Of a stretch of DNA of 64,000 bases, positions 1 through 64,000 are shown in pieces. Below the pieces are notes generated by a model. The model saw nothing but the letters and a program-made list of their open reading frames with translations. It had not been told where the DNA came from and searched no databases. This DNA is from an uncultured Bacteroidales bacterium. Its GTDB lineage: Bacteria > Bacteroidota > Bacteroidia > Bacteroidales > VadinHA17. Where the stretch lies: contig CAVOKP010000017.1 of the NCBI GenBank assembly GCA_963696535.1, forward strand, positions 20,440 to 84,439. The letters are read 5' to 3'. How positions within the stretch are numbered: position 1 is the stretch's first letter; the number at the start of each line of letters is the position of its first letter. Position numbers and translations under genes: made by a program.

Positions 1-1
1 C

Positions 2-592
2 TCGATGGCCGTGGAATACCTTTCACAGCTTACCGGAAGGGGTCTCACTCCTGATGAGATCGCGCCCAGAATGCGCTTCAGCTTTGGCATCGGAACGGAC
101 TTTTTCATGGAAATCGCAAAGCTCAGGGCTGCCAGGATCCTCTGGTCGCTGGTTACCGATGCATACCACCCGGAAAACCCGGGAAGCTTCAGGATGGAGA
201 TACACTCGGTCACGAAAGTCTGGAACGATACAGTTACGGACCCTTACATCAATATGCTCAGGACGCAGACTGAAGCCATGTCGGCAGTGCTTGGAGGCAC
301 CGACTCACTTACCGTCAACCCTTTCGACATTGCCAATTGCCCGCCTGACGAGTTCTCGGAAAGGATAGCCCGGAACCAGCAACTGATACTCAGGGAGGAG
401 GCATGGTTCGACAAGGTCGCTGATCCTTCCTCCGGATCCTGGTATATTGAAAACCTGACTTCACTGATCGCTGATAATGCATGGAAATTATTTATCGAAG
501 TCGAGAATATGGGAGGATTTCTGTCGGCGCTGAATTCAGGTTTCATAACCGAAAATATGAAAGGTTTTGCACCGGAGAGAACAAAAAATTAA
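2..592 (+). CDS. mutA: methylmalonyl-CoA mutase small (beta) subunit, C-terminal part; the 5' end lies outside the window
   Basis: The ORF is open to the window edge. FFMEIAKLRAARILW and IARNQQLILREE are paralogous to [14 protein letters not shown] and [12 protein letters not shown] in the next gene. It stops 4 nt before mutB. Confidence 0.8.
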   Translation, partial: SMAVEYLSQLTGRGLTPDEIAPRMRFSFGIGTDFFMEIAKLRAARILWSLVTDAYHPENPGSFRMEIHSVTKVWNDTVTDPYINMLRTQTEAMSAVLGGTDSLTVNPFDIANCPPDEFSERIARNQQLILREEAWFDKVADPSSGSWYIENLTSLIADNAWKLFIEVENMGGFLSALNSGFITENMKGFAPERTKN

Positions 593-595
593 ATT

Positions 596-2017
596 ATGCG
601 ACCACAATTCAAATATACCGATCTGAGAAACAAGCAGTTTAGGGGAGTTGACGTTCATTCTTCAGGTGATTTCAGGGATCCATGGATAACACCTGAGAAT
701 ATAGAGGTAAGGAACATATATTCAAAAGATGATCTTGAAGGAATGGAGCATCTCGATTATGCTGCAGGAATACCGCCGTTTCTGAGGGGACCTTATTCGG
801 TTATGTATGTCATGCAGCCCTGGACAATAAGACAATATGCAGGGTTTTCGACAGCAGAGGAGTCGAATGCCTTTTACAGGAGAAATCTTGCGGGCGGACA
901 GAAGGGCCTTTCGGTTGCCTTCGATCTCCCTACCCACCGCGGATATGATTCCGATCATAAGCGTGTTGCCGGCGATGTGGGAAAAGCCGGTGTGGCTGTC
1001 GATTCAATCCTCGATATGAAGATCCTGTTCGACAGCATTCCACTTAACAGGATGTCGGTTTCGATGACAATGAACGGAGCCGTTCTTCCCATTATGGCCT
1101 TTTACATTGTTGCTGCCATTGAACAGGGAGCAAAACCGGAAGAGCTTTCAGGTACCATCCAGAATGATATCCTCAAGGAATTCATGGTAAGGAACACTTA
1201 TATCTATCCGCCTGAATTCTCCATGCGAATTACGGCTGATATATTCAGATACACTTCAGCCAGGATGCCAAAGTTCAATTCCATCAGCATTTCAGGATAT
1301 CATATGCAGGAAGCCGGAGCAACCTGCGATATTGAACTTGCCTATACACTTGCCGACGGACTTGAGTATCTGAGGGCAGGTGTAAATGCAGGGCTCGATA
1401 TCGATGATTTTGCGCCCAGGCTATCCTTTTTCTGGGGAATCGGCATGAACCATTTCATGGAGATAGCAAAAATGAGGGCGGCAAGGATGCTGTGGGCAAA
1501 GATCGTAAGCGGGTTCAATCCCAAAAACCCAAAATCGCTCGCCCTGAGAACCCATTGCCAGACTTCGGGATGGAGCCTTACCGAACAGGACCCCTACAAC
1601 AATATCGGCAGGACAGCAATAGAAGCAATGGCTGCAGCCCTGGGACATACACAGAGCCTTCATACAAATGCCCTGGATGAGGCACTTGCCCTTCCGACTG
1701 ATTTCTCGGCACGGATAGCAAGAAACACCCAGATATATCTTCAGGAAGAGACAAATATCTGCAAATCGGTCGATCCGTGGGCAGGTTCATATTATGTTGA
1801 AACCCTTACAAATGAAATGGCCCACAGGGCATGGGACCTTATTGAGGAGATCGAAAACCTTGGAGGAATGGCTAAGGCAATTGAATCGGGCGTTCCGAAA
1901 ATGAGGATAGAAGAGGCAGCTGCAAGGGCACAGGCCAGAATCGACTCAGGTTTGCAGACAATTGTCGGGACCAACAAATACAGGCTTGATAAGGAGGATC
2001 CGATGGAGACTTCTTGA
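596..2017 (+). CDS. mutB: methylmalonyl-CoA mutase large subunit, catalytic TIM-barrel portion, ended by an in-frame TGA in the inter-domain linker
   Basis: 473 aa with typical MCM strings ([57 protein letters not shown]). It ends at ...[14 protein letters not shown]. Confidence 0.9.
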
Positions 2018-2032
2018 GGTGGATAACACTCA

Positions 2033-2740
2033 GTGAGGGATTCCCAGATAAAAAGGCTCGAAAAGCTCAGGGCCGGAAGGAATGAAAAGGAATGTACGGA
2101 GGCTCTGGAGGCGATTACAAAATGTGTTGATACGGGGGAAGGCAATCTTCTTGAACTGGCGGTTGATGCTGCGGCAAAAAGGGCCACTCTTGGAGAAATA
2201 TCTTATGCATGTGAAAAAATAGTCGGGAGGTACAAAGCAGTGATACGAACAATTTCAGGAGCTTATTCATCAGAATATAAGTCAGACAATGAGTTTGAGG
2301 AAGCCAGGGCCATGGCGCAAAGATTTGCTGAAAAGGAGGGCCGGCAGCCCAGGATAATGATCGCCAAGATCGGCCAGGATGGCCATGACCGGGGGGCAAA
2401 AGTCGTTTCAACCGGATATGCCGACATAGGTTTTGATGTTGATATCGGACCGTTGTTCCAGACCCCGGCCGAAGCAGCAAAACAGGCGGTCGAGAATGAT
2501 GTCCATGTTCTCGGGGTGTCGAGCCTTGCTGCGGGCCATAAAACCCTTATCCCGCAGGTGATGGATGAACTGCGGAAGCTTGGGAGGGAGGATATACTTG
2601 TTATTGCAGGTGGTGTTATCCCTCCGCAGGATTACAATTTCCTCTATGATGCCGGTGTGGCAGCAATTTTCGGACCCGGAACATCAGTTGCAAAGGCTGC
2701 GCGACAGATCCTTGAGATACTCCTTAATGCATTTGAGTAA
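2033..2740 (+). CDS. mutB: methylmalonyl-CoA mutase large subunit, C-terminal cobalamin-binding domain; a GTG-initiated ORF in the same frame as 596..2017
   Basis: Carries the DxHxxG cobalamin-ligand motif (GQDGHDRGAK) and GVSSLAAGH, plus a linker typical of full-length MutB (RDSQIKRLEKLRA). Confidence 0.85.
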   Translation: MRDSQIKRLEKLRAGRNEKECTEALEAITKCVDTGEGNLLELAVDAAAKRATLGEISYACEKIVGRYKAVIRTISGAYSSEYKSDNEFEEARAMAQRFAEKEGRQPRIMIAKIGQDGHDRGAKVVSTGYADIGFDVDIGPLFQTPAEAAKQAVENDVHVLGVSSLAAGHKTLIPQVMDELRKLGREDILVIAGGVIPPQDYNFLYDAGVAAIFGPGTSVAKAARQILEILLNAFE

Positions 2741-2773
2741 AAAATATTATATTGGCTGAAAACGTTCCATACA

Positions 2774-3334
2774 ATGAATAAAATACCTTGCTGCTGTTAT
2801 TTTATTAACACTGTTGATGGTGGTTGCAGGACCGTAAAACAAGCAGCTAATCTCAAACTGCCGTGAAGCGCACCTGAGGAAAACCAGGCAGTAAATTTTC
2901 GGAACCTCGGCACATGGCTCCTGGGTTACATTAAATGCCGGCCAGTTATCACAGCCGCCTCATTCGGACTGGTTCATGAAAGGTTTTGAAGAGTATATTC
3001 CCGATCATGATGTTATAACAAAACTGGGAGGGATCGACAAGAAGGACCTTTCAGTAAAAATAGTGCTGGGCACATGGTGTCCCGACAGCAGGAGGGAGGT
3101 CCCGCGTTTCATGAAAATAGCGGACCTCTGGCGATTTCCTGCCGGTAATATGATTTTTTTGGGTGTCGACAATTCCAAGATAGCCCCGGTTGGGGAATAT
3201 GACACACTTCAGATCGAAAGGGTGCCGACTTTCATAATTATAAGAAAAAAGTTGAAACCGGACGCATCATTGAAAATCCTGTCACGTCTTTAGAGCAGGA
3301 TATGTTGAATATTCTGACCAGGAATGAAAAATAA
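2774..3334 (+). pseudogene. thioredoxin-fold protein (TlpA/DUF-type, single Cys WCPDS motif), broken by several frameshifts
   Basis: A signal-peptide-like start (MNKI..LAAVILLTLLMVVAG) is readable only after a frame change. The core ORF is 2976..3293 (GTWCPDSRREVPRF, ERVPTF). The C-terminal end (VETGRIIENPVTSLEQDMLNILTRNEK*) lies in another frame after an A6 run near 3245-3250. Confidence 0.6.
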
Positions 3335-3352
3335 CGAAACCAATTAAACGTC

Positions 3353-3894
3353 ATGGAAGATTTTACAACCAATACATCACAATCCCGGGAACCGCTTCCG
3401 GGTCAGACACCCCGGCCACCCGCCGGGCAGAATCTGGGGATAGCAGCCCTGATCACAGCCATCGTGACCTTTGTTCTTTCAGTGATCCCCTGCGTGGGCA
3501 TTATCGCAATTGTTCCGGGGATAATTGCAGTAGTGCTTGCATCAATAGGGCTGTCACAGGCTTCGCGGAATGATTCACCCCGAGGTGTACTGGTGGCCGC
3601 ATTGATAATCGGTGTTGTCGCAACAATGATCGCTTTCTCACAGATATTCGTCGCCGGAAAGATTGGTGAAAAGTTCGAGAAAAACTGGGGAGGGAGATCG
3701 AAAATGTCATCAGGGATGTACAGAAAAATGTCATTGACGAGCTTGAGGATGCCAATGTTTCAATTAAAGTTGAAAGCGGCGACGAAAAAGTGGAAATAAA
3801 CGTTGGTGAAGGCAAGGCGGATCGTGAGAAAGAGCTCGAGGAGCTTGAGGAAGCCAATACCGGGATCAATGACAGCCTCAAAACTAAAGAGTAA
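3353..3894 (+). pseudogene. DUF4190-like small membrane protein with an acidic coiled C-terminal tail; frameshift in an A5 run near 3680-3684
   Basis: Two hydrophobic helices (IAALITAIVTFVLSVIPCVGIIAIVPGIIAVVLASIG, VLVAALIIGVVATMIAF) are present. After EKFEK the plausible continuation LGREIENVIRDVQKNVIDELEDANVSIKVE...TKE* is in the -1 frame and ends at 3894. Confidence 0.55.
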
Positions 3895-4327
3895 CTCTTT
3901 TTCTTTTGACCGGTCCCTGTTCCGGAGCGAACCATACCTTATAATAAATATCATTTTAACCGGAGTAGTAATTCTTGTATTTGCCTATTCCGGCTTCTTT
4001 TCACCCATAAAGGACAACTATCCTGTTGTCTGTATTCATGAGAAACTAACAGGCGAACCATGTGTTTCATGCGGATTGTCGCATAGTTTTTCCCTTATTC
4101 TGAAAGGCAGGATTTCAGAAGCTTACGAATGGAATGCCTACGGACTAAGGGTATTCATCTTTTTTGCCGGACAGCTGTTGATGAGAATCGTGTTTTCATT
4201 ATTCTATATTAAAAACCCCGGATCCGGGAAATATCTTATTGTATATGATTCAGTCGTTTCAGCAATGTTTTTCATTGTGTCGTTCCTTCCTTTTATGGAG
4301 TGGGTATTTAAACAGTTTCTCCTTTAA
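3869..4327 (+). CDS. DUF2752-like membrane protein
   Basis: Has a CxxCG motif (EPCVSCGLSHSF) between hydrophobic helices. The internal ATG at 3869 is preferred because the upstream part of ORF 3803.. overlaps the real tail of the previous gene. Confidence 0.55.
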   Translation: MTASKLKSNSFSFDRSLFRSEPYLIINIILTGVVILVFAYSGFFSPIKDNYPVVCIHEKLTGEPCVSCGLSHSFSLILKGRISEAYEWNAYGLRVFIFFAGQLLMRIVFSLFYIKNPGSGKYLIVYDSVVSAMFFIVSFLPFMEWVFKQFLL

Positions 4328-4360
4328 TAACCCCTAACCGCCTAAGTGGTGCTTTCCCGA

Positions 4361-4418
4361 GGCTCCCCTCCCGGGAGAGGCCGGGGGTGGGTTTAAACGG
4401 GCACGGATTGCAAATCCG
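4361..4418. repeat. intergenic hairpin repeats: one GGCTCCCCTCC-loop-GGAGxGGC + GGGGGTGGGTTT unit, then a CGGATT-GCA-AATCCG hairpin
   Basis: ggctcccctcccgggagaggccgggggtgggttt (4361-4394) belongs to the same family as 7313-7346, 38566-38671, 40668-40744 and 42806-42911. It lies between convergent genes. Confidence 0.8.
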
Positions 4419-4429
4419 CGCCAGCGGAA

Positions 4430-4927
4430 TCAGTCGATTTCGTTAAGGATATCGTACAAAATCTGACTCTCAAACCCCTTTGAAAGGCCGAACCTCATCA
4501 GTTTCCCCTTAAGATCGTACTGGTTCTTTGCCTTAATGAGTTTCCTGTGGGAGTTCAGGGTATCAGCGATCATCTGCCTGTACTGGTCATCATCGAGCAA
4601 TGAAAGAGCGTTGCTTATCACTTCCGGATCAATGTTCTTTGACTTAAGGTGTGCGGAAATTTTCAGTTTTCCCCATTTGTTGTGGCGGTATTTATCTCTG
4701 ACAAACGATTCGGCATACCTTTGATCATTTATAAAATTCTCCCTGATAAGTGTATCTATGACACTTATTGAATCAGGAGTGCTTAAACCCCATGACTCAA
4801 GTTTTGAACGAATGTCGTTGCTGCACTGTTCACTCTTTGCACAGATGGCCATCGCCTTTCCAAGGGCTGTTTTGATGGTCTCCTTTTCAGGACCTTTTAC
4901 TTCCGGTTGCGAATCTCTCTTTTCCAT
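4430..4927 (-). CDS. recX: recombination regulator RecX
   Basis: 165 aa of RecX-type helical repeats (DQRYAESFVRDKYRHNKWGKLKISAHLKSKNI). Confidence 0.8.
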   Translation of the reverse strand: MEKRDSQPEVKGPEKETIKTALGKAMAICAKSEQCSNDIRSKLESWGLSTPDSISVIDTLIRENFINDQRYAESFVRDKYRHNKWGKLKISAHLKSKNIDPEVISNALSLLDDDQYRQMIADTLNSHRKLIKAKNQYDLKGKLMRFGLSKGFESQILYDILNEID

Positions 4928-5756
4928 TTATATCCTTTATGATTCTTATTTCACCGTAATTGAACGATCTCAGAAGATCATGAACCTGTTTGCCCATCGA
5001 TTCATTGATCTCAAAATAAATTGCCCCTCCCGGATCAAGGGCATTAGCTGCAAACCGGAGGATTGCCCTGTAGAATCTCAATGGATCATCGTCTGGTACA
5101 AACAATGCCCCGTAGGGTTCAAAGTCAAGAACATTGCGATGCATGAACTGTTTCTCCGAATTCCTGACATAGGGCGGGTTGCTTACAATCAGGCCTGCAG
5201 TGAGGGTTTCTGAATAACCGGTTTTAAAAATATCTGCCTCCAGGAATGAAATTTCAGCATTATTAAGTGCTGCATTAATGATAGAGGTTTTTATTGCTCG
5301 CTTTGATCTGTCAATCCCGGTAACCATCGAAGAGGGCAGGCTTTTTGCAAGGGCAACTGCAATGCAGCCCGACCCGGTTCCGACATCAATTATCCTGCCG
5401 GCAAATCCTTTGTTCTCACTTACAATCAGGTCTACAAACTCTTCAGTCTCGTGACGGGGGATCAATACTCCCCGGCTGACTTTAATCGTGCAGCCATAGA
5501 AAGATGTTTCACCTGTAACATACTGAACAGGTTCGCCTCTTTTCAACCTCCTGCAGTAATTAACCGCCATCCCGGCTTCCTTCCTTCCGGCCACTATTTC
5601 GTTTTCCCTCAGCATTGAAGCGATTCCGGAGAGTTTAAAGATTTTCGAAACGATGATACCTGATATGGCTGCAGATTCCTGGTAAGAGTACAAGCCGGAA
5701 AGTTCTGAGGAGATATAGTTCCTGATATCTTTTATTGTTTGTAATTTAACAGCCAT
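4887..5756 (-). CDS. prmC: peptide chain release factor N5-glutamine methyltransferase
   Basis: SAM-binding motif DVGTGSGCIAV and catalytic NPPY (IVSNPPYV). It overlaps the recX start by about 40 nt. Confidence 0.85.
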   Translation of the reverse strand: MAVKLQTIKDIRNYISSELSGLYSYQESAAISGIIVSKIFKLSGIASMLRENEIVAGRKEAGMAVNYCRRLKRGEPVQYVTGETSFYGCTIKVSRGVLIPRHETEEFVDLIVSENKGFAGRIIDVGTGSGCIAVALAKSLPSSMVTGIDRSKRAIKTSIINAALNNAEISFLEADIFKTGYSETLTAGLIVSNPPYVRNSEKQFMHRNVLDFEPYGALFVPDDDPLRFYRAILRFAANALDPGGAIYFEINESMGKQVHDLLRSFNYGEIRIIKDINGKERFATGSKRS

Positions 5757-5782
5757 AAGCCAAAATTAGCACTTTCGTAGAG

Positions 5783-6835
5783 ATGGCTGCAGCCGACGAC
5801 CTTAAATTCATGCAAAGATGCCTTGAGCTGGCAATGAAGGCAGAGGGAAGGACTTATCCCAATCCCCTTGTAGGTGCTGTGATAGTGCATGATGGAAGGA
5901 TAATAGGTGAAGGATACCATATGAAAGCCGGAGGGCCCCATGCCGAAGTGAGGGCTGTCGATTCTGTAAGGGAAAGGAGTCTGCTGCCATTATCATCAAT
6001 CTACGTGAACCTGGAGCCATGTTCGCATTTCGGAAAGACGCCTCCATGTGCCGATCTGATAGTTTCTCAAAAAATTCCGGTAGTTGTTGTGGGAACGGCC
6101 GACACCAGCAGCAAGGTTTCAGGAAGGGGACTGTCGAAACTGAGGGAGTCCGGATGCAGGGTCATTCTTGGTGTGGCGGAGGATGATTGCAGGAAAATAA
6201 ACAAGCGGTTTTTCACATTCCACGAAAAAAGAAGGCCTTACATAATTTTAAAATGGGCGCAGAGCGCTGATGGATTTATCGACATTGACAGGGAGACGCG
6301 AAGGATTACCGGACCGGGATGGATAACCGGCAAGCCGGAACGGGTACTGGTTCATAAATGGAGGGCTGAAGAGCAGGCCATACTCGTCGGTGCTGAAACT
6401 GTCCGTATCGATGATCCGCTCCTTAATGTAAGGGAATGGAGAGGTTCCAATCCTGTACGTGTAATATTATCAGGATCGGGGATATTGCCCGAAGAGCCTG
6501 CCATGAACAGGGTGATCGGTTCACAGGTTATTTTTTCATTTTTCCCCGAGAAGATAAATTTCCCGGGAGCAGTAGTGGTAAAGCTCAACAGGAATGAACC
6601 CTCTGCAGTGCAGATAATCGATTACCTTTACGGGTGGGGAATCCAGTCGCTCTTTATAGAAGGGGGAGCGGGTGTCCTGAATCACTTTATTAGCCTGGGA
6701 TTATGGGATGAGGCGAGGATCTTTACCGGCGGCCGGAAATATGGTAATGGGATTAAAGCTCCTGAGATTGGCAGAACCGCTTTGCTGAAAACAGAATTTG
6801 AAAACAGCAGGCTGGAAATACTGCCTAACAGTTAA
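5783..6835 (+). CDS. ribD: bifunctional riboflavin biosynthesis deaminase/reductase RibD
   Basis: CDA zinc motifs HAEVRA and PCSHFGKTPPC, followed by a reductase domain (ILKWAQSADGFI). Confidence 0.9.
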   Translation: MAAADDLKFMQRCLELAMKAEGRTYPNPLVGAVIVHDGRIIGEGYHMKAGGPHAEVRAVDSVRERSLLPLSSIYVNLEPCSHFGKTPPCADLIVSQKIPVVVVGTADTSSKVSGRGLSKLRESGCRVILGVAEDDCRKINKRFFTFHEKRRPYIILKWAQSADGFIDIDRETRRITGPGWITGKPERVLVHKWRAEEQAILVGAETVRIDDPLLNVREWRGSNPVRVILSGSGILPEEPAMNRVIGSQVIFSFFPEKINFPGAVVVKLNRNEPSAVQIIDYLYGWGIQSLFIEGGAGVLNHFISLGLWDEARIFTGGRKYGNGIKAPEIGRTALLKTEFENSRLEILPNS

Positions 6836-6890
6836 CATTTATTCATGCTGATTGAGGCGGAAGGAACACAAACAGTCATTAAGTGACTGG

Positions 6891-7211
6891 CTATTGCAGC
6901 AGGGCGTTTATCTTATTGACAAAATTGGTTTTGGGTACAGCTCCGACCTGTTTGTCGGCAACCTTCCCGTTTTTAAAGAAAAGCACGGTTGGGATATTCC
7001 TTATTCCGAATCTTGAAGCCACCCCCGGGCTGTTGTCCACATCACATTTTCCAACCAGGAGCTTGCCGGTAAATTCCCTTGAAAGCTCTTCAATTGCAGG
7101 CGCTATCATCCTGCATGGACCGCACCACTCTGCCCAGAAATCAACCATCACAGGAATTTCTGATTTGAGAACTATCTCGTCGAAGTTGCTGTCATTTACC
7201 TCTAATGCCAT
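6891..7211 (-). CDS. trxA: thioredoxin
   Basis: 106 aa with a WCGPC active site (FWAEWCGPCRM). Confidence 0.95.
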   Translation of the reverse strand: MALEVNDSNFDEIVLKSEIPVMVDFWAEWCGPCRMIAPAIEELSREFTGKLLVGKCDVDNSPGVASRFGIRNIPTVLFFKNGKVADKQVGAVPKTNFVNKINALLQ

Positions 7212-7261
7212 GTTTTTTATTTTTTAAGGATGTAAAGATATGAATTTAATTTATGTTGGTG

Positions 7262-7388
7262 TATAAGACCGATGACAGATGACAGATGACCGAGGACCGA
7301 AGCAATCCACAAGGCTCCCCTCCCTGGAGGGGCTGGGGGTGGGTTTCTTGTCGAAGACCAAACCAGCAACCAGTAACCAGCCCCCTTA
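7262..7388. repeat. composite intergenic repeat: heptamer-word tracts flanking a GGCTCCCCTCC hairpin unit
   Basis: gatgacagatgacagatgaccgaggaccga, then ggctcccctccctggaggggctgggggtgggttt (7313-7346), then gaagaccaaaccagcaaccagtaaccagc. Confidence 0.75.
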
Positions 7389-7390
7389 AG

Positions 7391-10300
7391 CTAATTTACC
7401 TTATACTCTAGTCCGGGATAGTCATCAAGAAAAGTGATCAGTTCGTTGTTCAGCCTTACCCTCATTGTGCGTGAAAACATTGAAAGGGATATCTTGTCTT
7501 CCGGATCAAAGAATATAAACTTCAGTTCCGTTGACCCCTTGTTCTCCTTAACCATTTCCATAAGACTGCTGATAAGTTCCATGCTGATGTTTTCAGGATT
7601 AATCTTCAGGGTCACCGATTTGATAAGCTCGTCCTTTACGCTTGAAAGCAGGTTGATGGTTTTGATGTGGAATTCAAGCTCATCTTCCCGGTATTTACGT
7701 TTCTGGACCCTCCCCTTTACAAGAAGGTAATACCCGATATTAAAGAATTTGCTGAACTCAAGGTATTCCTTATCGAACATCATGAACCTGAATGAATCGG
7801 TATAATCCTGCAGGGTGAAAGATCCGTAAGGCTTTCCGTTTTTGCCTGTGCCGTTTTTCGTATCTGTCACCATTCCCGCCACAACCACATCCCTGTCATT
7901 AAACTCGCTGAGATTCTGAAGATCAGCCAGTGTGGCAGTCGTAAATGTATTTATCTCAAGCCTGAAATCATCGAGAGGGTGCGATGAGAGATAAATGCCT
8001 ATGACCTCCTTTTCCCTGTTAAGCTTTTCCAGCTTTGGCCAGTCGGGGCAGGGAGCGGCCTCCGGTTTGATAATGTCAAATCCGCCCGACCCTCCGAAAA
8101 GAGTCTGCTGGCTCGATTGTTTCACAATCTTGGCGTTGTTTCCGTATCTTATAAGGTTCTCAATAAAGCTTACACCCCTTGTGTCGGTCGAGAAATACTG
8201 AGCCCTGGAGATATTGGTGAAACAATCGAATGCCCCGGCCACTGCCATAGCCTCAAGGTTTTTCTTGTTGAGCGCATTAAGGTTAACCCTTTCAACAAGA
8301 TCATAAATGCTTTTGTAAATACCGTTTTCTTCCCTCTCCTTAATCATCTGAAGAACAGCGCTTTCTCCAACACCTTTTATGCCTCCGAGACCGAACCTCA
8401 GATTCCCCTCCCTGTTGACCGTGAATTTGACATAGCTTTCGTTTACATCAGGGCCAAGAACCTCCATTCCCATCCTGCGGGTCTCATCCATGAATATTGT
8501 TATCTTCTTGATATCACTTATATTGCGGCTCAGGACAGCTGCCATGTATTCAGCCGGATGGTGTGCCTTGAGATATCCGGTCTGATAAGCAATCAGTGCG
8601 TAGCATGTCGAATGTGATTTGTTGAAGGCATACTGGGCGAAAGCTTCCCAGTCGGACCATATTTTGTTCACAATGGTTTCATCGTAGCCTTTCTTTCCGC
8701 AACCCTCCCTGAATTTAAGGTTCATTTCATCCATGATGGACTTTTTCTTTTTACCCATCGCTTTCCGGAGATTGTCGGCCTCCCCTTTTGTAAAGCCTGC
8801 AAGTTCCTGTGAAAGAAGCATCACCTGTTCCTGGTAAACAGTGATCCCGTATGAATCATTGAGATATTTCTCCATTACCGGCAGGGGACAATCTATGGGT
8901 TCCAGACCCAGTTTCCTCCTGATAAATTTCGGGATATACTCCATTGGTCCGGGACGGTAAAGTGCGTTCATGGCGATCAGATCCTCGAACCTGTTGGGTT
9001 TAAGTTCGCGCAGATAACGTTTCATTCCCGTTGATTCAAACTGGAAAATGCCTGTGGTTTCTCCGTTGCTGAAAAGCTCGAATGTCTTTTTATCATCAAG
9101 GGGCAGATTATCAATATCGATGTCGATACCCTTCGACCGTTTTATGTTTTCCACACAATCCTTGATGATCGACAGTGTTTTAAGACCCAGGAAATCCATT
9201 TTGAGCAGACCAACCTGTCCGACCTGGCTCCCGTCGTACTGGGTGGCATAAAGATCGGTGTCCTTTGCGGTGCACAACGGAATATAGTTATCGAGCGATT
9301 CCTTGCCGATTATTATCCCGCAGGCATGTATCCCGGTCTGCCTGACCGAACCCTCAAGGACCTCTGCAAACTTGAGTGTCTGGGCGATAAGCTTGTTTGA
9401 TGAGTTCCTTTCCCTTGCAAGCTCAGGTACCTCGGCATATGCTGCAGACAGTGTAACCCCGGGCCTGTCGGGAACCATCTTTGCCAACCGGTCGGCATCA
9501 GCAAGGGGAAGCTTCTGCACCCTTGCGACATCCCTGATTGCAAGCTTGGCCGCCATGGTCCCGAATGTTATTATATGGGCCACCTTGTCGTGACCGTATT
9601 TGTCCACAACATATTTCAGAACCTTTTCCCTTCCATCTTCGTCAAAATCAATATCGATATCAGGCATGGAGATACGGTCGAGATTAAGAAACCTTTCGAA
9701 CAGAAGTCCGTATTTTATGGGATCTATGTCTGTGATCCTAAGGCAGAAGGCAACCGCGGAACCTGCAGCTGAACCTCTTCCCGGCCCCACTGACACATCC
9801 ATGTCCCTGGCTGCCTTCAGGAAGTCCTGGACAATCAGGAAATAGCCAGGGAATCCCATTTTTGCAATAGTATCGAGTTCAAACTCCAGGCGTTCCATCT
9901 GCTCATCAGTCAGCTTTCCCCATCTCTCCTTTGCACCCTGGTAGGTAAGATACCTCAGGTATTCATTATCATCGGTATAGCCTTCAGGCAATTCAAAATC
10001 GGGCATTATCGGATCGTGGTCGAGTTTGTATTTTTCAATCTTATCAACCAGGTCGCCGACATTGTCGATGGCCTCGGGAATATCACTGAAGATACTCCTC
10101 ATTTCCTCCTCTGTTTTCAGATATTCCTGCCGGGAGTATCTCAGCCTGTCAGGATCATCAATATCCTTTGCGGTGTTAAGGCAGATCAGCCTGTCGTGAG
10201 CTTCAGCGTCACCGGCATTGATGAAGTGAACGTCGTTTGTGGCAATTATCCTGACATTGTACTTTGCAGCGAATTCCCTGAAGACCCCGATCACTTTCTG

Positions 10301-10876
10301 CTGCAGGGGAAAAGCGCTCCTGTCGGCCTCCGGATCGTATGTTTCATGCCTCTGGATCTCAAGATAGAAGTCGTCGCCGAAGAGGTCGAGGTAGCCTTTC
10401 AGAACATTCTCGGCATTGCTTATGGATCCGTTGAGGATCTCGTCCTGAATCTCGCCTGCAAGGCAGGCCGAGGAGGCTATCAACCCTTCCCTGTATTGCG
10501 CCAGCAACTCCTTGTCGATCCTTGGCTTGTAATAAAATCCCTTTATCCATGCCAGCGATACAAGCTTGATCAGGTTTTTATAGCCTGTAAGGTTTTTTGC
10601 AAGAAGTATCAGATGGTCCCCCGAGCGGTCCTCCTTTCCCGAAACTTCGGCGATGGATCTTTTGGCGACATATATTTCACACCCGATAACCGGTTTTATC
10701 CCCTTTTTTGTTGCAGCTGCATGAAACTCCTTGACGCCAAACATATTGCCATGGTCGGTGATCGCAATGGCTTCCATTCCCAAGGATTTGACCTTATCCA
10801 TGAGGTTGGTGATATTTGAGGCTCCATCAAGGATAGAGTATTGTGTATGAACATGCAGGTGAGAAAAAGCGGCCAT
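7391..10876 (-). CDS. dnaE: DNA polymerase III alpha subunit
   Basis: PHP-domain start MAAFSHLHVHTQYSILDGA and full-length DnaE architecture. The start was moved to the ATG at 10876; the 29 upstream codons of the ORF look non-coding. Confidence 0.95.
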   Translation of the reverse strand: MAAFSHLHVHTQYSILDGASNITNLMDKVKSLGMEAIAITDHGNMFGVKEFHAAATKKGIKPVIGCEIYVAKRSIAEVSGKEDRSGDHLILLAKNLTGYKNLIKLVSLAWIKGFYYKPRIDKELLAQYREGLIASSACLAGEIQDEILNGSISNAENVLKGYLDLFGDDFYLEIQRHETYDPEADRSAFPLQQKVIGVFREFAAKYNVRIIATNDVHFINAGDAEAHDRLICLNTAKDIDDPDRLRYSRQEYLKTEEEMRSIFSDIPEAIDNVGDLVDKIEKYKLDHDPIMPDFELPEGYTDDNEYLRYLTYQGAKERWGKLTDEQMERLEFELDTIAKMGFPGYFLIVQDFLKAARDMDVSVGPGRGSAAGSAVAFCLRITDIDPIKYGLLFERFLNLDRISMPDIDIDFDEDGREKVLKYVVDKYGHDKVAHIITFGTMAAKLAIRDVARVQKLPLADADRLAKMVPDRPGVTLSAAYAEVPELARERNSSNKLIAQTLKFAEVLEGSVRQTGIHACGIIIGKESLDNYIPLCTAKDTDLYATQYDGSQVGQVGLLKMDFLGLKTLSIIKDCVENIKRSKGIDIDIDNLPLDDKKTFELFSNGETTGIFQFESTGMKRYLRELKPNRFEDLIAMNALYRPGPMEYIPKFIRRKLGLEPIDCPLPVMEKYLNDSYGITVYQEQVMLLSQELAGFTKGEADNLRKAMGKKKKSIMDEMNLKFREGCGKKGYDETIVNKIWSDWEAFAQYAFNKSHSTCYALIAYQTGYLKAHHPAEYMAAVLSRNISDIKKITIFMDETRRMGMEVLGPDVNESYVKFTVNREGNLRFGLGGIKGVGESAVLQMIKEREENGIYKSIYDLVERVNLNALNKKNLEAMAVAGAFDCFTNISRAQYFSTDTRGVSFIENLIRYGNNAKIVKQSSQQTLFGGSGGFDIIKPEAAPCPDWPKLEKLNREKEVIGIYLSSHPLDDFRLEINTFTTATLADLQNLSEFNDRDVVVAGMVTDTKNGTGKNGKPYGSFTLQDYTDSFRFMMFDKEYLEFSKFFNIGYYLLVKGRVQKRKYREDELEFHIKTINLLSSVKDELIKSVTLKINPENISMELISSLMEMVKENKGSTELKFIFFDPEDKISLSMFSRTMRVRLNNELITFLDDYPGLEYKVN

Positions 10877-11072
10877 AAGGGATGAAAGTTTACTGAAAGA
10901 CTGGATCCCAAAAATAGATAAAAAAGGATAATGGCCCATTAACAAACAATGACCAGATATCAACTTTATATTATTAAAGGAGATCTTGAAAAAAATTAGG
11001 ATTGATAATGATTTATTGAGAAAAACTATATTTTTGCAACCCGATGCATGGCATCAGCCAGGACAGTGAAAA

Positions 11073-11080
11073 TAATTTTG
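11073..11080 (+). promoter_or_regulatory. Bacteroidota sigma-A -7 box (TAATTTTG) upstream of the SusC-like gene
   Basis: Matches TAnnTTTG about 40 nt upstream of the ATG at 11120. A second match (TATTTTTG) lies near 11029. Confidence 0.45.
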
Positions 11081-11119
11081 CAATCCTGATTAAATTATTA
11101 ACTACCTAAACCAAAAGTT

Positions 11120-14100
11120 ATGAAGAAACTTCTGTTACTGTTTTTTGTTATCTGTGGTTTTATGCTCCCCCTCAGCGGTCAGCAAAAGTCCGTTACTGGG
11201 ACGGTTACCGAAGCGGAAGATAACCTTCCGCTTGTCGGAGTGACTGTACTCGTAAAGGGAACCACAACCGGACTTGTTACTGATATTAATGGCAGATATC
11301 AGATAAATGCTCAGGCAGGTTCGACTCTCGAATTCCGGTATGTCGGAATGAAGACAAAGGAGGTCATGATCGGCACTGACAATGTTTACAATGTCACAAT
11401 GGAACTTGAGTCGACCGTCCTCGACGAAATTGTCGTGGTGGGTTACGGAACCCAGATCAAGTCGAAGGTCTCGAGCAGCATCACAAAAGTCGACGGGGAA
11501 TCATTGCAGAATATGCCTGTCGCATCTGTCGAGCTTGCCCTTCAGGGTAAAAGCGCCGGAGTATTTATTGAATCGCTCAATGGTAAAGCAACCGGATCGA
11601 CAAGGATGAGGATCAGAGGATCATCTTCAGTCACTGCAAGCAACGAACCCCTTTATGTTGTTGACGGAGTGCCACTTTCGACCGAGACTCTTAACCAGTC
11701 GGGCGCAGCAATTAATCCTCTCTCAACCTTTAATTTCAACGACGTCGAGTCGGTCGAAATCCTTAAGGATGCTGCTTCGGCTGCAATATTTGGTTCTAGG
11801 GGGGCAAATGGCGTTGTCCTTATTACAACCAAAAAGGGGATCAGCGGAGATACGAAACTGAACTTCACCCTTCAGAGGGGGATGAGCCAGGCTTCACACC
11901 TCAGGGATTTCATGAACGCAGAACAATATGTCAGTTATTTTGAAGAGGCAGCCTATAACAGTGATCTTTACGAAGGGTACGATCCGATAAATAATCCTGG
12001 TGACTATTCAGGCTCATGGCTTCAGTTTGCAAGGACCCGCTTTAACCGCTACGACGGTTGGGCAACATATACCGACCCTGAACTTGCAGTCGACACCGAC
12101 TGGCAGGATCAGGCCTTCCAGACAGGGCAGCTTATGACTGCAGATTTTTCGGCACAGGGCGGAAATGAGAAGCTGAAATTCTTTGCCAGCGGATCATACA
12201 GCAGCCAGGAGGGGATCCTTGTATCGAACGGCATTCAGAAAATGTCGGGGAGGCTCAATCTCGACAACAAGGTGAACAATTTCATCGACATGGGGCTTGC
12301 ATTAAGCCTTACCAAAACAGTTATTGACCAGGTTTCGGCCGACAATGCCTTCTCGACTCCAATGCAGCTTGTGGCAATGTCGCCGATAACACCGGTAAGG
12401 GACCTCGACGGGGTTTTGTATAACACCCCGGTTACGACCTATTATAACGGACTGATCGATGTCGAGGAGGCCAACAGGGATATCTCAAACTTCAGGACCC
12501 TGGTGAACAGCTATTTGAGCTTTCAGCTGGCGAAACCCCTGAAATGGAGAAATGAACTGGGCTTCGACCTTTACAGCACAAAGGAGAATGCAAGGTACGG
12601 ACAGAGGACCGATTCAGGCCGGGGAATAGGTGGTTACGGATTTGCAAACTACGGAGAGAATCAGAACCTTTCGGCCAAGTCGTATCTCGACTTTATAAAG
12701 CAGATGAGCAGTATCGGAGTGAGCGCAGTGCTGGGAACCGAGTATCAGTACACCGTTATTGATAATGCATGGGCCGAGGGCCAGGAGTTCCCGCTCGACG
12801 ATCTCAAGACGCTCGCAAGCGCAGGGCTCATAAGCGGGGCATCATCATCAAAGACAGAATACAGCTTCCTGTCATACTTCTCAAGGGTGAACTTCGACTA
12901 TAATGCAAAATATCTTGTAACACTTGCCGGACGTGTTGACGGATCGTCAAGGTTCGGAAAGAATTCAAGATACGGATTTTTCCCTGCATTGTCGCTGGGA
13001 TGGGTTTTAAGCAAGGAAGGCTTCCTGGCTTCGAATCCCACGATAAGCTTCCTTAAGCTGAGAGCCAGCTACGGGCTTACAGGAAACGCCGGAATCGGTA
13101 ACTTCAGGCATCTTGGCCTTTTCGGAGTCGACAGTTACAACGGATCATCGGGCCTGATCCCTTCACAGATCGCAAATGCCGATCTTGGATGGGAAACTAC
13201 AAGGCAGATGGATCTTGGTCTTGATTTCGGATTCTTTAAAAACAGGATCTCGGGTGAGATCGATGTTTACATGAAGAATACAAATGATCTGCTTCTCGAC
13301 GTTCCTGTTCCTGCAACATCCGGTTATACGGTTCAGACCCAGAACGTGGGTGCAGTAACCAACAAGGGAGTTGAATTCGTGATAAACACAACTAACCTTA
13401 CCGGAGAATTCGAATGGGCGACAAGCCTGAATTTCTCATTTAATAAGAATAAGGTAACAGATCTTGGAGGACAGATGGTTATTGATGAGGGAAGCTCACG
13501 CTTCATGAATGTAGTTATGGTAGGCCAGCCCCTTGGGATATTCTACGGAGCAGAATATGCTGGCGTTGACCCGGATAACGGCGACGCCATCTGGTATGTA
13601 AATACGAAGGATGAAGATGGAAATGTGACTGACCACACCACTACCACAAATGATTTCGCAGAAGCCAATTTTGTCGTTCTGGGGAATCCGAATCCTCCAC
13701 TATTGGGAGCCATAACAAACACTTTTAACTACAGGGGAGTAGGTCTCACTTTTACTTTCCAGGGTGTTGCTGGCAACAAGCTCCAGATGGCCGGAGATCC
13801 ATATATGGCTGCCAATGCAGCATGGTTTGACAACCAGACTACCGATCAGCTGGCTAGCTGGAAAGAGCCGGGTGACATTACAATGATCCCGCAGGCCCGT
13901 CTGGGGTATAGCAATGGTGACCAGGCCAGGAGCAGCAGATATATATCCGACGGAGATTACCTTAAACTGCGCTCAGCAATGCTCAGCTATGACCTTCCGT
14001 CACAGTTTGTAAGAAAACTGGGACTCAGCGGATTAAGAGTCTATTTGCAGGGTCAGAACCTTCTGACATTTACGAATTTCATCGGATGGGACCCTGAGGT

Positions 14101-14200
14101 ATCTTCTGATTTTGCAGTTTCAAATATCACCTCAGGACTCGATTTCTATTCTGCCCCGCAGCCCAGGACCATTCTTGTAGGGCTAAGTATAAATTTATAA
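11120..14200 (+). CDS. SusC/RagA-family TonB-linked outer membrane protein
   Basis: Signal peptide, CarboxypepD_reg-like domain (VTGTVTEAEDNLPLVGVTVLVKGT), plug (VVVGYGTQ...ITKVDGESLQNMP), and a 1026-aa barrel ending in an aromatic residue. Confidence 0.95.
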   Translation: MKKLLLLFFVICGFMLPLSGQQKSVTGTVTEAEDNLPLVGVTVLVKGTTTGLVTDINGRYQINAQAGSTLEFRYVGMKTKEVMIGTDNVYNVTMELESTVLDEIVVVGYGTQIKSKVSSSITKVDGESLQNMPVASVELALQGKSAGVFIESLNGKATGSTRMRIRGSSSVTASNEPLYVVDGVPLSTETLNQSGAAINPLSTFNFNDVESVEILKDAASAAIFGSRGANGVVLITTKKGISGDTKLNFTLQRGMSQASHLRDFMNAEQYVSYFEEAAYNSDLYEGYDPINNPGDYSGSWLQFARTRFNRYDGWATYTDPELAVDTDWQDQAFQTGQLMTADFSAQGGNEKLKFFASGSYSSQEGILVSNGIQKMSGRLNLDNKVNNFIDMGLALSLTKTVIDQVSADNAFSTPMQLVAMSPITPVRDLDGVLYNTPVTTYYNGLIDVEEANRDISNFRTLVNSYLSFQLAKPLKWRNELGFDLYSTKENARYGQRTDSGRGIGGYGFANYGENQNLSAKSYLDFIKQMSSIGVSAVLGTEYQYTVIDNAWAEGQEFPLDDLKTLASAGLISGASSSKTEYSFLSYFSRVNFDYNAKYLVTLAGRVDGSSRFGKNSRYGFFPALSLGWVLSKEGFLASNPTISFLKLRASYGLTGNAGIGNFRHLGLFGVDSYNGSSGLIPSQIANADLGWETTRQMDLGLDFGFFKNRISGEIDVYMKNTNDLLLDVPVPATSGYTVQTQNVGAVTNKGVEFVINTTNLTGEFEWATSLNFSFNKNKVTDLGGQMVIDEGSSRFMNVVMVGQPLGIFYGAEYAGVDPDNGDAIWYVNTKDEDGNVTDHTTTTNDFAEANFVVLGNPNPPLLGAITNTFNYRGVGLTFTFQGVAGNKLQMAGDPYMAANAAWFDNQTTDQLASWKEPGDITMIPQARLGYSNGDQARSSRYISDGDYLKLRSAMLSYDLPSQFVRKLGLSGLRVYLQGQNLLTFTNFIGWDPEVSSDFAVSNITSGLDFYSAPQPRTILVGLSINL

Positions 14201-14220
14201 ACGCGTAATATCATAGTATA

Positions 14221-15567
14221 ATGAAAAAGATATTTTCAATCTCAGCAATAGTCGTTCTGATGCTGTTTTTTACAGCCTGCGACAAACTACTGGACCTTGA
14301 GCCTTACCAGAGTATCAGCGAAGAGCTCTCACTTGAGTCCGATGCCAACGTCAAGAGCGTTCTTAAGGGCGCTTATGCACAATTTGATGATCCCAGCATT
14401 TACGGCGGCAACCTGCTTAGAAATGCCGAGCTCCTTGGAGCTGCCAATGAATGCATGTGGGTTGGTACCTATGGCGGACCGCGTCAGATATACAATAAAC
14501 AAATGAACTCTTCAAACGAAGATGCTTCCAGTCAATGGATCGACAGCTACGAGGTTATCAACATTGCCAATAACGTTCTGAGTGCACTTGAGGTTGTTGA
14601 CGAAGAGGACCGCGACAGGGTGGAAGGTGAAGCCCTGTTTTTACGCAGCCTTATGTTTTTTGACCTAGTAAGGTTCTATGCCCAGCAATACCAGTCAGCA
14701 ACTGCTGGCACACAGCTGGGAATTCCCCTTGTCCTGACCCCGACCCGCGGAATTGATGAAGAAAGCTTTATCTCACGCAATTCAGTGGAGGAGGTTTATA
14801 ATCAGGTTATTGCCGACCTTGTTCTGGCAGCCTCAAAACTACCTGAAGAAAATGAAGTATATGCCACAAGCGGAGCAGCAAATGCATTGCTTGCAAGAGT
14901 ATATCTTCAGAAGGGTGATTATGCCAAGGCAAGAGATGCCGCAAGCCTGGTCATTGAATCGGGATTATATGAGCTTCTTCCTTCTTATTCAGATGTTTTC
15001 AATAACGACGATAATACATCGGAGGATATCTTTGCCACACAGATCACATCACAGGACATGATGAGCTCAATGACAGAGTTCTTTTCCATACCTGAATTTG
15101 GAGGAAGGGACGGAGACATCCAGATACTTGACGGACACCTGGATCTCTATGCAGCAGGTGATGAGAGACGCGACCTCTTCTTCCTCGGAAACGGGGAAAT
15201 GCGCTCAGGCAAATGGAATAACCTTTACGGTGTCGTCAACCTGATCCGCCTTTCAGAAATGTACCTTATTAGGGCAGAGTGTAATCAGAGGCTCACCACC
15301 ACTATCGGCGACACTCCGCTGAACGACTATAATGCCGTTCATACAAGGGCCGGGTTAACAGGAACCGGCACGGTTACACTGAATGATATCCTTCTTGAAA
15401 GAAGGCTGGAACTCTCATTTGAGGGACACAGGATTCATGACCTGCGCAGGTTGCGCCAAAGTGTCGGCACACTTCCTTTTGATGATCCGCGTCTTGTGTT
15501 TCCGATACCATTCAGGGAAACCGAGGCGAATCCGAATCTGAAATCACAACAGAATCCGGGGTATTAA
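14221..15567 (+). CDS. SusD/RagB-family nutrient-binding outer membrane lipoprotein
   Basis: Lipobox (LFFTACDK) and TPR-like SusD body. It sits immediately downstream of the SusC-like gene. Confidence 0.9.
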   Translation: MKKIFSISAIVVLMLFFTACDKLLDLEPYQSISEELSLESDANVKSVLKGAYAQFDDPSIYGGNLLRNAELLGAANECMWVGTYGGPRQIYNKQMNSSNEDASSQWIDSYEVINIANNVLSALEVVDEEDRDRVEGEALFLRSLMFFDLVRFYAQQYQSATAGTQLGIPLVLTPTRGIDEESFISRNSVEEVYNQVIADLVLAASKLPEENEVYATSGAANALLARVYLQKGDYAKARDAASLVIESGLYELLPSYSDVFNNDDNTSEDIFATQITSQDMMSSMTEFFSIPEFGGRDGDIQILDGHLDLYAAGDERRDLFFLGNGEMRSGKWNNLYGVVNLIRLSEMYLIRAECNQRLTTTIGDTPLNDYNAVHTRAGLTGTGTVTLNDILLERRLELSFEGHRIHDLRRLRQSVGTLPFDDPRLVFPIPFRETEANPNLKSQQNPGY

Positions 15568-15610
15568 TAAATCGTAGAGACGGGTCTCAGACCCGTCTCT
15601 ACGATTTATT
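15566..15610 (+). terminator. perfect 21-bp stem hairpin overlapping the SusD-like stop codon
   Basis: aataaatcgtagagacgggtc-tca-gacccgtctctacgatttatt. It resembles the AGAGAC/AGGGAC...GTCTCT/GTCCCT hairpin family seen at 55766 and 61082. Confidence 0.7.
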
Positions 15611-15662
15611 ATATATCAATTATATAAACATCAATTGTAATTGTTTCCATAATATTTTTCTA

Positions 15663-15670
15663 TATCTTTG
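15663..15670 (+). promoter_or_regulatory. Bacteroidota -7 box (TATCTTTG) upstream of rpsP
   Basis: Matches TAnnTTTG about 48 nt upstream of the rpsP ATG. Confidence 0.45.
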
Positions 15671-15717
15671 CACCCACATTTTTAAAAAGCAGGTTAAACA
15701 AAAAGCATTAAAATTAA

Positions 15718-16314
15718 ATGGCAGTTAGAATCAGATTAGCTAGAAAGGGCCGCAAGAGAACGGCCTACTACCACGTGGTGGTAGCAGACAGCAGGTCGCC
15801 ACGTGATGGCAGATATATTGAGAAAATCGGAATTTATAATCCGATAACCAATCCCGCCACAATCGAACTCGATTTCGATAAGGCCCTGGGATGGCTGCAA
15901 AATGGTGCGATACCTTCGGAAACATGCAGAGCTATCCTCTCTGTTAAAGGCGTACTTATAAAGAAACACCTGCTTGAAGGAGTTAAAAAGGGTGCTTTTG
16001 ATGAAGCTGAGGCAACAAAACGGTTCGAAGCCTGGATGAAACAGAATGAGGAGAAGATCGAAGCACGCAAATCAGGTCTCGAAAAATCGCAGGATGATGC
16101 TATTGACAAACGCCTCGTTGCAGAAAAGAAAATAAATGAAGCAAGGGCAGCAAGACTGGCTAAAAGACAGGCTGATCTTGCAGCAAAAGCTGAAGCAGCA
16201 GCGAATCCAAAACCGGTTCTGGCAGAAGAGGCTCCCGTTGAAATCCCTGCGGAAGCCCCGGCAACTGACGAGGCTGCACCGGAGATTGCTACTGAAGAAA
16301 AACCAGCAGAATAG
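15718..16314 (+). CDS. rpsP: 30S ribosomal protein S16 with a long Ala/Glu/Lys-rich C-terminal extension
   Basis: [42 protein letters not shown]. Confidence 0.95.
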
Positions 16315-16340
16315 GACATCAATCCTGGGATCAGAACCCG

Positions 16341-16859
16341 GTGGCTTATATTGCCAACATATCACTCGGAAGGGTCCTTAAGATCCAGGGCTATGACGGC
16401 ACTCTGACAGTTAAGCTGGAGAAGGATTTTATTGAAAATATTCCCGCAATGGAATCGGTATTCCTCGAGATCGATGGAAAACCGGTTCCTTTTTTTTTAG
16501 CTTCATCGGCATATGAGGGTGGAGAAATCCTTAAACTAAGGCTCGAAGGATACGGGAGTTATGAAAAAGCAAACGGATTCGCAGGATGCACGGTCTACCT
16601 TACTTCCGGAGGAGAAAAGAGAGAACCCTCATCCGCAAACGGGAATATCGCCGGATTCAGGGTAATGCTGAAGGACAAGACAATTATTGGTGATATTGAG
16701 GAAGTAATAAGTAATCCCGGCCACGATCTGATGAAAATAATCTCACCTGAAAAAAAGGAGATACTGATTCCCTTCCATGGGGATTTCATTCTCCGCCTCG
16801 ATGAAAAGAAAAGGACCATAACGGTGCAGCTTCCCGATGGACTTATTGATCTGAATTGA
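16341..16859 (+). CDS. rimM: 16S rRNA processing protein RimM
   Basis: Follows rpsP. It has the RimM N-terminal barrel plus PRC-barrel layout (GRVLKIQGYDGTL...EILIPFHGDFILRLDEKKRTITVQLPDGL). The start is GTG. Confidence 0.8.
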   Translation: MAYIANISLGRVLKIQGYDGTLTVKLEKDFIENIPAMESVFLEIDGKPVPFFLASSAYEGGEILKLRLEGYGSYEKANGFAGCTVYLTSGGEKREPSSANGNIAGFRVMLKDKTIIGDIEEVISNPGHDLMKIISPEKKEILIPFHGDFILRLDEKKRTITVQLPDGLIDLN

Positions 16860-17033
16860 GGTTAATTCTGTTCGCCAACCCGGAGCCTGTGAAAAAGGAT
16901 ATTGTTTCAGGTATAAAAGATTATCGATACATGTATAATAATTGTTGAAATACAAAAAAATATTTTATGTCTGACCCTCGTATGGCCGATTTGTAATCTG
17001 TGGTGGAAAAATAATTATTGATTTTCATTTGAG

Positions 17034-17280
17034 TAACAAACAGGATCGCCTCACGAGACTCAGGGCAAGGGAAGAATCTCACGGATTCTACAAACAGGTC
17101 ACGCTATGCGGCTCAGATTAACCGGGAATGCCAATTAAGATATATGAGTGCAGTAGGCGCAACCTATTTTAAAAGGGAATGCCAATTAAGATATGTGAGC
17201 GCAGTAGGCGTCGACCTGATTGTAGAATGGAAATCTGACTCAACATCTTTGAGCTCCGTAGAAGCGACCTGTTTGTAGAA
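17034..17280. repeat. cluster of five ~31-nt repeat units (two inverted, three direct), including a 36-nt direct repeat with a 51-nt period
   Basis: Unit consensus is TGAGyNNCGTAGrmG-yGACCTGTTTGTAGAA at about 17034 and 17085 (reverse) and 17145, 17196, 17250 (forward). gggaatgccaattaagatatRtgagYgcagtaggcg occurs at 17124 and 17175. Confidence 0.75.
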
Positions 17281-17461
17281 ATCGAAACCACCCTCAGTAA
17301 TCAAAATCCGGATTGTCATAGTTGTTAATCGTATAGTAGTATAATAATGCTGCAGACTGTGTTGTAACCTCTATTTTCATCAAATCCATTACTCCCTGCA
17401 ACTAACTCAAAAAGAATCCGTCTTTAGATGAAACAAACCAATACATTAAAATCATACCGAA

Positions 17462-18166
17462 ATGAAAAGAGCAATCTATTCCGCACTATTCCTTGTTGCA
17501 TTATTTCTTACAACCGCGCTTGCATCGGGTCAGTCAAAAGAGACCCGGAATGTCAGTAACTTTACAAAGGTAAACTTTGGGGTTTCCGGTGAATTGTTCA
17601 TCAGGATCGGACCTGAATTCCAACTTACGATAGAAGGTGATAAAAGAGACATCGATGAAATTGAAACAATCGTTTCAGGCGACCGGCTCAATATCAGAAA
17701 GGAGAACTTCCGTTTCTCATTCAATGATAATGAAAGGGTTACGATAAACCTTACAATGCCTGCGATCGAGGGAGTTGGTGTTTCAGGATCGGGAAAGGTG
17801 CAGATAATGGATATGATTGAAGCCGATCATCTCAGCCTGAATGTAAGCGGCAGCGGGAAACTCTATACCTCGGGCTTGAATGTGGATGAGCTCAGTTGCG
17901 GGATATCAGGTTCGGGTGATGTGATTCTCGGTTCCGGCGGGAGCATCGACAACGGCGATATTTCAATAAGCGGATCGGGTGGCTTTTCGGGTGAGGAAAT
18001 TGAAATAGATCATCTGGAGGTCAGCATCTCGGGAAGCGGCAACTGCCGCTGCAGGGCAGGAGACTCGCTTGATGCCCGTGTCTCCGGAAGCGGAAATGTA
18101 ACCTATACCGGTAACCCCAGGGTAAATGCAAGGGTTTCAGGGTCGGGACATGTAAGATCGAAATAG
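17462..18166 (+). CDS. DUF2807 / head-GIN-domain (putative adhesin-like beta-helix) secreted protein
   Basis: Signal peptide followed by repeated (V/I)SGSG beta-solenoid rungs. Confidence 0.7.
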   Translation: MKRAIYSALFLVALFLTTALASGQSKETRNVSNFTKVNFGVSGELFIRIGPEFQLTIEGDKRDIDEIETIVSGDRLNIRKENFRFSFNDNERVTINLTMPAIEGVGVSGSGKVQIMDMIEADHLSLNVSGSGKLYTSGLNVDELSCGISGSGDVILGSGGSIDNGDISISGSGGFSGEEIEIDHLEVSISGSGNCRCRAGDSLDARVSGSGNVTYTGNPRVNARVSGSGHVRSK

Positions 18167-18171
18167 CAAAA

Positions 18172-18741
18172 TTATTTCCTGATAATTTTGATCACGCCAT
18201 TATCCTCTACTTTAATGATGGATGATGGCGTACTCTTATTATTGTCGGACTGCCGGTATTTCACAACGTAGTCAGCCGCCCTGATGATATCATCCTCTAT
18301 TTCCGAAAAGACTGATGGCGACGGCGAACCGCTGAAATTGGCCGATGTTGATACAATGGGTTTTCTGAACCTTGTTATCAGCTCATTGCAGAAATCATCG
18401 GTGCATACCCTTATGCCTACCGATCCGTCTTCGCTGCAGACTCCCGGAGCAAGGTTTTTGCCCTCGGGGTAAATGATAGTGATGGGTTTATCAGATACGT
18501 CCAGGATCTCTGCTGCAATCAGCGGGATATTTTTTACATAGCTCTCCAGCATACCGAATCCGTTCACAAGGATGATAAGGCTCTTGCTGTCAATCCGTTT
18601 CTTGATTCCGAAGATCCGCTCAACTGCTTTCTGGTTTGTTGCATCGCAACCGAGGCCCCAGATCGTATCGGTAGGATACAGTATTACCCCTCCCTCCCTC
18701 AGGGTATTCAAAGTAGATCTAAGATCTTCACTAAAATCCAT
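18172..18741 (-). CDS. tsaC: L-threonylcarbamoyladenylate synthase (YrdC/TsaC family)
   Basis: YrdC-domain strings ILYPTDTIWGLGCDA and STSANFSG. Confidence 0.85.
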   Translation of the reverse strand: MDFSEDLRSTLNTLREGGVILYPTDTIWGLGCDATNQKAVERIFGIKKRIDSKSLIILVNGFGMLESYVKNIPLIAAEILDVSDKPITIIYPEGKNLAPGVCSEDGSVGIRVCTDDFCNELITRFRKPIVSTSANFSGSPSPSVFSEIEDDIIRAADYVVKYRQSDNNKSTPSSIIKVEDNGVIKIIRK

Positions 18742-18743
18742 TA

Positions 18744-19979
18744 TTAAAATTTTAACTTAAGGACTTTGAGCCTTCTTTTCATTTCATCTATAACTGCTTT
18801 CTCATTTTGAACGGTATCTGCCTCAAATGTCACCGAGAACCTAACATATCTGCCTGCATCGTCCCATGGGACCGTTGAAATCAATGATTCCTTTATCAGG
18901 AATTCCGAAAACTCTGAAGCAGTAGTGAATACTTTTCCATCATGAGTTCCGGAGGGAGCCTTTACATAGCAGAAAAATGTTCCCTTTGGCTTTTTCGCAT
19001 TAAATCCGGCTTCCTTCAGGGCATCGATCAGGAGATCAAATCTTCTTGAATATTTTGCGGATGTGTTCTCTGTTATTTCAAGATGATCAAGGGCCTGAAC
19101 GGCTGCTTTCTGGATTGCCCTGAACTGTCCGGAATCGGTATTGTCCTTCACCGTTGCATAAGCGCTTACAGCTTTGCTGTTCCCGCAGATAAACCCGATC
19201 CTCCAGCCTGTCATGTTAAATGCCTTCGACAATGAATGAACTTCCATCCCGACATCCATTGCTCCTTTAACCGAAAGAAAACTGAGAGGCCTCTGACCGT
19301 CATATGTCAGTGCGCCATATGCTGAATCATTTACAACAACAATATTGTTCTTCCTGGCAAATGCCACAACCTGTTCAAAGAATTCAGCATTCGCCACTGC
19401 ACCTGTTGGATTATTCGGATAATTAAGGTAGAGCATCCTGGCCTTTTTCAGGATCGGCTCCGGGATCATGCCAAAGTCGGGCAGAAATGAATTTGATTCA
19501 GTAAGAGGGAGGTTAAACACTTCGCCGCCAAGGTACCTTGAATAGGTGGCAGTGACGGGATACCCCGGAACCGTGGTGAGCAGAACATCTCCGGGATTGA
19601 TGAAGCATATGGGCAGCATTGCCAGTATTGGTTTCGATCCGATGCCGTGGATAATATGTTCGGAGGGTATGATGTCGGAAAGTCCGTAAACCTTTTCGAG
19701 ATAACGGGCGGCAGCCTCCTGGAACTCAGGGATGCCGTTGTCGGCATACCATCTGTTGGCGGGTTTGCCGGCTTCCTCTGATAATGCTTTTACAACCAGG
19801 TTATCGGCTGGGGAGTCGGGTTCCCCGACACCCATGTCGATCAGTTCGACTCCCGGATGCGCTTTTTTTGCGGCAGCCTTGGCCCGCTTAATAAGCTCAA
19901 ATTTGTAAATCACCGTTGATTTACCGAAATTATGCCCTCCAAGCCTATCCGAGATCTTATCATCAAAAAAATTGTTCAT
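18744..19979 (-). CDS. dapL: LL-diaminopimelate aminotransferase (class I/II aminotransferase)
   Basis: 411 aa with PLP-Lys context SLSKAFNMTGWRIG and a DapL-like N-terminus (IYKFELIKRAK...IDMGVGEPD). Confidence 0.75.
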   Translation of the reverse strand: MNNFFDDKISDRLGGHNFGKSTVIYKFELIKRAKAAAKKAHPGVELIDMGVGEPDSPADNLVVKALSEEAGKPANRWYADNGIPEFQEAAARYLEKVYGLSDIIPSEHIIHGIGSKPILAMLPICFINPGDVLLTTVPGYPVTATYSRYLGGEVFNLPLTESNSFLPDFGMIPEPILKKARMLYLNYPNNPTGAVANAEFFEQVVAFARKNNIVVVNDSAYGALTYDGQRPLSFLSVKGAMDVGMEVHSLSKAFNMTGWRIGFICGNSKAVSAYATVKDNTDSGQFRAIQKAAVQALDHLEITENTSAKYSRRFDLLIDALKEAGFNAKKPKGTFFCYVKAPSGTHDGKVFTTASEFSEFLIKESLISTVPWDDAGRYVRFSVTFEADTVQNEKAVIDEMKRRLKVLKLKF

Positions 19980-20145
19980 TCGGAATTTATTACTGGATTA
20001 AAATATAAATAACCCGGCAAATTTAATAAAATGTTACGGGTATTTAGGGAGTGAGTCGGGTAAGTAATAAAATGCATTTCAGGTTTCTGTTAATTGGATT
20101 TCTTTGAGTATATTACTTCACTGTTGTAACATAAATCACTCCGCT

Positions 20146-22563
20146 ATGGTCAAGAAGCTTATTTTTAGTATTGCCTTTGCAGCATTTCTCTCTCCCGGCA
20201 TGAATTCACAGGAACCGGTAAAATATCAGCTGCCTCCTGAAGAGATTGTCAGGATTGTTGATGCACCTGTTACACCTGTAGTGTCGGTAAGTCCTGACAA
20301 AGCTAATATCCTGGTCGTCGAGAGGCCTCCCATTATTACAATAAGGGAGCTTTCCGGAGATGAGCTGAGGTTGGCCGGACTGAGAATCAATCCGGCAACC
20401 AGCGGCCCCAGCAGGCAGACATTCAATAAAGGTTTCACGCTGATGAACATCGACGGCTCAAATGTCAGACATTTTTCCGGCTTACCTGAAGATCCTGCCT
20501 TTGGTTCACCCGAATGGTCAGGTGACGGAAGGAAGATTGCTTTTACGAATACTACAGGTAAGGGAATTGAGCTCTGGATATGCGACATTCAGTCATTGAA
20601 AGCATCGAAAATTGATGAAAACATAAATCTGGTATTTGGCAATTCTGTCAGCTGGCTTTCAGATAATTCGAGCCTAATCTACTCCGTAAATGATCCTGCA
20701 AGGGGAAAGAGACCCGAAAGGAGCCTTGTTCCTGAGGGACCTGTAATACAGGAGAGTCTTGGGAAAGAGGGTCAGGCCCCTACATATCAGGACCTCCTTA
20801 AAGATCCGGTTGACGAAGCGCTCTTTGAGTATTTCGCAAAATCACAGTTAATGCTCTGGAATGGAACCTACATCGTAAAAATCGGCAAGCCCTCAATTAT
20901 AACAGGTGTTGATCCCTCGCCCGACGGCCGCTTGTTAATTGTGACCATAATCAATCATCCTTTTTCTTATACTGTGCCTTATTACAATTTCCCTTCAAAG
21001 ACTCAGATCCTTGATCTGAAGGGAAATCTTGTCAGAACACTTCTTGAAGAACCACTGATTGAAAATCAACCCCGAGGTTATGATATGGTTTTACCGGGAC
21101 CGAGATTTTACAGCTGGAGATCAGATAAGCCTGCTTCAGTTTACTGGGTTGAGGCACTTGACGAAGGAGATTTCAGGAAGGAAATGAAATACCACGATCA
21201 GGTTTACACTCTTGAAGCTCCTTTTACGGGCGATCCGGTAAAGTTTATTGCAACGGAGCTAAGGTTCAGCGGGATCACCTGGGGGAATGACAATTTTGCC
21301 CTGGTCTCGGAAGGTTCATCAAGGACAAGGATGCGTGTGACAAGCTCATTTAAACCTTCGGATCCCATTAATTCCAAAAAGAAGATACAGGAATTCAACA
21401 GCGATGACGGATATAATAATCCCGGAAGGTTTATCACGATCCAGAATTCATTCGGTAGAAATGTGCTTCATTTCACAGATAAGGGAAAATCACTTTTTCT
21501 TTCAGGAAACGGGGCTTCCCCCGAAGGCGACCGTCCATTTATTGATAAATATGAGATCGCAACAGGAAAAACCATCCGGTTATGGAGGTCAGAAGCTCCC
21601 TGGTATGAAACGTTTTCTACATTTCTTGATCCTTCAAAGGGACTTATTCTGACTACTAGACAATCGGTCAGCGAGGTGCAAAATTATTTCATAAGGAATT
21701 TAAAGACTAACAAAATATCGCAGGTTACAAGGTTTGAAAATCCTTATCCTCAGCTTGCCGGGGTCCACAAGGAACTTGTAAAGTATAAAAGAAATGACAG
21801 CCTTGATCTTTCATTCACATTATACCTCCCCAAAGGTTACAGCAGGGAAAAGGATGGTCCGCTGCCGACACTTCTGTGGGCTTATCCAAGGGAATTCAAT
21901 GATCCTTCAGCTGCCGGCCAGGTAAGTGGTTCCCCGTTTACATTCACAAGGATCAGTCCTGCGTCGGCTCTCGTTTATGTCACCCAGGGATATGCAATAC
22001 TTATGGATGCATCTTTTCCGATTGTCGGGGTAGGGGGTAAGGAACCCAATGATACATTTGTGGAACAACTTGTCGCTGACGCTGAAGCTGCTATAAAGAA
22101 AGCAGTTGCGATGGGAGTCACCGATCCTGCAAGGGTTGCCGTTAGCGGCCATTCATACGGGGCATTCATGACGGCAAATTTATTGTCGTATTCCAGACTG
22201 TTTGCAGCAGGGATTGCTGAGAGCGGTGCATATAACCGCTCGCTTACACCCTTCGGTTTCCAGAATGAAAGAAGAAGCTACTGGGAGGCACCTGACATTT
22301 ATAACAGGATGTCCCCCTTCATGAACGCCGACAAGGTTAAAGATCCCATTTTGCTGATCCATGGCCTGGCTGACAATAACACAGGTACCTTCCCGATCCA
22401 GAGCGAAAGGTATTATACTGCCCTTAAAGGGTTCGGAGCAACAGTAAGGCTTGTAATGCTTCCAAACGAAAGCCATGGATATGCTGCCAGGGAGACAATC
22501 CTGCATAAACACCGGGAGGTTCTTGCCTGGATGAATAAATATGTCAGGGATAAGAAAAAATGA
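20146..22563 (+). CDS. S9 family serine peptidase (prolyl oligopeptidase/glutamyl endopeptidase-like), secreted
   Basis: Signal peptide starts at the ATG at 20146 (MVKKLIFSIAFAAF). There is an N-terminal propeller, the catalytic serine motif GHSYGAF, and later D and H (LIHGLADNN, ESHGY). Confidence 0.85.
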   Translation: MVKKLIFSIAFAAFLSPGMNSQEPVKYQLPPEEIVRIVDAPVTPVVSVSPDKANILVVERPPIITIRELSGDELRLAGLRINPATSGPSRQTFNKGFTLMNIDGSNVRHFSGLPEDPAFGSPEWSGDGRKIAFTNTTGKGIELWICDIQSLKASKIDENINLVFGNSVSWLSDNSSLIYSVNDPARGKRPERSLVPEGPVIQESLGKEGQAPTYQDLLKDPVDEALFEYFAKSQLMLWNGTYIVKIGKPSIITGVDPSPDGRLLIVTIINHPFSYTVPYYNFPSKTQILDLKGNLVRTLLEEPLIENQPRGYDMVLPGPRFYSWRSDKPASVYWVEALDEGDFRKEMKYHDQVYTLEAPFTGDPVKFIATELRFSGITWGNDNFALVSEGSSRTRMRVTSSFKPSDPINSKKKIQEFNSDDGYNNPGRFITIQNSFGRNVLHFTDKGKSLFLSGNGASPEGDRPFIDKYEIATGKTIRLWRSEAPWYETFSTFLDPSKGLILTTRQSVSEVQNYFIRNLKTNKISQVTRFENPYPQLAGVHKELVKYKRNDSLDLSFTLYLPKGYSREKDGPLPTLLWAYPREFNDPSAAGQVSGSPFTFTRISPASALVYVTQGYAILMDASFPIVGVGGKEPNDTFVEQLVADAEAAIKKAVAMGVTDPARVAVSGHSYGAFMTANLLSYSRLFAAGIAESGAYNRSLTPFGFQNERRSYWEAPDIYNRMSPFMNADKVKDPILLIHGLADNNTGTFPIQSERYYTALKGFGATVRLVMLPNESHGYAARETILHKHREVLAWMNKYVRDKKK

Positions 22564-22658
22564 ATTCAGCAGTATTCTTTATCTGCTTTATGTCGAAAAA
22601 GAAGCTTAAATTTGATAGTGGCAATGACCTGATTGACGTTCCTAAATAACATAAAACC

Positions 22659-23424
22659 ATGAGCAAATACATTTATTTGACCTGCACTCCCGAAGCCCTT
22701 GTAGCTTCGATGCTTCCTCCCGAGGGATTTGGAATGTATCTTTCGACTGGAACCAAGAAACGGAACAAGAGCCAGACAATCTTTTTTGAGGTTGACCTGA
22801 AAAAGATCGAGAAGCTGATCGATATGGACAGCCTTAACAAAAGGTGTGTTGCAAAAGAGGACGGCAGTCCCAAGAGTTCCGTTTATCTTTCAGTTTACAG
22901 GGTTCTTGAAACTATTCCGGTCGATGCACTGAAGTCACTCTACCTTACAACTGACCATGGGATCGTCCTTGAACTTAAAAGAGCCCCTTATGATAAAACC
23001 AAGGAAGTCAGAAATGCGCTTCATCTTTACCAGGAGTTGAATCCGGTCACTCCTCTTGTCGCAAGCGGTCTGCCTCCATCAGTATTTCTTAAAAGGCTTA
23101 CCGACGGTTCAATCCCCATTGTCGTACCGAAACTTTTCTTTGTTGAGTTGAAACTGGGCGAGCTGGCAACCAATCCCCTTTATGGTTCAGCTGAACATCT
23201 GCCATATCTCGAATATAGGCCACCTCAGGGATTGTCTTGAAATACTGAGAGGGGAATACGAGAAACACATGAAAACTGTTCAAAGGATCTTCTCGGGCGA
23301 GCTTCTCTACAGGACCATTGAAACAGGCTTTTATGTCGGGGCAGGGGATGAAATTGCTTTTTACCCGTATCCGTCCATGGCCGAACTTGAAAACATCAAT
23401 TATGAGTTTTTCAGGGCGATTTAA
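22659..23424 (+). pseudogene. conserved hypothetical protein split by one frameshift near 23200-23215
   Basis: ORFs 22659..23240 and 23182..23424 overlap in adjacent frames and read as one protein (...GSAEHLPY / NIGHLRDCLEILRGEYE...). I recognised no family. Confidence 0.4.
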
Positions 23425-23547
23425 ACCTGTAGTTTTGACAGTATTTGCTTCTTTTTTTATTTGCATAAATAAAAAACTGAATTAGTTTTGTAGCGGCAAA
23501 TTTTGTCATATCTAAACCTATAATTTATCTAATTAAAAACCTTTATT

Positions 23548-25836
23548 ATGATTAGCAGTATTTTTTGGATCGTACCAGTCTCTGCATTGATATCGTTGCT
23601 GTTCGCCTGGATATTCTACAGGAATATGAAAGCCCAGGAAGAAGGTACCGAAAGGATGAAGGAGATAGCTTTGTATGTCAGGGAAGGGGCCATGGCATAC
23701 CTCCGGCGCCAGTATACGGTGGTTACCAAGGTATTCCTGATTCTTATTGTCCTTTTATTCGTTCTGGCATATTTTGGAATTCAGAACCCTTTTGTTCCCA
23801 TCGCGTTCCTTACGGGAGGATTCTTTTCGGGTCTCTGCGGTTACCTTGGAATGAAAACAGCCACTTTTGCCTCGAACAGGACAGCATGGGCTGCTTCAAA
23901 ATCGCTCAACAAAGGGCTCCAGGTGGCATTAAGGAGCGGTGCAGTCATGGGGCTTGTAGTTGTTGGCTTCGGACTTCTGGACATTGCACTCTGGTTCCTG
24001 ATCCTTAACGGATTGGTATTTACGCCGGACAATATGGAGACAGGCATGAAATTTCTGGGACTTACATTTGTTCAGCCTGGTACCACTGACCACGAAAAAC
24101 TAATCGAAATTACTGCAGTCATGCTTACCTTCGGAATGGGCGCTTCAACACAAGCTCTTTTTGCGAGAGTAGGAGGCGGTATCTTTACAAAAGCAGCTGA
24201 CGTAGGCGCTGACCTTGTCGGAAAGGTTGAAGCCGGAATTCCTGAGGATGATCCTCGCAACCCTGCCACAATAGCTGATAATGTTGGCGACAACGTCGGA
24301 GATGTTGCGGGCATGGGCGCTGACCTTTATGAATCCTATGCCGGTTCAATCCTTGCAACGGCTGCCCTTGGGGCTGCTTTGCCTGCAATTACGGGGGATA
24401 CCCAGATGAGAGCTGTCATAGCCCCGATGCTGGTATCTGCCATTGGTATTTTGCTATCCATTGCAGGGGTTTATATGGTAAGAACAAAAGAGTCGGCGAC
24501 ACCAAAGGTGCTTCTTCGCGCCCTCCTTCTCGGAACCGGCGGCAGTTCGGCCTTAATACTTGTTGTTCTTGCCGTAATGGCTGGCTTCGACTGGATAACC
24601 TGGGGTGTTTTTGGTGCAGCTGTTTCAGGTCTCCTGGCAGGAGTTATTATAGGCCAGTCGACTGAATACTATACCTCGGATGCCAACAAGCCAACCCAGG
24701 GGATTGCGAAACAATCGCAGCAGGGGCCGGCCACAGTCATTATTGAAGGCATGGCTGTCGGTATGTCATCCACATGGGTTCCTGTTGTTACAATTGTTGG
24801 CGGTATAATAGCTGCCTATGGTTTTGCGGGCGGTTTCAGCAATTTTGCCATGGGTGTTTATGGCATCGGCTTCGCTGCTGTCGGAATGCTTTCAACTCTT
24901 GGGATAACACTTGCCACCGATGCATTCGGGCCTATTGCCGATAATGCAGGAGGCAATGCCGAAATGTCGGAACTTCCAAAAGAAGTAAGAGAAAGAACCG
25001 ATGCTCTCGACGGTCTTGGCAATACTACTGCTGCTACCGGAAAAGGTTTTGCAATCGGATCCGCTGCACTTACAGCCCTGGCACTTATGGCCGCATATAT
25101 GGAAGAGGTAAGGCTGTGGCTTGGAAGACTTATTGATAAGGCTCCCGACGGATTCAAGCAGATAGGAGATACTCTTTTCTATAACAGCACGGTTCCTTCG
25201 GTACAGGACGGACAGACAGCTATAAATATCACATCGGCAACAGTAAGGGATTTCGCTGCTGCCTATGATATTTCCCTTTTTAATCCCATCCTTCTTGGTG
25301 GTCTCTTCATCGGAGCAATGATGGCATTTCTTTTCAGTTCAATGAGCATGAAGGCTGTCGGCCGGGCAGCAGGTAAAATGGTTGATGAAGTAAGACGTCA
25401 GTTCCGCGAGATCCCCGGGATCATGGATGGCACAGGAAAACCGGAGTATGCCAAATGCGTTGAGATTTCCACAGCCGGAGCTCAGAGCGAAATGCTGGTT
25501 CCTTCTCTTATCGCAATAGTCGTACCCCTGGTTATCGGCGTTATCTTTGGCGTTCCGGGTGTTATCGGTCTTCTTGCTGGAGGCATGAGCGCAGGTTTCG
25601 TTCTTGCAACCATGCTTAATAATTCAGGAGGAGCATGGGACAATGCAAAGAAATACATTGAAAGAGGAAATTACGGCGGAAAGAAGAGCGAATGCCATAA
25701 AGCAAGCGTTGTCGGCGATACGGTTGGTGATCCGTTCAAGGATACTTCGGGACCGGCTCTTAACATCCTTATCAAGCTGATGTCGATGGTTTCAGTTGTT
25801 CTCGCAGGATTAACGGTTGCATTCAGTATTTTTTAG
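23548..25836 (+). CDS. hppA: membrane-bound (Na+/H+-translocating) inorganic pyrophosphatase
   Basis: 762 aa, polytopic, with [27 protein letters not shown] and [17 protein letters not shown] motifs. Confidence 0.95.
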
Positions 25837-25860
25837 AACAAGAGACATTCCAAGCTATAG

Positions 25861-25899
25861 AAAAGCTGACCTCATTGAGAGTCAGCTTTTTTCTTTTTT
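25861..25899 (+). terminator. rho-independent terminator after hppA
   Basis: Stem aaaagctgac ... gtcagctttt followed by a T-rich run. Confidence 0.75.
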
Positions 25900-25956
25900 C
25901 AACAGTATAACCTGCTGTTTATTATTAGATCTTACAGGGTTAACCTGTTAAAGGAC

Positions 25957-27312
25957 TTATCCTGAAAAACGCTGGAAAATCATTTCAATGCGTGTTCCTT
26001 CATTGATTTTACTCCTGATCTTCATTTCTGCTTTATGCAATTCCATTATTCTTGAAGCAAGTGAAAGTCCTATGCCAAATCCGCCAATGAACTTTACGTT
26101 TGATGCCCTGGAAAATGGTCTGTATATCGTTTCCAGTTCATCGGCCGGTATTCCTACACCACTGTCTGAGATAATGACATTTATTGTTTTATCTGCGATT
26201 TCAAACTCTACGGTTATATCATCATTTGAAAACTTGCATGCATTATCCAGCAGATTCTGGAATGCAATTGTCAGCAATCCTTCATCGCCATTAATAAGAA
26301 GGTCATCCTCACTTTCGGGATAAAGTATTTTTGGTACAATCCTTCGTCCCGGAAACTTTGACTTTACCTGGTAGACAGCATTGAAGATGATCTCGTCGAT
26401 CCTTACCCTTGAAAAATTTATGATCTTGTTTCCGTTAATCTGTGCCAGTTCCAGCAAATTGGTAAGGAGTGAATTGAGCTTTTTGAGATCCGTGTTTATT
26501 CCGGTAAGGTGGGTCAGGAATTCCTCTTTTTCCCTTTCATGGCTCAGCATATAGTCGCTTTCCCCGATCATTACCGTAAGAGGTGTCCGTAATTCGTGGG
26601 ATGCATTCGAAACAAAGTCTTCCTGGTTTCTGAATGCAATCTCAAGATCTGAAAGCATTTCATTGAATGTAATCGCCAGCTGGGCGATTTCATCCTTCTT
26701 ATCTCCTTCGTCAAGACGATTGCTAAGCTTCAGGGAATTTATTTCCTTGACACTCTTTATGATCTGCGAAATAGGTCTGATAGCTCTTTTGGCAAAGAAA
26801 TAGGAAAAGAGTACCGACAGCCATATACTGAAAAGGTTGCTCCAGAACAGAATATTGCGGAGTTCCGATAAATTTTCCATGCGGGATTTATCGATTGCCA
26901 TTGCAAAGGAATAATATGACCTGTCGCCGTATTTATGTCTGTAGCAGACGCCGTCCTTATCTGAAATTGAAAAAAAATTCACATCATCATTTGCATTATT
27001 TATTAAAGTTGTGCTGTCTGAAAGGAATTCAATATTATTCCCATAGATCAGGTTAAAGGCAGAATCAGTCAGCACAAGTTCCTCGCTTTCCCATGATATT
27101 GTTGATTGCTGAATCTTCTTAAGCAATAAAGAATCGATCTCGGTGACATCAATCAGAAGGATTGCGGTGTTTTTTGCACTGTCGAGTAGGTTTTGCCTGA
27201 ACTTTGCCAGCTGGCTTGAATATGAAAAATAATAAACCAGTGCAGAAAAAAACAATAATATGCCGGTCACAATCAGAGTAAATTGCAGCGCTAATCTTAT
27301 TTTAATGTTCAT
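25957..27312 (-). CDS. sensor histidine kinase (two TM helices, HAMP, HisKA, HATPase)
   Basis: H-box SHELRTPL, N-box LLDNACKF, and G-boxes DSGVGI and GGFGIGL. Confidence 0.9.
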   Translation of the reverse strand: MNIKIRLALQFTLIVTGILLFFSALVYYFSYSSQLAKFRQNLLDSAKNTAILLIDVTEIDSLLLKKIQQSTISWESEELVLTDSAFNLIYGNNIEFLSDSTTLINNANDDVNFFSISDKDGVCYRHKYGDRSYYSFAMAIDKSRMENLSELRNILFWSNLFSIWLSVLFSYFFAKRAIRPISQIIKSVKEINSLKLSNRLDEGDKKDEIAQLAITFNEMLSDLEIAFRNQEDFVSNASHELRTPLTVMIGESDYMLSHEREKEEFLTHLTGINTDLKKLNSLLTNLLELAQINGNKIINFSRVRIDEIIFNAVYQVKSKFPGRRIVPKILYPESEDDLLINGDEGLLTIAFQNLLDNACKFSNDDITVEFEIADKTINVIISDSGVGIPADELETIYRPFSRASNVKFIGGFGIGLSLASRIMELHKAEMKIRSKINEGTRIEMIFQRFSG

Positions 27313-27315
27313 CGG

Positions 27316-28008
27316 TTATATTTCTTTATCACTGCAATAGAATCCAAAACCAAATTTTGTGTGAATCAGTTTAGGCTTGAAATCCCTGTCAATCTTCTTC
27401 CTCAAATAGTTTACATAAACGTCAATAATGTTTGTATTTGGATCAAAATCAATTCCCCAGACCTGTTCAATAATAAATTCGCGGGAAAGCAGTTTATCAC
27501 GGTTCCTTAAAAAGGTTTCGAGCAGGAGGGATTCCTTTGCTGTCAGATCAATCTTTTTGCCTGCCCGTATTACTGTTTTGGTCTTTAGATCCAGCTCAAG
27601 ATCAGCCATCTTTAATTTTTCAGGAACCGTGACGTCAGAGTCGGATCTTCTGAGGAATACATTCACCCGGGCCAGTAATTCGCGGTAATCGAAAGGCTTT
27701 ACAACATAATCATCAGCACCGACATCAAAACCCGCAATCTTGTTTTCCGGAGTGCCAAATGCCGTAAGCATGATAATCGGGATTTTATTATTCATCTTCC
27801 TGATCTCTCTGCATAAATCATAGCCATTTATTAATGGCAGGTTAATGTCGAGGATAATAAGATTATACTTGTTTTTCTCAACCAGTTGCCGCCCAGTATA
27901 TCCATCAGAAGCTATTTCAGCGGTGAAACCCGATTCTTCAAGCTGCTTTTTAAGAATCTCTGCCAGCCGCCGTTCATCCTCAACTATTAGTATGTTAATG
28001 TTTCCCAT
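27316..28008 (-). CDS. OmpR/PhoB-family response regulator
   Basis: Receiver domain (ILIVEDE...LIILDINLP...MLTA) plus a winged-helix output domain (LTAKESLLLETFLRN...VWG...NIIDVYVNYLRKK). Confidence 0.9.
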   Translation of the reverse strand: MGNINILIVEDERRLAEILKKQLEESGFTAEIASDGYTGRQLVEKNKYNLIILDINLPLINGYDLCREIRKMNNKIPIIMLTAFGTPENKIAGFDVGADDYVVKPFDYRELLARVNVFLRRSDSDVTVPEKLKMADLELDLKTKTVIRAGKKIDLTAKESLLLETFLRNRDKLLSREFIIEQVWGIDFDPNTNIIDVYVNYLRKKIDRDFKPKLIHTKFGFGFYCSDKEI

Positions 28009-28080
28009 TCGGATGATAACTTTTGTGCAAATTTATATAATGAAAGATATGCAATAAATGATTAAGGAGTTTCTAACCAT

Positions 28081-28128
28081 CTTCTAATGATATTTTAATT
28101 ATTGATTATTCATAACCTGATAATTTTG
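28081..28128 (+). promoter_or_regulatory. 26-nt conserved box (two TTnTAATnAT direct repeats) plus a -7 box TAATTTTG, upstream of the lipoprotein gene
   Basis: cttctaatgatattttaattattgat lies exactly 40 nt before taattttg. The same arrangement recurs at 28774-28821. Confidence 0.55.
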
Positions 28129-28251
28129 CTGGATTATCAGGAAAATGAACAGATTAGATTGGGGAAGACCAAAAGTGCTAGCAGGAGAAGTGAATTGTCT
28201 TATAAACAAAGTTACCTTATTTTTGTTTAATCTTTATAACACTATGAAAAA

Positions 28252-28644
28252 ATGAGACATATAATTATTTTGGCTGCAATGCTTTTTTTGTCTTCTTGTG
28301 CTTCTACGGAAAAATTTCCCGTCTCGACGGTTGCTCCGGCAGCTGATATAACTGCCGTAAAAAAATTGGACAAGAACAACAACTATACCATTGATGTGAC
28401 TGCAAAGAATCTGGCCAGCGTCGACAGAATAGATCCTTTAAAAAAGACATATGTCGTGTGGATAGTGACGAAAAATGAAGGTATTAAAAATATTGGGCAG
28501 CTAAGCGTTAAAAATGCTAAAACTTCTTCGTTAAAGTCTCTTACCCCCTTTGATTTCAATGAAGTCTTTATAACGGCCGAAGAGCAGGGAGATATCACAT
28601 ATCCTTCTGGTACTGAGGTCTCACGTGTATTAATAAGAAAGTAA
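28252..28644 (+). CDS. small lipoprotein of unknown function
   Basis: Lipobox LFLSSCAS; 130 aa; divergent from the two-component system. Confidence 0.6.
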   Translation: MRHIIILAAMLFLSSCASTEKFPVSTVAPAADITAVKKLDKNNNYTIDVTAKNLASVDRIDPLKKTYVVWIVTKNEGIKNIGQLSVKNAKTSSLKSLTPFDFNEVFITAEEQGDITYPSGTEVSRVLIRK

Positions 28645-28773
28645 TATCGGCATTTTCATTTACAACCCCTGTTTATCCATCCTCCACCTGAACTGACCTC
28701 ATTCTGATTCAGAGTTCCTGCGGCGGCAATCTTCCCAGTATGCCGGAAGATTCTCTAAAGAATTTTTAATGAC

Positions 28774-28821
28774 CTTCTAATGATATTCTAATTATTGATC
28801 TGGCATACATCCATAATTTTG
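28774..28821 (+). promoter_or_regulatory. second copy of the 26-nt box plus -7 box
   Basis: cttctaatgatattctaattattgat matches the first box at 25 of 26 positions, with the identical 40-nt offset to taattttg. Confidence 0.55.
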
Positions 28822-28840
28822 CAGAATCATACTTTAAGTA

Positions 28841-28954
28841 ATGATCAGAATAATGAAACTGCCAAAATTGTCAAATGGATTCAAGGTATTTTTATTCTGG
28901 CTGGCAATATTTATTTTTTTGGCAGTACTTAAGATATTTGTTTTCCCTGGTTAA
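28841..28954 (+). CDS. putative 37-aa hydrophobic peptide
   Basis: MIRIMKLPKLSNGFKVFLFWLAIFIFLAVLKIFVFPG starts about 20 nt after the second -7 box and is followed by a terminator-like hairpin. It is below the ORF-track length cutoff. Confidence 0.3.
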   Translation: MIRIMKLPKLSNGFKVFLFWLAIFIFLAVLKIFVFPG

Positions 28955-29015
28955 GTAAAATTTTAATCACAAGGAAGATGTCAGGTTTTTGCTTTGTTGA
29001 TTATTTGGGTTTCTT

Positions 29016-29056
29016 AAAAAGCAGTTGTTTTAATAAATATCGACAACTGCTTTTTT
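29016..29056 (+). terminator. terminator-like hairpin
   Basis: aaaaagcagttgt ... acaactgcttttt with a trailing T run. Confidence 0.55.
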
Positions 29057-29148
29057 AACTGACATCAGGCCAAAATCAGTAATGCAAATACGTAGAACCC
29101 TTTTATCACAACGTTAATTAAAAGAGTTTCAATAATAAAAAGGACTAA

Positions 29149-29250
29149 ATGAGCATAATACTTGGTATCCTGGCTTTTTTGACAGTAGTTATGATTGCTG
29201 TCATTATACTGATCGGTGAATGGGTGAAAAGACGAAAATCGCTTAAATAG
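29149..29250 (+). CDS. putative 33-aa single-helix membrane peptide just upstream of nhaA
   Basis: MSIILGILAFLTVVMIAVIILIGEWVKRRKSLK ends 14 nt before the nhaA start. Confidence 0.3.
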   Translation: MSIILGILAFLTVVMIAVIILIGEWVKRRKSLK

Positions 29251-29264
29251 ACGGTGATGACCGG

Positions 29265-30410
29265 ATGAGACTTACAGCACTTTACAAAGAGTTTTTTAAC
29301 AGCGAAAAGGCCGGAGGATTAGTCCTGATAATGATGACAATCCTTTCACTCCTCATTGCAAACTCCCCCTGGCAAAGTATTTATAATGATTTCTGGAATC
29401 TTGAATTCGGTGGTTACAGTATAGTTCATTGGGTTGATGATGGTCTTATGACCTTTTTTTTCCTGCTGATCGGACTGGAACTGGAGCGGGAGATCTATCA
29501 GGGGGAGCTTTCAAGCTTTAAAAACGCGTCTTTACCAATATTTGGAGCACTCGGAGGCATGGCAGTTCCTGCCGGAATATATTTGCTATTTAATTTTGGC
29601 ACAAGCTTTCAATCAGGGGCAGGCATCCCTATGGCAACTGACATTGCTTTTGCTTTGGCAGTTTTATCACTTTTAGGAAACCGCGTTTCAGCTTCCTTGA
29701 AAATCTTCTTAACCGCATTGGCTGTGATTGACGATTTAGGTGCGATGTTAATTATTGCAGTTTTCTACACAACCACCTTGAATTTCACAAATATTATAAT
29801 CGCTTTATTAATTTTTTGTCTTCTTTTGTTAATCAACAGACTAAAGGTTTATAACCTGATCCCTTATTTAATTGGTGGTGCCGTGATGTGGTACTTTACT
29901 TCAATTTCGGGAATCCATCCGACAATAACAGGCTTACTTATCGCTTTCACAATACCATTCAGAGACGGAAGCGAAAATTCGCCATCCTATGTCTTACAGC
30001 ATTTCTTGCATAAGCCGGTTGCCTTCATAGTTCTACCGTTATTTGCCCTGGCTAATACCTGTATTACGATTGATGACAGACTGATTCAGGGATTAAGTCA
30101 GAACTATAGCCTGGGAATCATGGCCGGACTGGTAATAGGAAAACCCCTGGGAATCCTTCTCTTTTCTATAATCGGAACAAGCATCGGACTTTGTGCATTA
30201 CCTTCCGATCTTAACTGGAAGAGCATTGCTGGGGTTGGTTTCCTTGGAGGAATCGGATTTACAATGTCAATATTTATAGGAATCCTTGCATTTGATATTC
30301 CTTCGGTGATCAATACTTCAAAAATCGCAGTCTTTATCAGCTCATTTGTTGCCGGGACCATTGGCTTTATTCTGTTGAAACTGACACTTAAAACTCCTAA
30401 TGCTGATTAA
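29265..30410 (+). CDS. nhaA: Na+/H+ antiporter NhaA
   Basis: NhaA strings WVDDGLMTFFFLLIGLELEREI, ATDIAFALAVL and ALAVIDDLGAM. Confidence 0.9.
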   Translation: MRLTALYKEFFNSEKAGGLVLIMMTILSLLIANSPWQSIYNDFWNLEFGGYSIVHWVDDGLMTFFFLLIGLELEREIYQGELSSFKNASLPIFGALGGMAVPAGIYLLFNFGTSFQSGAGIPMATDIAFALAVLSLLGNRVSASLKIFLTALAVIDDLGAMLIIAVFYTTTLNFTNIIIALLIFCLLLLINRLKVYNLIPYLIGGAVMWYFTSISGIHPTITGLLIAFTIPFRDGSENSPSYVLQHFLHKPVAFIVLPLFALANTCITIDDRLIQGLSQNYSLGIMAGLVIGKPLGILLFSIIGTSIGLCALPSDLNWKSIAGVGFLGGIGFTMSIFIGILAFDIPSVINTSKIAVFISSFVAGTIGFILLKLTLKTPNAD

Positions 30411-30476
30411 CAGATTTGATCTTTCAGAGACAATCATTTTATTTAATATTTTTGACTTTAAAACAAACTATTTATA

Positions 30477-31430
30477 ATGGATCTTCCGGATCTTTCCGAC
30501 ATTCAGTCTGCCCATAAAAGGATAAAGCCGTTTATTCACAAAACTCCTGTACTTACTTCCAGTCAGCTTAACCGGATGTTCGATTGTGAATTGTACTTCA
30601 AATGTGAGAATTTCCAGAAGGTAGGTGCTTTTAAGTTCAGGGGAGCAACAAATGCCGTCATGTCGCTTAACGACGATGAGAAGAAACATGGTGTTGTCAC
30701 GCATTCTTCAGGGAATCATGCAGCTGCCCTTGCTCTGGCTGCAGGAATGAACGGAGTCAGGGCCTATATTGTTATGCCTGAGAACGCTCCTTTGGTGAAG
30801 AAGGATGCCGTCGCAGGTTATGGGGCAATTATAACATTCTGTAAACCAACCCTTCAGTCACGCGAGGAGACCTGCAGGGCAATAATGGAGAGGGAGGGCG
30901 CAACTCTAATCCATCCCTATGACAATTTCAATGTCATCTGTGGACAGGGCACGGCGTCGCTGGAACTTCTCGAAGAAAAACCAGGCCTTGATATAATTGT
31001 TGCACCGGTGGGCGGCGGCGGACTGATGAGCGGAACTTCAACAAGCGCAAAAGGGATCAACGGAAGCATCACTGTAATCGGTGCCGAACCTTTGAATGCA
31101 AATGACGCTTGGAAATCCTTTAAAACAGGCTTACTGACTCCCTCTGTTAATCCTTTAACAATAGCCGACGGCCTCCTGACTTCCCTGAGTGAGCTTACTT
31201 TTTCAATAATCAGGAAGAATGTTGATGATATCTTTACGGCCACCGAGGAGTCAATAATAAGCTCTATGAAGCTGATATGGGAAAGAATGAAAATAATTAT
31301 CGAACCATCATCGGCAACCGTACTGGCAGTGATAAAGGAGAATCCCTCATATTTCAAGGGAAAGAAGGTTGGACTGATCATCTCCGGAGGCAATGTTGAT
31401 CTGACAAGATTGCCATTCAAAACCCAGTGA
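30477..31430 (+). CDS. PLP-dependent serine/threonine dehydratase family enzyme (serine racemase / threo-3-hydroxyaspartate ammonia-lyase-like)
   Basis: PLP-lysine motif FKFRGA, SSGNHA, and the glycine loop VGGGGLMSG. Confidence 0.8.
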   Translation: MDLPDLSDIQSAHKRIKPFIHKTPVLTSSQLNRMFDCELYFKCENFQKVGAFKFRGATNAVMSLNDDEKKHGVVTHSSGNHAAALALAAGMNGVRAYIVMPENAPLVKKDAVAGYGAIITFCKPTLQSREETCRAIMEREGATLIHPYDNFNVICGQGTASLELLEEKPGLDIIVAPVGGGGLMSGTSTSAKGINGSITVIGAEPLNANDAWKSFKTGLLTPSVNPLTIADGLLTSLSELTFSIIRKNVDDIFTATEESIISSMKLIWERMKIIIEPSSATVLAVIKENPSYFKGKKVGLIISGGNVDLTRLPFKTQ

Positions 31431-31442
31431 TAACAAATGGCT

Positions 31443-31533
31443 GGTTCCTTGTTCCTCGTTCCTTGTTCCTCGTTCCTCGTTACCAACCAGCAACAAGCAA
31501 CCAGCACCGAGCACCGAGCACCGAGCACCAAGC
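31443..31533. repeat. low-complexity heptamer-word tract (GTTCCTY x6, then AGCAACM/GCACCGA x7)
   Basis: ggttccttgttcctcgttccttgttcctcgttcctcgtt accaaccagcaacaagcaaccagcaccgagcaccgagcaccgagcaccaagc lies between convergent genes. Confidence 0.7.
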
Positions 31534-31547
31534 TCCCGGCCCCCTGC

Positions 31548-32750
31548 CTAATTCTTCTTCCTGAACCAGGCAACTATTGGATAGTGATCCGAGTATTTTA
31601 CTTTCAATATATCGAAATGCCGGCATTCCAGGGCATCATCAAACAGGATATAATCTATCCTGTTAGGAGGATAATTGCCCTTATAGGTGAATCCGGCTCC
31701 GTAACCTGAGCTTACGAACGAATCATTCAGCCCTTTGCGGATCTTCCTGTACGAATATGAAACGGGAGTATCGTTAAAGTCGCCGGCAACTATAACGGGA
31801 TACGGGGATTTTCCAAGCCGGTACTTGACAGCCTGCGCCTGCGATGCTCTTTTAACAAATCCTTTTCTCAGGCTCGATGAAATGCTTAATATCTCGTTAA
31901 GTGCCTCCTTGTCATCCGATGTTTCAACAAGTTCGCTGAGAAATGTGCGTTCCATCCTGTGGAGGCGGAATGACTGAAGGTGATTATTGAATACCCTGAT
32001 GGTATCCTTTCCGACGAGTATATCTGAATATATCGAGAGGCTTGATGATTTATCATGAACTATGTCACCCCTGCTGATTATCGGAAATCTGGTAAGTGTA
32101 GCAATTCCGTAGTACCTGTTTTTTCCACTGCCGATCACCTTAAAATGGGAAAAATATTTTCCTCCGAGGGCGGACCTGATTTCCCGTTCCTTCTGCCCTG
32201 GATCCCCCATGATATAGATTTCCTGCAGACAAATTATATCCGCCCCCTGATTCCTGAGAAGTTCAAGTATCCTCTTTTCTGAACTGCTGGTGCTTCTTCC
32301 TTCAAAATAGTTGAACAGGCGGACGTTGTAGCTCTGGACCTGAAAAGTCCCGGTCTTATCGCCCGATGGTTTTTGAATCTTGATGTAATTGGAGAAATGG
32401 GTAAAGCCTGCCAGAATGACAATAACCGAGACCAGCGCCTCCCATCTCAGGGTAACTGCCCAGGCAATCGCAAAAATAATATTGACAAGCAGGAGGTAGG
32501 GATAGGCAAGCCCAAACAGGGCAGGAAGTGCAATAAAGTCAGGATCAATATGAACTGAAAGGTAGGAAAATAGAAGGAACAGGGCAAACAATATATTTAC
32601 ACCAAGAAATGCCTTGTACAAAAACTTCTTCAATGCATTCTGATTTGTCAGGGCTAATTTATCTGTATTCCTGAATAATTGCATGTGAAGCTGATGATTT
32701 TTGATAAGACATGTAAAAATATACGTGAAAGCAGCAGAAATCCGGATCAC
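31548..32750 (-). CDS. membrane-anchored endonuclease/exonuclease/phosphatase (EEP) family protein
   Basis: N-terminal hydrophobic helices followed by an EEP domain (DIICLQEI...GDFND...SDHYP). The GTG start overlaps the stop of the upstream rhomboid gene. Confidence 0.8.
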   Translation of the reverse strand: MIRISAAFTYIFTCLIKNHQLHMQLFRNTDKLALTNQNALKKFLYKAFLGVNILFALFLLFSYLSVHIDPDFIALPALFGLAYPYLLLVNIIFAIAWAVTLRWEALVSVIVILAGFTHFSNYIKIQKPSGDKTGTFQVQSYNVRLFNYFEGRSTSSSEKRILELLRNQGADIICLQEIYIMGDPGQKEREIRSALGGKYFSHFKVIGSGKNRYYGIATLTRFPIISRGDIVHDKSSSLSIYSDILVGKDTIRVFNNHLQSFRLHRMERTFLSELVETSDDKEALNEILSISSSLRKGFVKRASQAQAVKYRLGKSPYPVIVAGDFNDTPVSYSYRKIRKGLNDSFVSSGYGAGFTYKGNYPPNRIDYILFDDALECRHFDILKVKYSDHYPIVAWFRKKN

Positions 32751-33634
32751 TTTTTCTTCTGGCTTTCACTGAAGAGAAGGTCCTTTTCTTCTTTTGTCAG
32801 GCTGTCGTAACCGCCCTTTGAGATCTTGTCGAGTATCTTGTTTATCTGTTCCTGGTGGTTAGCCCTTGCTTTATTGTATTCATATTCGGTTGTCCTCTTT
32901 TTATATGTTACCCTCATCTTTTTCCGGGGCTTGAAAAGGGTGGCGAAGAAATCAATTACTTTATTTAATCCTTTTCCGAGATCAAGTCCGCGGCGCAGGT
33001 TTGTTGTGTAAAGATATCCAAAGCCTGCCCCTCCGATATGGGCCAGTTTGCCTCCAGAATTCACTGAGAAGTCCATAACGGATGTAAGAATGAAAATCAC
33101 AAGGGCAACCCATTTTATCTTAATCCGGCCGAGAAGGAAAAGGTTAACGGAGTAATCAGGGACATAGACAGCTATTGCAACGACAACAGCAAGCACCGAA
33201 GCTGAAGCGCCTATTGCAACTGATTCTGAAACAACCTGATCGAATGCCGGGAATATATTGAATGATATTATATATACTATGGCGCCGGTTATGCCTCCAA
33301 GGAGGTAGACGGAAACAAGTTTCTTCTGATCGAGGTATTCAAGGAAGATGGTTCCGAACCAGTAGAGCCACAGCATATTGAACAGGATATGCAGGACATC
33401 CTTATGAGTGAACATGTAGGTTATCAATGTCCATGGCCTTACAACAAATGCTTTAACAGAGGAGGGCACCGAGAACAGATTAAGTATTTTCAGCGAAAGA
33501 GCCTGATTATTGAGAAGGTATCCGATTATCGATCCGGCAGTTATCAGCAAAAAAACGGCAATATTCAGATAGATGAGCCTTGTAAGGCTGCTTCCGGTTC
33601 TGAATGTTTTTCCCAAATCCTCCCAGATACTCAT
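32747..33634 (-). CDS. rhomboid-family intramembrane serine protease with a C-terminal cytoplasmic tail
   Basis: HxxxN (HILFNMLWLYWFG), GASASV serine motif, AHIGGAGFG. Confidence 0.8.
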   Translation of the reverse strand: MSIWEDLGKTFRTGSSLTRLIYLNIAVFLLITAGSIIGYLLNNQALSLKILNLFSVPSSVKAFVVRPWTLITYMFTHKDVLHILFNMLWLYWFGTIFLEYLDQKKLVSVYLLGGITGAIVYIISFNIFPAFDQVVSESVAIGASASVLAVVVAIAVYVPDYSVNLFLLGRIKIKWVALVIFILTSVMDFSVNSGGKLAHIGGAGFGYLYTTNLRRGLDLGKGLNKVIDFFATLFKPRKKMRVTYKKRTTEYEYNKARANHQEQINKILDKISKGGYDSLTKEEKDLLFSESQKKK

Positions 33635-34377
33635 CAGTAAAGAGTTGTGGTTGTCTTTCTCCAGTACCTAATCATGATATAACCGAAAAACATGCCACCT
33701 AGGTGAGCGGCATGAGCTATATTGCTTCCCGGCTGGGTTACTGCCAGGTAGAGTTCAATAGCCCCGTAACCGAGAACAAAGTACTTCGCTTTGATCGGAA
33801 TAGGGGGGAAGAGCAGCATCAGCTGGGTATTGGGGAAGAGAACTCCGAAAGCAAGAAGAATACCAAATACTGCCCCGGATGCTCCGACAGTAGGAGTATT
33901 TAAAAGCATCTGAAGTTTAAGCATTTCCTGGTCAGCGAATCCCTGTCCCTGTCTGAATAATGAAGTTCCCTGGTCAATCACGGTTTGCAGATTATCAGGG
34001 CCGATACTCTGAGCCAGCTGATTGTATTGGAATGCAATAACTGTTTCATGAGTCAGTGCCGCACCAAGGCCGCAAACCATATAATAGATGAAAAACCTCT
34101 TTGGTCCCCACACATTCTCAAGGATCCCGCCAAACATGTAGAGTGCAAACATGTTGAAGAACAGATGCCAGAAATCAGCATGCATGAACATGTGGGTAAG
34201 TATCTGGAGAGGCTTGAAGAGCTCCGATTTCGGAAAGTAAAGTGCGAGAATGGTTGTAAGGTCATAACTGAAAACACTTTTTGCAGTTATTGTGGCAACG
34301 AGCAATAAGACATTAATCAGTATGAGATTTTTTACAACAGGCGGCAATGCCGCAAATCCTCTGCCAAATCCGTTCAT
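33634..34377 (-). CDS. rhomboid-family intramembrane serine protease
   Basis: HLFFNMFALYMFG, GASGAVFG, AHLGGMFFG. Confidence 0.85.
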   Translation of the reverse strand: MNGFGRGFAALPPVVKNLILINVLLLVATITAKSVFSYDLTTILALYFPKSELFKPLQILTHMFMHADFWHLFFNMFALYMFGGILENVWGPKRFFIYYMVCGLGAALTHETVIAFQYNQLAQSIGPDNLQTVIDQGTSLFRQGQGFADQEMLKLQMLLNTPTVGASGAVFGILLAFGVLFPNTQLMLLFPPIPIKAKYFVLGYGAIELYLAVTQPGSNIAHAAHLGGMFFGYIMIRYWRKTTTTLY

Positions 34378-34470
34378 GAACTATACTTTATTTCTTGTAA
34401 TAAAATTGAGGCTAAAGATACTACTATCAATTTATCTGCCAAAAACAGATTCAGGGCTTTAGCCCAAAAC

Positions 34471-36267
34471 CTAACGGAGCCGCTTATCAATTTCCTCAAG
34501 GGTTATTATATTGATGACTGCCTTCCCTTTTGGTGAATAATTAGGCGACCTGCACAAAAACAGGGTATCGAAAAGATCCTCCATTTCACTCTTCATCAGG
34601 ACTTTGCCGTAAGGTATTGCCGAGGCTCCTGCCATAGCCTGTGCTACTTTCTCCTTTATTCCTGCCGACGGATCCGACTGGGTTGCCTTAAACTCTTCAA
34701 GCATGATCTCCAGCATCATCACAGGATCGGCAGAACCGGTTTCAGCAGGACGGCCGGTTATGGAAATCTTGTTACCTCCGGTAAAAGTAAAAGCAAATCC
34801 AAGCAGCTTTAAGTCATCCTCTATCTCTTTCAGGACCATTATATCAGCCGGATTCAGATCAATTGCCACCGGGAAGAGTTCAGCCTGGCTCAGGCTTTTG
34901 TTGCTGTTCAGGTTTTCAAGGTACTTTTCGTAGAGGATCCTTTCATGAGCCCTTTTCTGATCAATAAGCATAAGCCCCGATTTTACCGGACAGACGATAT
35001 ATTTATTCTTTATCTGGAAGAATTTTCTTTCGTTTTCGGCCTTTGAAGGTTCCGGATCTCCCCGCTCAAGCTTGTAATACAGCTTTTCCCAGTCAGAATT
35101 GTTCTCTCTTTCGAATCTTTCGATAAACCTGTTCTGATTTGATGACTTTTCATCGCCTGCAAAGGGATCGTACCGCGGATCGATCCCGATCGATGGGGGT
35201 TCAGGGATACCCCTGAAGGCCGACCCGACGGGAATATCGATCAATGATTCGCCATTGAAATCGAGCGATGGCACGATATTAAACCTTCCAAGGGCTTCCT
35301 TAACCGAAGCCATCAGGATTTGCCAGATCGATCTTTCATCTTCAAACTTGATCTCGGTCTTGGTGGGATGGATGTTTATATCAATCGAAGCAGGATCTGT
35401 TTCCATAAAGATGAAATACGAGGGGATTACTTCAGGAGGAAGAATGTTCTGGTATGCCTCAACAACTGCTTTATGAAAATAGGGATGTTTCATGAACCTG
35501 TTGTTGACGAAAAAGAATTGTTCCCCGTATGTTCTTCGTGCATTCTCGGGTTTTCCAATGAATCCCCTGATATTTACAAGGGTCGTGTCGGTTTCAAGAG
35601 TAATGAGATCGTTGTTTATCTGCCTGCCGAACACACCGATTATCCTTTGCCGCAGATTGCCGGGCCCGAGATTGTAAATTTCATTATCATTGTGATGGAG
35701 AGTAAATCTTATTTCCTGATGAGCAATGACGATCTTCTGAAACTCGGTAATTATATGCCTCATTTCAGTATTGTCCGACTTAAGGAATTTTCTCCGTGCC
35801 GGAATATTGAAGAACAGATTCTTCACTGAAAAACTTGATCCGGCATGGCAGCTGCATGGTTCCTGGACTTCAACTTTTGAGCCGTTAAGGATAATTATGG
35901 TTCCTGAATCCTCCTCTTTTTTCCTTGTCTTCAGCTCCACCATCGAAACAGCGGCTATTGATGCCAGTGCCTCTCCCCTGAAGCCTTTGGTGCGGATTGA
36001 AAAAAGATCCCCGGCTGAAGTTATTTTTGAAGTTGCATGCCTTTCAAACGATAACCGGGCATCGGTTTCCGACATACCTGTCCCATTGTCGACAACCTGA
36101 ATCAATGTACGGCCCGAATCCCTTATAATGACATCAATGCTTTCAGCCTGAGCGTCGACTGAATTCTCGACAAGTTCCTTGACAACCGATGCCGGCCGCT
36201 GAATTACTTCTCCTGCAGCGATCTGATTTGCAACCGAATCGGGTAAAAGCTTAATAATATCAGGCAT
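34471..36267 (-). CDS. mutL: DNA mismatch repair protein MutL
   Basis: GHKL ATPase N-terminus (IAAGEVIQRPASVVKELVENSVDA, DNGTGM) and a C-terminal dimerisation domain. Confidence 0.95.
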   Translation of the reverse strand: MPDIIKLLPDSVANQIAAGEVIQRPASVVKELVENSVDAQAESIDVIIRDSGRTLIQVVDNGTGMSETDARLSFERHATSKITSAGDLFSIRTKGFRGEALASIAAVSMVELKTRKKEEDSGTIIILNGSKVEVQEPCSCHAGSSFSVKNLFFNIPARRKFLKSDNTEMRHIITEFQKIVIAHQEIRFTLHHNDNEIYNLGPGNLRQRIIGVFGRQINNDLITLETDTTLVNIRGFIGKPENARRTYGEQFFFVNNRFMKHPYFHKAVVEAYQNILPPEVIPSYFIFMETDPASIDINIHPTKTEIKFEDERSIWQILMASVKEALGRFNIVPSLDFNGESLIDIPVGSAFRGIPEPPSIGIDPRYDPFAGDEKSSNQNRFIERFERENNSDWEKLYYKLERGDPEPSKAENERKFFQIKNKYIVCPVKSGLMLIDQKRAHERILYEKYLENLNSNKSLSQAELFPVAIDLNPADIMVLKEIEDDLKLLGFAFTFTGGNKISITGRPAETGSADPVMMLEIMLEEFKATQSDPSAGIKEKVAQAMAGASAIPYGKVLMKSEMEDLFDTLFLCRSPNYSPKGKAVINIITLEEIDKRLR

Positions 36268-36353
36268 CAGCGAAGGGCTATGTTCAGTAATTAGTTATTA
36301 ATCTGTTTGTTAACAGGTCATGACTGGAGTTATTGACCCCTGTTTTGAACCTC

Positions 36354-36377
36354 ATGCAAATATAAGTATATTTGCAT
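36354..36377. promoter_or_regulatory. 24-bp perfect palindrome in the divergent mutL / EEP spacer
   Basis: atgcaaatata-ag-tatatttgcat, with 11-bp arms. Confidence 0.4.
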
Positions 36378-36471
36378 CATCACATTTGAGGGGGGAGACC
36401 GCATTTCATATTGCGGACCTTTTATTATATTTATCTGCCAGTGACTTTATTTCTATGTAAATTCTTTGATT

Positions 36472-37338
36472 ATGAAGAAGTTGTATTTACTGCCTGTAAT
36501 CTTCCTTCTGGTTCTTCTGCCGGGATGCAATAAAAAATCAAATGTCGATGTCCTGAAAGTAATGACTTTCAACATCCGTTATGACAATCCAAGGGACAGC
36601 ATTAATGCCTGGCCAAACAGGGCTGCCTTCCTGTGCAGGTTCTTAAAGGATGAGGATCCCGATCTTATCGGGATGCAGGAAGTGCTGGCTCAACAGCATG
36701 ATTACATCGATTCAGTCATGACCGGCTACAGTTCAGTTGGTGTTGGAAGAAGCGACGGAGCTAAAAAGGGGGAGATGAATCCGGTATTTTTTAAAAAGGA
36801 GAGGTTTGACCTCATCAGGACCAAGACATTCTGGTTGTCTGACACACCGGATGTTGCAGGCACAAAAGCATGGGGTGCAAATCTTCCCCGTATTGTCACA
36901 TGGGTTGAGCTTTCAGAAAAGACAACTTCTGAGCATTTTTATTTCTTCAATACCCATTTTGCACATGATTCTGATTCTGCAAGGATTCTGAGCTCCGGAT
37001 TACTGCTGAACAGAGTTGACAGTATTGCAGACGGTTTCCCGTTTGTGGTTACAGGAGATCTTAATATGCTGATTTCAGGGAAAGGCTATGAAATCCTTAC
37101 CGGTCCCTATGAAAGTGTGCCATTGTTTACTGATACGTATGCGGTTTCCGAAAAAAGGCCGACGGGACCGGCTTATACATTTAACGGTTTTTCGGACAGC
37201 ACATCAGCGGGGAGAATAGACTATGTTTTTGTAAGGACCGGCATGAAGGTCCTTGAACACAGAACCTTTATCCGTAAGGAACACGGTGTTTTCATTTCCG
37301 ACCACTGGCCGGTAATGGCAACCATATCGCTAAAGTAA
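36472..37338 (+). CDS. secreted endonuclease/exonuclease/phosphatase family lipoprotein
   Basis: Lipobox LLPGCN and EEP motifs (MTFNIRYDN, GMQEV, NTHFAHDS, GDLN, SDHWPV). The ATG at 36472 is preferred over the TTG at 36466. Confidence 0.85.
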   Translation: MKKLYLLPVIFLLVLLPGCNKKSNVDVLKVMTFNIRYDNPRDSINAWPNRAAFLCRFLKDEDPDLIGMQEVLAQQHDYIDSVMTGYSSVGVGRSDGAKKGEMNPVFFKKERFDLIRTKTFWLSDTPDVAGTKAWGANLPRIVTWVELSEKTTSEHFYFFNTHFAHDSDSARILSSGLLLNRVDSIADGFPFVVTGDLNMLISGKGYEILTGPYESVPLFTDTYAVSEKRPTGPAYTFNGFSDSTSAGRIDYVFVRTGMKVLEHRTFIRKEHGVFISDHWPVMATISLK

Positions 37339-37347
37339 TTTAAACTT

Positions 37348-37414
37348 CCCGCAGATCGCGCGGATTTCCGCAGATTTGGATTTCTCATCTGCGTCAATCT
37401 GCATAATCAGCGGG
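37348..37414. repeat. word-palindrome hairpin (CCGCAGAT words) between convergent genes
   Basis: cccgcagatcgcgcggatttccgcagat ... atctgcgtcaatctgcataatcagcggg forms an imperfect stem of about 28 bp. Confidence 0.75.
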
Positions 37415-37423
37415 AAAATGTTT

Positions 37424-38542
37424 TCAGGCAGTTTTCCTGTATCTCCTTATCGCGAGTGCCGTGAATAAAACTGCGATAGTTATCAATGACCAGATATCTC
37501 CGCTGATATCATTAATAGAAGATCCCTTAAGCATCACCATCCTGTTTATTCTCATTATGTAAGCCACCGGATTTATGAGATCAATTTTCCGGGCCCAGTC
37601 GGGCATGCTTTCGAGGGGCGTGAATATGCCACTCATAAGTATGAAGATTATCATGCAGAAGAATGCTATAAACATAAATTGCTGCTGGGTTCCGGAGAAT
37701 GTTGAAATGAAGAGTGCAAATCCAAGAACTGCTACGAGGAATATCGAAGCACTGAGGAAAAGTAGTGCAATACTTCCTTCAAAAGGGATGTTAAATGCCA
37801 CCTTCCCCAGTACCAATCCTATTACCAGATCGATGAGGCCGATGATCAGAAATGGAACCATCTTGGCGATAATGAACTGATGCTTCCGGACCGGTGTCAC
37901 GTTTATCTGCTCAATGGTCCCTGTCTCCTTCTCCCTTACAAGATTAAGCCCTGCAAGAAGGAAGCCTATTGCCGTGACAAGAATTCCTAGAATTCCCGGA
38001 AGCATATAATACTTATAATTTAACAACTCATTGTACCAGTAACGGTTTTGAATATTGATACGTGGGATTGCAGATTCCATCTGGATACCTGTGTGTTCCA
38101 TTGCAAGTTCGGAATTGAAATCCCGGATGACACCATTCAGGTAGGCCCATGAGAGCTGGGCGGTGGAGGCATTTATTGCATTTACTGAGACCAGTAATTT
38201 GCCAGGCTGCCCGGTTCCGGTTTCTTTTCCGAAATCAGCCGGAATCTGAAGCACAAGGGTGCATTTGTCCCTGAGAAGCAGTGCGTTGGCCTCTTCCTCA
38301 GAAGATGTCGAGTTTGTAATTTTAAAGAATGTCGATCCTTCCAGTTTGCTAATGAGGCTTCTTGATACGGAAGACATATCCCTGTCGATAATGCACAGCT
38401 TAATATTCTTGATTTCAAAAGTCACTGCCGGTACAAGTATCAGCATCTGGATTATCGGAACGCCGAAAATAGCCTTGCCGATAAACTTGTTCCGGAAGAT
38501 CTGAATGAATTCCTTTCTGATAAGATAGAATATAGTTCGCAT
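37424..38542 (-). CDS. ABC-2 type transporter permease (YbhR/YbhS-like)
   Basis: 372 aa with an N-terminal TM helix, a large extracytoplasmic loop, then five TM helices. It is a paralog of 38722..39831. Confidence 0.85.
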   Translation of the reverse strand: MRTIFYLIRKEFIQIFRNKFIGKAIFGVPIIQMLILVPAVTFEIKNIKLCIIDRDMSSVSRSLISKLEGSTFFKITNSTSSEEEANALLLRDKCTLVLQIPADFGKETGTGQPGKLLVSVNAINASTAQLSWAYLNGVIRDFNSELAMEHTGIQMESAIPRINIQNRYWYNELLNYKYYMLPGILGILVTAIGFLLAGLNLVREKETGTIEQINVTPVRKHQFIIAKMVPFLIIGLIDLVIGLVLGKVAFNIPFEGSIALLFLSASIFLVAVLGFALFISTFSGTQQQFMFIAFFCMIIFILMSGIFTPLESMPDWARKIDLINPVAYIMRINRMVMLKGSSINDISGDIWSLITIAVLFTALAIRRYRKTA

Positions 38543-38565
38543 AAGTCAGTCTTTTTATCTTTAAA

Positions 38566-38716
38566 AACCCACCCCCAGCCCTTCCACCACAAATCTCCCC
38601 TGCAGTCTGGCTCCTCCCTAAAATTGCCCACCGGGCAATTTCTTAACGGTCGGCCCCCCAGGAGGGGAGCCGGTTGGGGGCCTGTCGCCTGACGCCTGTC
38701 GCCCGTCGCCTGTCAT
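38566..38716. repeat. nested composite repeat (hairpin unit with a ~70-nt insert carrying its own 9-bp hairpin) followed by a GCCTGTC heptamer tract
   Basis: 38566-38671 is nearly identical to 42806-42911. The inner hairpin aaattgccc-acc-gggcaattt lies at 38621-38641, and the tract cctgtcgcctgacgcctgtcgcccgtcgcctgtcat at 38681-38716. Confidence 0.85.
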
Positions 38717-38721
38717 ACCTT

Positions 38722-39831
38722 CTACTGCAGTCTTATTTTGAAATTTCTTATACTCAATCCGATAAATGCAATTGTAAAAGCCGTCAATATCAGAGTCTCT
38801 TTCCATATATAAAGGAAGCCGGTGCCCTTGATCATAATATTTTTGATAATCACTATAAAATACCTTGGCGGAAGAATTGAGCTGATCCATCCGTAAACTT
38901 CAGGCATATTTTCAATCGGGAAGATAAAACCTGAAAGCAGAATTGTGGGAAGCATCATTCCGACAAGTGAAATAAAAATCGCCTGCTGCATTGTATCCGA
39001 TACAGTCGAAATCAGGATTCCCAGGGAAAGGCTCATCATTATATAGAGCATGCTTTCGGCAAGCAGGAGGACCAGGCTGCCTTTTACCGGAAGGTCGAAG
39101 ACCAGCCAGGAAAGCAGAAGGATCACTATCACGTCAATAAACGAAAGAAAGAAATAAGGCATTACCTTACCCAGGATTATCTGAACCGGTTTCAGGGGCG
39201 AGACAAGAAGAACTTCCATTGTGCCGAATTCCTTTTCACGGGTTATTGTAACTGAAGTCATCAGGGCACAGATCAGGATCATAATAAGGGTGATCACCCC
39301 GGGAACAAACATGAAATGGCCCTTCAGGCCGGGATTGTAGAACATCCTTACTTCGGGCCGGACGAGCAAATTGCCGCCAGTGGCCGGACCGGAAAGTTCC
39401 CTGTTGAAATCGGTTATAATCGCTGTAAGGTAATTTGTTACGAGTGTTGCCGTATTCGGTTCCGATCCGTCGGCAATTATCGATAATGTTGCATTCCCTT
39501 CACTTATAAGTCTGCGACCGAAATTACCCTCAAATACAATCACCGCTTTTGTCTTCCCCTTTTTGAGTATTCTGTCGATATCATTATGGTCGGTCAGATC
39601 GGCGGTCCTGTTAAAGAATCCTGAGGAGCATATCTTATCGGATATCTTTATGGTGACCTCATCCTTTGAAAGATCCAGGAATGCCACCCCTGCGTTTTTG
39701 ATGTCGGTGCTTACAACGTATCCGAAAAGCAATATCTGGGCAGCCGGTATTCCGAATATGATAATCAGCGTCCGGTAGTCCCTGAAAATATGGAGGAACT
39801 CTTTTCTGACAAATCCAAGGAAGCGTTTCAT
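38722..39831 (-). CDS. ABC-2 type transporter permease (YbhS/YbhR-like)
   Basis: 369 aa with the same topology as its paralog. Confidence 0.85.
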   Translation of the reverse strand: MKRFLGFVRKEFLHIFRDYRTLIIIFGIPAAQILLFGYVVSTDIKNAGVAFLDLSKDEVTIKISDKICSSGFFNRTADLTDHNDIDRILKKGKTKAVIVFEGNFGRRLISEGNATLSIIADGSEPNTATLVTNYLTAIITDFNRELSGPATGGNLLVRPEVRMFYNPGLKGHFMFVPGVITLIMILICALMTSVTITREKEFGTMEVLLVSPLKPVQIILGKVMPYFFLSFIDVIVILLLSWLVFDLPVKGSLVLLLAESMLYIMMSLSLGILISTVSDTMQQAIFISLVGMMLPTILLSGFIFPIENMPEVYGWISSILPPRYFIVIIKNIMIKGTGFLYIWKETLILTAFTIAFIGLSIRNFKIRLQ

Positions 39832-39864
39832 TTTATTAATCAGCGTTTTTACTTCTTGTTTTCT

Positions 39865-39933
39865 ACCCCCAACCCCCTAAAGGGGGCTTCTTTTTCAGCT
39901 CAGTTTAGCCCCCCTTGTGGAAAGATGGGGGGT
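39865..39933. repeat. two C5-6/G5-6 stem hairpins; the second lies inside the 3' end of the ABC ATPase gene
   Basis: acccccaaccccctaaagggggc (39865-39887) and gcccccc-ttgtggaaagat-ggggggt (39908-39933). Confidence 0.7.
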
Positions 39934-40655
39934 CTTGCTATTTTTACAAATACATCCTCAACCGATTCAGCATTATATTGTTTCTTGAGGTTTGCAGGAG
40001 TATCAAGGGCTACTATTCTGCCATCGCTCATTATTGATATCCTGTCGCAGTATTCAGCTTCATCCATATAGTGGGTTGTTACAAAAACAGTGATTCCTCT
40101 TGCAGCTGTTTCATATATCATCTCCCAGAACTGCCTGCGGGTTATGGGATCGACTCCCCCGGTCGGTTCGTCGAGGAAAACTATTTCAGGCTCGTGCAGG
40201 ACCGCAACGGAAAAGGCAAGCTTCTGCTTAATCCCAAGCGGGAGTGAGGCAATCAGCTTGTTTCCATAGGCTTCAAAATTGAGTTTCTCAAAAACCGACC
40301 TGGTTCTCTCCTTTATAAGCTGTTTGCTCATTCCGTAGATCCCGCCGTAAAGCATAATATTTTCCCTGGCTGTAAGGTCATCATAAAGTGAAAACTTCTG
40401 GCACATATACCCTATTACCCTTTTTATCCTTTCCGGCTGCCGGGAAGCGCTGAATCCTGCAACAATAGCATCCCCGGAAGTCGGAAGTGACAATCCGGAA
40501 AGGATCCTGATGGTTGTTGTTTTCCCCGCACCATTTGCACCGAGAAATCCGAAGATTTCACCTTTGAAGACCTCAAAATCAAGGTTGTCGTTGGCTGTGA
40601 AGTTTCCGAATTTCTTTACGAGACTGTGAACTGATATTGCTGTATTGTTTGTCAT
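39900..40655 (-). CDS. ABC transporter ATP-binding protein
   Basis: Walker A GANGAGKTT, signature LPLGIKQKL, Walker B IVFLDEPT. The start is set at ATG 40655 (MTNNTAISV). The last ~11 codons are read from a hairpin repeat. Confidence 0.9.
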   Translation of the reverse strand: MTNNTAISVHSLVKKFGNFTANDNLDFEVFKGEIFGFLGANGAGKTTTIRILSGLSLPTSGDAIVAGFSASRQPERIKRVIGYMCQKFSLYDDLTARENIMLYGGIYGMSKQLIKERTRSVFEKLNFEAYGNKLIASLPLGIKQKLAFSVAVLHEPEIVFLDEPTGGVDPITRRQFWEMIYETAARGITVFVTTHYMDEAEYCDRISIMSDGRIVALDTPANLKKQYNAESVEDVFVKIARPPIFPQGGLN

Positions 40656-40667
40656 ACTTTTTTTAAG

Positions 40668-40794
40668 TTTACCCACCCCCGGCCTATCCCTGGAGGGGAG
40701 CCAGTAAACATTAACCCACCCCCAACCCCTCCCAGGAGGGGAGCTGGCTTGATTCCGACGTCATTGCGATCCCGGTTTATCGGGAGAAGCAATC
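40668..40794. repeat. two tandem AACCCACCCCC...GGAGGGGAGC hairpin units plus a third, unrelated hairpin
   Basis: The units are at 40668-40702 and 40713-40744. cattgcgatcccggtttatcgggagaagcaatc is at 40762-40794. Confidence 0.8.
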
Positions 40795-40825
40795 TTATTC
40801 CCATACCTTTCACGACATAATGCCG

Positions 40826-41734
40826 TCACATTTCCATCAGTTCCAGAAACCTGTCCTCAATTCCGGCCCTCGATTCTTTAATTGCCGCATCTTCAATACC
40901 TTCAGAAATAAGAAACCTTGTCAGCGATTCGTCATACCGGTCATTTAAGAAGGTTACATGAACCGAGTCACCAAAGGGATATGCAGTAATTGTTCCCGGG
41001 TATTTCCTAAGGGACAGAATCAGCTGGTACTTGTCCGTTGCCCTGACCTCAAACAGTTTTCTGGAGAATTCATCCCTTATCTTCTGAGGCTGACCGACAG
41101 AAAGGATTTTACCTTCCTGAATCAGGGCAATCCTATCGCATTTCATAGCCTCATCCATATAGGGTGTTGAAACCAGTATCGTAATGTTGTGCTTTCCCAG
41201 TTTCCGGAGCATTTCCCAGAATTCCGCCCTGGAAACTGCGTCCACCCCCGTGGTTGGTTCATCCAGGACAAGCAGTTCAGGTTTATGAATAAGGGCGCAC
41301 GAAAGGGCAAGTTTCTGCTTCATTCCTCCTGAGAGATTTCCGGCAAGCCTTTTTCCAAATGGTTCGATATGTGAATAGATATCGGAAATCAGATTATAAT
41401 TCTCGCGCACAGTGGTCCCGAAAACCGTAGCATAGAATTCAAGGTTCTCTTCAACCGTGAGGTCCTGGTACAAACTGAACCGACCCGGCATGTATCCGAT
41501 ATTCTTCCTTAATTCCCTGTATCCCGTCCTGAAATCGAGTCCGAGAACTTTCAGATCTCCCTCATCAGGCAGAAGAAGGGTAGTGATTATCCTTAAGAGT
41601 GTTGTTTTACCCGCACCATCGGGTCCGATAAATCCGAATATCTCACCTCCGGCAACCTCAAATGATATATCCTTCAAAGCCTGTGTCGCTTCAAATTTTT
41701 TGCCGATACCCGATGCATTTACAATCTCTTTCAT
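40826..41734 (-). CDS. ABC transporter ATP-binding protein
   Basis: Walker A GPDGAGKTT, signature LSGGMKQKL, Walker B LLVLDEPTTG. Confidence 0.9.
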   Translation of the reverse strand: MKEIVNASGIGKKFEATQALKDISFEVAGGEIFGFIGPDGAGKTTLLRIITTLLLPDEGDLKVLGLDFRTGYRELRKNIGYMPGRFSLYQDLTVEENLEFYATVFGTTVRENYNLISDIYSHIEPFGKRLAGNLSGGMKQKLALSCALIHKPELLVLDEPTTGVDAVSRAEFWEMLRKLGKHNITILVSTPYMDEAMKCDRIALIQEGKILSVGQPQKIRDEFSRKLFEVRATDKYQLILSLRKYPGTITAYPFGDSVHVTFLNDRYDESLTRFLISEGIEDAAIKESRAGIEDRFLELMEM

Positions 41735-41750
41735 ATTCTTTTCTTTCTCA

Positions 41751-41841
41751 GTGGACCTCTGTGTCTTCTCTGTGGATCTCTGTGCAACCGGGTATTATAT
41801 AGAACTAACACAGAGGACACAGAGAAGGCACAGAGATCCAC
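41751..41841. repeat. word-palindrome hairpin (CTCTGTG / CACAGAG words)
   Basis: gtggacctctgtgtcttctctgtggatctctgtgc, a 22-nt loop, then acacagaggacacagagaaggcacagagatccac. Confidence 0.8.
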
Positions 41842-41866
41842 GGAGATTCAGTATCTGCATTTCATT

Positions 41867-42745
41867 TCAAAAGATAGCTTCTCCCGGCATTCCTGATTTC
41901 ATTGAGCCGTCATTGACTACATCGATTGTGACGGCATAGACAAAAGTTACCCGTTCCTCTTTCGTCTGGATGATCTTTGGCGTAAACTCAGCCTTTCCGG
42001 AGATATAGCTGATCTTACCTGTAAAAGTGGAATAATCCTTCTTCCCCTTGTCAATTCTTACCGTAACCGCCTCTCCTGTCCTGATATCCGGAAGCTGAGC
42101 GCCGCTTACATAGACTTTCAGTTTAATTACCGACAGATCGGCAATCTTTGCAAGAGGTTTTCCTGCCACAGCCACCTCGCCGGCTTCAGCAAATTTCTCA
42201 ATCAGGGTTCCCTGCAGGGGGGTTTTAACGCTGCAGCGAACAATCTGTTCGTTAAGTGTCGCTTTTTTTGATTCAAATACCGTCAGTTCCGCGGCTACAG
42301 ATGTTTTCTGGGTATTGTTTGCGGCAATCTGCTTTTCAAGTACCGCCACCTGTCCTGCAAGGTCGTCAAATTGTTTCTGGGTTGCCGCATCATCTTTGAG
42401 CATATTCCGGATCCTGGCTATGTTAACATTCAGGTTATCGATCTGCTGGGCAAGAATGTTATTCTGGGCATTTATCAGAATGATGCGTGTTCTGACGCTT
42501 TTCATCCCTGCGTCGATCTCGCCTTTTTGAAGATTAAACAGGGTTGTATCTATCAGGGCAATCTCAGTGCCCATTTCAACCTCATTTCCCTCTGTTGCGT
42601 CGAACTTTAGTATACGTCCGCTGGTTTCGGCAGCGACAATGACTTCAGTGGCTTCAAAGGTGCCATAGGCGTCAGCCTGGTTGGTTTTGGGATTGCATGC
42701 TACTAACAGAACTACCGGGATTATTAAGAACAGGTTAATTTTCAT
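41867..42745 (-). CDS. HlyD-family periplasmic adaptor (YbhG-like)
   Basis: Lipoprotein-like start (VLLVACN), coiled-coil hairpin and beta-barrel domains. Confidence 0.85.
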   Translation of the reverse strand: MKINLFLIIPVVLLVACNPKTNQADAYGTFEATEVIVAAETSGRILKFDATEGNEVEMGTEIALIDTTLFNLQKGEIDAGMKSVRTRIILINAQNNILAQQIDNLNVNIARIRNMLKDDAATQKQFDDLAGQVAVLEKQIAANNTQKTSVAAELTVFESKKATLNEQIVRCSVKTPLQGTLIEKFAEAGEVAVAGKPLAKIADLSVIKLKVYVSGAQLPDIRTGEAVTVRIDKGKKDYSTFTGKISYISGKAEFTPKIIQTKEERVTFVYAVTIDVVNDGSMKSGMPGEAIF

Positions 42746-42805
42746 ATTAATATGTGATAAAGTAATTCAATTTCTTCAATTATAATTCGCCCACTTTCCC
42801 GTTTT

Positions 42806-42911
42806 AACCCACCCCCAGCCCCTCCACCACAAATCTCCCCTGCAGTCTGGCTCCTCGCTAAAATTAGCCACAGGCTAATTTCTTAACGCTCGGCCCCCAG
42901 GGAGGGGAGCC
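42806..42911. repeat. second copy of the nested composite repeat
   Basis: About 95 percent identical to 38566-38671 by eye. The inner hairpin here is aaattagcc-aca-ggctaattt. Further C/G-run hairpin debris extends to about 42980. Confidence 0.85.
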
Positions 42912-42979
42912 TTGGCAGATCCCCTTTAGGTGTCTGTAATTGTATTCCGGTTAAACCCACCTTTTAGGGGGCAGGGGGG

Positions 42980-44278
42980 TTATTCTAATTCTTTTCCGCT
43001 TATATTCAAATATTCTATCTGTGCCATTGCGAGATTAATCCTGTGGATTTCATGATTTATAAGAGCCTCTCTTTCGGCAGTCAGTTCATTCATGAAATCA
43101 GAAGCGGTGATGGTTCCGTTTTCATATTGTGACTCTGCTGCTGCGGTTATCCTTTTCCTTATTGCGATCAGCTCAGTATCTGATCCAAGAAGGAATTTAA
43201 GGTTTGATATTTCCGCGCTTTTGGCATCAAGAAGCCTGTTCAGGTTATCTGTAAGCTCGGTTTTCCTGATGTCAATTATACTCTGCTGAAGGCTGATAAC
43301 CTGTTTTTCATTTTTTGCTTTGTTCCAGTCAAATATGTTCCACTTGATTGTGGCGCCCAATATATAATACGGAGCAAACTCATCCCTGAAGAAGTTGCTT
43401 CCCGGAGGATTTCCGTAACCGAGGGTTGCAAATGCGAGTGCTTTTGGCATTCTTTTGCTTTGCAGGACCAGCAGGCCGGCATTTAGTTGTTCCTTTCGGA
43501 GGTCAAATATCTGCAGTTCAGGACGCAATAATTCCCCTGAAGGTTCCTCTCCGGCTAAAGGAAGGACAAAATTCGTTGATGAATCAATCACTGTACCGGT
43601 TAGGCTTGAAAGTATTTTCAAAAGTGATGCTTTTCTGATCTCATTTTCGCTTAACTGCTGCTCCAGTTTTATTTTTTCGGAAGCAAGCACGTCAATATCT
43701 GATTTGAGTATCATGCCGCTGGCCAGGGCTGCGTTCATCGAGGCCATGCGCTTTGTTACCAGTTCGTGATAACTTTGCAGCAGCTCTTTCTGCCTTTCAA
43801 GAAGCAGCAGGTTGAAATAACAGGAGTTAATCTGTGCCCGAAGCTTGTAAAGATCCGTTTCCGTCTGCTTCTCATTAATACTAAGGTCAGCTTTTTCAAG
43901 AGCCCTTGCACCTTTTATTGATCCCCCGTCATAGATGACCTGGCTGATATCCACTGTCAGTTTATACTGTTCATGGGGAAGCGGACGGATCAGATCGTCA
44001 ATTCCGGGAATTGGCAGGGTTCCGAGCACATCGGTCATATCCACGACCGATGAATTATAGACGAAGCTGCCGCCGGCATCGAGAGTCGGAAGCCAGCCTT
44101 TCGACAGGTTTTTATCCCTTACGGCCGATATCTGCAGGTAGGCATCTCTCTCTGAAGCGATGGGGGCTGCCGTCATTGCTATATCATAGCACTCTTTCAG
44201 AGTCAGTACATTCTGTCCCATGAGTCCCGGCACGAAGGGTATGATTAACATAAACAGGATCAGTACTCTCTTTTTCAT
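42980..44278 (-). CDS. TolC-family outer membrane efflux protein
   Basis: Signal peptide followed by two repeats of the TolC helical/beta motif; 432 aa. Confidence 0.85.
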   Translation of the reverse strand: MKKRVLILFMLIIPFVPGLMGQNVLTLKECYDIAMTAAPIASERDAYLQISAVRDKNLSKGWLPTLDAGGSFVYNSSVVDMTDVLGTLPIPGIDDLIRPLPHEQYKLTVDISQVIYDGGSIKGARALEKADLSINEKQTETDLYKLRAQINSCYFNLLLLERQKELLQSYHELVTKRMASMNAALASGMILKSDIDVLASEKIKLEQQLSENEIRKASLLKILSSLTGTVIDSSTNFVLPLAGEEPSGELLRPELQIFDLRKEQLNAGLLVLQSKRMPKALAFATLGYGNPPGSNFFRDEFAPYYILGATIKWNIFDWNKAKNEKQVISLQQSIIDIRKTELTDNLNRLLDAKSAEISNLKFLLGSDTELIAIRKRITAAAESQYENGTITASDFMNELTAEREALINHEIHRINLAMAQIEYLNISGKELE

Positions 44279-44284
44279 TTCTGT

Positions 44285-44929
44285 TTATTTTTTCTTCTTT
44301 TGTTTACTGATAAACTCTTGTCTTTTCAGCGCGTTAATTACAAACTCGGCAGCATATTCCTTTCTCTCCTCAATATACTGATCGAAATTGTAACCCATTT
44401 TTTCCATCAGGCTTGAAATCAGCGGTTTGGCTGCAAATGGAAATACACTCATCGCTGCAATGGTTGTCATGAACTGTGGAATGGTTTCCTTTGTAATATT
44501 GTATCTTTTCATTTCTTCCCTATGCTGAACTTCAAGGGTCGACAATAGCTTATTAATATCAATGTTCTGAATAAGTTTCCTGATCCTTTGAGGATTACGG
44601 TGGAATTCGTTTAAAAGAAATGCCGGTAACCTGGGATTCTTTTGCAGGAATGCGATATGTTCCCTGAAAAAGAACCTGATCTTATCCTCCAGTGTAAGCT
44701 TTGTATCGAAAACGGGAGCGAATTTTGAGAACATGGCTCCTGCGATCTTTTCAAATACGGCATTAAAAAGCTGATCCTTCGTACGGTAATAATAGTGCAA
44801 CAAAGCCTTATTGATCCCTGCGTGGTTGGCAATATCCTGCATTCTTGCGCCATCCATTCCTTTCTCGATAAATACCTCAGTAGCAGCGTCAAAGATCTTT
44901 TCCTCGGTTTGTTTGTCAGCTTCAGCCAT
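44285..44929 (-). CDS. TetR/AcrR-family transcriptional regulator
   Basis: HTH region ARMQDIANHAGINKALLHYYYRTKDQLF. It is the first gene of the efflux operon. Confidence 0.9.
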   Translation of the reverse strand: MAEADKQTEEKIFDAATEVFIEKGMDGARMQDIANHAGINKALLHYYYRTKDQLFNAVFEKIAGAMFSKFAPVFDTKLTLEDKIRFFFREHIAFLQKNPRLPAFLLNEFHRNPQRIRKLIQNIDINKLLSTLEVQHREEMKRYNITKETIPQFMTTIAAMSVFPFAAKPLISSLMEKMGYNFDQYIEERKEYAAEFVINALKRQEFISKQKKKK

Positions 44930-44934
44930 GTATA

Positions 44935-44976
44935 TTAACCATAAGGTTTAACCAGAAAGATTAACCATATGGTCAA
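44935..44976. promoter_or_regulatory. two related palindromic half-site pairs, candidate TetR operators
   Basis: ttAACCataaGGTTtaa (44935-44951) and ttAACCatatGGTCaa (44961-44976), immediately upstream of the tetR start. Confidence 0.45.
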
Positions 44977-45041
44977 AGGTAAAACTTGTTTTTCTCATTC
45001 ACAAACATTTTTGTATTTTTATAAAAATAATATTAACAATA

Positions 45042-45890
45042 ATGAGAACAGAAGGCAGACGAACAAGCGATAATGTAGAAGACCGCAGAGGAATGAGTTC
45101 CGGAGGAAAGATGGCAATAGGCGGCGGGCTCGGAACAATTGTAATTGCACTTGTGGTTCTTCTTCTTGGAGGAGATCCCACACAGGTACTTAATACCTCA
45201 CAGGAGGCACCGGGGACTGAATCTGGTCCGGTGACCGCTTCCCCTGAAGAGGAAGCAATGGCAAATTTTGTATTGATTGTTCTTGCAGGAACAGAAGATG
45301 TCTGGACGAAAATATTTGAGGAGTCGAATATGACTTACAAAAAGCCGACACTGGTTCTTTTCAGGGATCAGGTCCAGTCAGCCTGCGGATTTGCCAGCGG
45401 GGCAAGCGGGCCATTTTATTGTCCGGGCGATCAGAAGGTTTATATCGATCTTGCTTTTTTTGATGAACTTAAATCGAGGTTCGGCGCCAACGGCGATTTT
45501 GCAATTGCCTATGTTATAGCTCACGAAATCGGACATCATGTTCAAAACCTGCTTGGCACACTGAGCGAAGTCAATAACCAAAGGTCCAGAATGAGCGAGG
45601 TTAATGCAAACAGACTCCTCGTAAGGCTTGAACTTCAGGCCGATTTTCTTGCAGGGATGTGGGCGCACTACGATCAGCAGATGTTCAATTCCCTTGAATC
45701 GGGCGACATTGAAGAGGCTATGAATGCAGCTGCCTCCGTCGGCGATGATGTCCTTCAGAAGAGATACCAGGGTCGTGTAATTCCGGATTCCTTTACACAT
45801 GGCACAGCTGCCCAGCGTAAGGAATGGTTCAGGAGGGGATATACCTCAGGGGATTACGACCAGGGCAACACTTTTAATGCAGAGATCTGA
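45042..45890 (+). CDS. YpfJ-family neutral zinc metallopeptidase
   Basis: N-terminal TM helix and the HExxH motif (AHEIGHHVQ). Confidence 0.8.
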   Translation: MRTEGRRTSDNVEDRRGMSSGGKMAIGGGLGTIVIALVVLLLGGDPTQVLNTSQEAPGTESGPVTASPEEEAMANFVLIVLAGTEDVWTKIFEESNMTYKKPTLVLFRDQVQSACGFASGASGPFYCPGDQKVYIDLAFFDELKSRFGANGDFAIAYVIAHEIGHHVQNLLGTLSEVNNQRSRMSEVNANRLLVRLELQADFLAGMWAHYDQQMFNSLESGDIEEAMNAAASVGDDVLQKRYQGRVIPDSFTHGTAAQRKEWFRRGYTSGDYDQGNTFNAEI

Positions 45891-45965
45891 AATTTGTGTA
45901 ATTACATTGTAATTACGTCTGTTTGAATGATTCCAGAGTTTTTGAGGTTTTACTTAGCATCCTCA

Positions 45966-46709
45966 CTACTTAAACTTTACAATAATGGAATCGGCAATCC
46001 GAAGCGCCGTTGTCAGTGTGCTCAGATCACTGAATAATTCCCCGGTTTTACCCGAATAATGACTATGTCCTATTGGTTTCATGCTATATGAATCCTTTAG
46101 GGACTGCATGTCGATTTCAGCCTGGTATACAAGCGCCGGCTGGCACGACCATTTATAGTTCTCATCATCAGGGTACCTGTCGTTGGTCCAGTATTCGTTC
46201 CAGTCCCAGTTCTGGTTTATCTCAAGCATCACCCTGAATTTTCCGGGCAGGGGATTGTCGGCTCTCGACGACAGGATGAAACCTGTTTTTGGTGTTGCTC
46301 CGGTATATGCATCGGGAACGGCACTTTTTTCGTCGGGCATGAAAAGTCCGTCAGCTGCCCTGATCCCTCTCTTGTGGGCCCAGAAAGGTAGTGTCTGGGG
46401 TGCTCTTTTTGCTGCAGTGATCCATTTGTTTTTCTCCTGCCTTCCGTATTCAAAAATCCCGGTTGCCACAGCTTTTGCAACATAAAGAGTTTGTATGTAA
46501 TTCCCTTCTGCCGTTTCGAGCCATATCGCAAAGAGAGGATAATAGAATGATTCACCCGGAGTAAGGTCGACCATGATCCCAGGCCCTTCGCCCGCCGGAT
46601 TGGTCGCAAAGCTGACCTTATCCTGCTTCGTGGGGCTTTTTGTCCTTATTGAGCCGGTTGAACAGGCCCCGGTAGTAAATATGAATGAGAAAACTAGAAA
46701 TCTGTACAT
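45966..46709 (-). CDS. lipoprotein of unknown function downstream of the TonB-dependent receptor
   Basis: The start is set at ATG 46709 (MYRFLVFSFIFTTGACS lipobox). The longer ORF to 46919 overlaps the receptor gene. Confidence 0.6.
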   Translation of the reverse strand: MYRFLVFSFIFTTGACSTGSIRTKSPTKQDKVSFATNPAGEGPGIMVDLTPGESFYYPLFAIWLETAEGNYIQTLYVAKAVATGIFEYGRQEKNKWITAAKRAPQTLPFWAHKRGIRAADGLFMPDEKSAVPDAYTGATPKTGFILSSRADNPLPGKFRVMLEINQNWDWNEYWTNDRYPDDENYKWSCQPALVYQAEIDMQSLKDSYSMKPIGHSHYSGKTGELFSDLSTLTTALRIADSIIVKFK

Positions 46710-46720
46710 ATGAACAAAAA

Positions 46721-49114
46721 TTAAAATTCCACAATTATACCGATTGTCGGCAGAACCGTTCCGGAAGAACCTTCTATAAATTTCATCGAATATCTTGAGG
46801 GATCTTGCGGATCGGTGACGGGAACCCCGTTCTGATCGGATTCCCTCAGCAATATTGCAGGCTGATCGGACTGGTGATTGTATAAATTCTGAACATCGAC
46901 ATAAAGCATAAGCGACCAATCCCTGAAAAAATATTGTTTGTCAACCCTGATGTCAAGCTGGTGAAATGCCTTGAGCCGTTCGGTGTTGAACTTCAGATAG
47001 TCGGGATATCCCTCTCCCTGAAGATCCCAGGCTGCCTTGAGCGATGATTTCTCAAGGTCGAAAGGGGTATAAGGCGCTCCGCCGACATACCTCCACTTGA
47101 ATCCCAGATCCCAGTTCCTGTTCAGCTGCTTTGTTGCAGTGACATTGAAAAGGTGACGGTTATCCCACGATGAAGAAATCCAGCCTGATTCAGCATCCCT
47201 GAATTCGCTTCTCACAAAGGTGTAGGAGAATACCATGTTGGTTTTCCTGAATTCCTTGAATCTTCCGAGCAGTTCGAATCCGTATGCTCTTCCGTCGGAT
47301 GTTGAAGCAAGCTCTTCATCCCCGAAAATGCCGTAACCGGCGCTTTTGCTCGAAAGGGGCACCTGGTCCCTCACTGAGAAGGGATATTTGGAATAATCCT
47401 TGTAGAATCCTTCAAGGGTTAACTGAATGTTCTCTTCAGGAATAAACTCGAGACCCGCAACAAAATGGTCTGAACTTATGTATTTTAGATCGTTTGCCTT
47501 ATTGAGGAACACCCCGTCAGTGTTTGAATATCCAAGTGCGGTATAGGGTGGCAGCTGGTAATACCGGCCAACGTTGAAGTTTACATTCAGCTTTTCAGAA
47601 AGGGTGTATGAGGCAGAGAACCTGGGGGAAAGTTGTGTCAGGGGATTTGCCATTTGTTCAGACCAGGTGTTGAAATCAGTGCGAACCCCCAGCGAAAGCC
47701 TCAACCTCTCCTCCAGGTACGATTTACTGATCTGTCCGAAAAGGTTGAACTTGCCAAGTTTAAGGTTGGTGTCATAATCGATAGAGGTTTCTGCATCGCC
47801 GACGAAAATCTTTCTGTATGTTGAATTCCTGTAATGGGCGTATTCCATACCACTGCCGAAACTAAACCTGAAGCCATTGTCACCAATAACTGTCCTTTCG
47901 AATCTTCCCTTAATCTCGCCTTCGCCCGACAGATAGTCGAGCAGCCTGTTTCCTGATGTTTCAATATTGCCCAGATATTTGTACTGGGAATTGTTGAGGT
48001 AGTTGCGGCTGAGCACCCATGTGTCGAATCCTCCTTTCCTGAAATGCTTGTAAACCAGCCCGAACGTATAGCTGTATTGCTCCTGGACCGGTATATTGTC
48101 GAGAAGGTATCGCTGGTATTCGGTCTCATTTGCCTTGAGGTTGAGACTGAAATCATCTTTGGCACCCAGGCCGATGACTGTAAGCTCATTCTTGTCATCG
48201 AGCCTGACCCTGTATTTAAATTGAAAATCAGTATAGTTTGGAAGAAAGGGAAGTTTGAGGAGGGAGAAGAGGAACTGCAGGTATGACCTTCGCGCAGATA
48301 CCAGAAAGGTGCTGTTCTTGCCTGCAGGGCCATCAATGGTCAGTCCAAGATCTGAAGCGCCTACAGTTGCCCTGTATTTAAGCTTGTCAGTGTTCCCGTC
48401 GACGAATGTGAAATTAAGCACCGAACTGAGGGCATTTCCTCTTGATGCCGGGAATGCTCCCGATATGAAATCGACCGACTGTACAAAGTCGACATTTATG
48501 ATTCCAATGGGACCTCCCGAGGCTCCCTGAGTAGAAAAGTGGTTAAGATAAGGGATCTCAACATTATCAATATAGAACCTGTTCTCGTTCGGTCCTCCAC
48601 CCCTTACAATGACATCATTTCTGAATGCAGGAGTGGAAGCAACTCCCGGGAAAGACTGTATGACCTTTGAAATATCCCTGTTGCCGCCCGGGTTCTTTTC
48701 AATTTCCTCAATGCCGATAATTCTTATTGAAACCGGAGTCTCAACTTTTTTGACAAAAGGTGAAGCCTTTATAACAACCTCGCCAATCCCGATCGTGTTC
48801 TCCTCCATTGGAATATCGAGATTGACCTGGTTGCTGTTTGTCACCAGGATGGCCGAGGAAATAAATGGCTTGAAGCCGACGGATGATGCTCTGAGCTCTA
48901 CATACCCGGGTTTGATGCCTGTAAACGAATAATTGCCGTCATAGTCCGTTATAGCTCCGGTAGTCGTTCCCCATATCTGAACAGTTGCAAATGGTACACC
49001 TTCATTGGTTTGTGAATTGTATACCCTCCCCTTGATCACGCCGGAATTCGCCTGCCCGGCTGATTCAAGCGCAGCAACGACTGACAATATTAAAATATAT
49101 AGTAATCTCCTCAT
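46721..49114 (-). CDS. TonB-dependent receptor with an N-terminal carboxypeptidase-regulatory-like domain
   Basis: Signal peptide from ATG 49114 (MRRLLYILILS), then GVIKGRVYNSQTNEGVPFATVQI, a plug, and a barrel ending in ...IGIIVEF. Confidence 0.9.
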   Translation of the reverse strand: MRRLLYILILSVVAALESAGQANSGVIKGRVYNSQTNEGVPFATVQIWGTTTGAITDYDGNYSFTGIKPGYVELRASSVGFKPFISSAILVTNSNQVNLDIPMEENTIGIGEVVIKASPFVKKVETPVSIRIIGIEEIEKNPGGNRDISKVIQSFPGVASTPAFRNDVIVRGGGPNENRFYIDNVEIPYLNHFSTQGASGGPIGIINVDFVQSVDFISGAFPASRGNALSSVLNFTFVDGNTDKLKYRATVGASDLGLTIDGPAGKNSTFLVSARRSYLQFLFSLLKLPFLPNYTDFQFKYRVRLDDKNELTVIGLGAKDDFSLNLKANETEYQRYLLDNIPVQEQYSYTFGLVYKHFRKGGFDTWVLSRNYLNNSQYKYLGNIETSGNRLLDYLSGEGEIKGRFERTVIGDNGFRFSFGSGMEYAHYRNSTYRKIFVGDAETSIDYDTNLKLGKFNLFGQISKSYLEERLRLSLGVRTDFNTWSEQMANPLTQLSPRFSASYTLSEKLNVNFNVGRYYQLPPYTALGYSNTDGVFLNKANDLKYISSDHFVAGLEFIPEENIQLTLEGFYKDYSKYPFSVRDQVPLSSKSAGYGIFGDEELASTSDGRAYGFELLGRFKEFRKTNMVFSYTFVRSEFRDAESGWISSSWDNRHLFNVTATKQLNRNWDLGFKWRYVGGAPYTPFDLEKSSLKAAWDLQGEGYPDYLKFNTERLKAFHQLDIRVDKQYFFRDWSLMLYVDVQNLYNHQSDQPAILLRESDQNGVPVTDPQDPSRYSMKFIEGSSGTVLPTIGIIVEF

Positions 49115-49207
49115 AAAAAGTCTAATTTGAACAGGAAACAGCAAAAATACCTAAATTGTTCAGAGTATTTCGAACAAAACAGTGAATAGTTCTAATTTAT
49201 GAGACAG

Positions 49208-49990
49208 TTATTTCTTCGGGAACCAGGGGAAGAATGCGCTTGTGGTTTCGATATATTTCCGGTATCCGGGCTTTTTGTCAGCAAGGGTTTTTTCGAGAAG
49301 TGTAATCCCCGAAACTTTGATTATCAGGGCTGTCATAAGTATGGACCCAAGAGCGGGAAAAAGACTTCCGGCTGAAATACTGATAAGGCCATAACCCCAC
49401 CAGACTGCAGAATCGCCGAAGTAGTTCGGATGTCGTGTATACCGCCATAAACCTGTAGAAAGCACTTTCCCATTATTTGAAGGAACAGTTTTGAAACGGG
49501 CCAGCTGGCAATCCCCGAAGGTTTCAAAGATAAAACCCGTGATCCAGAGGAAAATTCCGGCAAAATCAAGAATACCAAGACTTTTTCCGGTTCCGGAAAA
49601 GTTAGCACCGAGAAGGGGAGCTGAAATGAGCCACATAAGAAGACCCTGTAAAAGAAAGGTTTGAAAGAAGCTTACCCACCAGTACCTGTCCTCTCCATAT
49701 CTGCTCCTGAAATGCCTGTAACGGAAATCTTCCCCTTTCCCGATGTTGCGCCATGTAAGATATCCCGAAAGGCGAAGACCCCAGACGGTGACAAGGATCA
49801 GGACCATTAATTTCCTGGGTCCGGTACCTTCCGTGCTGATGAAAAAGAAAATGTTTGCAAGTACAAACCCAAAACCCCAGAAGAGGTCAACAATGCTGAC
49901 ATTTTTTATAATAATGCTTATTATCCACAGAAAAAACATCATTCCGAGGATCACAAGCAATGACTGGAAATAAACCTGAAAGAATGTCAT
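49208..49990 (-). CDS. DUF1295 / steroid 5-alpha-reductase-like membrane protein
   Basis: Polytopic, with RHPNYFGD near the C-terminus. Confidence 0.7.
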   Translation of the reverse strand: MTFFQVYFQSLLVILGMMFFLWIISIIIKNVSIVDLFWGFGFVLANIFFFISTEGTGPRKLMVLILVTVWGLRLSGYLTWRNIGKGEDFRYRHFRSRYGEDRYWWVSFFQTFLLQGLLMWLISAPLLGANFSGTGKSLGILDFAGIFLWITGFIFETFGDCQLARFKTVPSNNGKVLSTGLWRYTRHPNYFGDSAVWWGYGLISISAGSLFPALGSILMTALIIKVSGITLLEKTLADKKPGYRKYIETTSAFFPWFPKK

Positions 49991-50001
49991 CCGGAGTAGT
50001 A

Positions 50002-51807
50002 TTAATCATAAAGCAAGGCAACTGATGCGGCTCCTGCGCCTGCGTTTGCTCCGATAACAGGCGAAATATTGACAACTGAAACAGGTTTCATTCCTGTAAG
50101 CCTTTCCATTTTTTCAGAGAACCAGCCTGCCGACCTGTTATTGTTCGCATGCAGCACGATATAATTCCAGATCCTGTTATTTTTATTTATCTCTCTGATA
50201 TGTTTCATCACCCTGTCCATATTTGCCTTCTGGCTGAAAGATTTGTCGAAGAGGATTGCTTTGCCCGTGCCGTCGAGAGAAACGATCGGATTTATATTGA
50301 GGATCCTGGCAATAAAACCTTTTGCAGCGGATACCCTTCCTCCTCGTACCATGTATTTAAGGTTTTTGACGCTTACGAATATTCGGGTGTTCTGAATCCA
50401 TTTCTCAGCCATTGAAACGACATCATTGTGCGAAAAACCGTTTTCAATAGCCTGGGCGGTCCGCAGGATAATCAATCCGAGAGCTCCCGACAGATTTCTT
50501 GAGTTCAGGACCGTAACCGGTTTTCCGAATTCACCGGAGATTTTCCGGGCAGCTTTCTGACTGCTGAAAAATGTTCCGCTTAATTTATCGCTAAGATGAA
50601 TTGCAATCACTGAATCATAATGCGATACAAGATGCGAGTAGAGATTGATAAAGGTATTCTCATTAATCTGGGAGGTTTTCGGATGCTCGCCCGATTCTCC
50701 AAGAAGTTTGTAGAACTGCTCCGGCTGAAGTGTTACCTTATCGAGATAATGGTTTTCACCAAAATTGATGTTTATCGGAAGGACGTTAACCTGGTATTTG
50801 TCAATAAGCTCCTGCGACAGGTCACAGGTGGAATCGGTTACAAGAGCAATTTTCCATTTTCTTTCATTGGCTGTCTGGTAATGGCGGAACATGTCGTCAG
50901 CCTTCTGGAATGTTATGGTTCCTGACTTCCTGAGGTTGTCAAACAATTCTGCCGGGACATTTGTATGAAGATGTATCCTCCTTAGCTTGTCAGAGCCTGC
51001 AACAACAACAGAATCACCGTATTCATCGAGCATTTTGATCAGAATATCCCTTTCGACCGGGCAATCCCTGATAAGAGCTTCGGTACAGTATCTGAAATTC
51101 ATCTTTTCAGTAACCTTCTCTACATTTTTCTGAAAAGCAGTGGTTACCCGCCTGTCAGAGATAAGTTCCCTGATGTTCCTTGAATTTATGAACTCGGTAA
51201 TTCCTTCAAAAAATAGTACAAATCCCTTGGCGCCTGCGTCGACAACATTGTTCTTTCCAAGGATGGCAAGCTTTGATTTGGTTTCGAGCAGGGACTTTTT
51301 TAGGATCTCATATGCACTTGTAAGCATATTGTTGAAATCTGAAAACTTGTTCCGGCTTGCATAGATGTAATCCGCGAAGTCCCTAATAACTGTAAGCATG
51401 GTCCCCTCAACAGGTTTTGCGACCGCAGAATAGACGTAACTAACTGTTTTATTGAGTGATTCCGCAAATTGCCTGAACGTAACGGATCGGAAATCACCGG
51501 TTTCAATGCTGAGGCCATAAAAAAACTGGGCAAAAATAATTCCCGAATTTCCTCTTGCATTTGTCAGGGTAGCTTCAGCGATTCTGTCAGCCGTAATTTT
51601 GAATGATCTGTGCGGGTGAATTGATTCAATGACTGATCTGATTGTTGCAGCAAGATTGGTGCCGGTATCGCCATCATTAACAGGGAAGACATTTATCCTG
51701 TTTAGTTCAACCTGATTTTCAATAACCTTCTTAGCCCCTGCAATAAAAGCATAGTACAAATTCCTTCCGTCAAGTTCTAAAAGAGGACCTGGTATTGCAA
51801 GAGTCAT
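50002..51807 (-). CDS. DAK2-domain / DegV-family fusion protein
   Basis: The N-terminal Dak2-like part has FPVNDGDTGTN and ARGNSG. The C-terminal part is DegV-like and fatty-acid-binding (ALVTDSTCDL, NSRNLSGALG). Confidence 0.8.
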   Translation of the reverse strand: MTLAIPGPLLELDGRNLYYAFIAGAKKVIENQVELNRINVFPVNDGDTGTNLAATIRSVIESIHPHRSFKITADRIAEATLTNARGNSGIIFAQFFYGLSIETGDFRSVTFRQFAESLNKTVSYVYSAVAKPVEGTMLTVIRDFADYIYASRNKFSDFNNMLTSAYEILKKSLLETKSKLAILGKNNVVDAGAKGFVLFFEGITEFINSRNIRELISDRRVTTAFQKNVEKVTEKMNFRYCTEALIRDCPVERDILIKMLDEYGDSVVVAGSDKLRRIHLHTNVPAELFDNLRKSGTITFQKADDMFRHYQTANERKWKIALVTDSTCDLSQELIDKYQVNVLPININFGENHYLDKVTLQPEQFYKLLGESGEHPKTSQINENTFINLYSHLVSHYDSVIAIHLSDKLSGTFFSSQKAARKISGEFGKPVTVLNSRNLSGALGLIILRTAQAIENGFSHNDVVSMAEKWIQNTRIFVSVKNLKYMVRGGRVSAAKGFIARILNINPIVSLDGTGKAILFDKSFSQKANMDRVMKHIREINKNNRIWNYIVLHANNNRSAGWFSEKMERLTGMKPVSVVNISPVIGANAGAGAASVALLYD

Positions 51808-51880
51808 ATCAAAGGTTTTTTATTACAAACGTAATCTTTTTAACAACCTGTCAACCCTTTTGTTCAGTAAAAGGGAATGT

Positions 51881-52792
51881 TTATCTTTTTGTAAACAGGT
51901 CCTTCAAGGCATTTTCAAGATAAGGAAACTCAAATTTATAACCGGCTGAAAGTATTTTATCCGCTGAAACCCTGCTGCCCTTCAGAATGATATCGGCCAT
52001 TCTTCCAAAGAGCAGTTTTAATAATAAAGATGGCACGGCAGGGAAAAAGAAGGGCTTTTGAAGCGCCTTTGCCAGACTCCTAATGAATTCCCTGTTGGTG
52101 ATGTGTTCAGGCGCCACCGCATTCCAGGCTCCTGTCATTGTCTTATCCCCAATGGCCTTTATGTAAATATTGCAAAGATCATCAATATGGATCCATGGGA
52201 TATATTGCCGGCCGCTGCCAAGGGCTGATCCAATGCCCAGCCTGACAGCCGGTAACATTCTGCCCAGTACACCACCATTTCGTGTCAGGACTATTCCCGT
52301 CCTGATCTTTACTGTCCTGATACCGGATTGCTGAAACCTGTCGGCCGATTGTTCCCATCTTCTGCAGACCTCTCCGGTAAAGTCGGTGGATGGCGGGTCT
52401 GTTTCACTGAATATTTTTTCGGATGTTACTGTTCCATAATAACCGGTTCCTGAAGCTGAAATGAATGCCTTGAGCTTAATTCCCGATTCCTGCACTTTAT
52501 CAAAAAGAAGCCCGCATGTTTTGATCCGGCTGTCGAAAATCAGCTGCCTTCTCATTTTTGTCCATCTCCTGTCACCCATACCTGCTCCGGCAAGGTGAAT
52601 TATATAATCAGCCCTTTGTATTGCTTCATTTTCAATCTCGTTTTTCTCAGGATTCCAGCTGTAGACGGAATGGCTGTTGCCACGACTGCTGCTCCTGCTG
52701 AGGAGCAACACATTATATCCCTTTTCCTTAAGCTTCCTGCTCAGGTGCTTCCCGATAAGTCCTGTTCCGCCGGTCATGAGAACGGTTTCCAT
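51881..52792 (-). CDS. TIGR01777/YfcH-type epimerase-family protein (Rossmann fold plus DUF1731)
   Basis: VLMTGGTGLIG at the N-terminus. The start is set at ATG 52792. Confidence 0.75.
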   Translation of the reverse strand: METVLMTGGTGLIGKHLSRKLKEKGYNVLLLSRSSSRGNSHSVYSWNPEKNEIENEAIQRADYIIHLAGAGMGDRRWTKMRRQLIFDSRIKTCGLLFDKVQESGIKLKAFISASGTGYYGTVTSEKIFSETDPPSTDFTGEVCRRWEQSADRFQQSGIRTVKIRTGIVLTRNGGVLGRMLPAVRLGIGSALGSGRQYIPWIHIDDLCNIYIKAIGDKTMTGAWNAVAPEHITNREFIRSLAKALQKPFFFPAVPSLLLKLLFGRMADIILKGSRVSADKILSAGYKFEFPYLENALKDLFTKR

Positions 52793-52988
52793 GATGATGA
52801 AGATTTGCGGGTGCAAGTTTAATCATTTCCCGGAGACCGGCGCCAGAAAAAAAATAACTTCATTCAGAGCGGAACAAAGTGCAGCGAAGAATCTCTTGCC
52901 CAATGCAAGAATTATTCTATAAGAATATATAATACAATAAATATATATTATCTTTGTTATATATAAGATACAATTATATACTATTTAT

Positions 52989-53335
52989 ATGATATCAAAT
53001 CAACTTTACAGCGGGTCGCTCAAGACAATAGTTCTTAAACTGTTAAAAGAAGAGGGTCCTATGCATGGATATGCAATAACAAATAAGGTGGAAGAACTGA
53101 CAAAGGGTAAGATCACTCTTACTTACGGTGCTCTTTATCCGATACTTCACAAGCTTGAAAGCGAGAAAGTTCTTGTCACGACAAGTGAAGTATTACAATA
53201 ACAGGGTAAGGATCTACTATGCGCTTACTCCTTCGGGACAAGCAGTTGTTGCTGAAAAGAATAAATGAGCTTAAAGAATTTATTGAATCGCTTCAGCTTA
53301 TAATTGAACCCAAAGCCGGACTAAATTATGCCTGA
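52989..53335 (+). pseudogene. PadR-family transcriptional regulator interrupted by two frameshifts
   Basis: The winged helix is LKLLKEEGPMHGYAITNKVEELTKGKITLTYGALYPILHKLESEKVL. The continuation YYNNRVRIYYALTPSGQAVVAEKNK and then INELKEFIESLQLIIEPKAGLNYA* lie in two other frames. The stop overlaps the next gene by 8 nt. Confidence 0.7.
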
Positions 53336-54764
53336 ACTTTCGATCCAGAATATTGAAAGGATTTCCCGCGATGTAAGAAAACAGGAGATAGTATTCTCTC
53401 ATCTTCTGGATGAGCTGATCGACCATATCTGCTGCGATGTCGAAAATGAAATGCAGGACGGGCTTACCTTCCTTGAAGCCTACAGTAAAGTAAGGCATAA
53501 AATAGGTTCGCGGCGAATTAAAGAGATACAGGAAGAGACACTTTATGCAGTCGACACTAAATACAGACATATGAAAAACACGATGAAAATTTCAGGCATT
53601 GCCGGTACAGTTTTGCTTGGCTTTGGAGCCTTATTCAAGATCCAGCACTGGCCTCTTGCCGGTGTTATGACGACCCTCGGGGCTGTAACCCTGGCATTGG
53701 TATTCATGCCCTCGGCACTCGGAGTACTCTGGAAAGAGACTCACAGCAGGAAGAAACTCTTCCTTTTCGTCTCGGCATTTCTGGCAGGGATGTGTTTTAT
53801 ACTTGGTACATTGTTCAAGATACAGCACTGGAATGGTGCAGGATTGATTCTCCTTCTTGCAGGATTCTTTGGATTGTTTTTCTTTGTGCCTGCATTACTT
53901 GTACAGAAACTTCAGGATCAGGATAATAAAGCCAAAAAGCCGGTTTATATACTGGCTGCTGCTGGAGCGATCTGTTATGGTGCAGGGATGTTATTTAAAA
54001 TCCAGCACTGGCCGGGCGCAGCGGTCCTAATGGTCTTTGGACTTGTAATTCTCTGCCTGATAGCTTTACCTTGGTACACACGGATCAGCTGGAAGGAGGA
54101 GGGTCATATAACTTCAAAATTCCTTTATATAATTATAGGCCTGCTTCTGATCCTTCTGCCCGGATCACTGATCAACATGAACCTTTCGCAATCTTTTGAA
54201 GAGGGTTTTTATTCACATCAGGATCAGCAAAAGGCTCTGTACAGCTATTTACACCGAAATACCAGTTCCATGATGATCCGTTACCACGATTCACTTAACT
54301 ACCCTGTAATGGAACTGATTCACGAAAGAACCAAAGAGCTGGTTAATTATATCGGGGGTATTGAATCTGAAATGATTAGTGTGGCAGAAGGGGAGCCGGG
54401 AGCACCTGTTATTCTCAGCAATGAGATCATTCAGTCTGAAACAGGACCAGCTATAAATTTTCATGAAATTTCAAGACCGTTTCATACCCAGCCTGTAAAA
54501 GACTTTCTTCTGCCTGGCGCCAGGGCAAGGGAGGAGCTTAATGCACTTCTGACTGATTATAAAGCATTTATTTTAGGATTGATGTCCGGTGAAGAGCTGA
54601 GAAGTATTTCAGGACTTCTTGATCTATCACTTTATTTACCGGATGAGCTGCCTGAGACCAGTAATATTTCAATGATGTCGGGGCTCCATTCGCTTGTGCT
54701 GCTGAAAAACGGGCTTCTGACCGTTGAGTCCGACGCATTGAAAGCTATTGCAAGCCACAACTAA
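53328..54764 (+). CDS. PadR-associated membrane protein: cytoplasmic prefix, three 60-aa GldL/PorL-like two-helix modules, a GldM/PorM-like anchor helix, and a ~190-aa extracytoplasmic domain
   Basis: LFKIQHW(P/N)GA occurs at residues 102, 162 and 222, an exact 60-aa period. The last helix is followed by LINMNLSQSF (compare GldM ALNVSKEV). Confidence 0.75.
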   Translation: MPELSIQNIERISRDVRKQEIVFSHLLDELIDHICCDVENEMQDGLTFLEAYSKVRHKIGSRRIKEIQEETLYAVDTKYRHMKNTMKISGIAGTVLLGFGALFKIQHWPLAGVMTTLGAVTLALVFMPSALGVLWKETHSRKKLFLFVSAFLAGMCFILGTLFKIQHWNGAGLILLLAGFFGLFFFVPALLVQKLQDQDNKAKKPVYILAAAGAICYGAGMLFKIQHWPGAAVLMVFGLVILCLIALPWYTRISWKEEGHITSKFLYIIIGLLLILLPGSLINMNLSQSFEEGFYSHQDQQKALYSYLHRNTSSMMIRYHDSLNYPVMELIHERTKELVNYIGGIESEMISVAEGEPGAPVILSNEIIQSETGPAINFHEISRPFHTQPVKDFLLPGARAREELNALLTDYKAFILGLMSGEELRSISGLLDLSLYLPDELPETSNISMMSGLHSLVLLKNGLLTVESDALKAIASHN

Positions 54765-54783
54765 TCAATTAATACACAAAGTC

Positions 54784-55749
54784 ATGAAGCAAAAGATTTA
54801 TATATTCGGTGTGGTTACTGCCATAATAATTTTTACAGGCACTCTGTTTAAATTAAACCACTGGCCTGGCGCAGGTTATCTGTTGATAATAGGTATTGCA
54901 ACGCTTGTTCTGGGCTTTCTGCCCCTGGCACTTAGAGACCATTACAAGGCAAGCGGAACCAGGCAAAACTTACTGCTGCATATTGTTACCTGGCTCACAT
55001 GCTTTGTAGTATTCACATCGATGCTGTTCAAGATTCAGCATTGGCCTTATGCTGGCATCCTGTTGACAATAGCAATTCCTTTCCCGTATGTTGTTTTTCT
55101 TCCTGTTTTTATTTCAACGATGTCAAAGAACAAGAATTTCAATATTTACAATACAGTATTTGTTCTTATGTTGCTTGCTGCCAGTTCAGTTCTGTCGGCC
55201 TTGCTTGCTTTAAATGTATCAGCGGAAAGGATCAGGGACAGCTATAACCTTTCAAGGCAGTACAATCAGGTTGGAAAGGTCCTCAACCAGCTCCCTGCAT
55301 ATGACTCAGAATCCGGGATTGCCCTGAAGATTGATGAAGTCCTAAAGGTTGCGGAGGATTATAAGAACCTGATACTTAAGTTTGAAGGTATCTCTCCCGG
55401 ACAATATACTTACGCGGGAGATTTACTGAGACCCGATTTACGGGGTGCAGCGCTGCAGGGATTATCTTCTACCGGTAATGCAAAACTTGCGGAAAAACTA
55501 GACAACAGCCTGAAGGATCTCATTAAGGAAATTGAAAATACTCCGGGATGTGATGACCTGACAAAAGCAATCCCGGTAATTCTTGATCTTAACCCGCAGG
55601 ATGGAGATGAGCCTTTATTGATTTGGTCTAATATTACTAATACCCTTTCGTGGACCCTTATTTATCTCGACGGTCTTGAGACCAACCTGAAAATGATAAA
55701 GGCAACGGCTGTGGGACCCAGAGATGCCGCCCCTCACGGGGCTTTCTAG
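54784..55749 (+). CDS. paralogous membrane protein: two GldL/PorL-like modules, a GldM/PorM-like anchor, and an extracytoplasmic domain
   Basis: LFKLNHWPGA at residue 21 and LFKIQHWPYA at residue 81 (60-aa period), then LLALNVSAERI. The start is set at ATG 54784. The last ~8 codons are read from a hairpin repeat. Confidence 0.75.
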   Translation: MKQKIYIFGVVTAIIIFTGTLFKLNHWPGAGYLLIIGIATLVLGFLPLALRDHYKASGTRQNLLLHIVTWLTCFVVFTSMLFKIQHWPYAGILLTIAIPFPYVVFLPVFISTMSKNKNFNIYNTVFVLMLLAASSVLSALLALNVSAERIRDSYNLSRQYNQVGKVLNQLPAYDSESGIALKIDEVLKVAEDYKNLILKFEGISPGQYTYAGDLLRPDLRGAALQGLSSTGNAKLAEKLDNSLKDLIKEIENTPGCDDLTKAIPVILDLNPQDGDEPLLIWSNITNTLSWTLIYLDGLETNLKMIKATAVGPRDAAPHGAF

Positions 55750-55919
55750 TGGTTAGTGAACAGTCAGGGACGGGCTTCGCCCATCCCTAAAATCTTAATA
55801 GCCTACGGCCTATAAAACAGCTTTATGATTCCTCAAGGCCCTTAGGGTCTTGATACTATTGGGCGGAGCATCGCCCCCACGAGAATCAACCATACAATAC
55901 CATAAGCCCCGGTAGGGGC
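55729..55919. repeat. array of six short GC-stem hairpins spaced about 27-45 nt apart
   Basis: gcccc-tcac-ggggc (55729), agggacgggc-ttc-gcccatccct (55766), atagcc-tac-ggcctat (55798), caaggccc-tta-gggtcttg (55834), gggcg-gagcat-cgccc (55861), gcccc-ggta-ggggc (55906). Confidence 0.7.
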
Positions 55920-56206
55920 GCAATAAGCAAATTGCACTACACAGGAATTATTTTCATCATAAAGAATCTCCTTTCTGTCGGTAAAACCTCCCGGTACTTC
56001 TATTAGATTTTTTATCCTCTTCATGGGTACCCTACTTTTATGCCAAAATCCGGTTGTTCATTGTGAACCTTGAGAAAATTGATACTATCGAAAGAATCAG
56101 GATAGTTTTCGGGAAAACCTATATACCGGTGAGCGAGCAGTTCAAAGAGAAGTTTCAGGAATTTCTCGATAAGAATTTCTTATGATACACCAAGAAATTC
56201 AGTTAA

Positions 56207-56289
56207 CCACGGAGTCGCACGGAGTAAAGACGGAGTTTCACTGTTTTAACACCGTGTTTTACTCAGTGCAACTCTGTGTGACTCCGTGG
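56207..56289. repeat. word-palindrome hairpin (CACGGAG words) downstream of the GH97 gene
   Basis: ccacggagtcgcacggagtaaagacggagtttcac ... gtgcaactctgtgtgactccgtgg. The terminal 10 bp pair perfectly. Confidence 0.75.
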
Positions 56290-56298
56290 TAAATTGAT

Positions 56299-58209
56299 TT
56301 AGTCCACCGGTTTTAAGTGCATTGCAATCCCGTTATTCGGCGCAAGATTTAGCGAATGAAGTGTCTTACTGTTTATTATTGTACTGTCAATTCTGACATG
56401 TGTCCGGGTGTTGACCGACGGATCATCTGAATAGATTTTTGCAGAATATTCCTTATCCGGATCCAAAAAAGCGAAGTTAAGATCAAGCATTATGGAATTG
56501 GCTCCGTTAATACCGCCGATAAACCATTCATCACCCTTTTTCCTTGCTATTACCCCATATTCCCCGATTTTTGCATGCAATACCTTTGTTTCATCCCATA
56601 CAGTAGGAACATTGTCGAAGAATTCAAGTTCCGGTTCATCACCAATATAGTTTGTTGCGCCCCACAAGCCGTCATTTTTTTCAAGCGCAGGAGCTGCCTT
56701 ATCGTACCAGTAAAGAAACTGAAGGGGACTGAAAATGCATACAGCTTTTGCCAGCTGGGAGGCATGTGATCCCATTTTTTTATCGACCCTTTCATTATAA
56801 TAACAGATTGTATTGTCTCCCTGTCCGGCAATCATCCGCGTGAACATCGTTATCAGGGTGTGACTGTTTGAAGGGCTCTCTTCATCGCCGCGAATGCCTT
56901 CCATTGTGAGTAAATTCGGATACGTTCTCGAGAATCCGGTTGGTCGGTATTCGTCATGCACGTCAACAACCAATTGATATGCAGCAGCTTTCTTTATCGA
57001 TTCATGAAGCCACCTGGTCACATCCTGGTTTCCGACCATTACAAATCCGAATTTTATCCCGGCAATTCCCCATTTGCTGTAGATCGGAAGCAGTTCGTCG
57101 ATCTGTTTCTCAAGGGCTCTCCTGTTGACATAAAGAATAATGTCAATATTCTTTGACTTTGCATATCGTGTGACCTCCTCCATGTCAAGAGGCCCTTTGG
57201 ACCGGGCAGGATCGAGGTTCACCGCCCTGGCATCGGAAAGATCATTGTTCTCAGGTCCGTACCATCCGGCATCAAACTCGACATACTGCATATTATGAGA
57301 TGATGTAAAATCGATTGCTGCCTTTGCTCCTGTTGTTGTAAGAGTCACTTCACGAAGTACCTTTCCGGGTTTTATCCAGGACACGTCATCAATTTTGCAT
57401 GGATCATTGAGGTTAAGAATTAAATAATTCTTTTCGAGAAGATCCCCCGGATCTTTTCCGGTCATTACCACTCTCCAGGGTGATTGGAATGGAAGTGACT
57501 TATGTACAGGACCTTCCAGGTATGTAATTACATTGTAATTACGTAGTGAATCAGGGTTAAATTTCATCCTGGCATAATCGACAAGCTTTGCTTCGGTAAG
57601 AGCAATGATAAGATTTGTATCAATCTCAATAACGAGAGGTCTTTCACAACCTTTTTCAATCTGGCTGAGAGGGACTCTTGAGTATTGTGCCTGGGCTCTT
57701 GCGGCAGACCAGGCATAATGATCAGAAGGGAAATTGAAGGTAATTTTTTCTCCGGTTATTATTACAGAATCCATACCATCCTGTTCGGGAATTTCATATG
57801 CAAATGCAATTCCTTCATTATATGCGCGGCAGATAACGTTTATCTTTATTTCCTCATTTTCAAGAAGGATCTTTATCTCGTTGTATTTGTCAGGAATTTC
57901 CCTCCTTTCTCCAAAGGAATTGATCCAGGTTTTATCATAAGATATTGATTCAGTTCCGATAATTTTAAGACTCTTCTTCAGGGGATTCTCTTTCAAATCT
58001 ATTTCGAGAGATGACGGAAGGAGTACCTTTTTCTCTCCAACCTCCAGGTAAAAGCTGGCAATATGCTGAGACATGTCGCCTGGTTCAATTGAAAAAACGA
58101 GTTTATTACTGCCATCCGGAGAAATAACATCAACAATTTTATTCGATGAACAACTCATATTTAATAATATGCCTGATATCAGTAATAAAACTGCTGTTTT
58201 CCTTTTCAT
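56299..58209 (-). CDS. glycoside hydrolase family 97 (SusB-like alpha-glucosidase/galactosidase)
   Basis: 636 aa with a lipoprotein-like start, then the GH97 N-terminal, catalytic and C-terminal layout (GIAGIKFGFV, NLLTMEGIRGDE). Confidence 0.85.
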   Translation of the reverse strand: MKRKTAVLLLISGILLNMSCSSNKIVDVISPDGSNKLVFSIEPGDMSQHIASFYLEVGEKKVLLPSSLEIDLKENPLKKSLKIIGTESISYDKTWINSFGERREIPDKYNEIKILLENEEIKINVICRAYNEGIAFAYEIPEQDGMDSVIITGEKITFNFPSDHYAWSAARAQAQYSRVPLSQIEKGCERPLVIEIDTNLIIALTEAKLVDYARMKFNPDSLRNYNVITYLEGPVHKSLPFQSPWRVVMTGKDPGDLLEKNYLILNLNDPCKIDDVSWIKPGKVLREVTLTTTGAKAAIDFTSSHNMQYVEFDAGWYGPENNDLSDARAVNLDPARSKGPLDMEEVTRYAKSKNIDIILYVNRRALEKQIDELLPIYSKWGIAGIKFGFVMVGNQDVTRWLHESIKKAAAYQLVVDVHDEYRPTGFSRTYPNLLTMEGIRGDEESPSNSHTLITMFTRMIAGQGDNTICYYNERVDKKMGSHASQLAKAVCIFSPLQFLYWYDKAAPALEKNDGLWGATNYIGDEPELEFFDNVPTVWDETKVLHAKIGEYGVIARKKGDEWFIGGINGANSIMLDLNFAFLDPDKEYSAKIYSDDPSVNTRTHVRIDSTIINSKTLHSLNLAPNNGIAMHLKPVD

Positions 58210-58531
58210 AATTGTCTGGATCGGTTAATCGAAGATAAGTAAAGCAACAGTTCAAAGTTAAATTTTTGCTTATTAAAAGTCAGTTCAACTAACATATTTA
58301 AAAAGACATAAATAAAAATAGGTTGAAACAAATAGAAACAAGGAGATATTAGAAACAAAATAGATAAAAATCGAGATATTAACTAATATACCCCATTTCA
58401 AACAGGGTAAGAAGTAAATAAAATGACAAAAAATACGAGTTACCCCCTATAATAATAGGGTATGTAATGTAAAAAGAGTATAAATAACAGAAAATACCCT
58501 AAAAATATTATGGTAAAGTGAAAATGATATT

Positions 58532-58539
58532 TATATTTG
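58532..58539 (+). promoter_or_regulatory. Bacteroidota -7 box (TATATTTG) upstream of the porin-amt-glnK genes
   Basis: Matches TAnnTTTG 38 nt upstream of the ATG at 58577, at the end of a ~360-nt AT-rich spacer. Confidence 0.45.
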
Positions 58540-58576
58540 GCACAAATTATTGGGAAATACTTAAAAATTTCAATTC

Positions 58577-59266
58577 ATGAAAAAGAAGAGGATGTTATTA
58601 TTAGCTATTGTTGTACCCGGATTATTACCATTTATTTCTGTTTTTTCACAGGAAGGCTCTGAATCCGGATTCAGCGTCGGTTCAGATTTTTACAGCAGCT
58701 ATATCTGGAGAGGCACAAAATATGGATCAGGTCCGGCGGTTCAGCCATCATTGAAATATTCAAATGATTGGTTTACAATTGGCGCATGGGGATCATTTGA
58801 CTTTTCGGAGTACCAGGAAGCTGATCTCTTCTTTTCTGTTGCACTCCCTGCAGGATTCAGCCTGGGCATTACGGATTATTATTTTCCGGGGATGGAATAT
58901 AGTGACTATTCCGAGGCTTCAGGCAGTCATGCTTTTGAACTTAACGGGGGATTTACTGCAGGGAATCTCAACCTGACTGCAAATTATATTTTTAACAAGG
59001 CTGGAGGAGCAGGTTCGTCAGGCGGGGACAAATATTTTCAGGCCGGGTATTCCTTTAAGTACTTCAATATTTTCCTTGGTGCCGGCGATGGCTGGCATAC
59101 TTATGACAGCGAAACCGGGGAAAGTAATTTTGCTGTATGCAATCTGGGTATTGGGACTTCAAGGACAATTAAAGTGACAGATTCTTTTAATATACCGGTA
59201 GCCGGGCAGGTTATATTTAATCCCGATAAAAATCAGATGTTCCTTGTTGTCGGATTTACACTTTGA
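58577..59266 (+). CDS. small outer-membrane beta-barrel protein (TorF/Gcw_chp-like putative porin)
   Basis: Signal peptide, alternating beta-strand pattern and a C-terminal aromatic-rich strand (MFLVVGFTL). It precedes the ammonium transporter. Confidence 0.65.
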   Translation: MKKKRMLLLAIVVPGLLPFISVFSQEGSESGFSVGSDFYSSYIWRGTKYGSGPAVQPSLKYSNDWFTIGAWGSFDFSEYQEADLFFSVALPAGFSLGITDYYFPGMEYSDYSEASGSHAFELNGGFTAGNLNLTANYIFNKAGGAGSSGGDKYFQAGYSFKYFNIFLGAGDGWHTYDSETGESNFAVCNLGIGTSRTIKVTDSFNIPVAGQVIFNPDKNQMFLVVGFTL

Positions 59267-59350
59267 CCTATTTTCTTTATCTGGCACTTCCCGGGAAGTT
59301 GTCAGATAGCAAATATAAATATTGATTATTGATAAATTAAACTATCTGCT

Positions 59351-60683
59351 ATGAAAAAAAGATTGAAAAAGAGTATGGTGATCCTGATTTTATTGTTTAT
59401 GAGTATTACAGGATTGATTGCTTCAGACGGAACTGAGATTGACACCGGAGCGACAGCCTGGATGCTGACATCAACGGCTTTGGTTTTACTTATGATCCCC
59501 GGGCTGGCAATGTTTTACGGCGGACTTGTACGTTCAAAGAATGTGCTTGGCACTGTGATGCATAGTTTTGTTGCAATGGGTATAATAACTGTATTGTGGA
59601 TTATTGTCGGATACAGCATGTGTTTCGGGACAAAACACCCTTGGAGGATTTTTTGGATGGAACACCGATTATTTTTTCCTTAAGGGGATTGATACTAATA
59701 TCCTGGAAGCAAAAGTCCCGGAATATGTCTTCTCCATGTTCCAGCTCAAGTTTGCAATTATTACGCCGGCATTGATAGCCGGAGCTTTTGCGGAGAGGGT
59801 TAATTTTAAGGCATATTGCTTCTTCATTGCATTATGGAGTCTTCTGGTTTATAATCCGCTTTGCCATTGGGTATGGGCAGCAGATGGGTTTCTTTTTAAC
59901 CTTGGTGCAAAAGGGGCAATCGATTTTGCCGGAGGAACAGTCGTTCACATTTCTGCCGGGGTAAGCGGACTTGTTGCTGCATTATTCCTTGGATCGCGCA
60001 GGGGGTACCCTTACCAGGTAATAAGGCCGAATAACCTTGTGATCACAATGCTTGGTGCAGGATTGCTATGGGTGGGATGGTTCGGGTTCAATGCCGGAAG
60101 TTCCGTATCAAGCGGACTAAGCACCGCTCAGGCATTAACCGCAACCCAGGTTGCCGCAGCTGCCGGAGCCCTGACATGGATAATAATCGAAAGTTTCCAT
60201 CAGGGAAAAGCAACTGCCCTCGGATTTGCCAGCGGAATACTTGCTGGTCTGGTAGCCGTTACCCCTGCTGCCGGCGTGGTTCAACCCTATGGAGCAATGA
60301 TCCTCGGAATTCTGGCTTCATCAGTATGCTATATGGCCATTCAAGCTAAAAACAGACTGGGTTATGACGATAGTCTCGACGCATTTGGGATTCATGGCGT
60401 CGGAGGTATTACAGGAGCACTTTTCCTTACATTCTTTATCCGTCCCTCATGGATGGCGGAAGCCGCAGCTGCAAACGGAGGCTCATGGTCAGTCTGGAAC
60501 CAGCTTGGCGTTCAGGCCATTGCCGTTGGAATTGCAATAGCTTTTTCAGCAGGAATGACATTCATGATAATCTTTTTACTGAATAAGTTCATAAGGTTTA
60601 AATCGACAGAAGATGACGAAATGGCCGGTCTCGACAGATCGTATCACGGGGAAAGGGGATACGGAATGCTGAATCCCAGCTGA
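59351..60683 (+). pseudogene. amt: ammonium transporter (Amt family) with a +1 frameshift near 59625
   Basis: ORF 59351..59683 ends with ...IVGYSMCFG, and ORF 59604..60683 continues QNTLGGFFGWNTDYFFLKGI...AFGIHGVGGI. Removing one G from the ggg run restores GYSMCFGQNTLGG. Confidence 0.85.
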
Positions 60684-60708
60684 GGAATAAAATATAAAAT
60701 AAACAGAA

Positions 60709-61059
60709 ATGAAATTAATTACAGCCATAATACGTGAAGTTCAGCTGGATAAAGTCCGTGAGGCGCTTATAGCAGCTGAAATTACCAGAATTACCGTGAG
60801 CCGTGTTTCAGGACATGGCCAGCAGAGAATCGAGGAGATGTACAGGGGTCAGAGGATAATCCCTGACCTGATACCAAAAATCAGGATCGAGATAGGTGTA
60901 AATGAGGATTTTGTTGATATTACTGTCGATGCGATTCTCAGGTCAGCCAGAACAACCGACGGGGAGGAAGGAAACGTCGGCGACGGCAAGATCTTTATCA
61001 CGCCGCTTGAGGAATGCATCAGGATCCGTACCGGGGAAAGGGGCGGGTCGGCGATATAA
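60709..61059 (+). CDS. glnK: P-II nitrogen regulatory protein
   Basis: 116 aa with MKLITAIIREVQLDKVREAL, a T-loop tyrosine (EEMYRG) and GDGKIFITPLEE. It lies adjacent to amt. Confidence 0.9.
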   Translation: MKLITAIIREVQLDKVREALIAAEITRITVSRVSGHGQQRIEEMYRGQRIIPDLIPKIRIEIGVNEDFVDITVDAILRSARTTDGEEGNVGDGKIFITPLEECIRIRTGERGGSAI

Positions 61060-61081
61060 ATCGCGAATTTTTTGTGAAAAT

Positions 61082-61131
61082 AGGGACATGCCATGGCATG
61101 TCCCTTTGGATGGACATGCCATGGCATGTAC
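61082..61131. repeat. two tandem copies of a palindrome with core ACATGCCATGGCATGT
   Basis: agggacatgccatggcatgtccct (61082-61105, perfect 24-mer) and ggacatgccatggcatgtac (61112-61131), between convergent glnK and hcp. Confidence 0.8.
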
Positions 61132-61134
61132 TTA

Positions 61135-62788
61135 TTAATTCAGGAACAATTTAATATCATCCTCAACGGTTCCGATACCGGCAATTCCGAATTTTTCTAT
61201 AAGCACCTTTGCAACATTCGGTGATAGGAATCCGGGAAGGGTCGGTCCCAGGTGGATGTTCTTAATCCCAAGATAAAGAAGCGCAAGCAGATACAATAAC
61301 AGCTTTCTGCTCATACCATGCAATATTGAAAACTATCGGAAGGTCGTTTATGTCTTTCAGATTGAATACCTCTTTCAGCTTAAGAGCAATCACTGCAAGG
61401 GAGTATGAATCGTTGCACTGACCGGCATCGAGGACTCTCGGGATGCCATTGATATCACCAAGCTGAAGCTTGTTGTAGCGGTATTTGGCACATCCTGCCG
61501 TAAGAATTACAGTGTCTTTCGGAAGGGCCTGTGCGAATTCGGTGTAGTAATTGCGGTCCTTAAAGCGGCCATCGCAGCCTGCCATCACAAAGAATTTCTT
61601 AATAGCGCCCGATTTCACTGCATCAACAACCTTATCGGCAAGTGCAATAACCTGGTTATGAGCAAAACCGCCAATAATCTCTCCTTTCTCAATTTCAACG
61701 GGAGGTTTGCATTTTTTTGCATGTTCGATAATTACGGAAAAATCCTTCCGTCCGCCTGCGGGCCTGTCGGCAATATGCCTGAATCCTGCGAATCCTGCAG
61801 CGCCTGTGGTGTAAACTTTATCAAAATATGAAGCATCCTTTTTCGGCGGGACAATGCAGTTTGTTGTAAACAGCACCGGTCCGTTGAAGGTTTCAAACTC
61901 CTCCTTCTGCCTCCACCATGAACTTCCGTAGTTACCCACAAAATGAGTGTACTTTTTGAAGGCAGGATAGTAGTTGGCAGGAAGCATCTCGCTGTGGGTA
62001 TAAACATCAACTCCTGTTCCCTCTGTTTGTTTCAGCAGGTCTTCCATATCCCTCAGGTCGTGTCCGCTGATGAGGATACCCGGATTCTTTCCGACTCCGA
62101 TGTTTACTTTTGTTATTTCAGGATTGCCATATCTGGTTGTATTCGCTTTATCAAGAAGTGCCATTGCAGCAACACCGAATTTTCCGGTCTCAAGTACAAG
62201 GGAAGTCAGCTGATCGGCCCCCAGAGAGTCATCAGTGGTGGCTACCAGCGCATCCTGGATAAACTTGTAAATCGATTTGTCTTCAAATCCAAGATTGTAT
62301 GCATGTTCGGTATATGCAGCCATTCCTTTCACTCCATAGATCACAAGCTCCCTTAATGATCTTATATCTTCATTTCTGGTTGAAAGCACCCCGACCGATA
62401 TGTTCTTTGATTCGAATTCCTCAACAGTGCTGCCTGTCCAGGTTGCTGATTCATGAACAGCATCAGGAACATTTCCGCCTGCCTTGATTAATGATGTCTT
62501 AAGCTCATCCCTGAGCTTAAGTGCTTCCCTCACCCTTACAACAAATCTTTCCTTATCGAAGTTCGCATTGGTGATAGTCATGAAAAGAGAGTCGACAACG
62601 AACTTGTTTGCTGCATCATTTTCGATTCCGAGCTCCCTGAGCCTTGTTGTGTAAAATGAAATTCCCTTTGAAACAAAAACAAGAAGGTCCTGCATATTTG
62701 CAACCTCCCCGGTTTTCCCGCAAACCCCGGCAATTGTGCACCCGGTTCCTTTTGCGGTCTCCTGACACTGAAAACAAAACATACTCAT
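61135..62788 (-). pseudogene. hcp: hydroxylamine reductase / hybrid cluster protein with a frameshift near 61290-61320
   Basis: N-terminal [21 protein letters not shown] 61262..62788 ends ...[10 protein letters not shown] then nonsense. ORF 61135..61323 supplies the conserved tail [30 protein letters not shown]. Confidence 0.85.
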
Positions 62789-62905
62789 ATTAAATTATAT
62801 TTATTGGTTTAAATTATTTTCCGATTGTAATATATCCTTCCTAAGTACCGGTAAGACTTCCTGCCTTAAAGTTCAGCAAAAGAACCAAAATTACCTTACG
62901 GGAAT

Positions 62906-62921
62906 TGTAACATATGTTACA
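62906..62921. promoter_or_regulatory. 16-bp perfect palindrome TGTAAC-ATAT-GTTACA upstream of hcp, a Crp/Fnr(HcpR)-type site candidate
   Basis: It lies 118-133 nt upstream of the hcp ATG. A minus-strand -7 box TAATTTTG (62886-62893) follows it in the hcp direction. Confidence 0.45.
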
Positions 62922-62962
62922 TTTATAGGGTTTTTGAGAAATAATTATTATTTTTCTGACCG

Positions 62963-63592
62963 ATGAATATCACATTCGAAAACATACTTCTTATTGGCTC
63001 GGTCCTATTGGGAATAAGCGTTCTGGTCGGCAAGACATCTTTCCGTCTGGGTGTTCCCACACTGATTCTGTTTGTCATAGTAGGGATGCTGGCTGGATCG
63101 GAGGGTTTCGGTGGGATCAATTTCAGCGATCCGGGTATTGCACGTTTTATTGGAATAGTAGCCCTGAATGTGATACTATTCTCGGGAGGCCTTGAAACGC
63201 GATGGGAGGTTGTAAAGCCTGTTTTCTGGCATGGGCTGACACTTTCGACGGTGGGAGTATTTCTGACAGCTGTTTCGGTCGGTGTTTTTGTGTGGGCTAT
63301 CACCGATTTCACATTTTTTGAAGGATTGCTTCTTGGATCGATTGTATCATCGACCGATGCTGCCGCCGTCTTTTCAATACTCAGGGCAAGAAGCCTGGGA
63401 CTTAAAAAGAATATCCGGGCGACACTTGAGCTTGAGAGCGGAAGCAACGATCCCATGGCCTATTTCCTGACGGTTGCCATAATGGGTCTTATATTATCGG
63501 GGGAGCAGTCGGCCCTGACAATCATTCCCTTATTCATTAAGCAGATGTTGATAGGCGTGGCAATAGGGTTGATTACCGGTAAGCTCGGGAAA
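62963..63592 (+). pseudogene. CPA1-family K+(Na+)/H+ antiporter (NhaP/CvrA-like), N-terminal ~210 codons only
   Basis: LGVPTLILFVIVGMLAGSEG, LFSGGLE and SSTDAAAVFSIL look typical. Recognisable sequence stops after ...GLITGKLGK, where the composition changes. Confidence 0.75.
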
Positions 63593-64000
63593 GAAGCCGC
63601 AACCGCGATCAGCGCAGCCCGGTGTTGTGGCCGCAGGGGCGGAAGATGGCGGCACTGTCAGGCCAAACCATCCGCCTTTGCGCTTCTCCTTGAAGCACGC
63701 CCGCATCTACACCTTCGCAGCTGAAGTGGCACAGGATTAAGTTATTCCGGTGCCTCCGGTAAAGAGGTTCGCGGCAAACCACATACCGAGTATCGACACT
63801 AAAGTCCGCTCGCTTGACAAGCGCCACACTTTGGCGCGTATTGTCACACCGTGACAGTCACAACGTGTTCTGTCTGGTGAATGATCGGGGGGGCCATGCA
63901 AACGATTGCCCCCTAGCATCAAGGCGATCCGGACAAAACTCGGCGTGAGCCAAGTTTCGTCCGGATCGCCCTGATGCTAGGGGGCAATGGGTTGCATGGC
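63593..64000. other. GC-rich segment of foreign character (chimeric join or edge of an acquired element), continuing beyond the window
   Basis: The composition switches visibly; 26 of the last 40 nt are G/C. No convincing ORF is present, and no Bacteroidota-type signals are seen. Confidence 0.7.
63893..64000. repeat. 108-nt hairpin: 48-nt arms with 44 complementary positions, a 3-bp apical stem and a GTGA loop
   Basis: gccatgcaaacgattgccccctagcatcaaggcgatccggacaaaact / cggcGTGAgcca / agtttcgtccggatcgccctgatgctagggggcaatgggttgcatggc. It is cut by the window edge. Confidence 0.85.

Follow-up and report, generated by a model that had tools for sequence, protein, structure and literature searches.

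GldL- and GldM-type motor modules fused in a pair of PadR-associated membrane proteins of Bacteroidales

We identified a three-gene operon in an uncultured Bacteroidales bacterium that consists of a PadR repressor gene and the genes for two inner-membrane proteins, here designated A and B, which are assembled from both subunits of the GldLM/PorLM motor. This motor represents one of the few classes of ion-driven motors and is thought to serve gliding and type IX secretion only. In the family described here, both motor subunits are fused in one polypeptide, stripped of the proton path and probably wired to PadR regulators or SpoIIE phosphatases. Literature searches for a GldL/GldM fusion family, or for GldL in combination with PadR, found nothing relevant, in agreement with the preliminary description of this locus, whose author knew of no report of such a family.

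Organization of the locus and the PadR gene

The locus lies on the forward strand of the 64-kb stretch of DNA that was analyzed (the window), where it is surrounded by housekeeping genes and a GH97 gene. The protein A gene occupies positions 53328-54764 (478 aa) and is followed, in a different reading frame, by the protein B gene at 54784-55749 (321 aa when counted from the ATG at which the gene caller's product P0123 begins; a longer ORF is possible in this frame from a TTG at 54748). Both genes and their coordinates had been given correctly in the preliminary description. The first gene, coding for a PadR-family winged-helix regulator (52989..53335), is broken in the assembly by two 1-nt insertions. 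The first 70 residues of its product matched the Pfam PadR family with an E-value of 2.9e-14, and padR_acidobact was the best NCBIfam match. As assembled, the PadR ORF ends at 53201 (70 aa), 126 nt short of the ATG of A, and matches to the PadR profile were spread over three different frames. Alignment to relatives (L001, L002 and L003) placed the extra bases near 53192-53195 and 53259-53266, and both bases were absent from contigs of four independent metagenomes. The intact PadR of the relatives has 114 residues, and its stop overlaps the start of A by 8 nt (ATGCCTGA). Because PadR is intact, with this overlap, in the relatives and in the four metagenomes, the two insertions probably represent an assembly error; if they were real, the regulator would be dead in the source genome. 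The 8-nt overlap that had been reported for the window itself is therefore present in the relatives but not in the window as assembled, where that claim had crossed two +1 frameshifts.

A promoter-like Bacteroidota -7 box (TAnnTTTG) and, after it, a conserved A/T core (TATCTTTGTTATATATAAG) were found at 52949..52967 on the same strand; together they are a candidate promoter/operator of the operon, a role that is predicted from sequence. Of 70 related loci, 57 contained the pattern TAnnTTTG[CT][AT]ATA, whose median distance from the PadR ATG, to its 5' side, was 40 nt. An ATATAA-N8-TTATAT inverted repeat was also considered as the PadR operator and was rejected, as a perfect copy occurred in just 7 of the 70 loci and its conservation was thus not robust. 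At the other end of the operon, a consensus scan, the sole basis for this feature, detected a G+C hairpin that resembles a terminator and has a tail rich in T (GCCCCTCACGGGGC TTTCTAGTGG) at 55729..55752 (+), which overlaps the stop codon of B.

Assembly of A and B from GldL- and GldM-type parts

Residues 90-269 of protein A (53595..54134, +) form three tandem 60-aa GldL_N transmembrane (TM) hairpins, located at 53595-53774, 53775-53954 and 53955-54134. Protein B starts without a prefix and has two such hairpins in residues 9-128 (54808-54987 and 54988-55167; 54784..55167 including the start of the protein). The LFK(I/L)xHW motif occurs at residues 102, 162 and 222 of A and at residues 21 and 81 of B, with a period of exactly 60 residues. 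Pfam GldL_N matched three stretches of A (E-value 5.5e-17, 62.1 bits) and two stretches of B (5e-12, 46.3 bits), and these matches are not due to chance, since the cutoff is 24 bits. A custom module HMM recognized the hairpins of A with domain E-values of 1e-23 to 1e-27 and also matched those of B. PDB sequence and profile searches with A and B returned matches to GldL/PorL only. The Pfam and PDB sequence matches thus confirmed the original proposal of GldL/PorL-like modules, three in A and two in B. The NCBIfam GldL equivalog model (TIGR03513) gave 42.1 bits for A and 30.0 bits for B, under its cutoff of 68.3 bits, which takes in the cytoplasmic C-terminal domain of GldL; this domain is missing in A and B, and their hairpins follow each other directly at the 60-aa period.

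The hairpins are followed by one more TM helix and a periplasmic domain. In A, residues 270-478 (54135..54764, +) comprise the seventh TM helix, whose periplasmic end carries LINMNLSQS, and a divergent GldM_1st (D1-like) helical domain. In B, residues 129-321 (55168..55749, +) comprise the fifth TM helix, which ends in LLALNVSAE, and a divergent GldM_1st-like periplasmic domain. Approximately 190 residues follow LINMNLSQS in A and approximately 170 follow LLALNVSAE in B. Both proteins end past the D1-like domain, and the D2-D4 domains of GldM are missing. In GldM, domains 2-4 reach the outer membrane/GldKN ring.

Several lines of evidence were obtained for the GldM-like part. When the AlphaFold model of A was used in Foldseek searches, the top five matches were TM+D1 regions of GldM/PorM (for example, 7sau_A with an E-value of 6.9e-3 and a probability of 1.0, and 6ey0_A with a TM-score of 0.72). 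The best matches of the B model were 7sau_A/B, 7sax_B, 7sat_A/B, 6ey0 and 7cmg. GldM/PorM TM+D1 chains were nearly the only high-probability matches for both models, with weak E-values (7e-3 to about 1). In hhalign comparisons with Pfam-verified GldM_1st relatives, the domain of A reached a probability of 95.2% (E-value 2.5e-8, 189 columns) and that of B 89.3% (E-value 2e-6), and these scores were reached by 0 of 40 block shuffles. In every one of the 10 more distant members of the family, a Pfam GldM_1st domain over threshold (E-values 3e-28 to 3e-6) was fused to GldL_N, and a bridge was provided by a profile of the C-terminal domain of B (CtB), which matched P0468, a protein called GldM_1st by Pfam. 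Pfam GldM_1st (PF12081) did not match A or B themselves at E<=1, and PDB profile searches with A and B returned no GldM/PorM chains up to an E-value of 10. When compared directly with GldM TM+D1 by hhalign, B reached 46.7% and A 0.7%. The value for B was discarded as proof of domain homology, because block shuffling showed that nearly all of it came from the ~12-aa ALLALNVSAE motif. Taken together, the predicted structures, the Pfam-positive relatives and the profile-profile links support the assignment of the C-terminal domains of A and B as divergent GldM_1st domains, and they bear out the GldM-like anchor followed by a D1 domain that had been suggested for both proteins. The preliminary description had also called A and B paralogues. 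They do share the same plan of hairpins, helix and domain, but a direct likeness of their C-terminal domains was undetectable (hhalign 0.9%), and these domains are linked through intermediates only.

Motor residues, cytoplasmic prefix and distribution of the family

In GldL, the periplasmic loop residues Lys27 and His30 contact the periplasmic domain of GldM, and Glu49 in TMH2 and Tyr13 in TMH1 form the proton path (bioRxiv 10.1101/2020.05.11.089193). Using alignments to 6ys8_G and 7sau_C to define the corresponding positions, we examined 492 modules of the family. The Lys27 equivalent was K in all 492 modules and the His30 equivalent was H in 489. The Glu49 column contained L, G, P, F, S or A and was never acidic (492/492), and the Tyr13 column contained G, A, T, S, I or V and never Tyr. 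The second helices of the A and B hairpins have no Asp or Glu, so that the lack of an acidic residue noticed earlier in these two proteins extends to every module examined. With regard to GldM Arg9 and Tyr17, none of the profile alignments begins before the Tyr17 position, and the TM helix is longer by ~5-8 residues; judged from its sequence, B has no Arg at the matching distance from LNVS. Free rotation is excluded because the hairpins and the GldM-like helix belong to one polypeptide, and we infer that the A/B pair neither turns nor pumps, i.e., that it is not a motor. Because Glu49 and Tyr13 are lost and the proteins are probably coupled to PadR through a prefix, we favor, with moderate confidence, the view that A and B constitute an undescribed membrane sensor, a HAAS-PadR signalling device made from motor parts. 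The earlier opinion that a sensor or anchor role was as likely as a motor fits these observations.

The prefix consists of residues 1-89 of A (53328..53594, +), for which AlphaFold predicted three helices (6-18, 24-43 and 48-75). NCBIfam perm_prefix_1 (NF038403) was the sole match to the prefix in all six family members examined, always in a common register, with E-values of 7e-4 to 0.05; scores were 13-19 bits, under the 30-bit cutoff. Pfam scans of the prefix gave inconsistent noise and no HAAS match. At the position of the HAAS GxP kink, the prefix in the window has G-S-R (KIGSRR), and some relatives have GPR or FGPGG. The prefix is confined to the gene directly after PadR, in both three-hairpin and two-hairpin types, and is missing from B and from a SpoIIE-fused form of the family. 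It is a probable cytoplasmic PadR-coupling domain of the HAAS/permease-prefix type. A different, fairly unlikely interpretation is that PadR regulates its own gene in the ordinary way, under the control of a ligand, and that A and B are no more than its regulated cargo, membrane proteins that protect the envelope or contribute to its structure and have no signalling contact with PadR. Membrane proteins of unknown function are common in PadR operons, and both the subthreshold perm_prefix_1 scores and the lack of a Pfam HAAS match are consistent with this interpretation. However, it leaves unexplained the restriction of the prefix to the gene that overlaps PadR, and a PadR of 114 residues would hardly accommodate a ligand domain.

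The whole family comprised 2,442 clusters when grouped at 50% identity. Its close subfamily, which has the PadR-A-B triad, was found in 341 or more species-level genomes of Bacteroidales. PadR was located directly 5' in 69 of 72 genome loci; in metagenome loci it was 5' of the prefix genes in 31 of 33 L3 and 16 of 19 L2 cases (together 47/52). B followed A in all 80 genome loci with upstream DNA present and in 19 of 19 metagenome loci. A MacAB-TolC-like operon was located downstream in 29 of 61 loci; half of the relatives lack it, as does the window. Some homologues are annotated in databases as, for example, 'DMT family transporter' or 'PQ loop repeat'. In one locus (L085), the GldL_N+GldM_1st unit was fused to a SpoIIE/PP2C phosphatase, suggesting that this unit serves as a signalling input module. 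Single-gene two-hairpin systems also occurred in metagenome loci. As a check on a 5:2 stoichiometry, single chains with five hairpins were sought; none was found among the best 150 representatives, in which one apparent 4-module fragment was present.

A profile search of the 64-kb window detected no further GldL or GldM matches, and no linkage to gldKLMN was observed in the window or in ~160 related loci, so that the position outside any T9SS locus reported in the preliminary description holds within the window and has a parallel in the relatives. A fusion and a canonical gldL-gldM pair share one 238-kb contig (L084, L127), and the canonical GldM in L127 has the first to fourth domains. This co-occurrence and the preservation of the L-M interface residues would be expected if A and B were accessories of a true T9SS/gliding motor which, by way of the conserved Lys/His loops and the D1-like domains, mix with, titrate or monitor GldL/GldM (PorL/PorM) and report the status of the motor or of secretion to PadR. 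We consider this unlikely, given the lack of gldKLMN linkage and the fact that A and B already give each other both partners. It is very improbable that A and B together form a working ion-driven 5:2 motor that powers some envelope process. Their 3+2 hairpins and 1+1 GldM-like helices do equal the GldL5:GldM2 count, but the second helices are never acidic, Tyr13 is lost, the covalent tether of the hairpins to the central helix forbids rotation, D2-D4 and nearby GldK/N partners are missing, and single-gene two-hairpin systems exist. Small-molecule transport (DMT family or PQ-loop) has next to no credibility in spite of the seven (A) and five (B) TM helices and the source names of some homologues, as neither Pfam nor NCBIfam gave DMT or PQ-loop matches and the GldL_N hairpins and GldM-type helix explain all TM segments; the GldL_N/GldM assignment corrects these misleading names.

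Proposed function and comparison with known systems

As parts of a sensor, A and B would bind each other by way of their GldM-like helices and D1-like domains, with the D1-like domains seated on the hairpin loops. A signal from the periplasm or the membrane would alter the tilt or packing of the D1-like domains, and this change would travel via the helix bundle to the prefix of A, which may hold or release PadR in the way proposed for HAAS-PadR dyads. The response of PadR would be de-repression of its own operon and, in many relatives, of the adjacent MacAB-TolC-type efflux operon. We infer both the contact between A and B and the existence of a ligand, and our best guess is that the signal consists of envelope-active or toxic compounds. 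A more specific model, which we put forward tentatively, is a covalently concatenated pseudo-5:2 complex, in which five now non-equivalent hairpins (three from A and two from B) would cage two GldM-like helices, with the D1-like domains resting on the Lys/His loops. In such a complex, a frozen and exapted rotary-motor scaffold would act as a transmembrane receptor, and periplasmic tilt would lead to release of PadR. The model is weakened by the single-gene two-hairpin systems, which argue that five hairpins are not required; if it is correct, A and B would provide the first known case of a 5:2 machine that works as a sensor. The family is a natural experiment on which L-M interface contacts matter without energy coupling, a possible case of a motor scaffold turned receptor, and probably a new and abundant input module for the proposed HAAS-PadR scheme of signalling in Bacteroidales from environmental and gut-related settings.

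Compared to GldLM/PorLM (GldL5:GldM2; PDB 6YS8, 7SAU, 7SAX, 7SAT and 6EY0), A and B have the same TM hairpin with the GALFKIxH loop and its invariant Lys and His, and the same single GldM-type TM helix, which has (L/M)N(V/L)S at its end and leads into a helical D1. The topology is also the same, and the five hairpins and two helices of the A+B pair match the motor in number. In contrast to the motor, the parts are concatenated in two polypeptides that do not contain Glu49, Tyr13, the GldL cytoplasmic domain or GldM D2-D4, and the genes have no gldK or gldN neighbours and are coupled to a PadR gene. MotAB, ExbBD and TolQR may share a common plan with A and B, in which five outer units cage two central helices with periplasmic domains; however, there is no sequence relation, and in these systems the central helix bears a conserved acidic residue and the subunits are separate and rotate freely.

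HAAS-PadR dyads (PMC11237479; NF038403/TIGR03433, the permease prefix on FtsX-type permeases) likewise have a small standalone PadR upstream of, and overlapping, the gene for a membrane protein, and a short three-helix cytoplasmic N-terminus, to which the A prefix may correspond, given its consistent but weak, below-threshold perm_prefix_1 matches. The listed HAAS partners are PspC, LiaF-TM, FtsX, FtsW and VanZ (PMC11237479), whereas the membrane/sensor part of A is a GldL_N(3)-GldM_1st unit not among them, and a second, prefix-less paralogue, B, is obligatory here.

Composition of proteins A and B

ORF listing and sequence inspection placed protein A (478 aa) at 53328-54764 and protein B (321 aa counted from its ATG) at 54784-55749, both on the plus strand. 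The ATG of B lies 20 nt past the stop codon of A, as in relatives, and yields the gene caller's own product (P0123); an alternative TTG start at 54748 would give a 333-aa ORF. At 55729-55752, a G+C hairpin followed by a T-rich stretch overlaps the stop codon of B and is likely the operon terminator. The motif LFK(I/L)xHW occurs at residues 102, 162 and 222 of A and at residues 21 and 81 of B, with an exact 60-residue period of two-helix modules. K/R-rich linkers are inside, HWPxAG loops outside and the C-terminal domains periplasmic. Source names of some A homologues include "hypothetical", "DMT family transporter", "PQ loop repeat" and "eIF-2 beta"; no domain evidence was found for the last three.

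The Pfam GldL_N model (cutoff 24 bits) matched three stretches of A, at 62 bits and E 5.5e-17, and two of B, at E 5e-12, and PDB sequence and profile searches matched GldL/PorL chains only (7sau_C, 7sat_C, 6ys8_G and 7sax_C), in agreement with the GldL/PorL-like modules proposed in the preliminary description. The NCBIfam GldL equivalog scored 42 bits for A and 30 bits for B, both below its cutoff of 68.3. The modules are thus GldL hairpins, whereas the proteins themselves are not GldL.

In the gliding/T9SS motor, GldL residues E49 and Y13 and GldM residues R9 and Y17 make up the proton-coupling core, and K27 and H30 of the GldL periplasmic loop mediate contact to the GldM periplasmic domain (bioRxiv 10.1101/2020.05.11.089193). 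Module columns were assigned GldL numbering by alignment with 6ys8_G in 492 modules (three each from 104 A-type and two each from 90 B-type proteins). The Lys27 column was K in all 492 and the His30 column H in 489, whereas no acidic residue was present in the Glu49 column (L, G, P, F, S or A) and no Tyr in the Tyr13 column. The missing Glu-like acid in the second helices, suspected from the window, was thus general; the family has retained the GldL-GldM interface and lost the energy-coupling residues. Each of the five module positions was 65-93% identical across species and the five were only 25-40% alike among themselves; they are non-equivalent units.

For the C-terminal parts, Pfam GldM_1st gave no match to A or B at E<=1, and PDB profile searches with either protein returned no GldM/PorM chain at E<=10. 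Comparison by hhalign with an alignment of the GldM transmembrane segment and first periplasmic domain (TM+D1), built from real sequences, gave 0.7% for A and 46.7% for B; a block-shuffle control showed that the score of B rests on a motif of ~12 residues (ALLALNVSAE/AMLAMNVSKE). In Foldseek searches against PDB, the AlphaFold model of A (pLDDT 78) had GldM/PorM TM+D1 chains as top matches, namely 7sau_A (E 6.9e-3, prob 1.0), 7sax_B and 6ey0_A/D/B (target TM-score 0.67-0.72), with prob <=0.25 for every other match. The top matches of the B model (pLDDT 75) were also GldM/PorM TM+D1 chains (7sau_A/B, 7sax_A/B, 7sat_A/B, 6ey0 and 7cmg). All ten more distant members scanned contained GldL_N (2-3 copies) and GldM_1st above threshold, the latter at E 3e-28 to 3e-6 and mostly near full model length. 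Among relatives' proteins, the A-domain profile matched P0406, P0474 and P0468, and the B-domain profile P0468. Against the relatives' GldM_1st, hhalign gave 95.2% for A (E 2.5e-8, 189 columns) and 89.3% for B (E 2e-6), and the observed score was reached by 0 of 40 block shuffles. The two C-terminal domains had no detectable likeness when compared directly, and GldM domains 2-4 were absent from both proteins. Taken with the models, these comparisons identify divergent GldM_1st domains in both A and B, as the GldM/PorM-like anchor and D1 domain first proposed had implied.

The PadR gene and its surroundings

Three related loci (L001, L002 and L003), whose A proteins are 83%, 67% and 94% identical to that of the window, respectively, encode an intact 114-aa PadR with a stop codon overlapping the ATG of A by 8 nt. 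This overlap had been described for the window itself, where it holds only if two frameshifts are read through. Compared to these loci, the window has two single-base insertions, at about 53192-53195 and about 53259-53266; its PadR-like ORF is 70 aa (52989-53201, plus strand), and the PadR profile matches three different frames of the region 52989-53335. Because both bases are missing from all relatives and from Logan contigs (95-99% identity to the window) of four independent metagenomes from freshwater sediment, they are probably assembly errors. A strain-specific PadR pseudogene is less probable but would also fit, since these contigs represent close relatives rather than the sample from which the window came.

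About 40 nt before the PadR ATG, 57 of 70 related loci contained TAnnTTTG (the Bacteroidota -7 box) followed by (C/T)(A/T)ATATA(T/C)AAG. In the window, this -7 box and A/T core occupy 52949-52967 on the plus strand, a candidate promoter/operator. A proposed inverted repeat, ATATAA-N8-TTATAT, was not robustly conserved and was discarded. Of 61 related genome loci, 29 had a MacAB-TolC-like efflux operon (OEP-MFP-ABC-FtsX) downstream of the triad (for example, L002 8861-13413 and L001 9202-13440); in the window, B is followed by a GH97 gene on the other strand instead. Candidate PadR targets are its own operon promoter and the MacAB-TolC-like operon.

Distribution and architectures

A profile of one module, searched exhaustively, yielded 2,442 representative clusters, and the close family was present in at least 341 species-level genomes, the best 80 being all uncultured Bacteroidales. 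In those 80 loci, where a few A genes were split by frame breaks or cut at contig ends, a three-hairpin A gene directly preceded a two-hairpin B gene wherever upstream DNA was present. PadR was upstream in 69 of 72 genome loci; the PadR-A-B arrangement of the window is a recurrent one.

Scanning metagenomes with a distant subfamily as seed revealed further architectures. One-hairpin GldL genes (n=22; upstream PadR not counted) were always followed by a full GldM. Genes encoding the cytoplasmic N-terminal prefix and three hairpins (n=33) had PadR directly upstream in 31 cases, and a two-hairpin gene came next in 19/19 with enough sequence. Those encoding the prefix, two hairpins and GldM_1st (n=19) had PadR directly upstream in 16, and no module gene came next in 12/12 with enough sequence; this partnerless type was observed at L084, L093, L099, L105, L113, L134, L140 and other loci. 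One such system (L084 4334-6029) and a canonical gldL-gldM pair with GldM domains 1-4 (L127 4977-7523) lie on a single 238-kb metagenome contig, Ga0206129_10000027, indicating that fusion and motor can coexist in one organism. Another locus (L085 4968-7067) codes for a 699-aa protein in which two GldL_N hairpins and GldM_1st are joined to an extra TM segment and a SpoIIE/PP2C phosphatase domain; here another signalling output is attached to the same sensor unit.

Together, A and B have 3+2 hairpins and 1+1 GldM-like helices, the same numbers as in the GldL5:GldM2 motor, where each GldL copy already differs in its contacts (bioRxiv 10.1101/2020.05.11.089193). The strict A-B pairing, five individually conserved module types and exact 60-residue spacing would fit a concatenated pseudo-5:2 complex, a reading we consider rather unlikely. 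Five hairpins are perhaps not required, since prefix-L2-M systems (two hairpins and GldM_1st) occur alone (0/12 with a partner gene next), the SpoIIE fusion has two hairpins, and no single chain with five was found among the best 150 representatives of the one-module search.

Probable coupling to PadR and comparison with known dyads

The first ~89 residues of A form three helices in the AlphaFold model. A Pfam scan of this prefix gave noise only, and NCBIfam perm_prefix_1 was the sole match in all six family members compared, in one register, at 13-19 bits (cutoff 30). The perm_prefix_1 model marks FtsX-type permeases adjoining PadR genes, and the best NCBIfam match of PadR was padR_acidobact. 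In the loci examined, the prefix was confined to the gene directly after PadR; neither B nor the SpoIIE fusion has one. A and B probably associate, and their D1-like domains would rest on the loops of the hairpins. A signal from the periplasm or the membrane would alter this packing, and the change would be relayed to the prefix of A, which would control PadR.

Literature searches for GldL or GldM linked to PadR, and for GldL-GldM fusions, found nothing, consistent with the initial view of an undescribed fusion family. Pfam models already recognise the domains; what appears new is the combination, a probable GldLM-derived sensor in a PadR dyad. In the computationally described HAAS-PadR dyad (PMC11237479), a multi-TM sensor begins with a short helical domain, which is proposed to retain a standalone PadR or set it free. 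PadR and A have the same arrangement, a standalone PadR and a short helical N-terminal domain on a multi-TM protein. PadR-A-B is probably a dyad of the HAAS-PadR type in which a disarmed GldLM unit serves as the sensor.

Follow-up and report, generated by a model that had tools for sequence, protein, structure and literature searches.

At one end of a stretch of Bacteroidota DNA, a gene for a K+/H+ antiporter breaks off in the middle of its reading frame and gives way, within a few bases, to GC-rich DNA. The question raised by this locus is whether the break exists in the chromosome of the organism or was made during assembly. The stretch analysed here, referred to below as the window, comprises 64,000 nucleotides, and the DNA after the break (the tail) occupies its last 408 nucleotides. 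An earlier note on the window had left two explanations standing, a chimera of assembly or contamination and the boundary of a horizontally acquired element lying mostly beyond position 64000. In this study, we report the delimitation of the break, a search for the nature and origin of the tail, and an evaluation of the explanations. The feature is real in the sequence and most probably without biological novelty; it represents an artefact, or else the boundary of an ordinary insertion, the body of which is out of view.

The truncated antiporter gene and its surroundings

The last ORF of the window (62963..63724, plus strand, 253 aa) matched thousands of K+/H+ antiporters in a collection of 5.8 billion proteins. 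The window's own protein aside, the best matches showed 88% (P0002), 82% (P0003) and 78% identity over the first 83-86% of the query. Residues 19-208 matched the Pfam family Na_H_Exchanger (PF00999, E=3.7e-24) at profile positions 3-194 of 375, and the membrane domain of this family is therefore not complete in the window. Judged by its N-terminal half, which is the only part of the sequence at hand, the host gene belongs to the NhaP2/CvrA family of K+/H+ antiporters. Alignment revealed that it tracks the family through ...GLITGKLGKE and then diverges entirely, at a point where full-length relatives read (L/V)INxIxLD(F/Y)xGLYPVL... and continue for ~280 further residues. The N-terminal half was delimited by Pfam and by protein and DNA alignments to 211 codons at 62963..63595 (plus strand), intact through GKLGKE. 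It is undecayed, being free of frameshifts and retaining all the family-invariant residues.

The end points of tblastn alignments with three full-length homologues were 63592, 63595 and 63613, and those of DNA alignments with the loci of three relatives fell at 63583-63594. Searching the whole 64-kb window with full-length homologues by tblastn did not locate the C-terminal half of the antiporter anywhere, and the C-terminal TrkA_C domain, present in the relatives L005 and L006, is absent with it. The truncation described in the earlier note was thus borne out by the partial Pfam match, by the loss of similarity to homologues after GKLGKE and by the absence of the missing half from the window; moreover, no homologue was found to align through 63593-63724. 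The note had also placed a sharp break at 63592, of which the sharpness stood and the exact place did not, as similarity ends at 63592-63595, 1-3 nt later. Two proteins with 92% query coverage (P0008 and P0024) were considered as homologues spanning the junction and were rejected, both being independent truncations with unrelated tails, and P0008 an internal deletion.

Broken copies of the same gene were also encountered in relatives. An orthologue with an internal deletion is present at L002 10001-10829 (GCA_964558465.1) and at L003 1979-2807 (Logan assembly, SRR15237804). In these two independent assemblies, the deletion fuses approximately residue 222 straight to the C-terminal TrkA_C tail (…MIKRGEKYITPNGSSMIEPHDVLMVLSD…), and the antiporter is thus dispensable in at least one other lineage. 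In P0024 (L004), the antiporter is broken at residue 218. That three independent breaks fall within 11 residues is probably due to chance. The relatives with retrievable context lie on ENA contigs named contig_N, in which the antiporter genes are also split by frameshifts.

The gene content of the window is Bacteroidota-like and includes SusC/SusD, GldL, GH97, DnaE and other typical genes. Two adjacent ORFs of 478 and 333 aa, each with a GldL_N domain, form a tandem pair at 53328-55749 that looks like gliding-motility / T9SS GldL-like genes.

Four fresh indels were identified across three otherwise perfectly conserved genes, methylmalonyl-CoA mutase, amt and hcp, corresponding to a density of about one per 16 kb. 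The gene for the methylmalonyl-CoA mutase large subunit (596-2740) is split into ORFs 596..2017 and 2033..2740, which share the same frame, with the break at 2006-2039. Here, in-frame stops occur at 2015 (TGA) and 2024 (TAA), while the 27 nt in between give the correct peptide, LLEVDNTQ, when read in a different frame, and this arrangement suggests a +1/-1 indel pair ~27 nt apart. In amt (59351-60683), the frame shifts near 59624-59636, and Ammonium_transp positions 1-70 and 62-399 are found in two overlapping ORFs; glnK (P-II), downstream of amt, is intact. In hcp (Prismane family, 61135-62788, minus strand), the shift lies near 61282-61297, with the last 62 codons in another frame and Pfam positions 1-468 and 458-513 divided between the two frames; it looks like one extra T in GTA-T-CTG. 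Since the parts downstream of the shifts are without further decay, the lesions in all three genes look like consensus error and not like old pseudogenes. A clustering of frameshifts towards the end of the window alone was considered and proved false, the mutase error pair being located at 2.0 kb. The fresh indels in three genes, taken together with the placement of relatives on contig_N (Flye-style) contigs, point to a modest-coverage long-read metagenome assembly as the source of the sequence.

The sequence beyond the junction

The GC content of 63593-64000 is 58.6%, the maximum of all 408-nt segments in the 64 kb (mean 44.4%, sd 4.2%). About 1 in 10,000 such segments reaches a GC of 0.586, and every one of them overlaps 63593-64000. 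At the junction itself, GC rises by 14 points within a few bases. Native intergenic DNA is AT-rich, for example 30% GC at 62800-62999. The tetranucleotide distance of 63593-64000 from the rest of the window exceeds the mean by 4.2 sd and ranks within the top 0.3%. Accordingly, the switch from AT-rich to GC-rich DNA noticed earlier was confirmed as the highest GC in the window, and the tetranucleotide comparison, which the earlier note had proposed as a check, also marked the tail as an outlier. The most AT-rich stretch of the window, 26001-30000 (36-39% GC vs ~45%), harbours short ORFs and a pair of sensor/regulator-like genes; it may be an island, or else simply DNA rich in intergenic sequence.

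On the basis of its composition, the stops in its six frames and the lack of any family or database match, the segment 63596..64000 was classified as foreign, GC-rich and apparently non-coding DNA. Stop codons occur in all six frames of the last 408 nt, no 3-nt periodicity of GC by codon position was detected in the tail, and no Pfam family was found in 63596-64000; the earlier statement that no convincing gene is present therefore holds. A cmscan of both strands of 63300-64000 with permissive filters (E<=1) returned no Rfam family, the only matches being generic miRNA hairpins far below gathering scores. A tRNA, rRNA or other known RNA in the tail is excluded, and the 64-kb window as a whole contains no tRNA.

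The earlier note had also pointed to a frame in the tail that read like the orphan C-terminal end of a protein, and had suggested that the junction cuts a foreign gene. An ORF of 37 codons ending ...AEVAQD* does exist at 63627..63740 (plus strand), in a +1 frame that is open from the junction. An exhaustive phmmer search of this 48-aa open frame against 1.84 billion representative proteins gave a single match, P0121, a repeat protein of 1657 aa, and this match was the sum of 10 weak matches to the repeat GGTVVPNNTPL. The open frame was thus confirmed, whereas the cutting of a foreign protein gene was not, as no genuine homologue was found among the 1.84 billion representatives, and the +1-frame peptide is probably not a gene.

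Searches for the origin of the tail were negative throughout. The segment 63596-64000 was not similar to any other part of the window and had no match in the loci of the relatives. The 408 nt and the hairpin described below gave nothing significant by blastn (word 11) against plasmids, phages and E. coli genomes, and an open frame of 82 codons on the minus strand had no tblastn match in plasmids. In scans for exact 23-27-mers, the tail had no match among GTDB representative genomes, JGI metagenomes or IMG/VR; such scans require identity over the whole word and miss relatives below ~95% identity. Peptides running off the end of the window had no protein match. The concatenated open frames likewise had no match in the index of 5.8 billion proteins, which is a weak negative: the query held 43 residues identical to the window protein P0001, included as a control, and the word-indexed search did not return P0001. 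Because this control was not recovered, negatives obtained with that search for peptides of odd composition are untrustworthy.

The tail contains a long imperfect hairpin, absent from the earlier note, which is cut by the end of the window. Its arms (63893-63944 and 63949-64000) are at least 52 nt long, 90% complementary and separated by a 4-nt loop. The arms differ by five mismatches, all of them substitutions (three transitions and two transversions), with zero indels, and on the minus strand each of the three transitions turns into a G-U pair. Pairing is still perfect over the outermost 9 bp, where the window ends, and for this reason the hairpin may extend past 64000. The 297 nt of the tail without the hairpin fold moderately better than shuffled sequences (z = -2.7 on the plus strand and -2.0 on the minus strand). 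Two smaller features were read directly from the sequence. A look-alike of a sigma-70 promoter, TTGACA-N19-TATTGT, is present at 63814..63844 (plus strand) by consensus resemblance only, its spacer exceeding the range of the promoter scan, and is not of the Bacteroidota promoter type. Overlapping short palindromes, TGTCAC-ACC-GTGACA and GTGAC-A-GTCAC, occupy 63842..63861 and form small stems in the folds; their appearance might be called operator-like.

Hairpins also occur in native intergenic DNA. Between glnK and hcp, a palindromic repeat at 61079-61136 consists of two copies of GGACATGCCATGGCATGTCC with 25-nt arms, forms a hairpin and also yields several short overlapping ORFs. Intergenic hairpins at 41746-41846 and 56196-56300 are built of CACAGAGA / CACGGAGT-type units with 29-30-nt arms, and these units may represent a REP-like repeat family of the genome. 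The possibility that the tail hairpin is a copy of the native REP-like hairpins was rejected, since the native ones are shorter and unrelated in sequence.

The first nucleotides after the break (63596..63634) were set apart as a transition zone, possibly containing scrambled antiporter remains or microhomology. Within it, two short stretches, CAACCG (63600-63605) and CCCGGTG-TTGTG (63618-63629), are collinear with the codons for INR and YPVLV in L001, the closest relative. Against L001, the local alignment scored above 99.5% of shuffles (p ~0.005) and above all 126 other foreign windows, in a comparison made post hoc, and the similarity was not significant against L006 or L005; it is weak, and may represent chance, microhomology or garbled consensus. 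The sole link between flank and tail is a 7-nt match, CCGGTAA, away from the junction. The first 40 nt of the tail do not recur in inverted form in the window, and a search with 7-nt seeds detected no repeated motif in 63596-63890. The second end of an inserted element, with any matching inverted repeat or target duplication, would lie beyond 64000.

Origin of the junction

Our tentative preference, held at somewhat less than an even chance, is that the junction at ~63596 is an assembly chimera. In such an event, Bacteroidota chromosome would have been joined to unrelated, higher-GC, non-coding DNA by the assembler and not in the cell, probably by way of a chimeric long read, or of an overhang at the end of a contig, in a long-read metagenome assembly of modest coverage. 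The organism would then possess an intact antiporter gene, and the 408 nt would derive from another, GC-richer genome of the sample. Chimeric contigs in metagenome assemblies have been documented to arise from chimeric long reads (bioRxiv 10.1101/2025.09.05.674543). We infer the artefactual nature of the join from several lines of evidence: the four fresh indels in three genes make consensus error look likely, the truncated antiporter half is equally fresh, and the closest relatives with context lie on Flye-style contigs in which the antiporters are split too. The 14-point jump in GC, the foreign tetranucleotide usage and a promoter look-alike of another type than that of Bacteroidota are consistent with DNA of a different source. 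The marks of a mobile-element end, namely transposase-binding repeats, a second copy in the window, a tRNA, an intron, a HEARO element or another RNA family, were all lacking, and the 40 nt past the break resemble a garbled antiporter, as a mixed consensus at the join could produce. However, a fragment taken at random from a bacterial genome would more commonly be coding than consist of 400 nt of non-coding DNA. The hairpin arms, moreover, carry substitutions only, and because they are free of indels the tail appears to be a faithful copy of real DNA and not junk of raw-read quality. The contig is 87,083 bp long, and up to 23 kb may therefore lie past 64000; a long foreign run would need a stronger misassembly than an overhang.

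The insertion of an element without terminal repeats in the middle of a gene would look identical in these 408 nt, and it is quite possible that the junction is a true one. It would then mark one end, left or right, of an element inside the antiporter gene, either mobile or acquired horizontally, with its body beyond 64000; an integrative element would be a candidate, as would an IS of a type that lacks terminal inverted repeats. Such an element would end in a long stretch of structured non-coding DNA. In IS110, IS200/IS605 and integrative elements, the ends do not code for protein and are structured. The present break is sharp and lies mid-gene, the foreign end is likewise non-coding and folds somewhat better than its shuffles even without the hairpin, and in the hairpin, at least 108 nt long, the transitions preserve G-U pairs on the minus strand. 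That the foreign part appears to be of good sequence quality, its hairpin arms being free of indels, and that the antiporter is dispensable in another lineage (L002, L003) also argue for a true insertion. On the other hand, no transposase, integrase or other element gene is in view, there are no repeated binding sites, and no ORF in 63596-64000 matched a Pfam family, a gene past 64000 being possible. No second copy exists in the 64 kb, and no relative turned up in GTDB, JGI, IMG/VR, plasmids, phages or E. coli, the scans of the first three being for exact matches. Mobile elements are usually AT-richer than their hosts, whereas the tail is 14 GC points richer than its host, and the 7-nt flank match gives no sign of guide-like complementarity. 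A more specific version, in which the tail would be the end of an undescribed Bacteroidota element that lacks terminal inverted repeats and bears a long, GC-rich, highly structured, non-coding leader, with a hairpin of over 100 nt in which G-U pairs are kept on the minus strand and possibly with a guide or bridge-type RNA for a recombinase past 64000, is considered very unlikely.

Two further explanations are less likely. An illegitimate recombination within the same genome, by deletion or rearrangement, might have joined the antiporter gene, at about its midpoint, to a remote non-coding region of atypical character; the possible microhomology or collinear remnants in 63596-63634, the internal deletion of the same gene in another lineage and the existence of native intergenic hairpins are in keeping with this. 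It is nevertheless unlikely, as the tail comprises the most GC-rich 408 nt in the window and is a tetranucleotide outlier, while native intergenic DNA is AT-rich (as at 62800-62999) and the native hairpins are shorter and of unrelated sequence. The least probable of all the readings is a fold-back artefact or a hairpin telomere, in which a palindrome centred at 63946/63947 would continue past 64000 by mirroring the sequence before it. Up to 64000 the right arm remains paired without a mismatch over 9 bp, from which it follows that the palindrome is cut by the window and not by its own end. Read-through of a duplex or of a closed hairpin would, however, give a perfect palindrome save for sequencing errors, indels included, and the arms are only 90% complementary, with two of the five differences being transversions; furthermore, a fold-back leaves the join at 63596 unexplained.

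Of the two alternatives drawn up in the earlier note, both survive all the tests run, while the foreign composition and the true truncation on which they were founded were substantiated. We lean only slightly to the assembly chimera over the element boundary, and the visible sequence cannot separate the two. If the junction is a chimera, it is a matter of quality control only: the contig should be split at ~63596, annotation of the antiporter as a pseudogene or as a 253-aa fusion protein should be avoided, and the tail is not to be taken as a case of horizontal transfer into Bacteroidota. A real join, in contrast, represents an ordinary disruption of a gene by an acquired element, unusual only in its high GC and its long structured non-coding end.

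Comparison with known systems

Several classes of element and RNA were compared with the tail individually. Tn7-like or Mu-like ends were rejected, since 63596-63890 contains no repeated transposase-binding sites (7-nt seed). A group I or group II intron was rejected as well, there being no Rfam match beyond generic hairpins and no GUGYG at the junction. An integron attC site does not account for the hairpin, the outer stem of which (ATGCAAAC ... GTTGCAT) misfits RYYYAAC ... GTTRRRY and has no bulged base. IS200/IS605 elements and the omega RNA of IscB/TnpB were likewise discarded: the large hairpin is not subterminal, with its start 297 nt away from the junction, and no HEARO match was obtained (E<=1). 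For an IS110 bridge RNA, a single 7-nt flank match (CCGGTAA) was found, not adjacent to the junction, and the recombinase would lie outside the window. As regards an integrative element with a tyrosine or serine recombinase, the window lacks a tRNA, and both the integrase and the second att site would be located past 64000.

In general terms, the IS110/IS1111 family (bridge RNA) and the IS200/IS605 family (subterminal hairpins and omega RNA) resemble the locus in having no inverted repeat at the junction, a long structured non-coding end and insertion within a gene. Unlike in those families, there is no recombinase in view in the window, no Rfam or HEARO match, no guide-like complementarity to the flank and no other copy in any of the collections searched. 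Integrative and conjugative or mobilizable elements of Bacteroidota of the CTnDOT/NBU type also integrate without terminal inverted repeats and deviate in composition, but they usually occupy tRNA genes or specific short targets and carry an integrase near one end, whereas the window has no tRNA and no integrase is in view. The internal-deletion pseudogene of L002 and L003 belongs to the same gene family and is broken within 11 residues of the same position; there, however, the TrkA_C tail follows directly after the break, as in a simple deletion, and foreign DNA is not involved. Chimeric contigs and contig overhangs made from long reads differ from the present case in that the foreign piece here is clean and non-coding, but they share with it the abrupt mid-gene switch in composition, the lack of a shared repeat, the indels nearby and the undecayed state of the interrupted gene.
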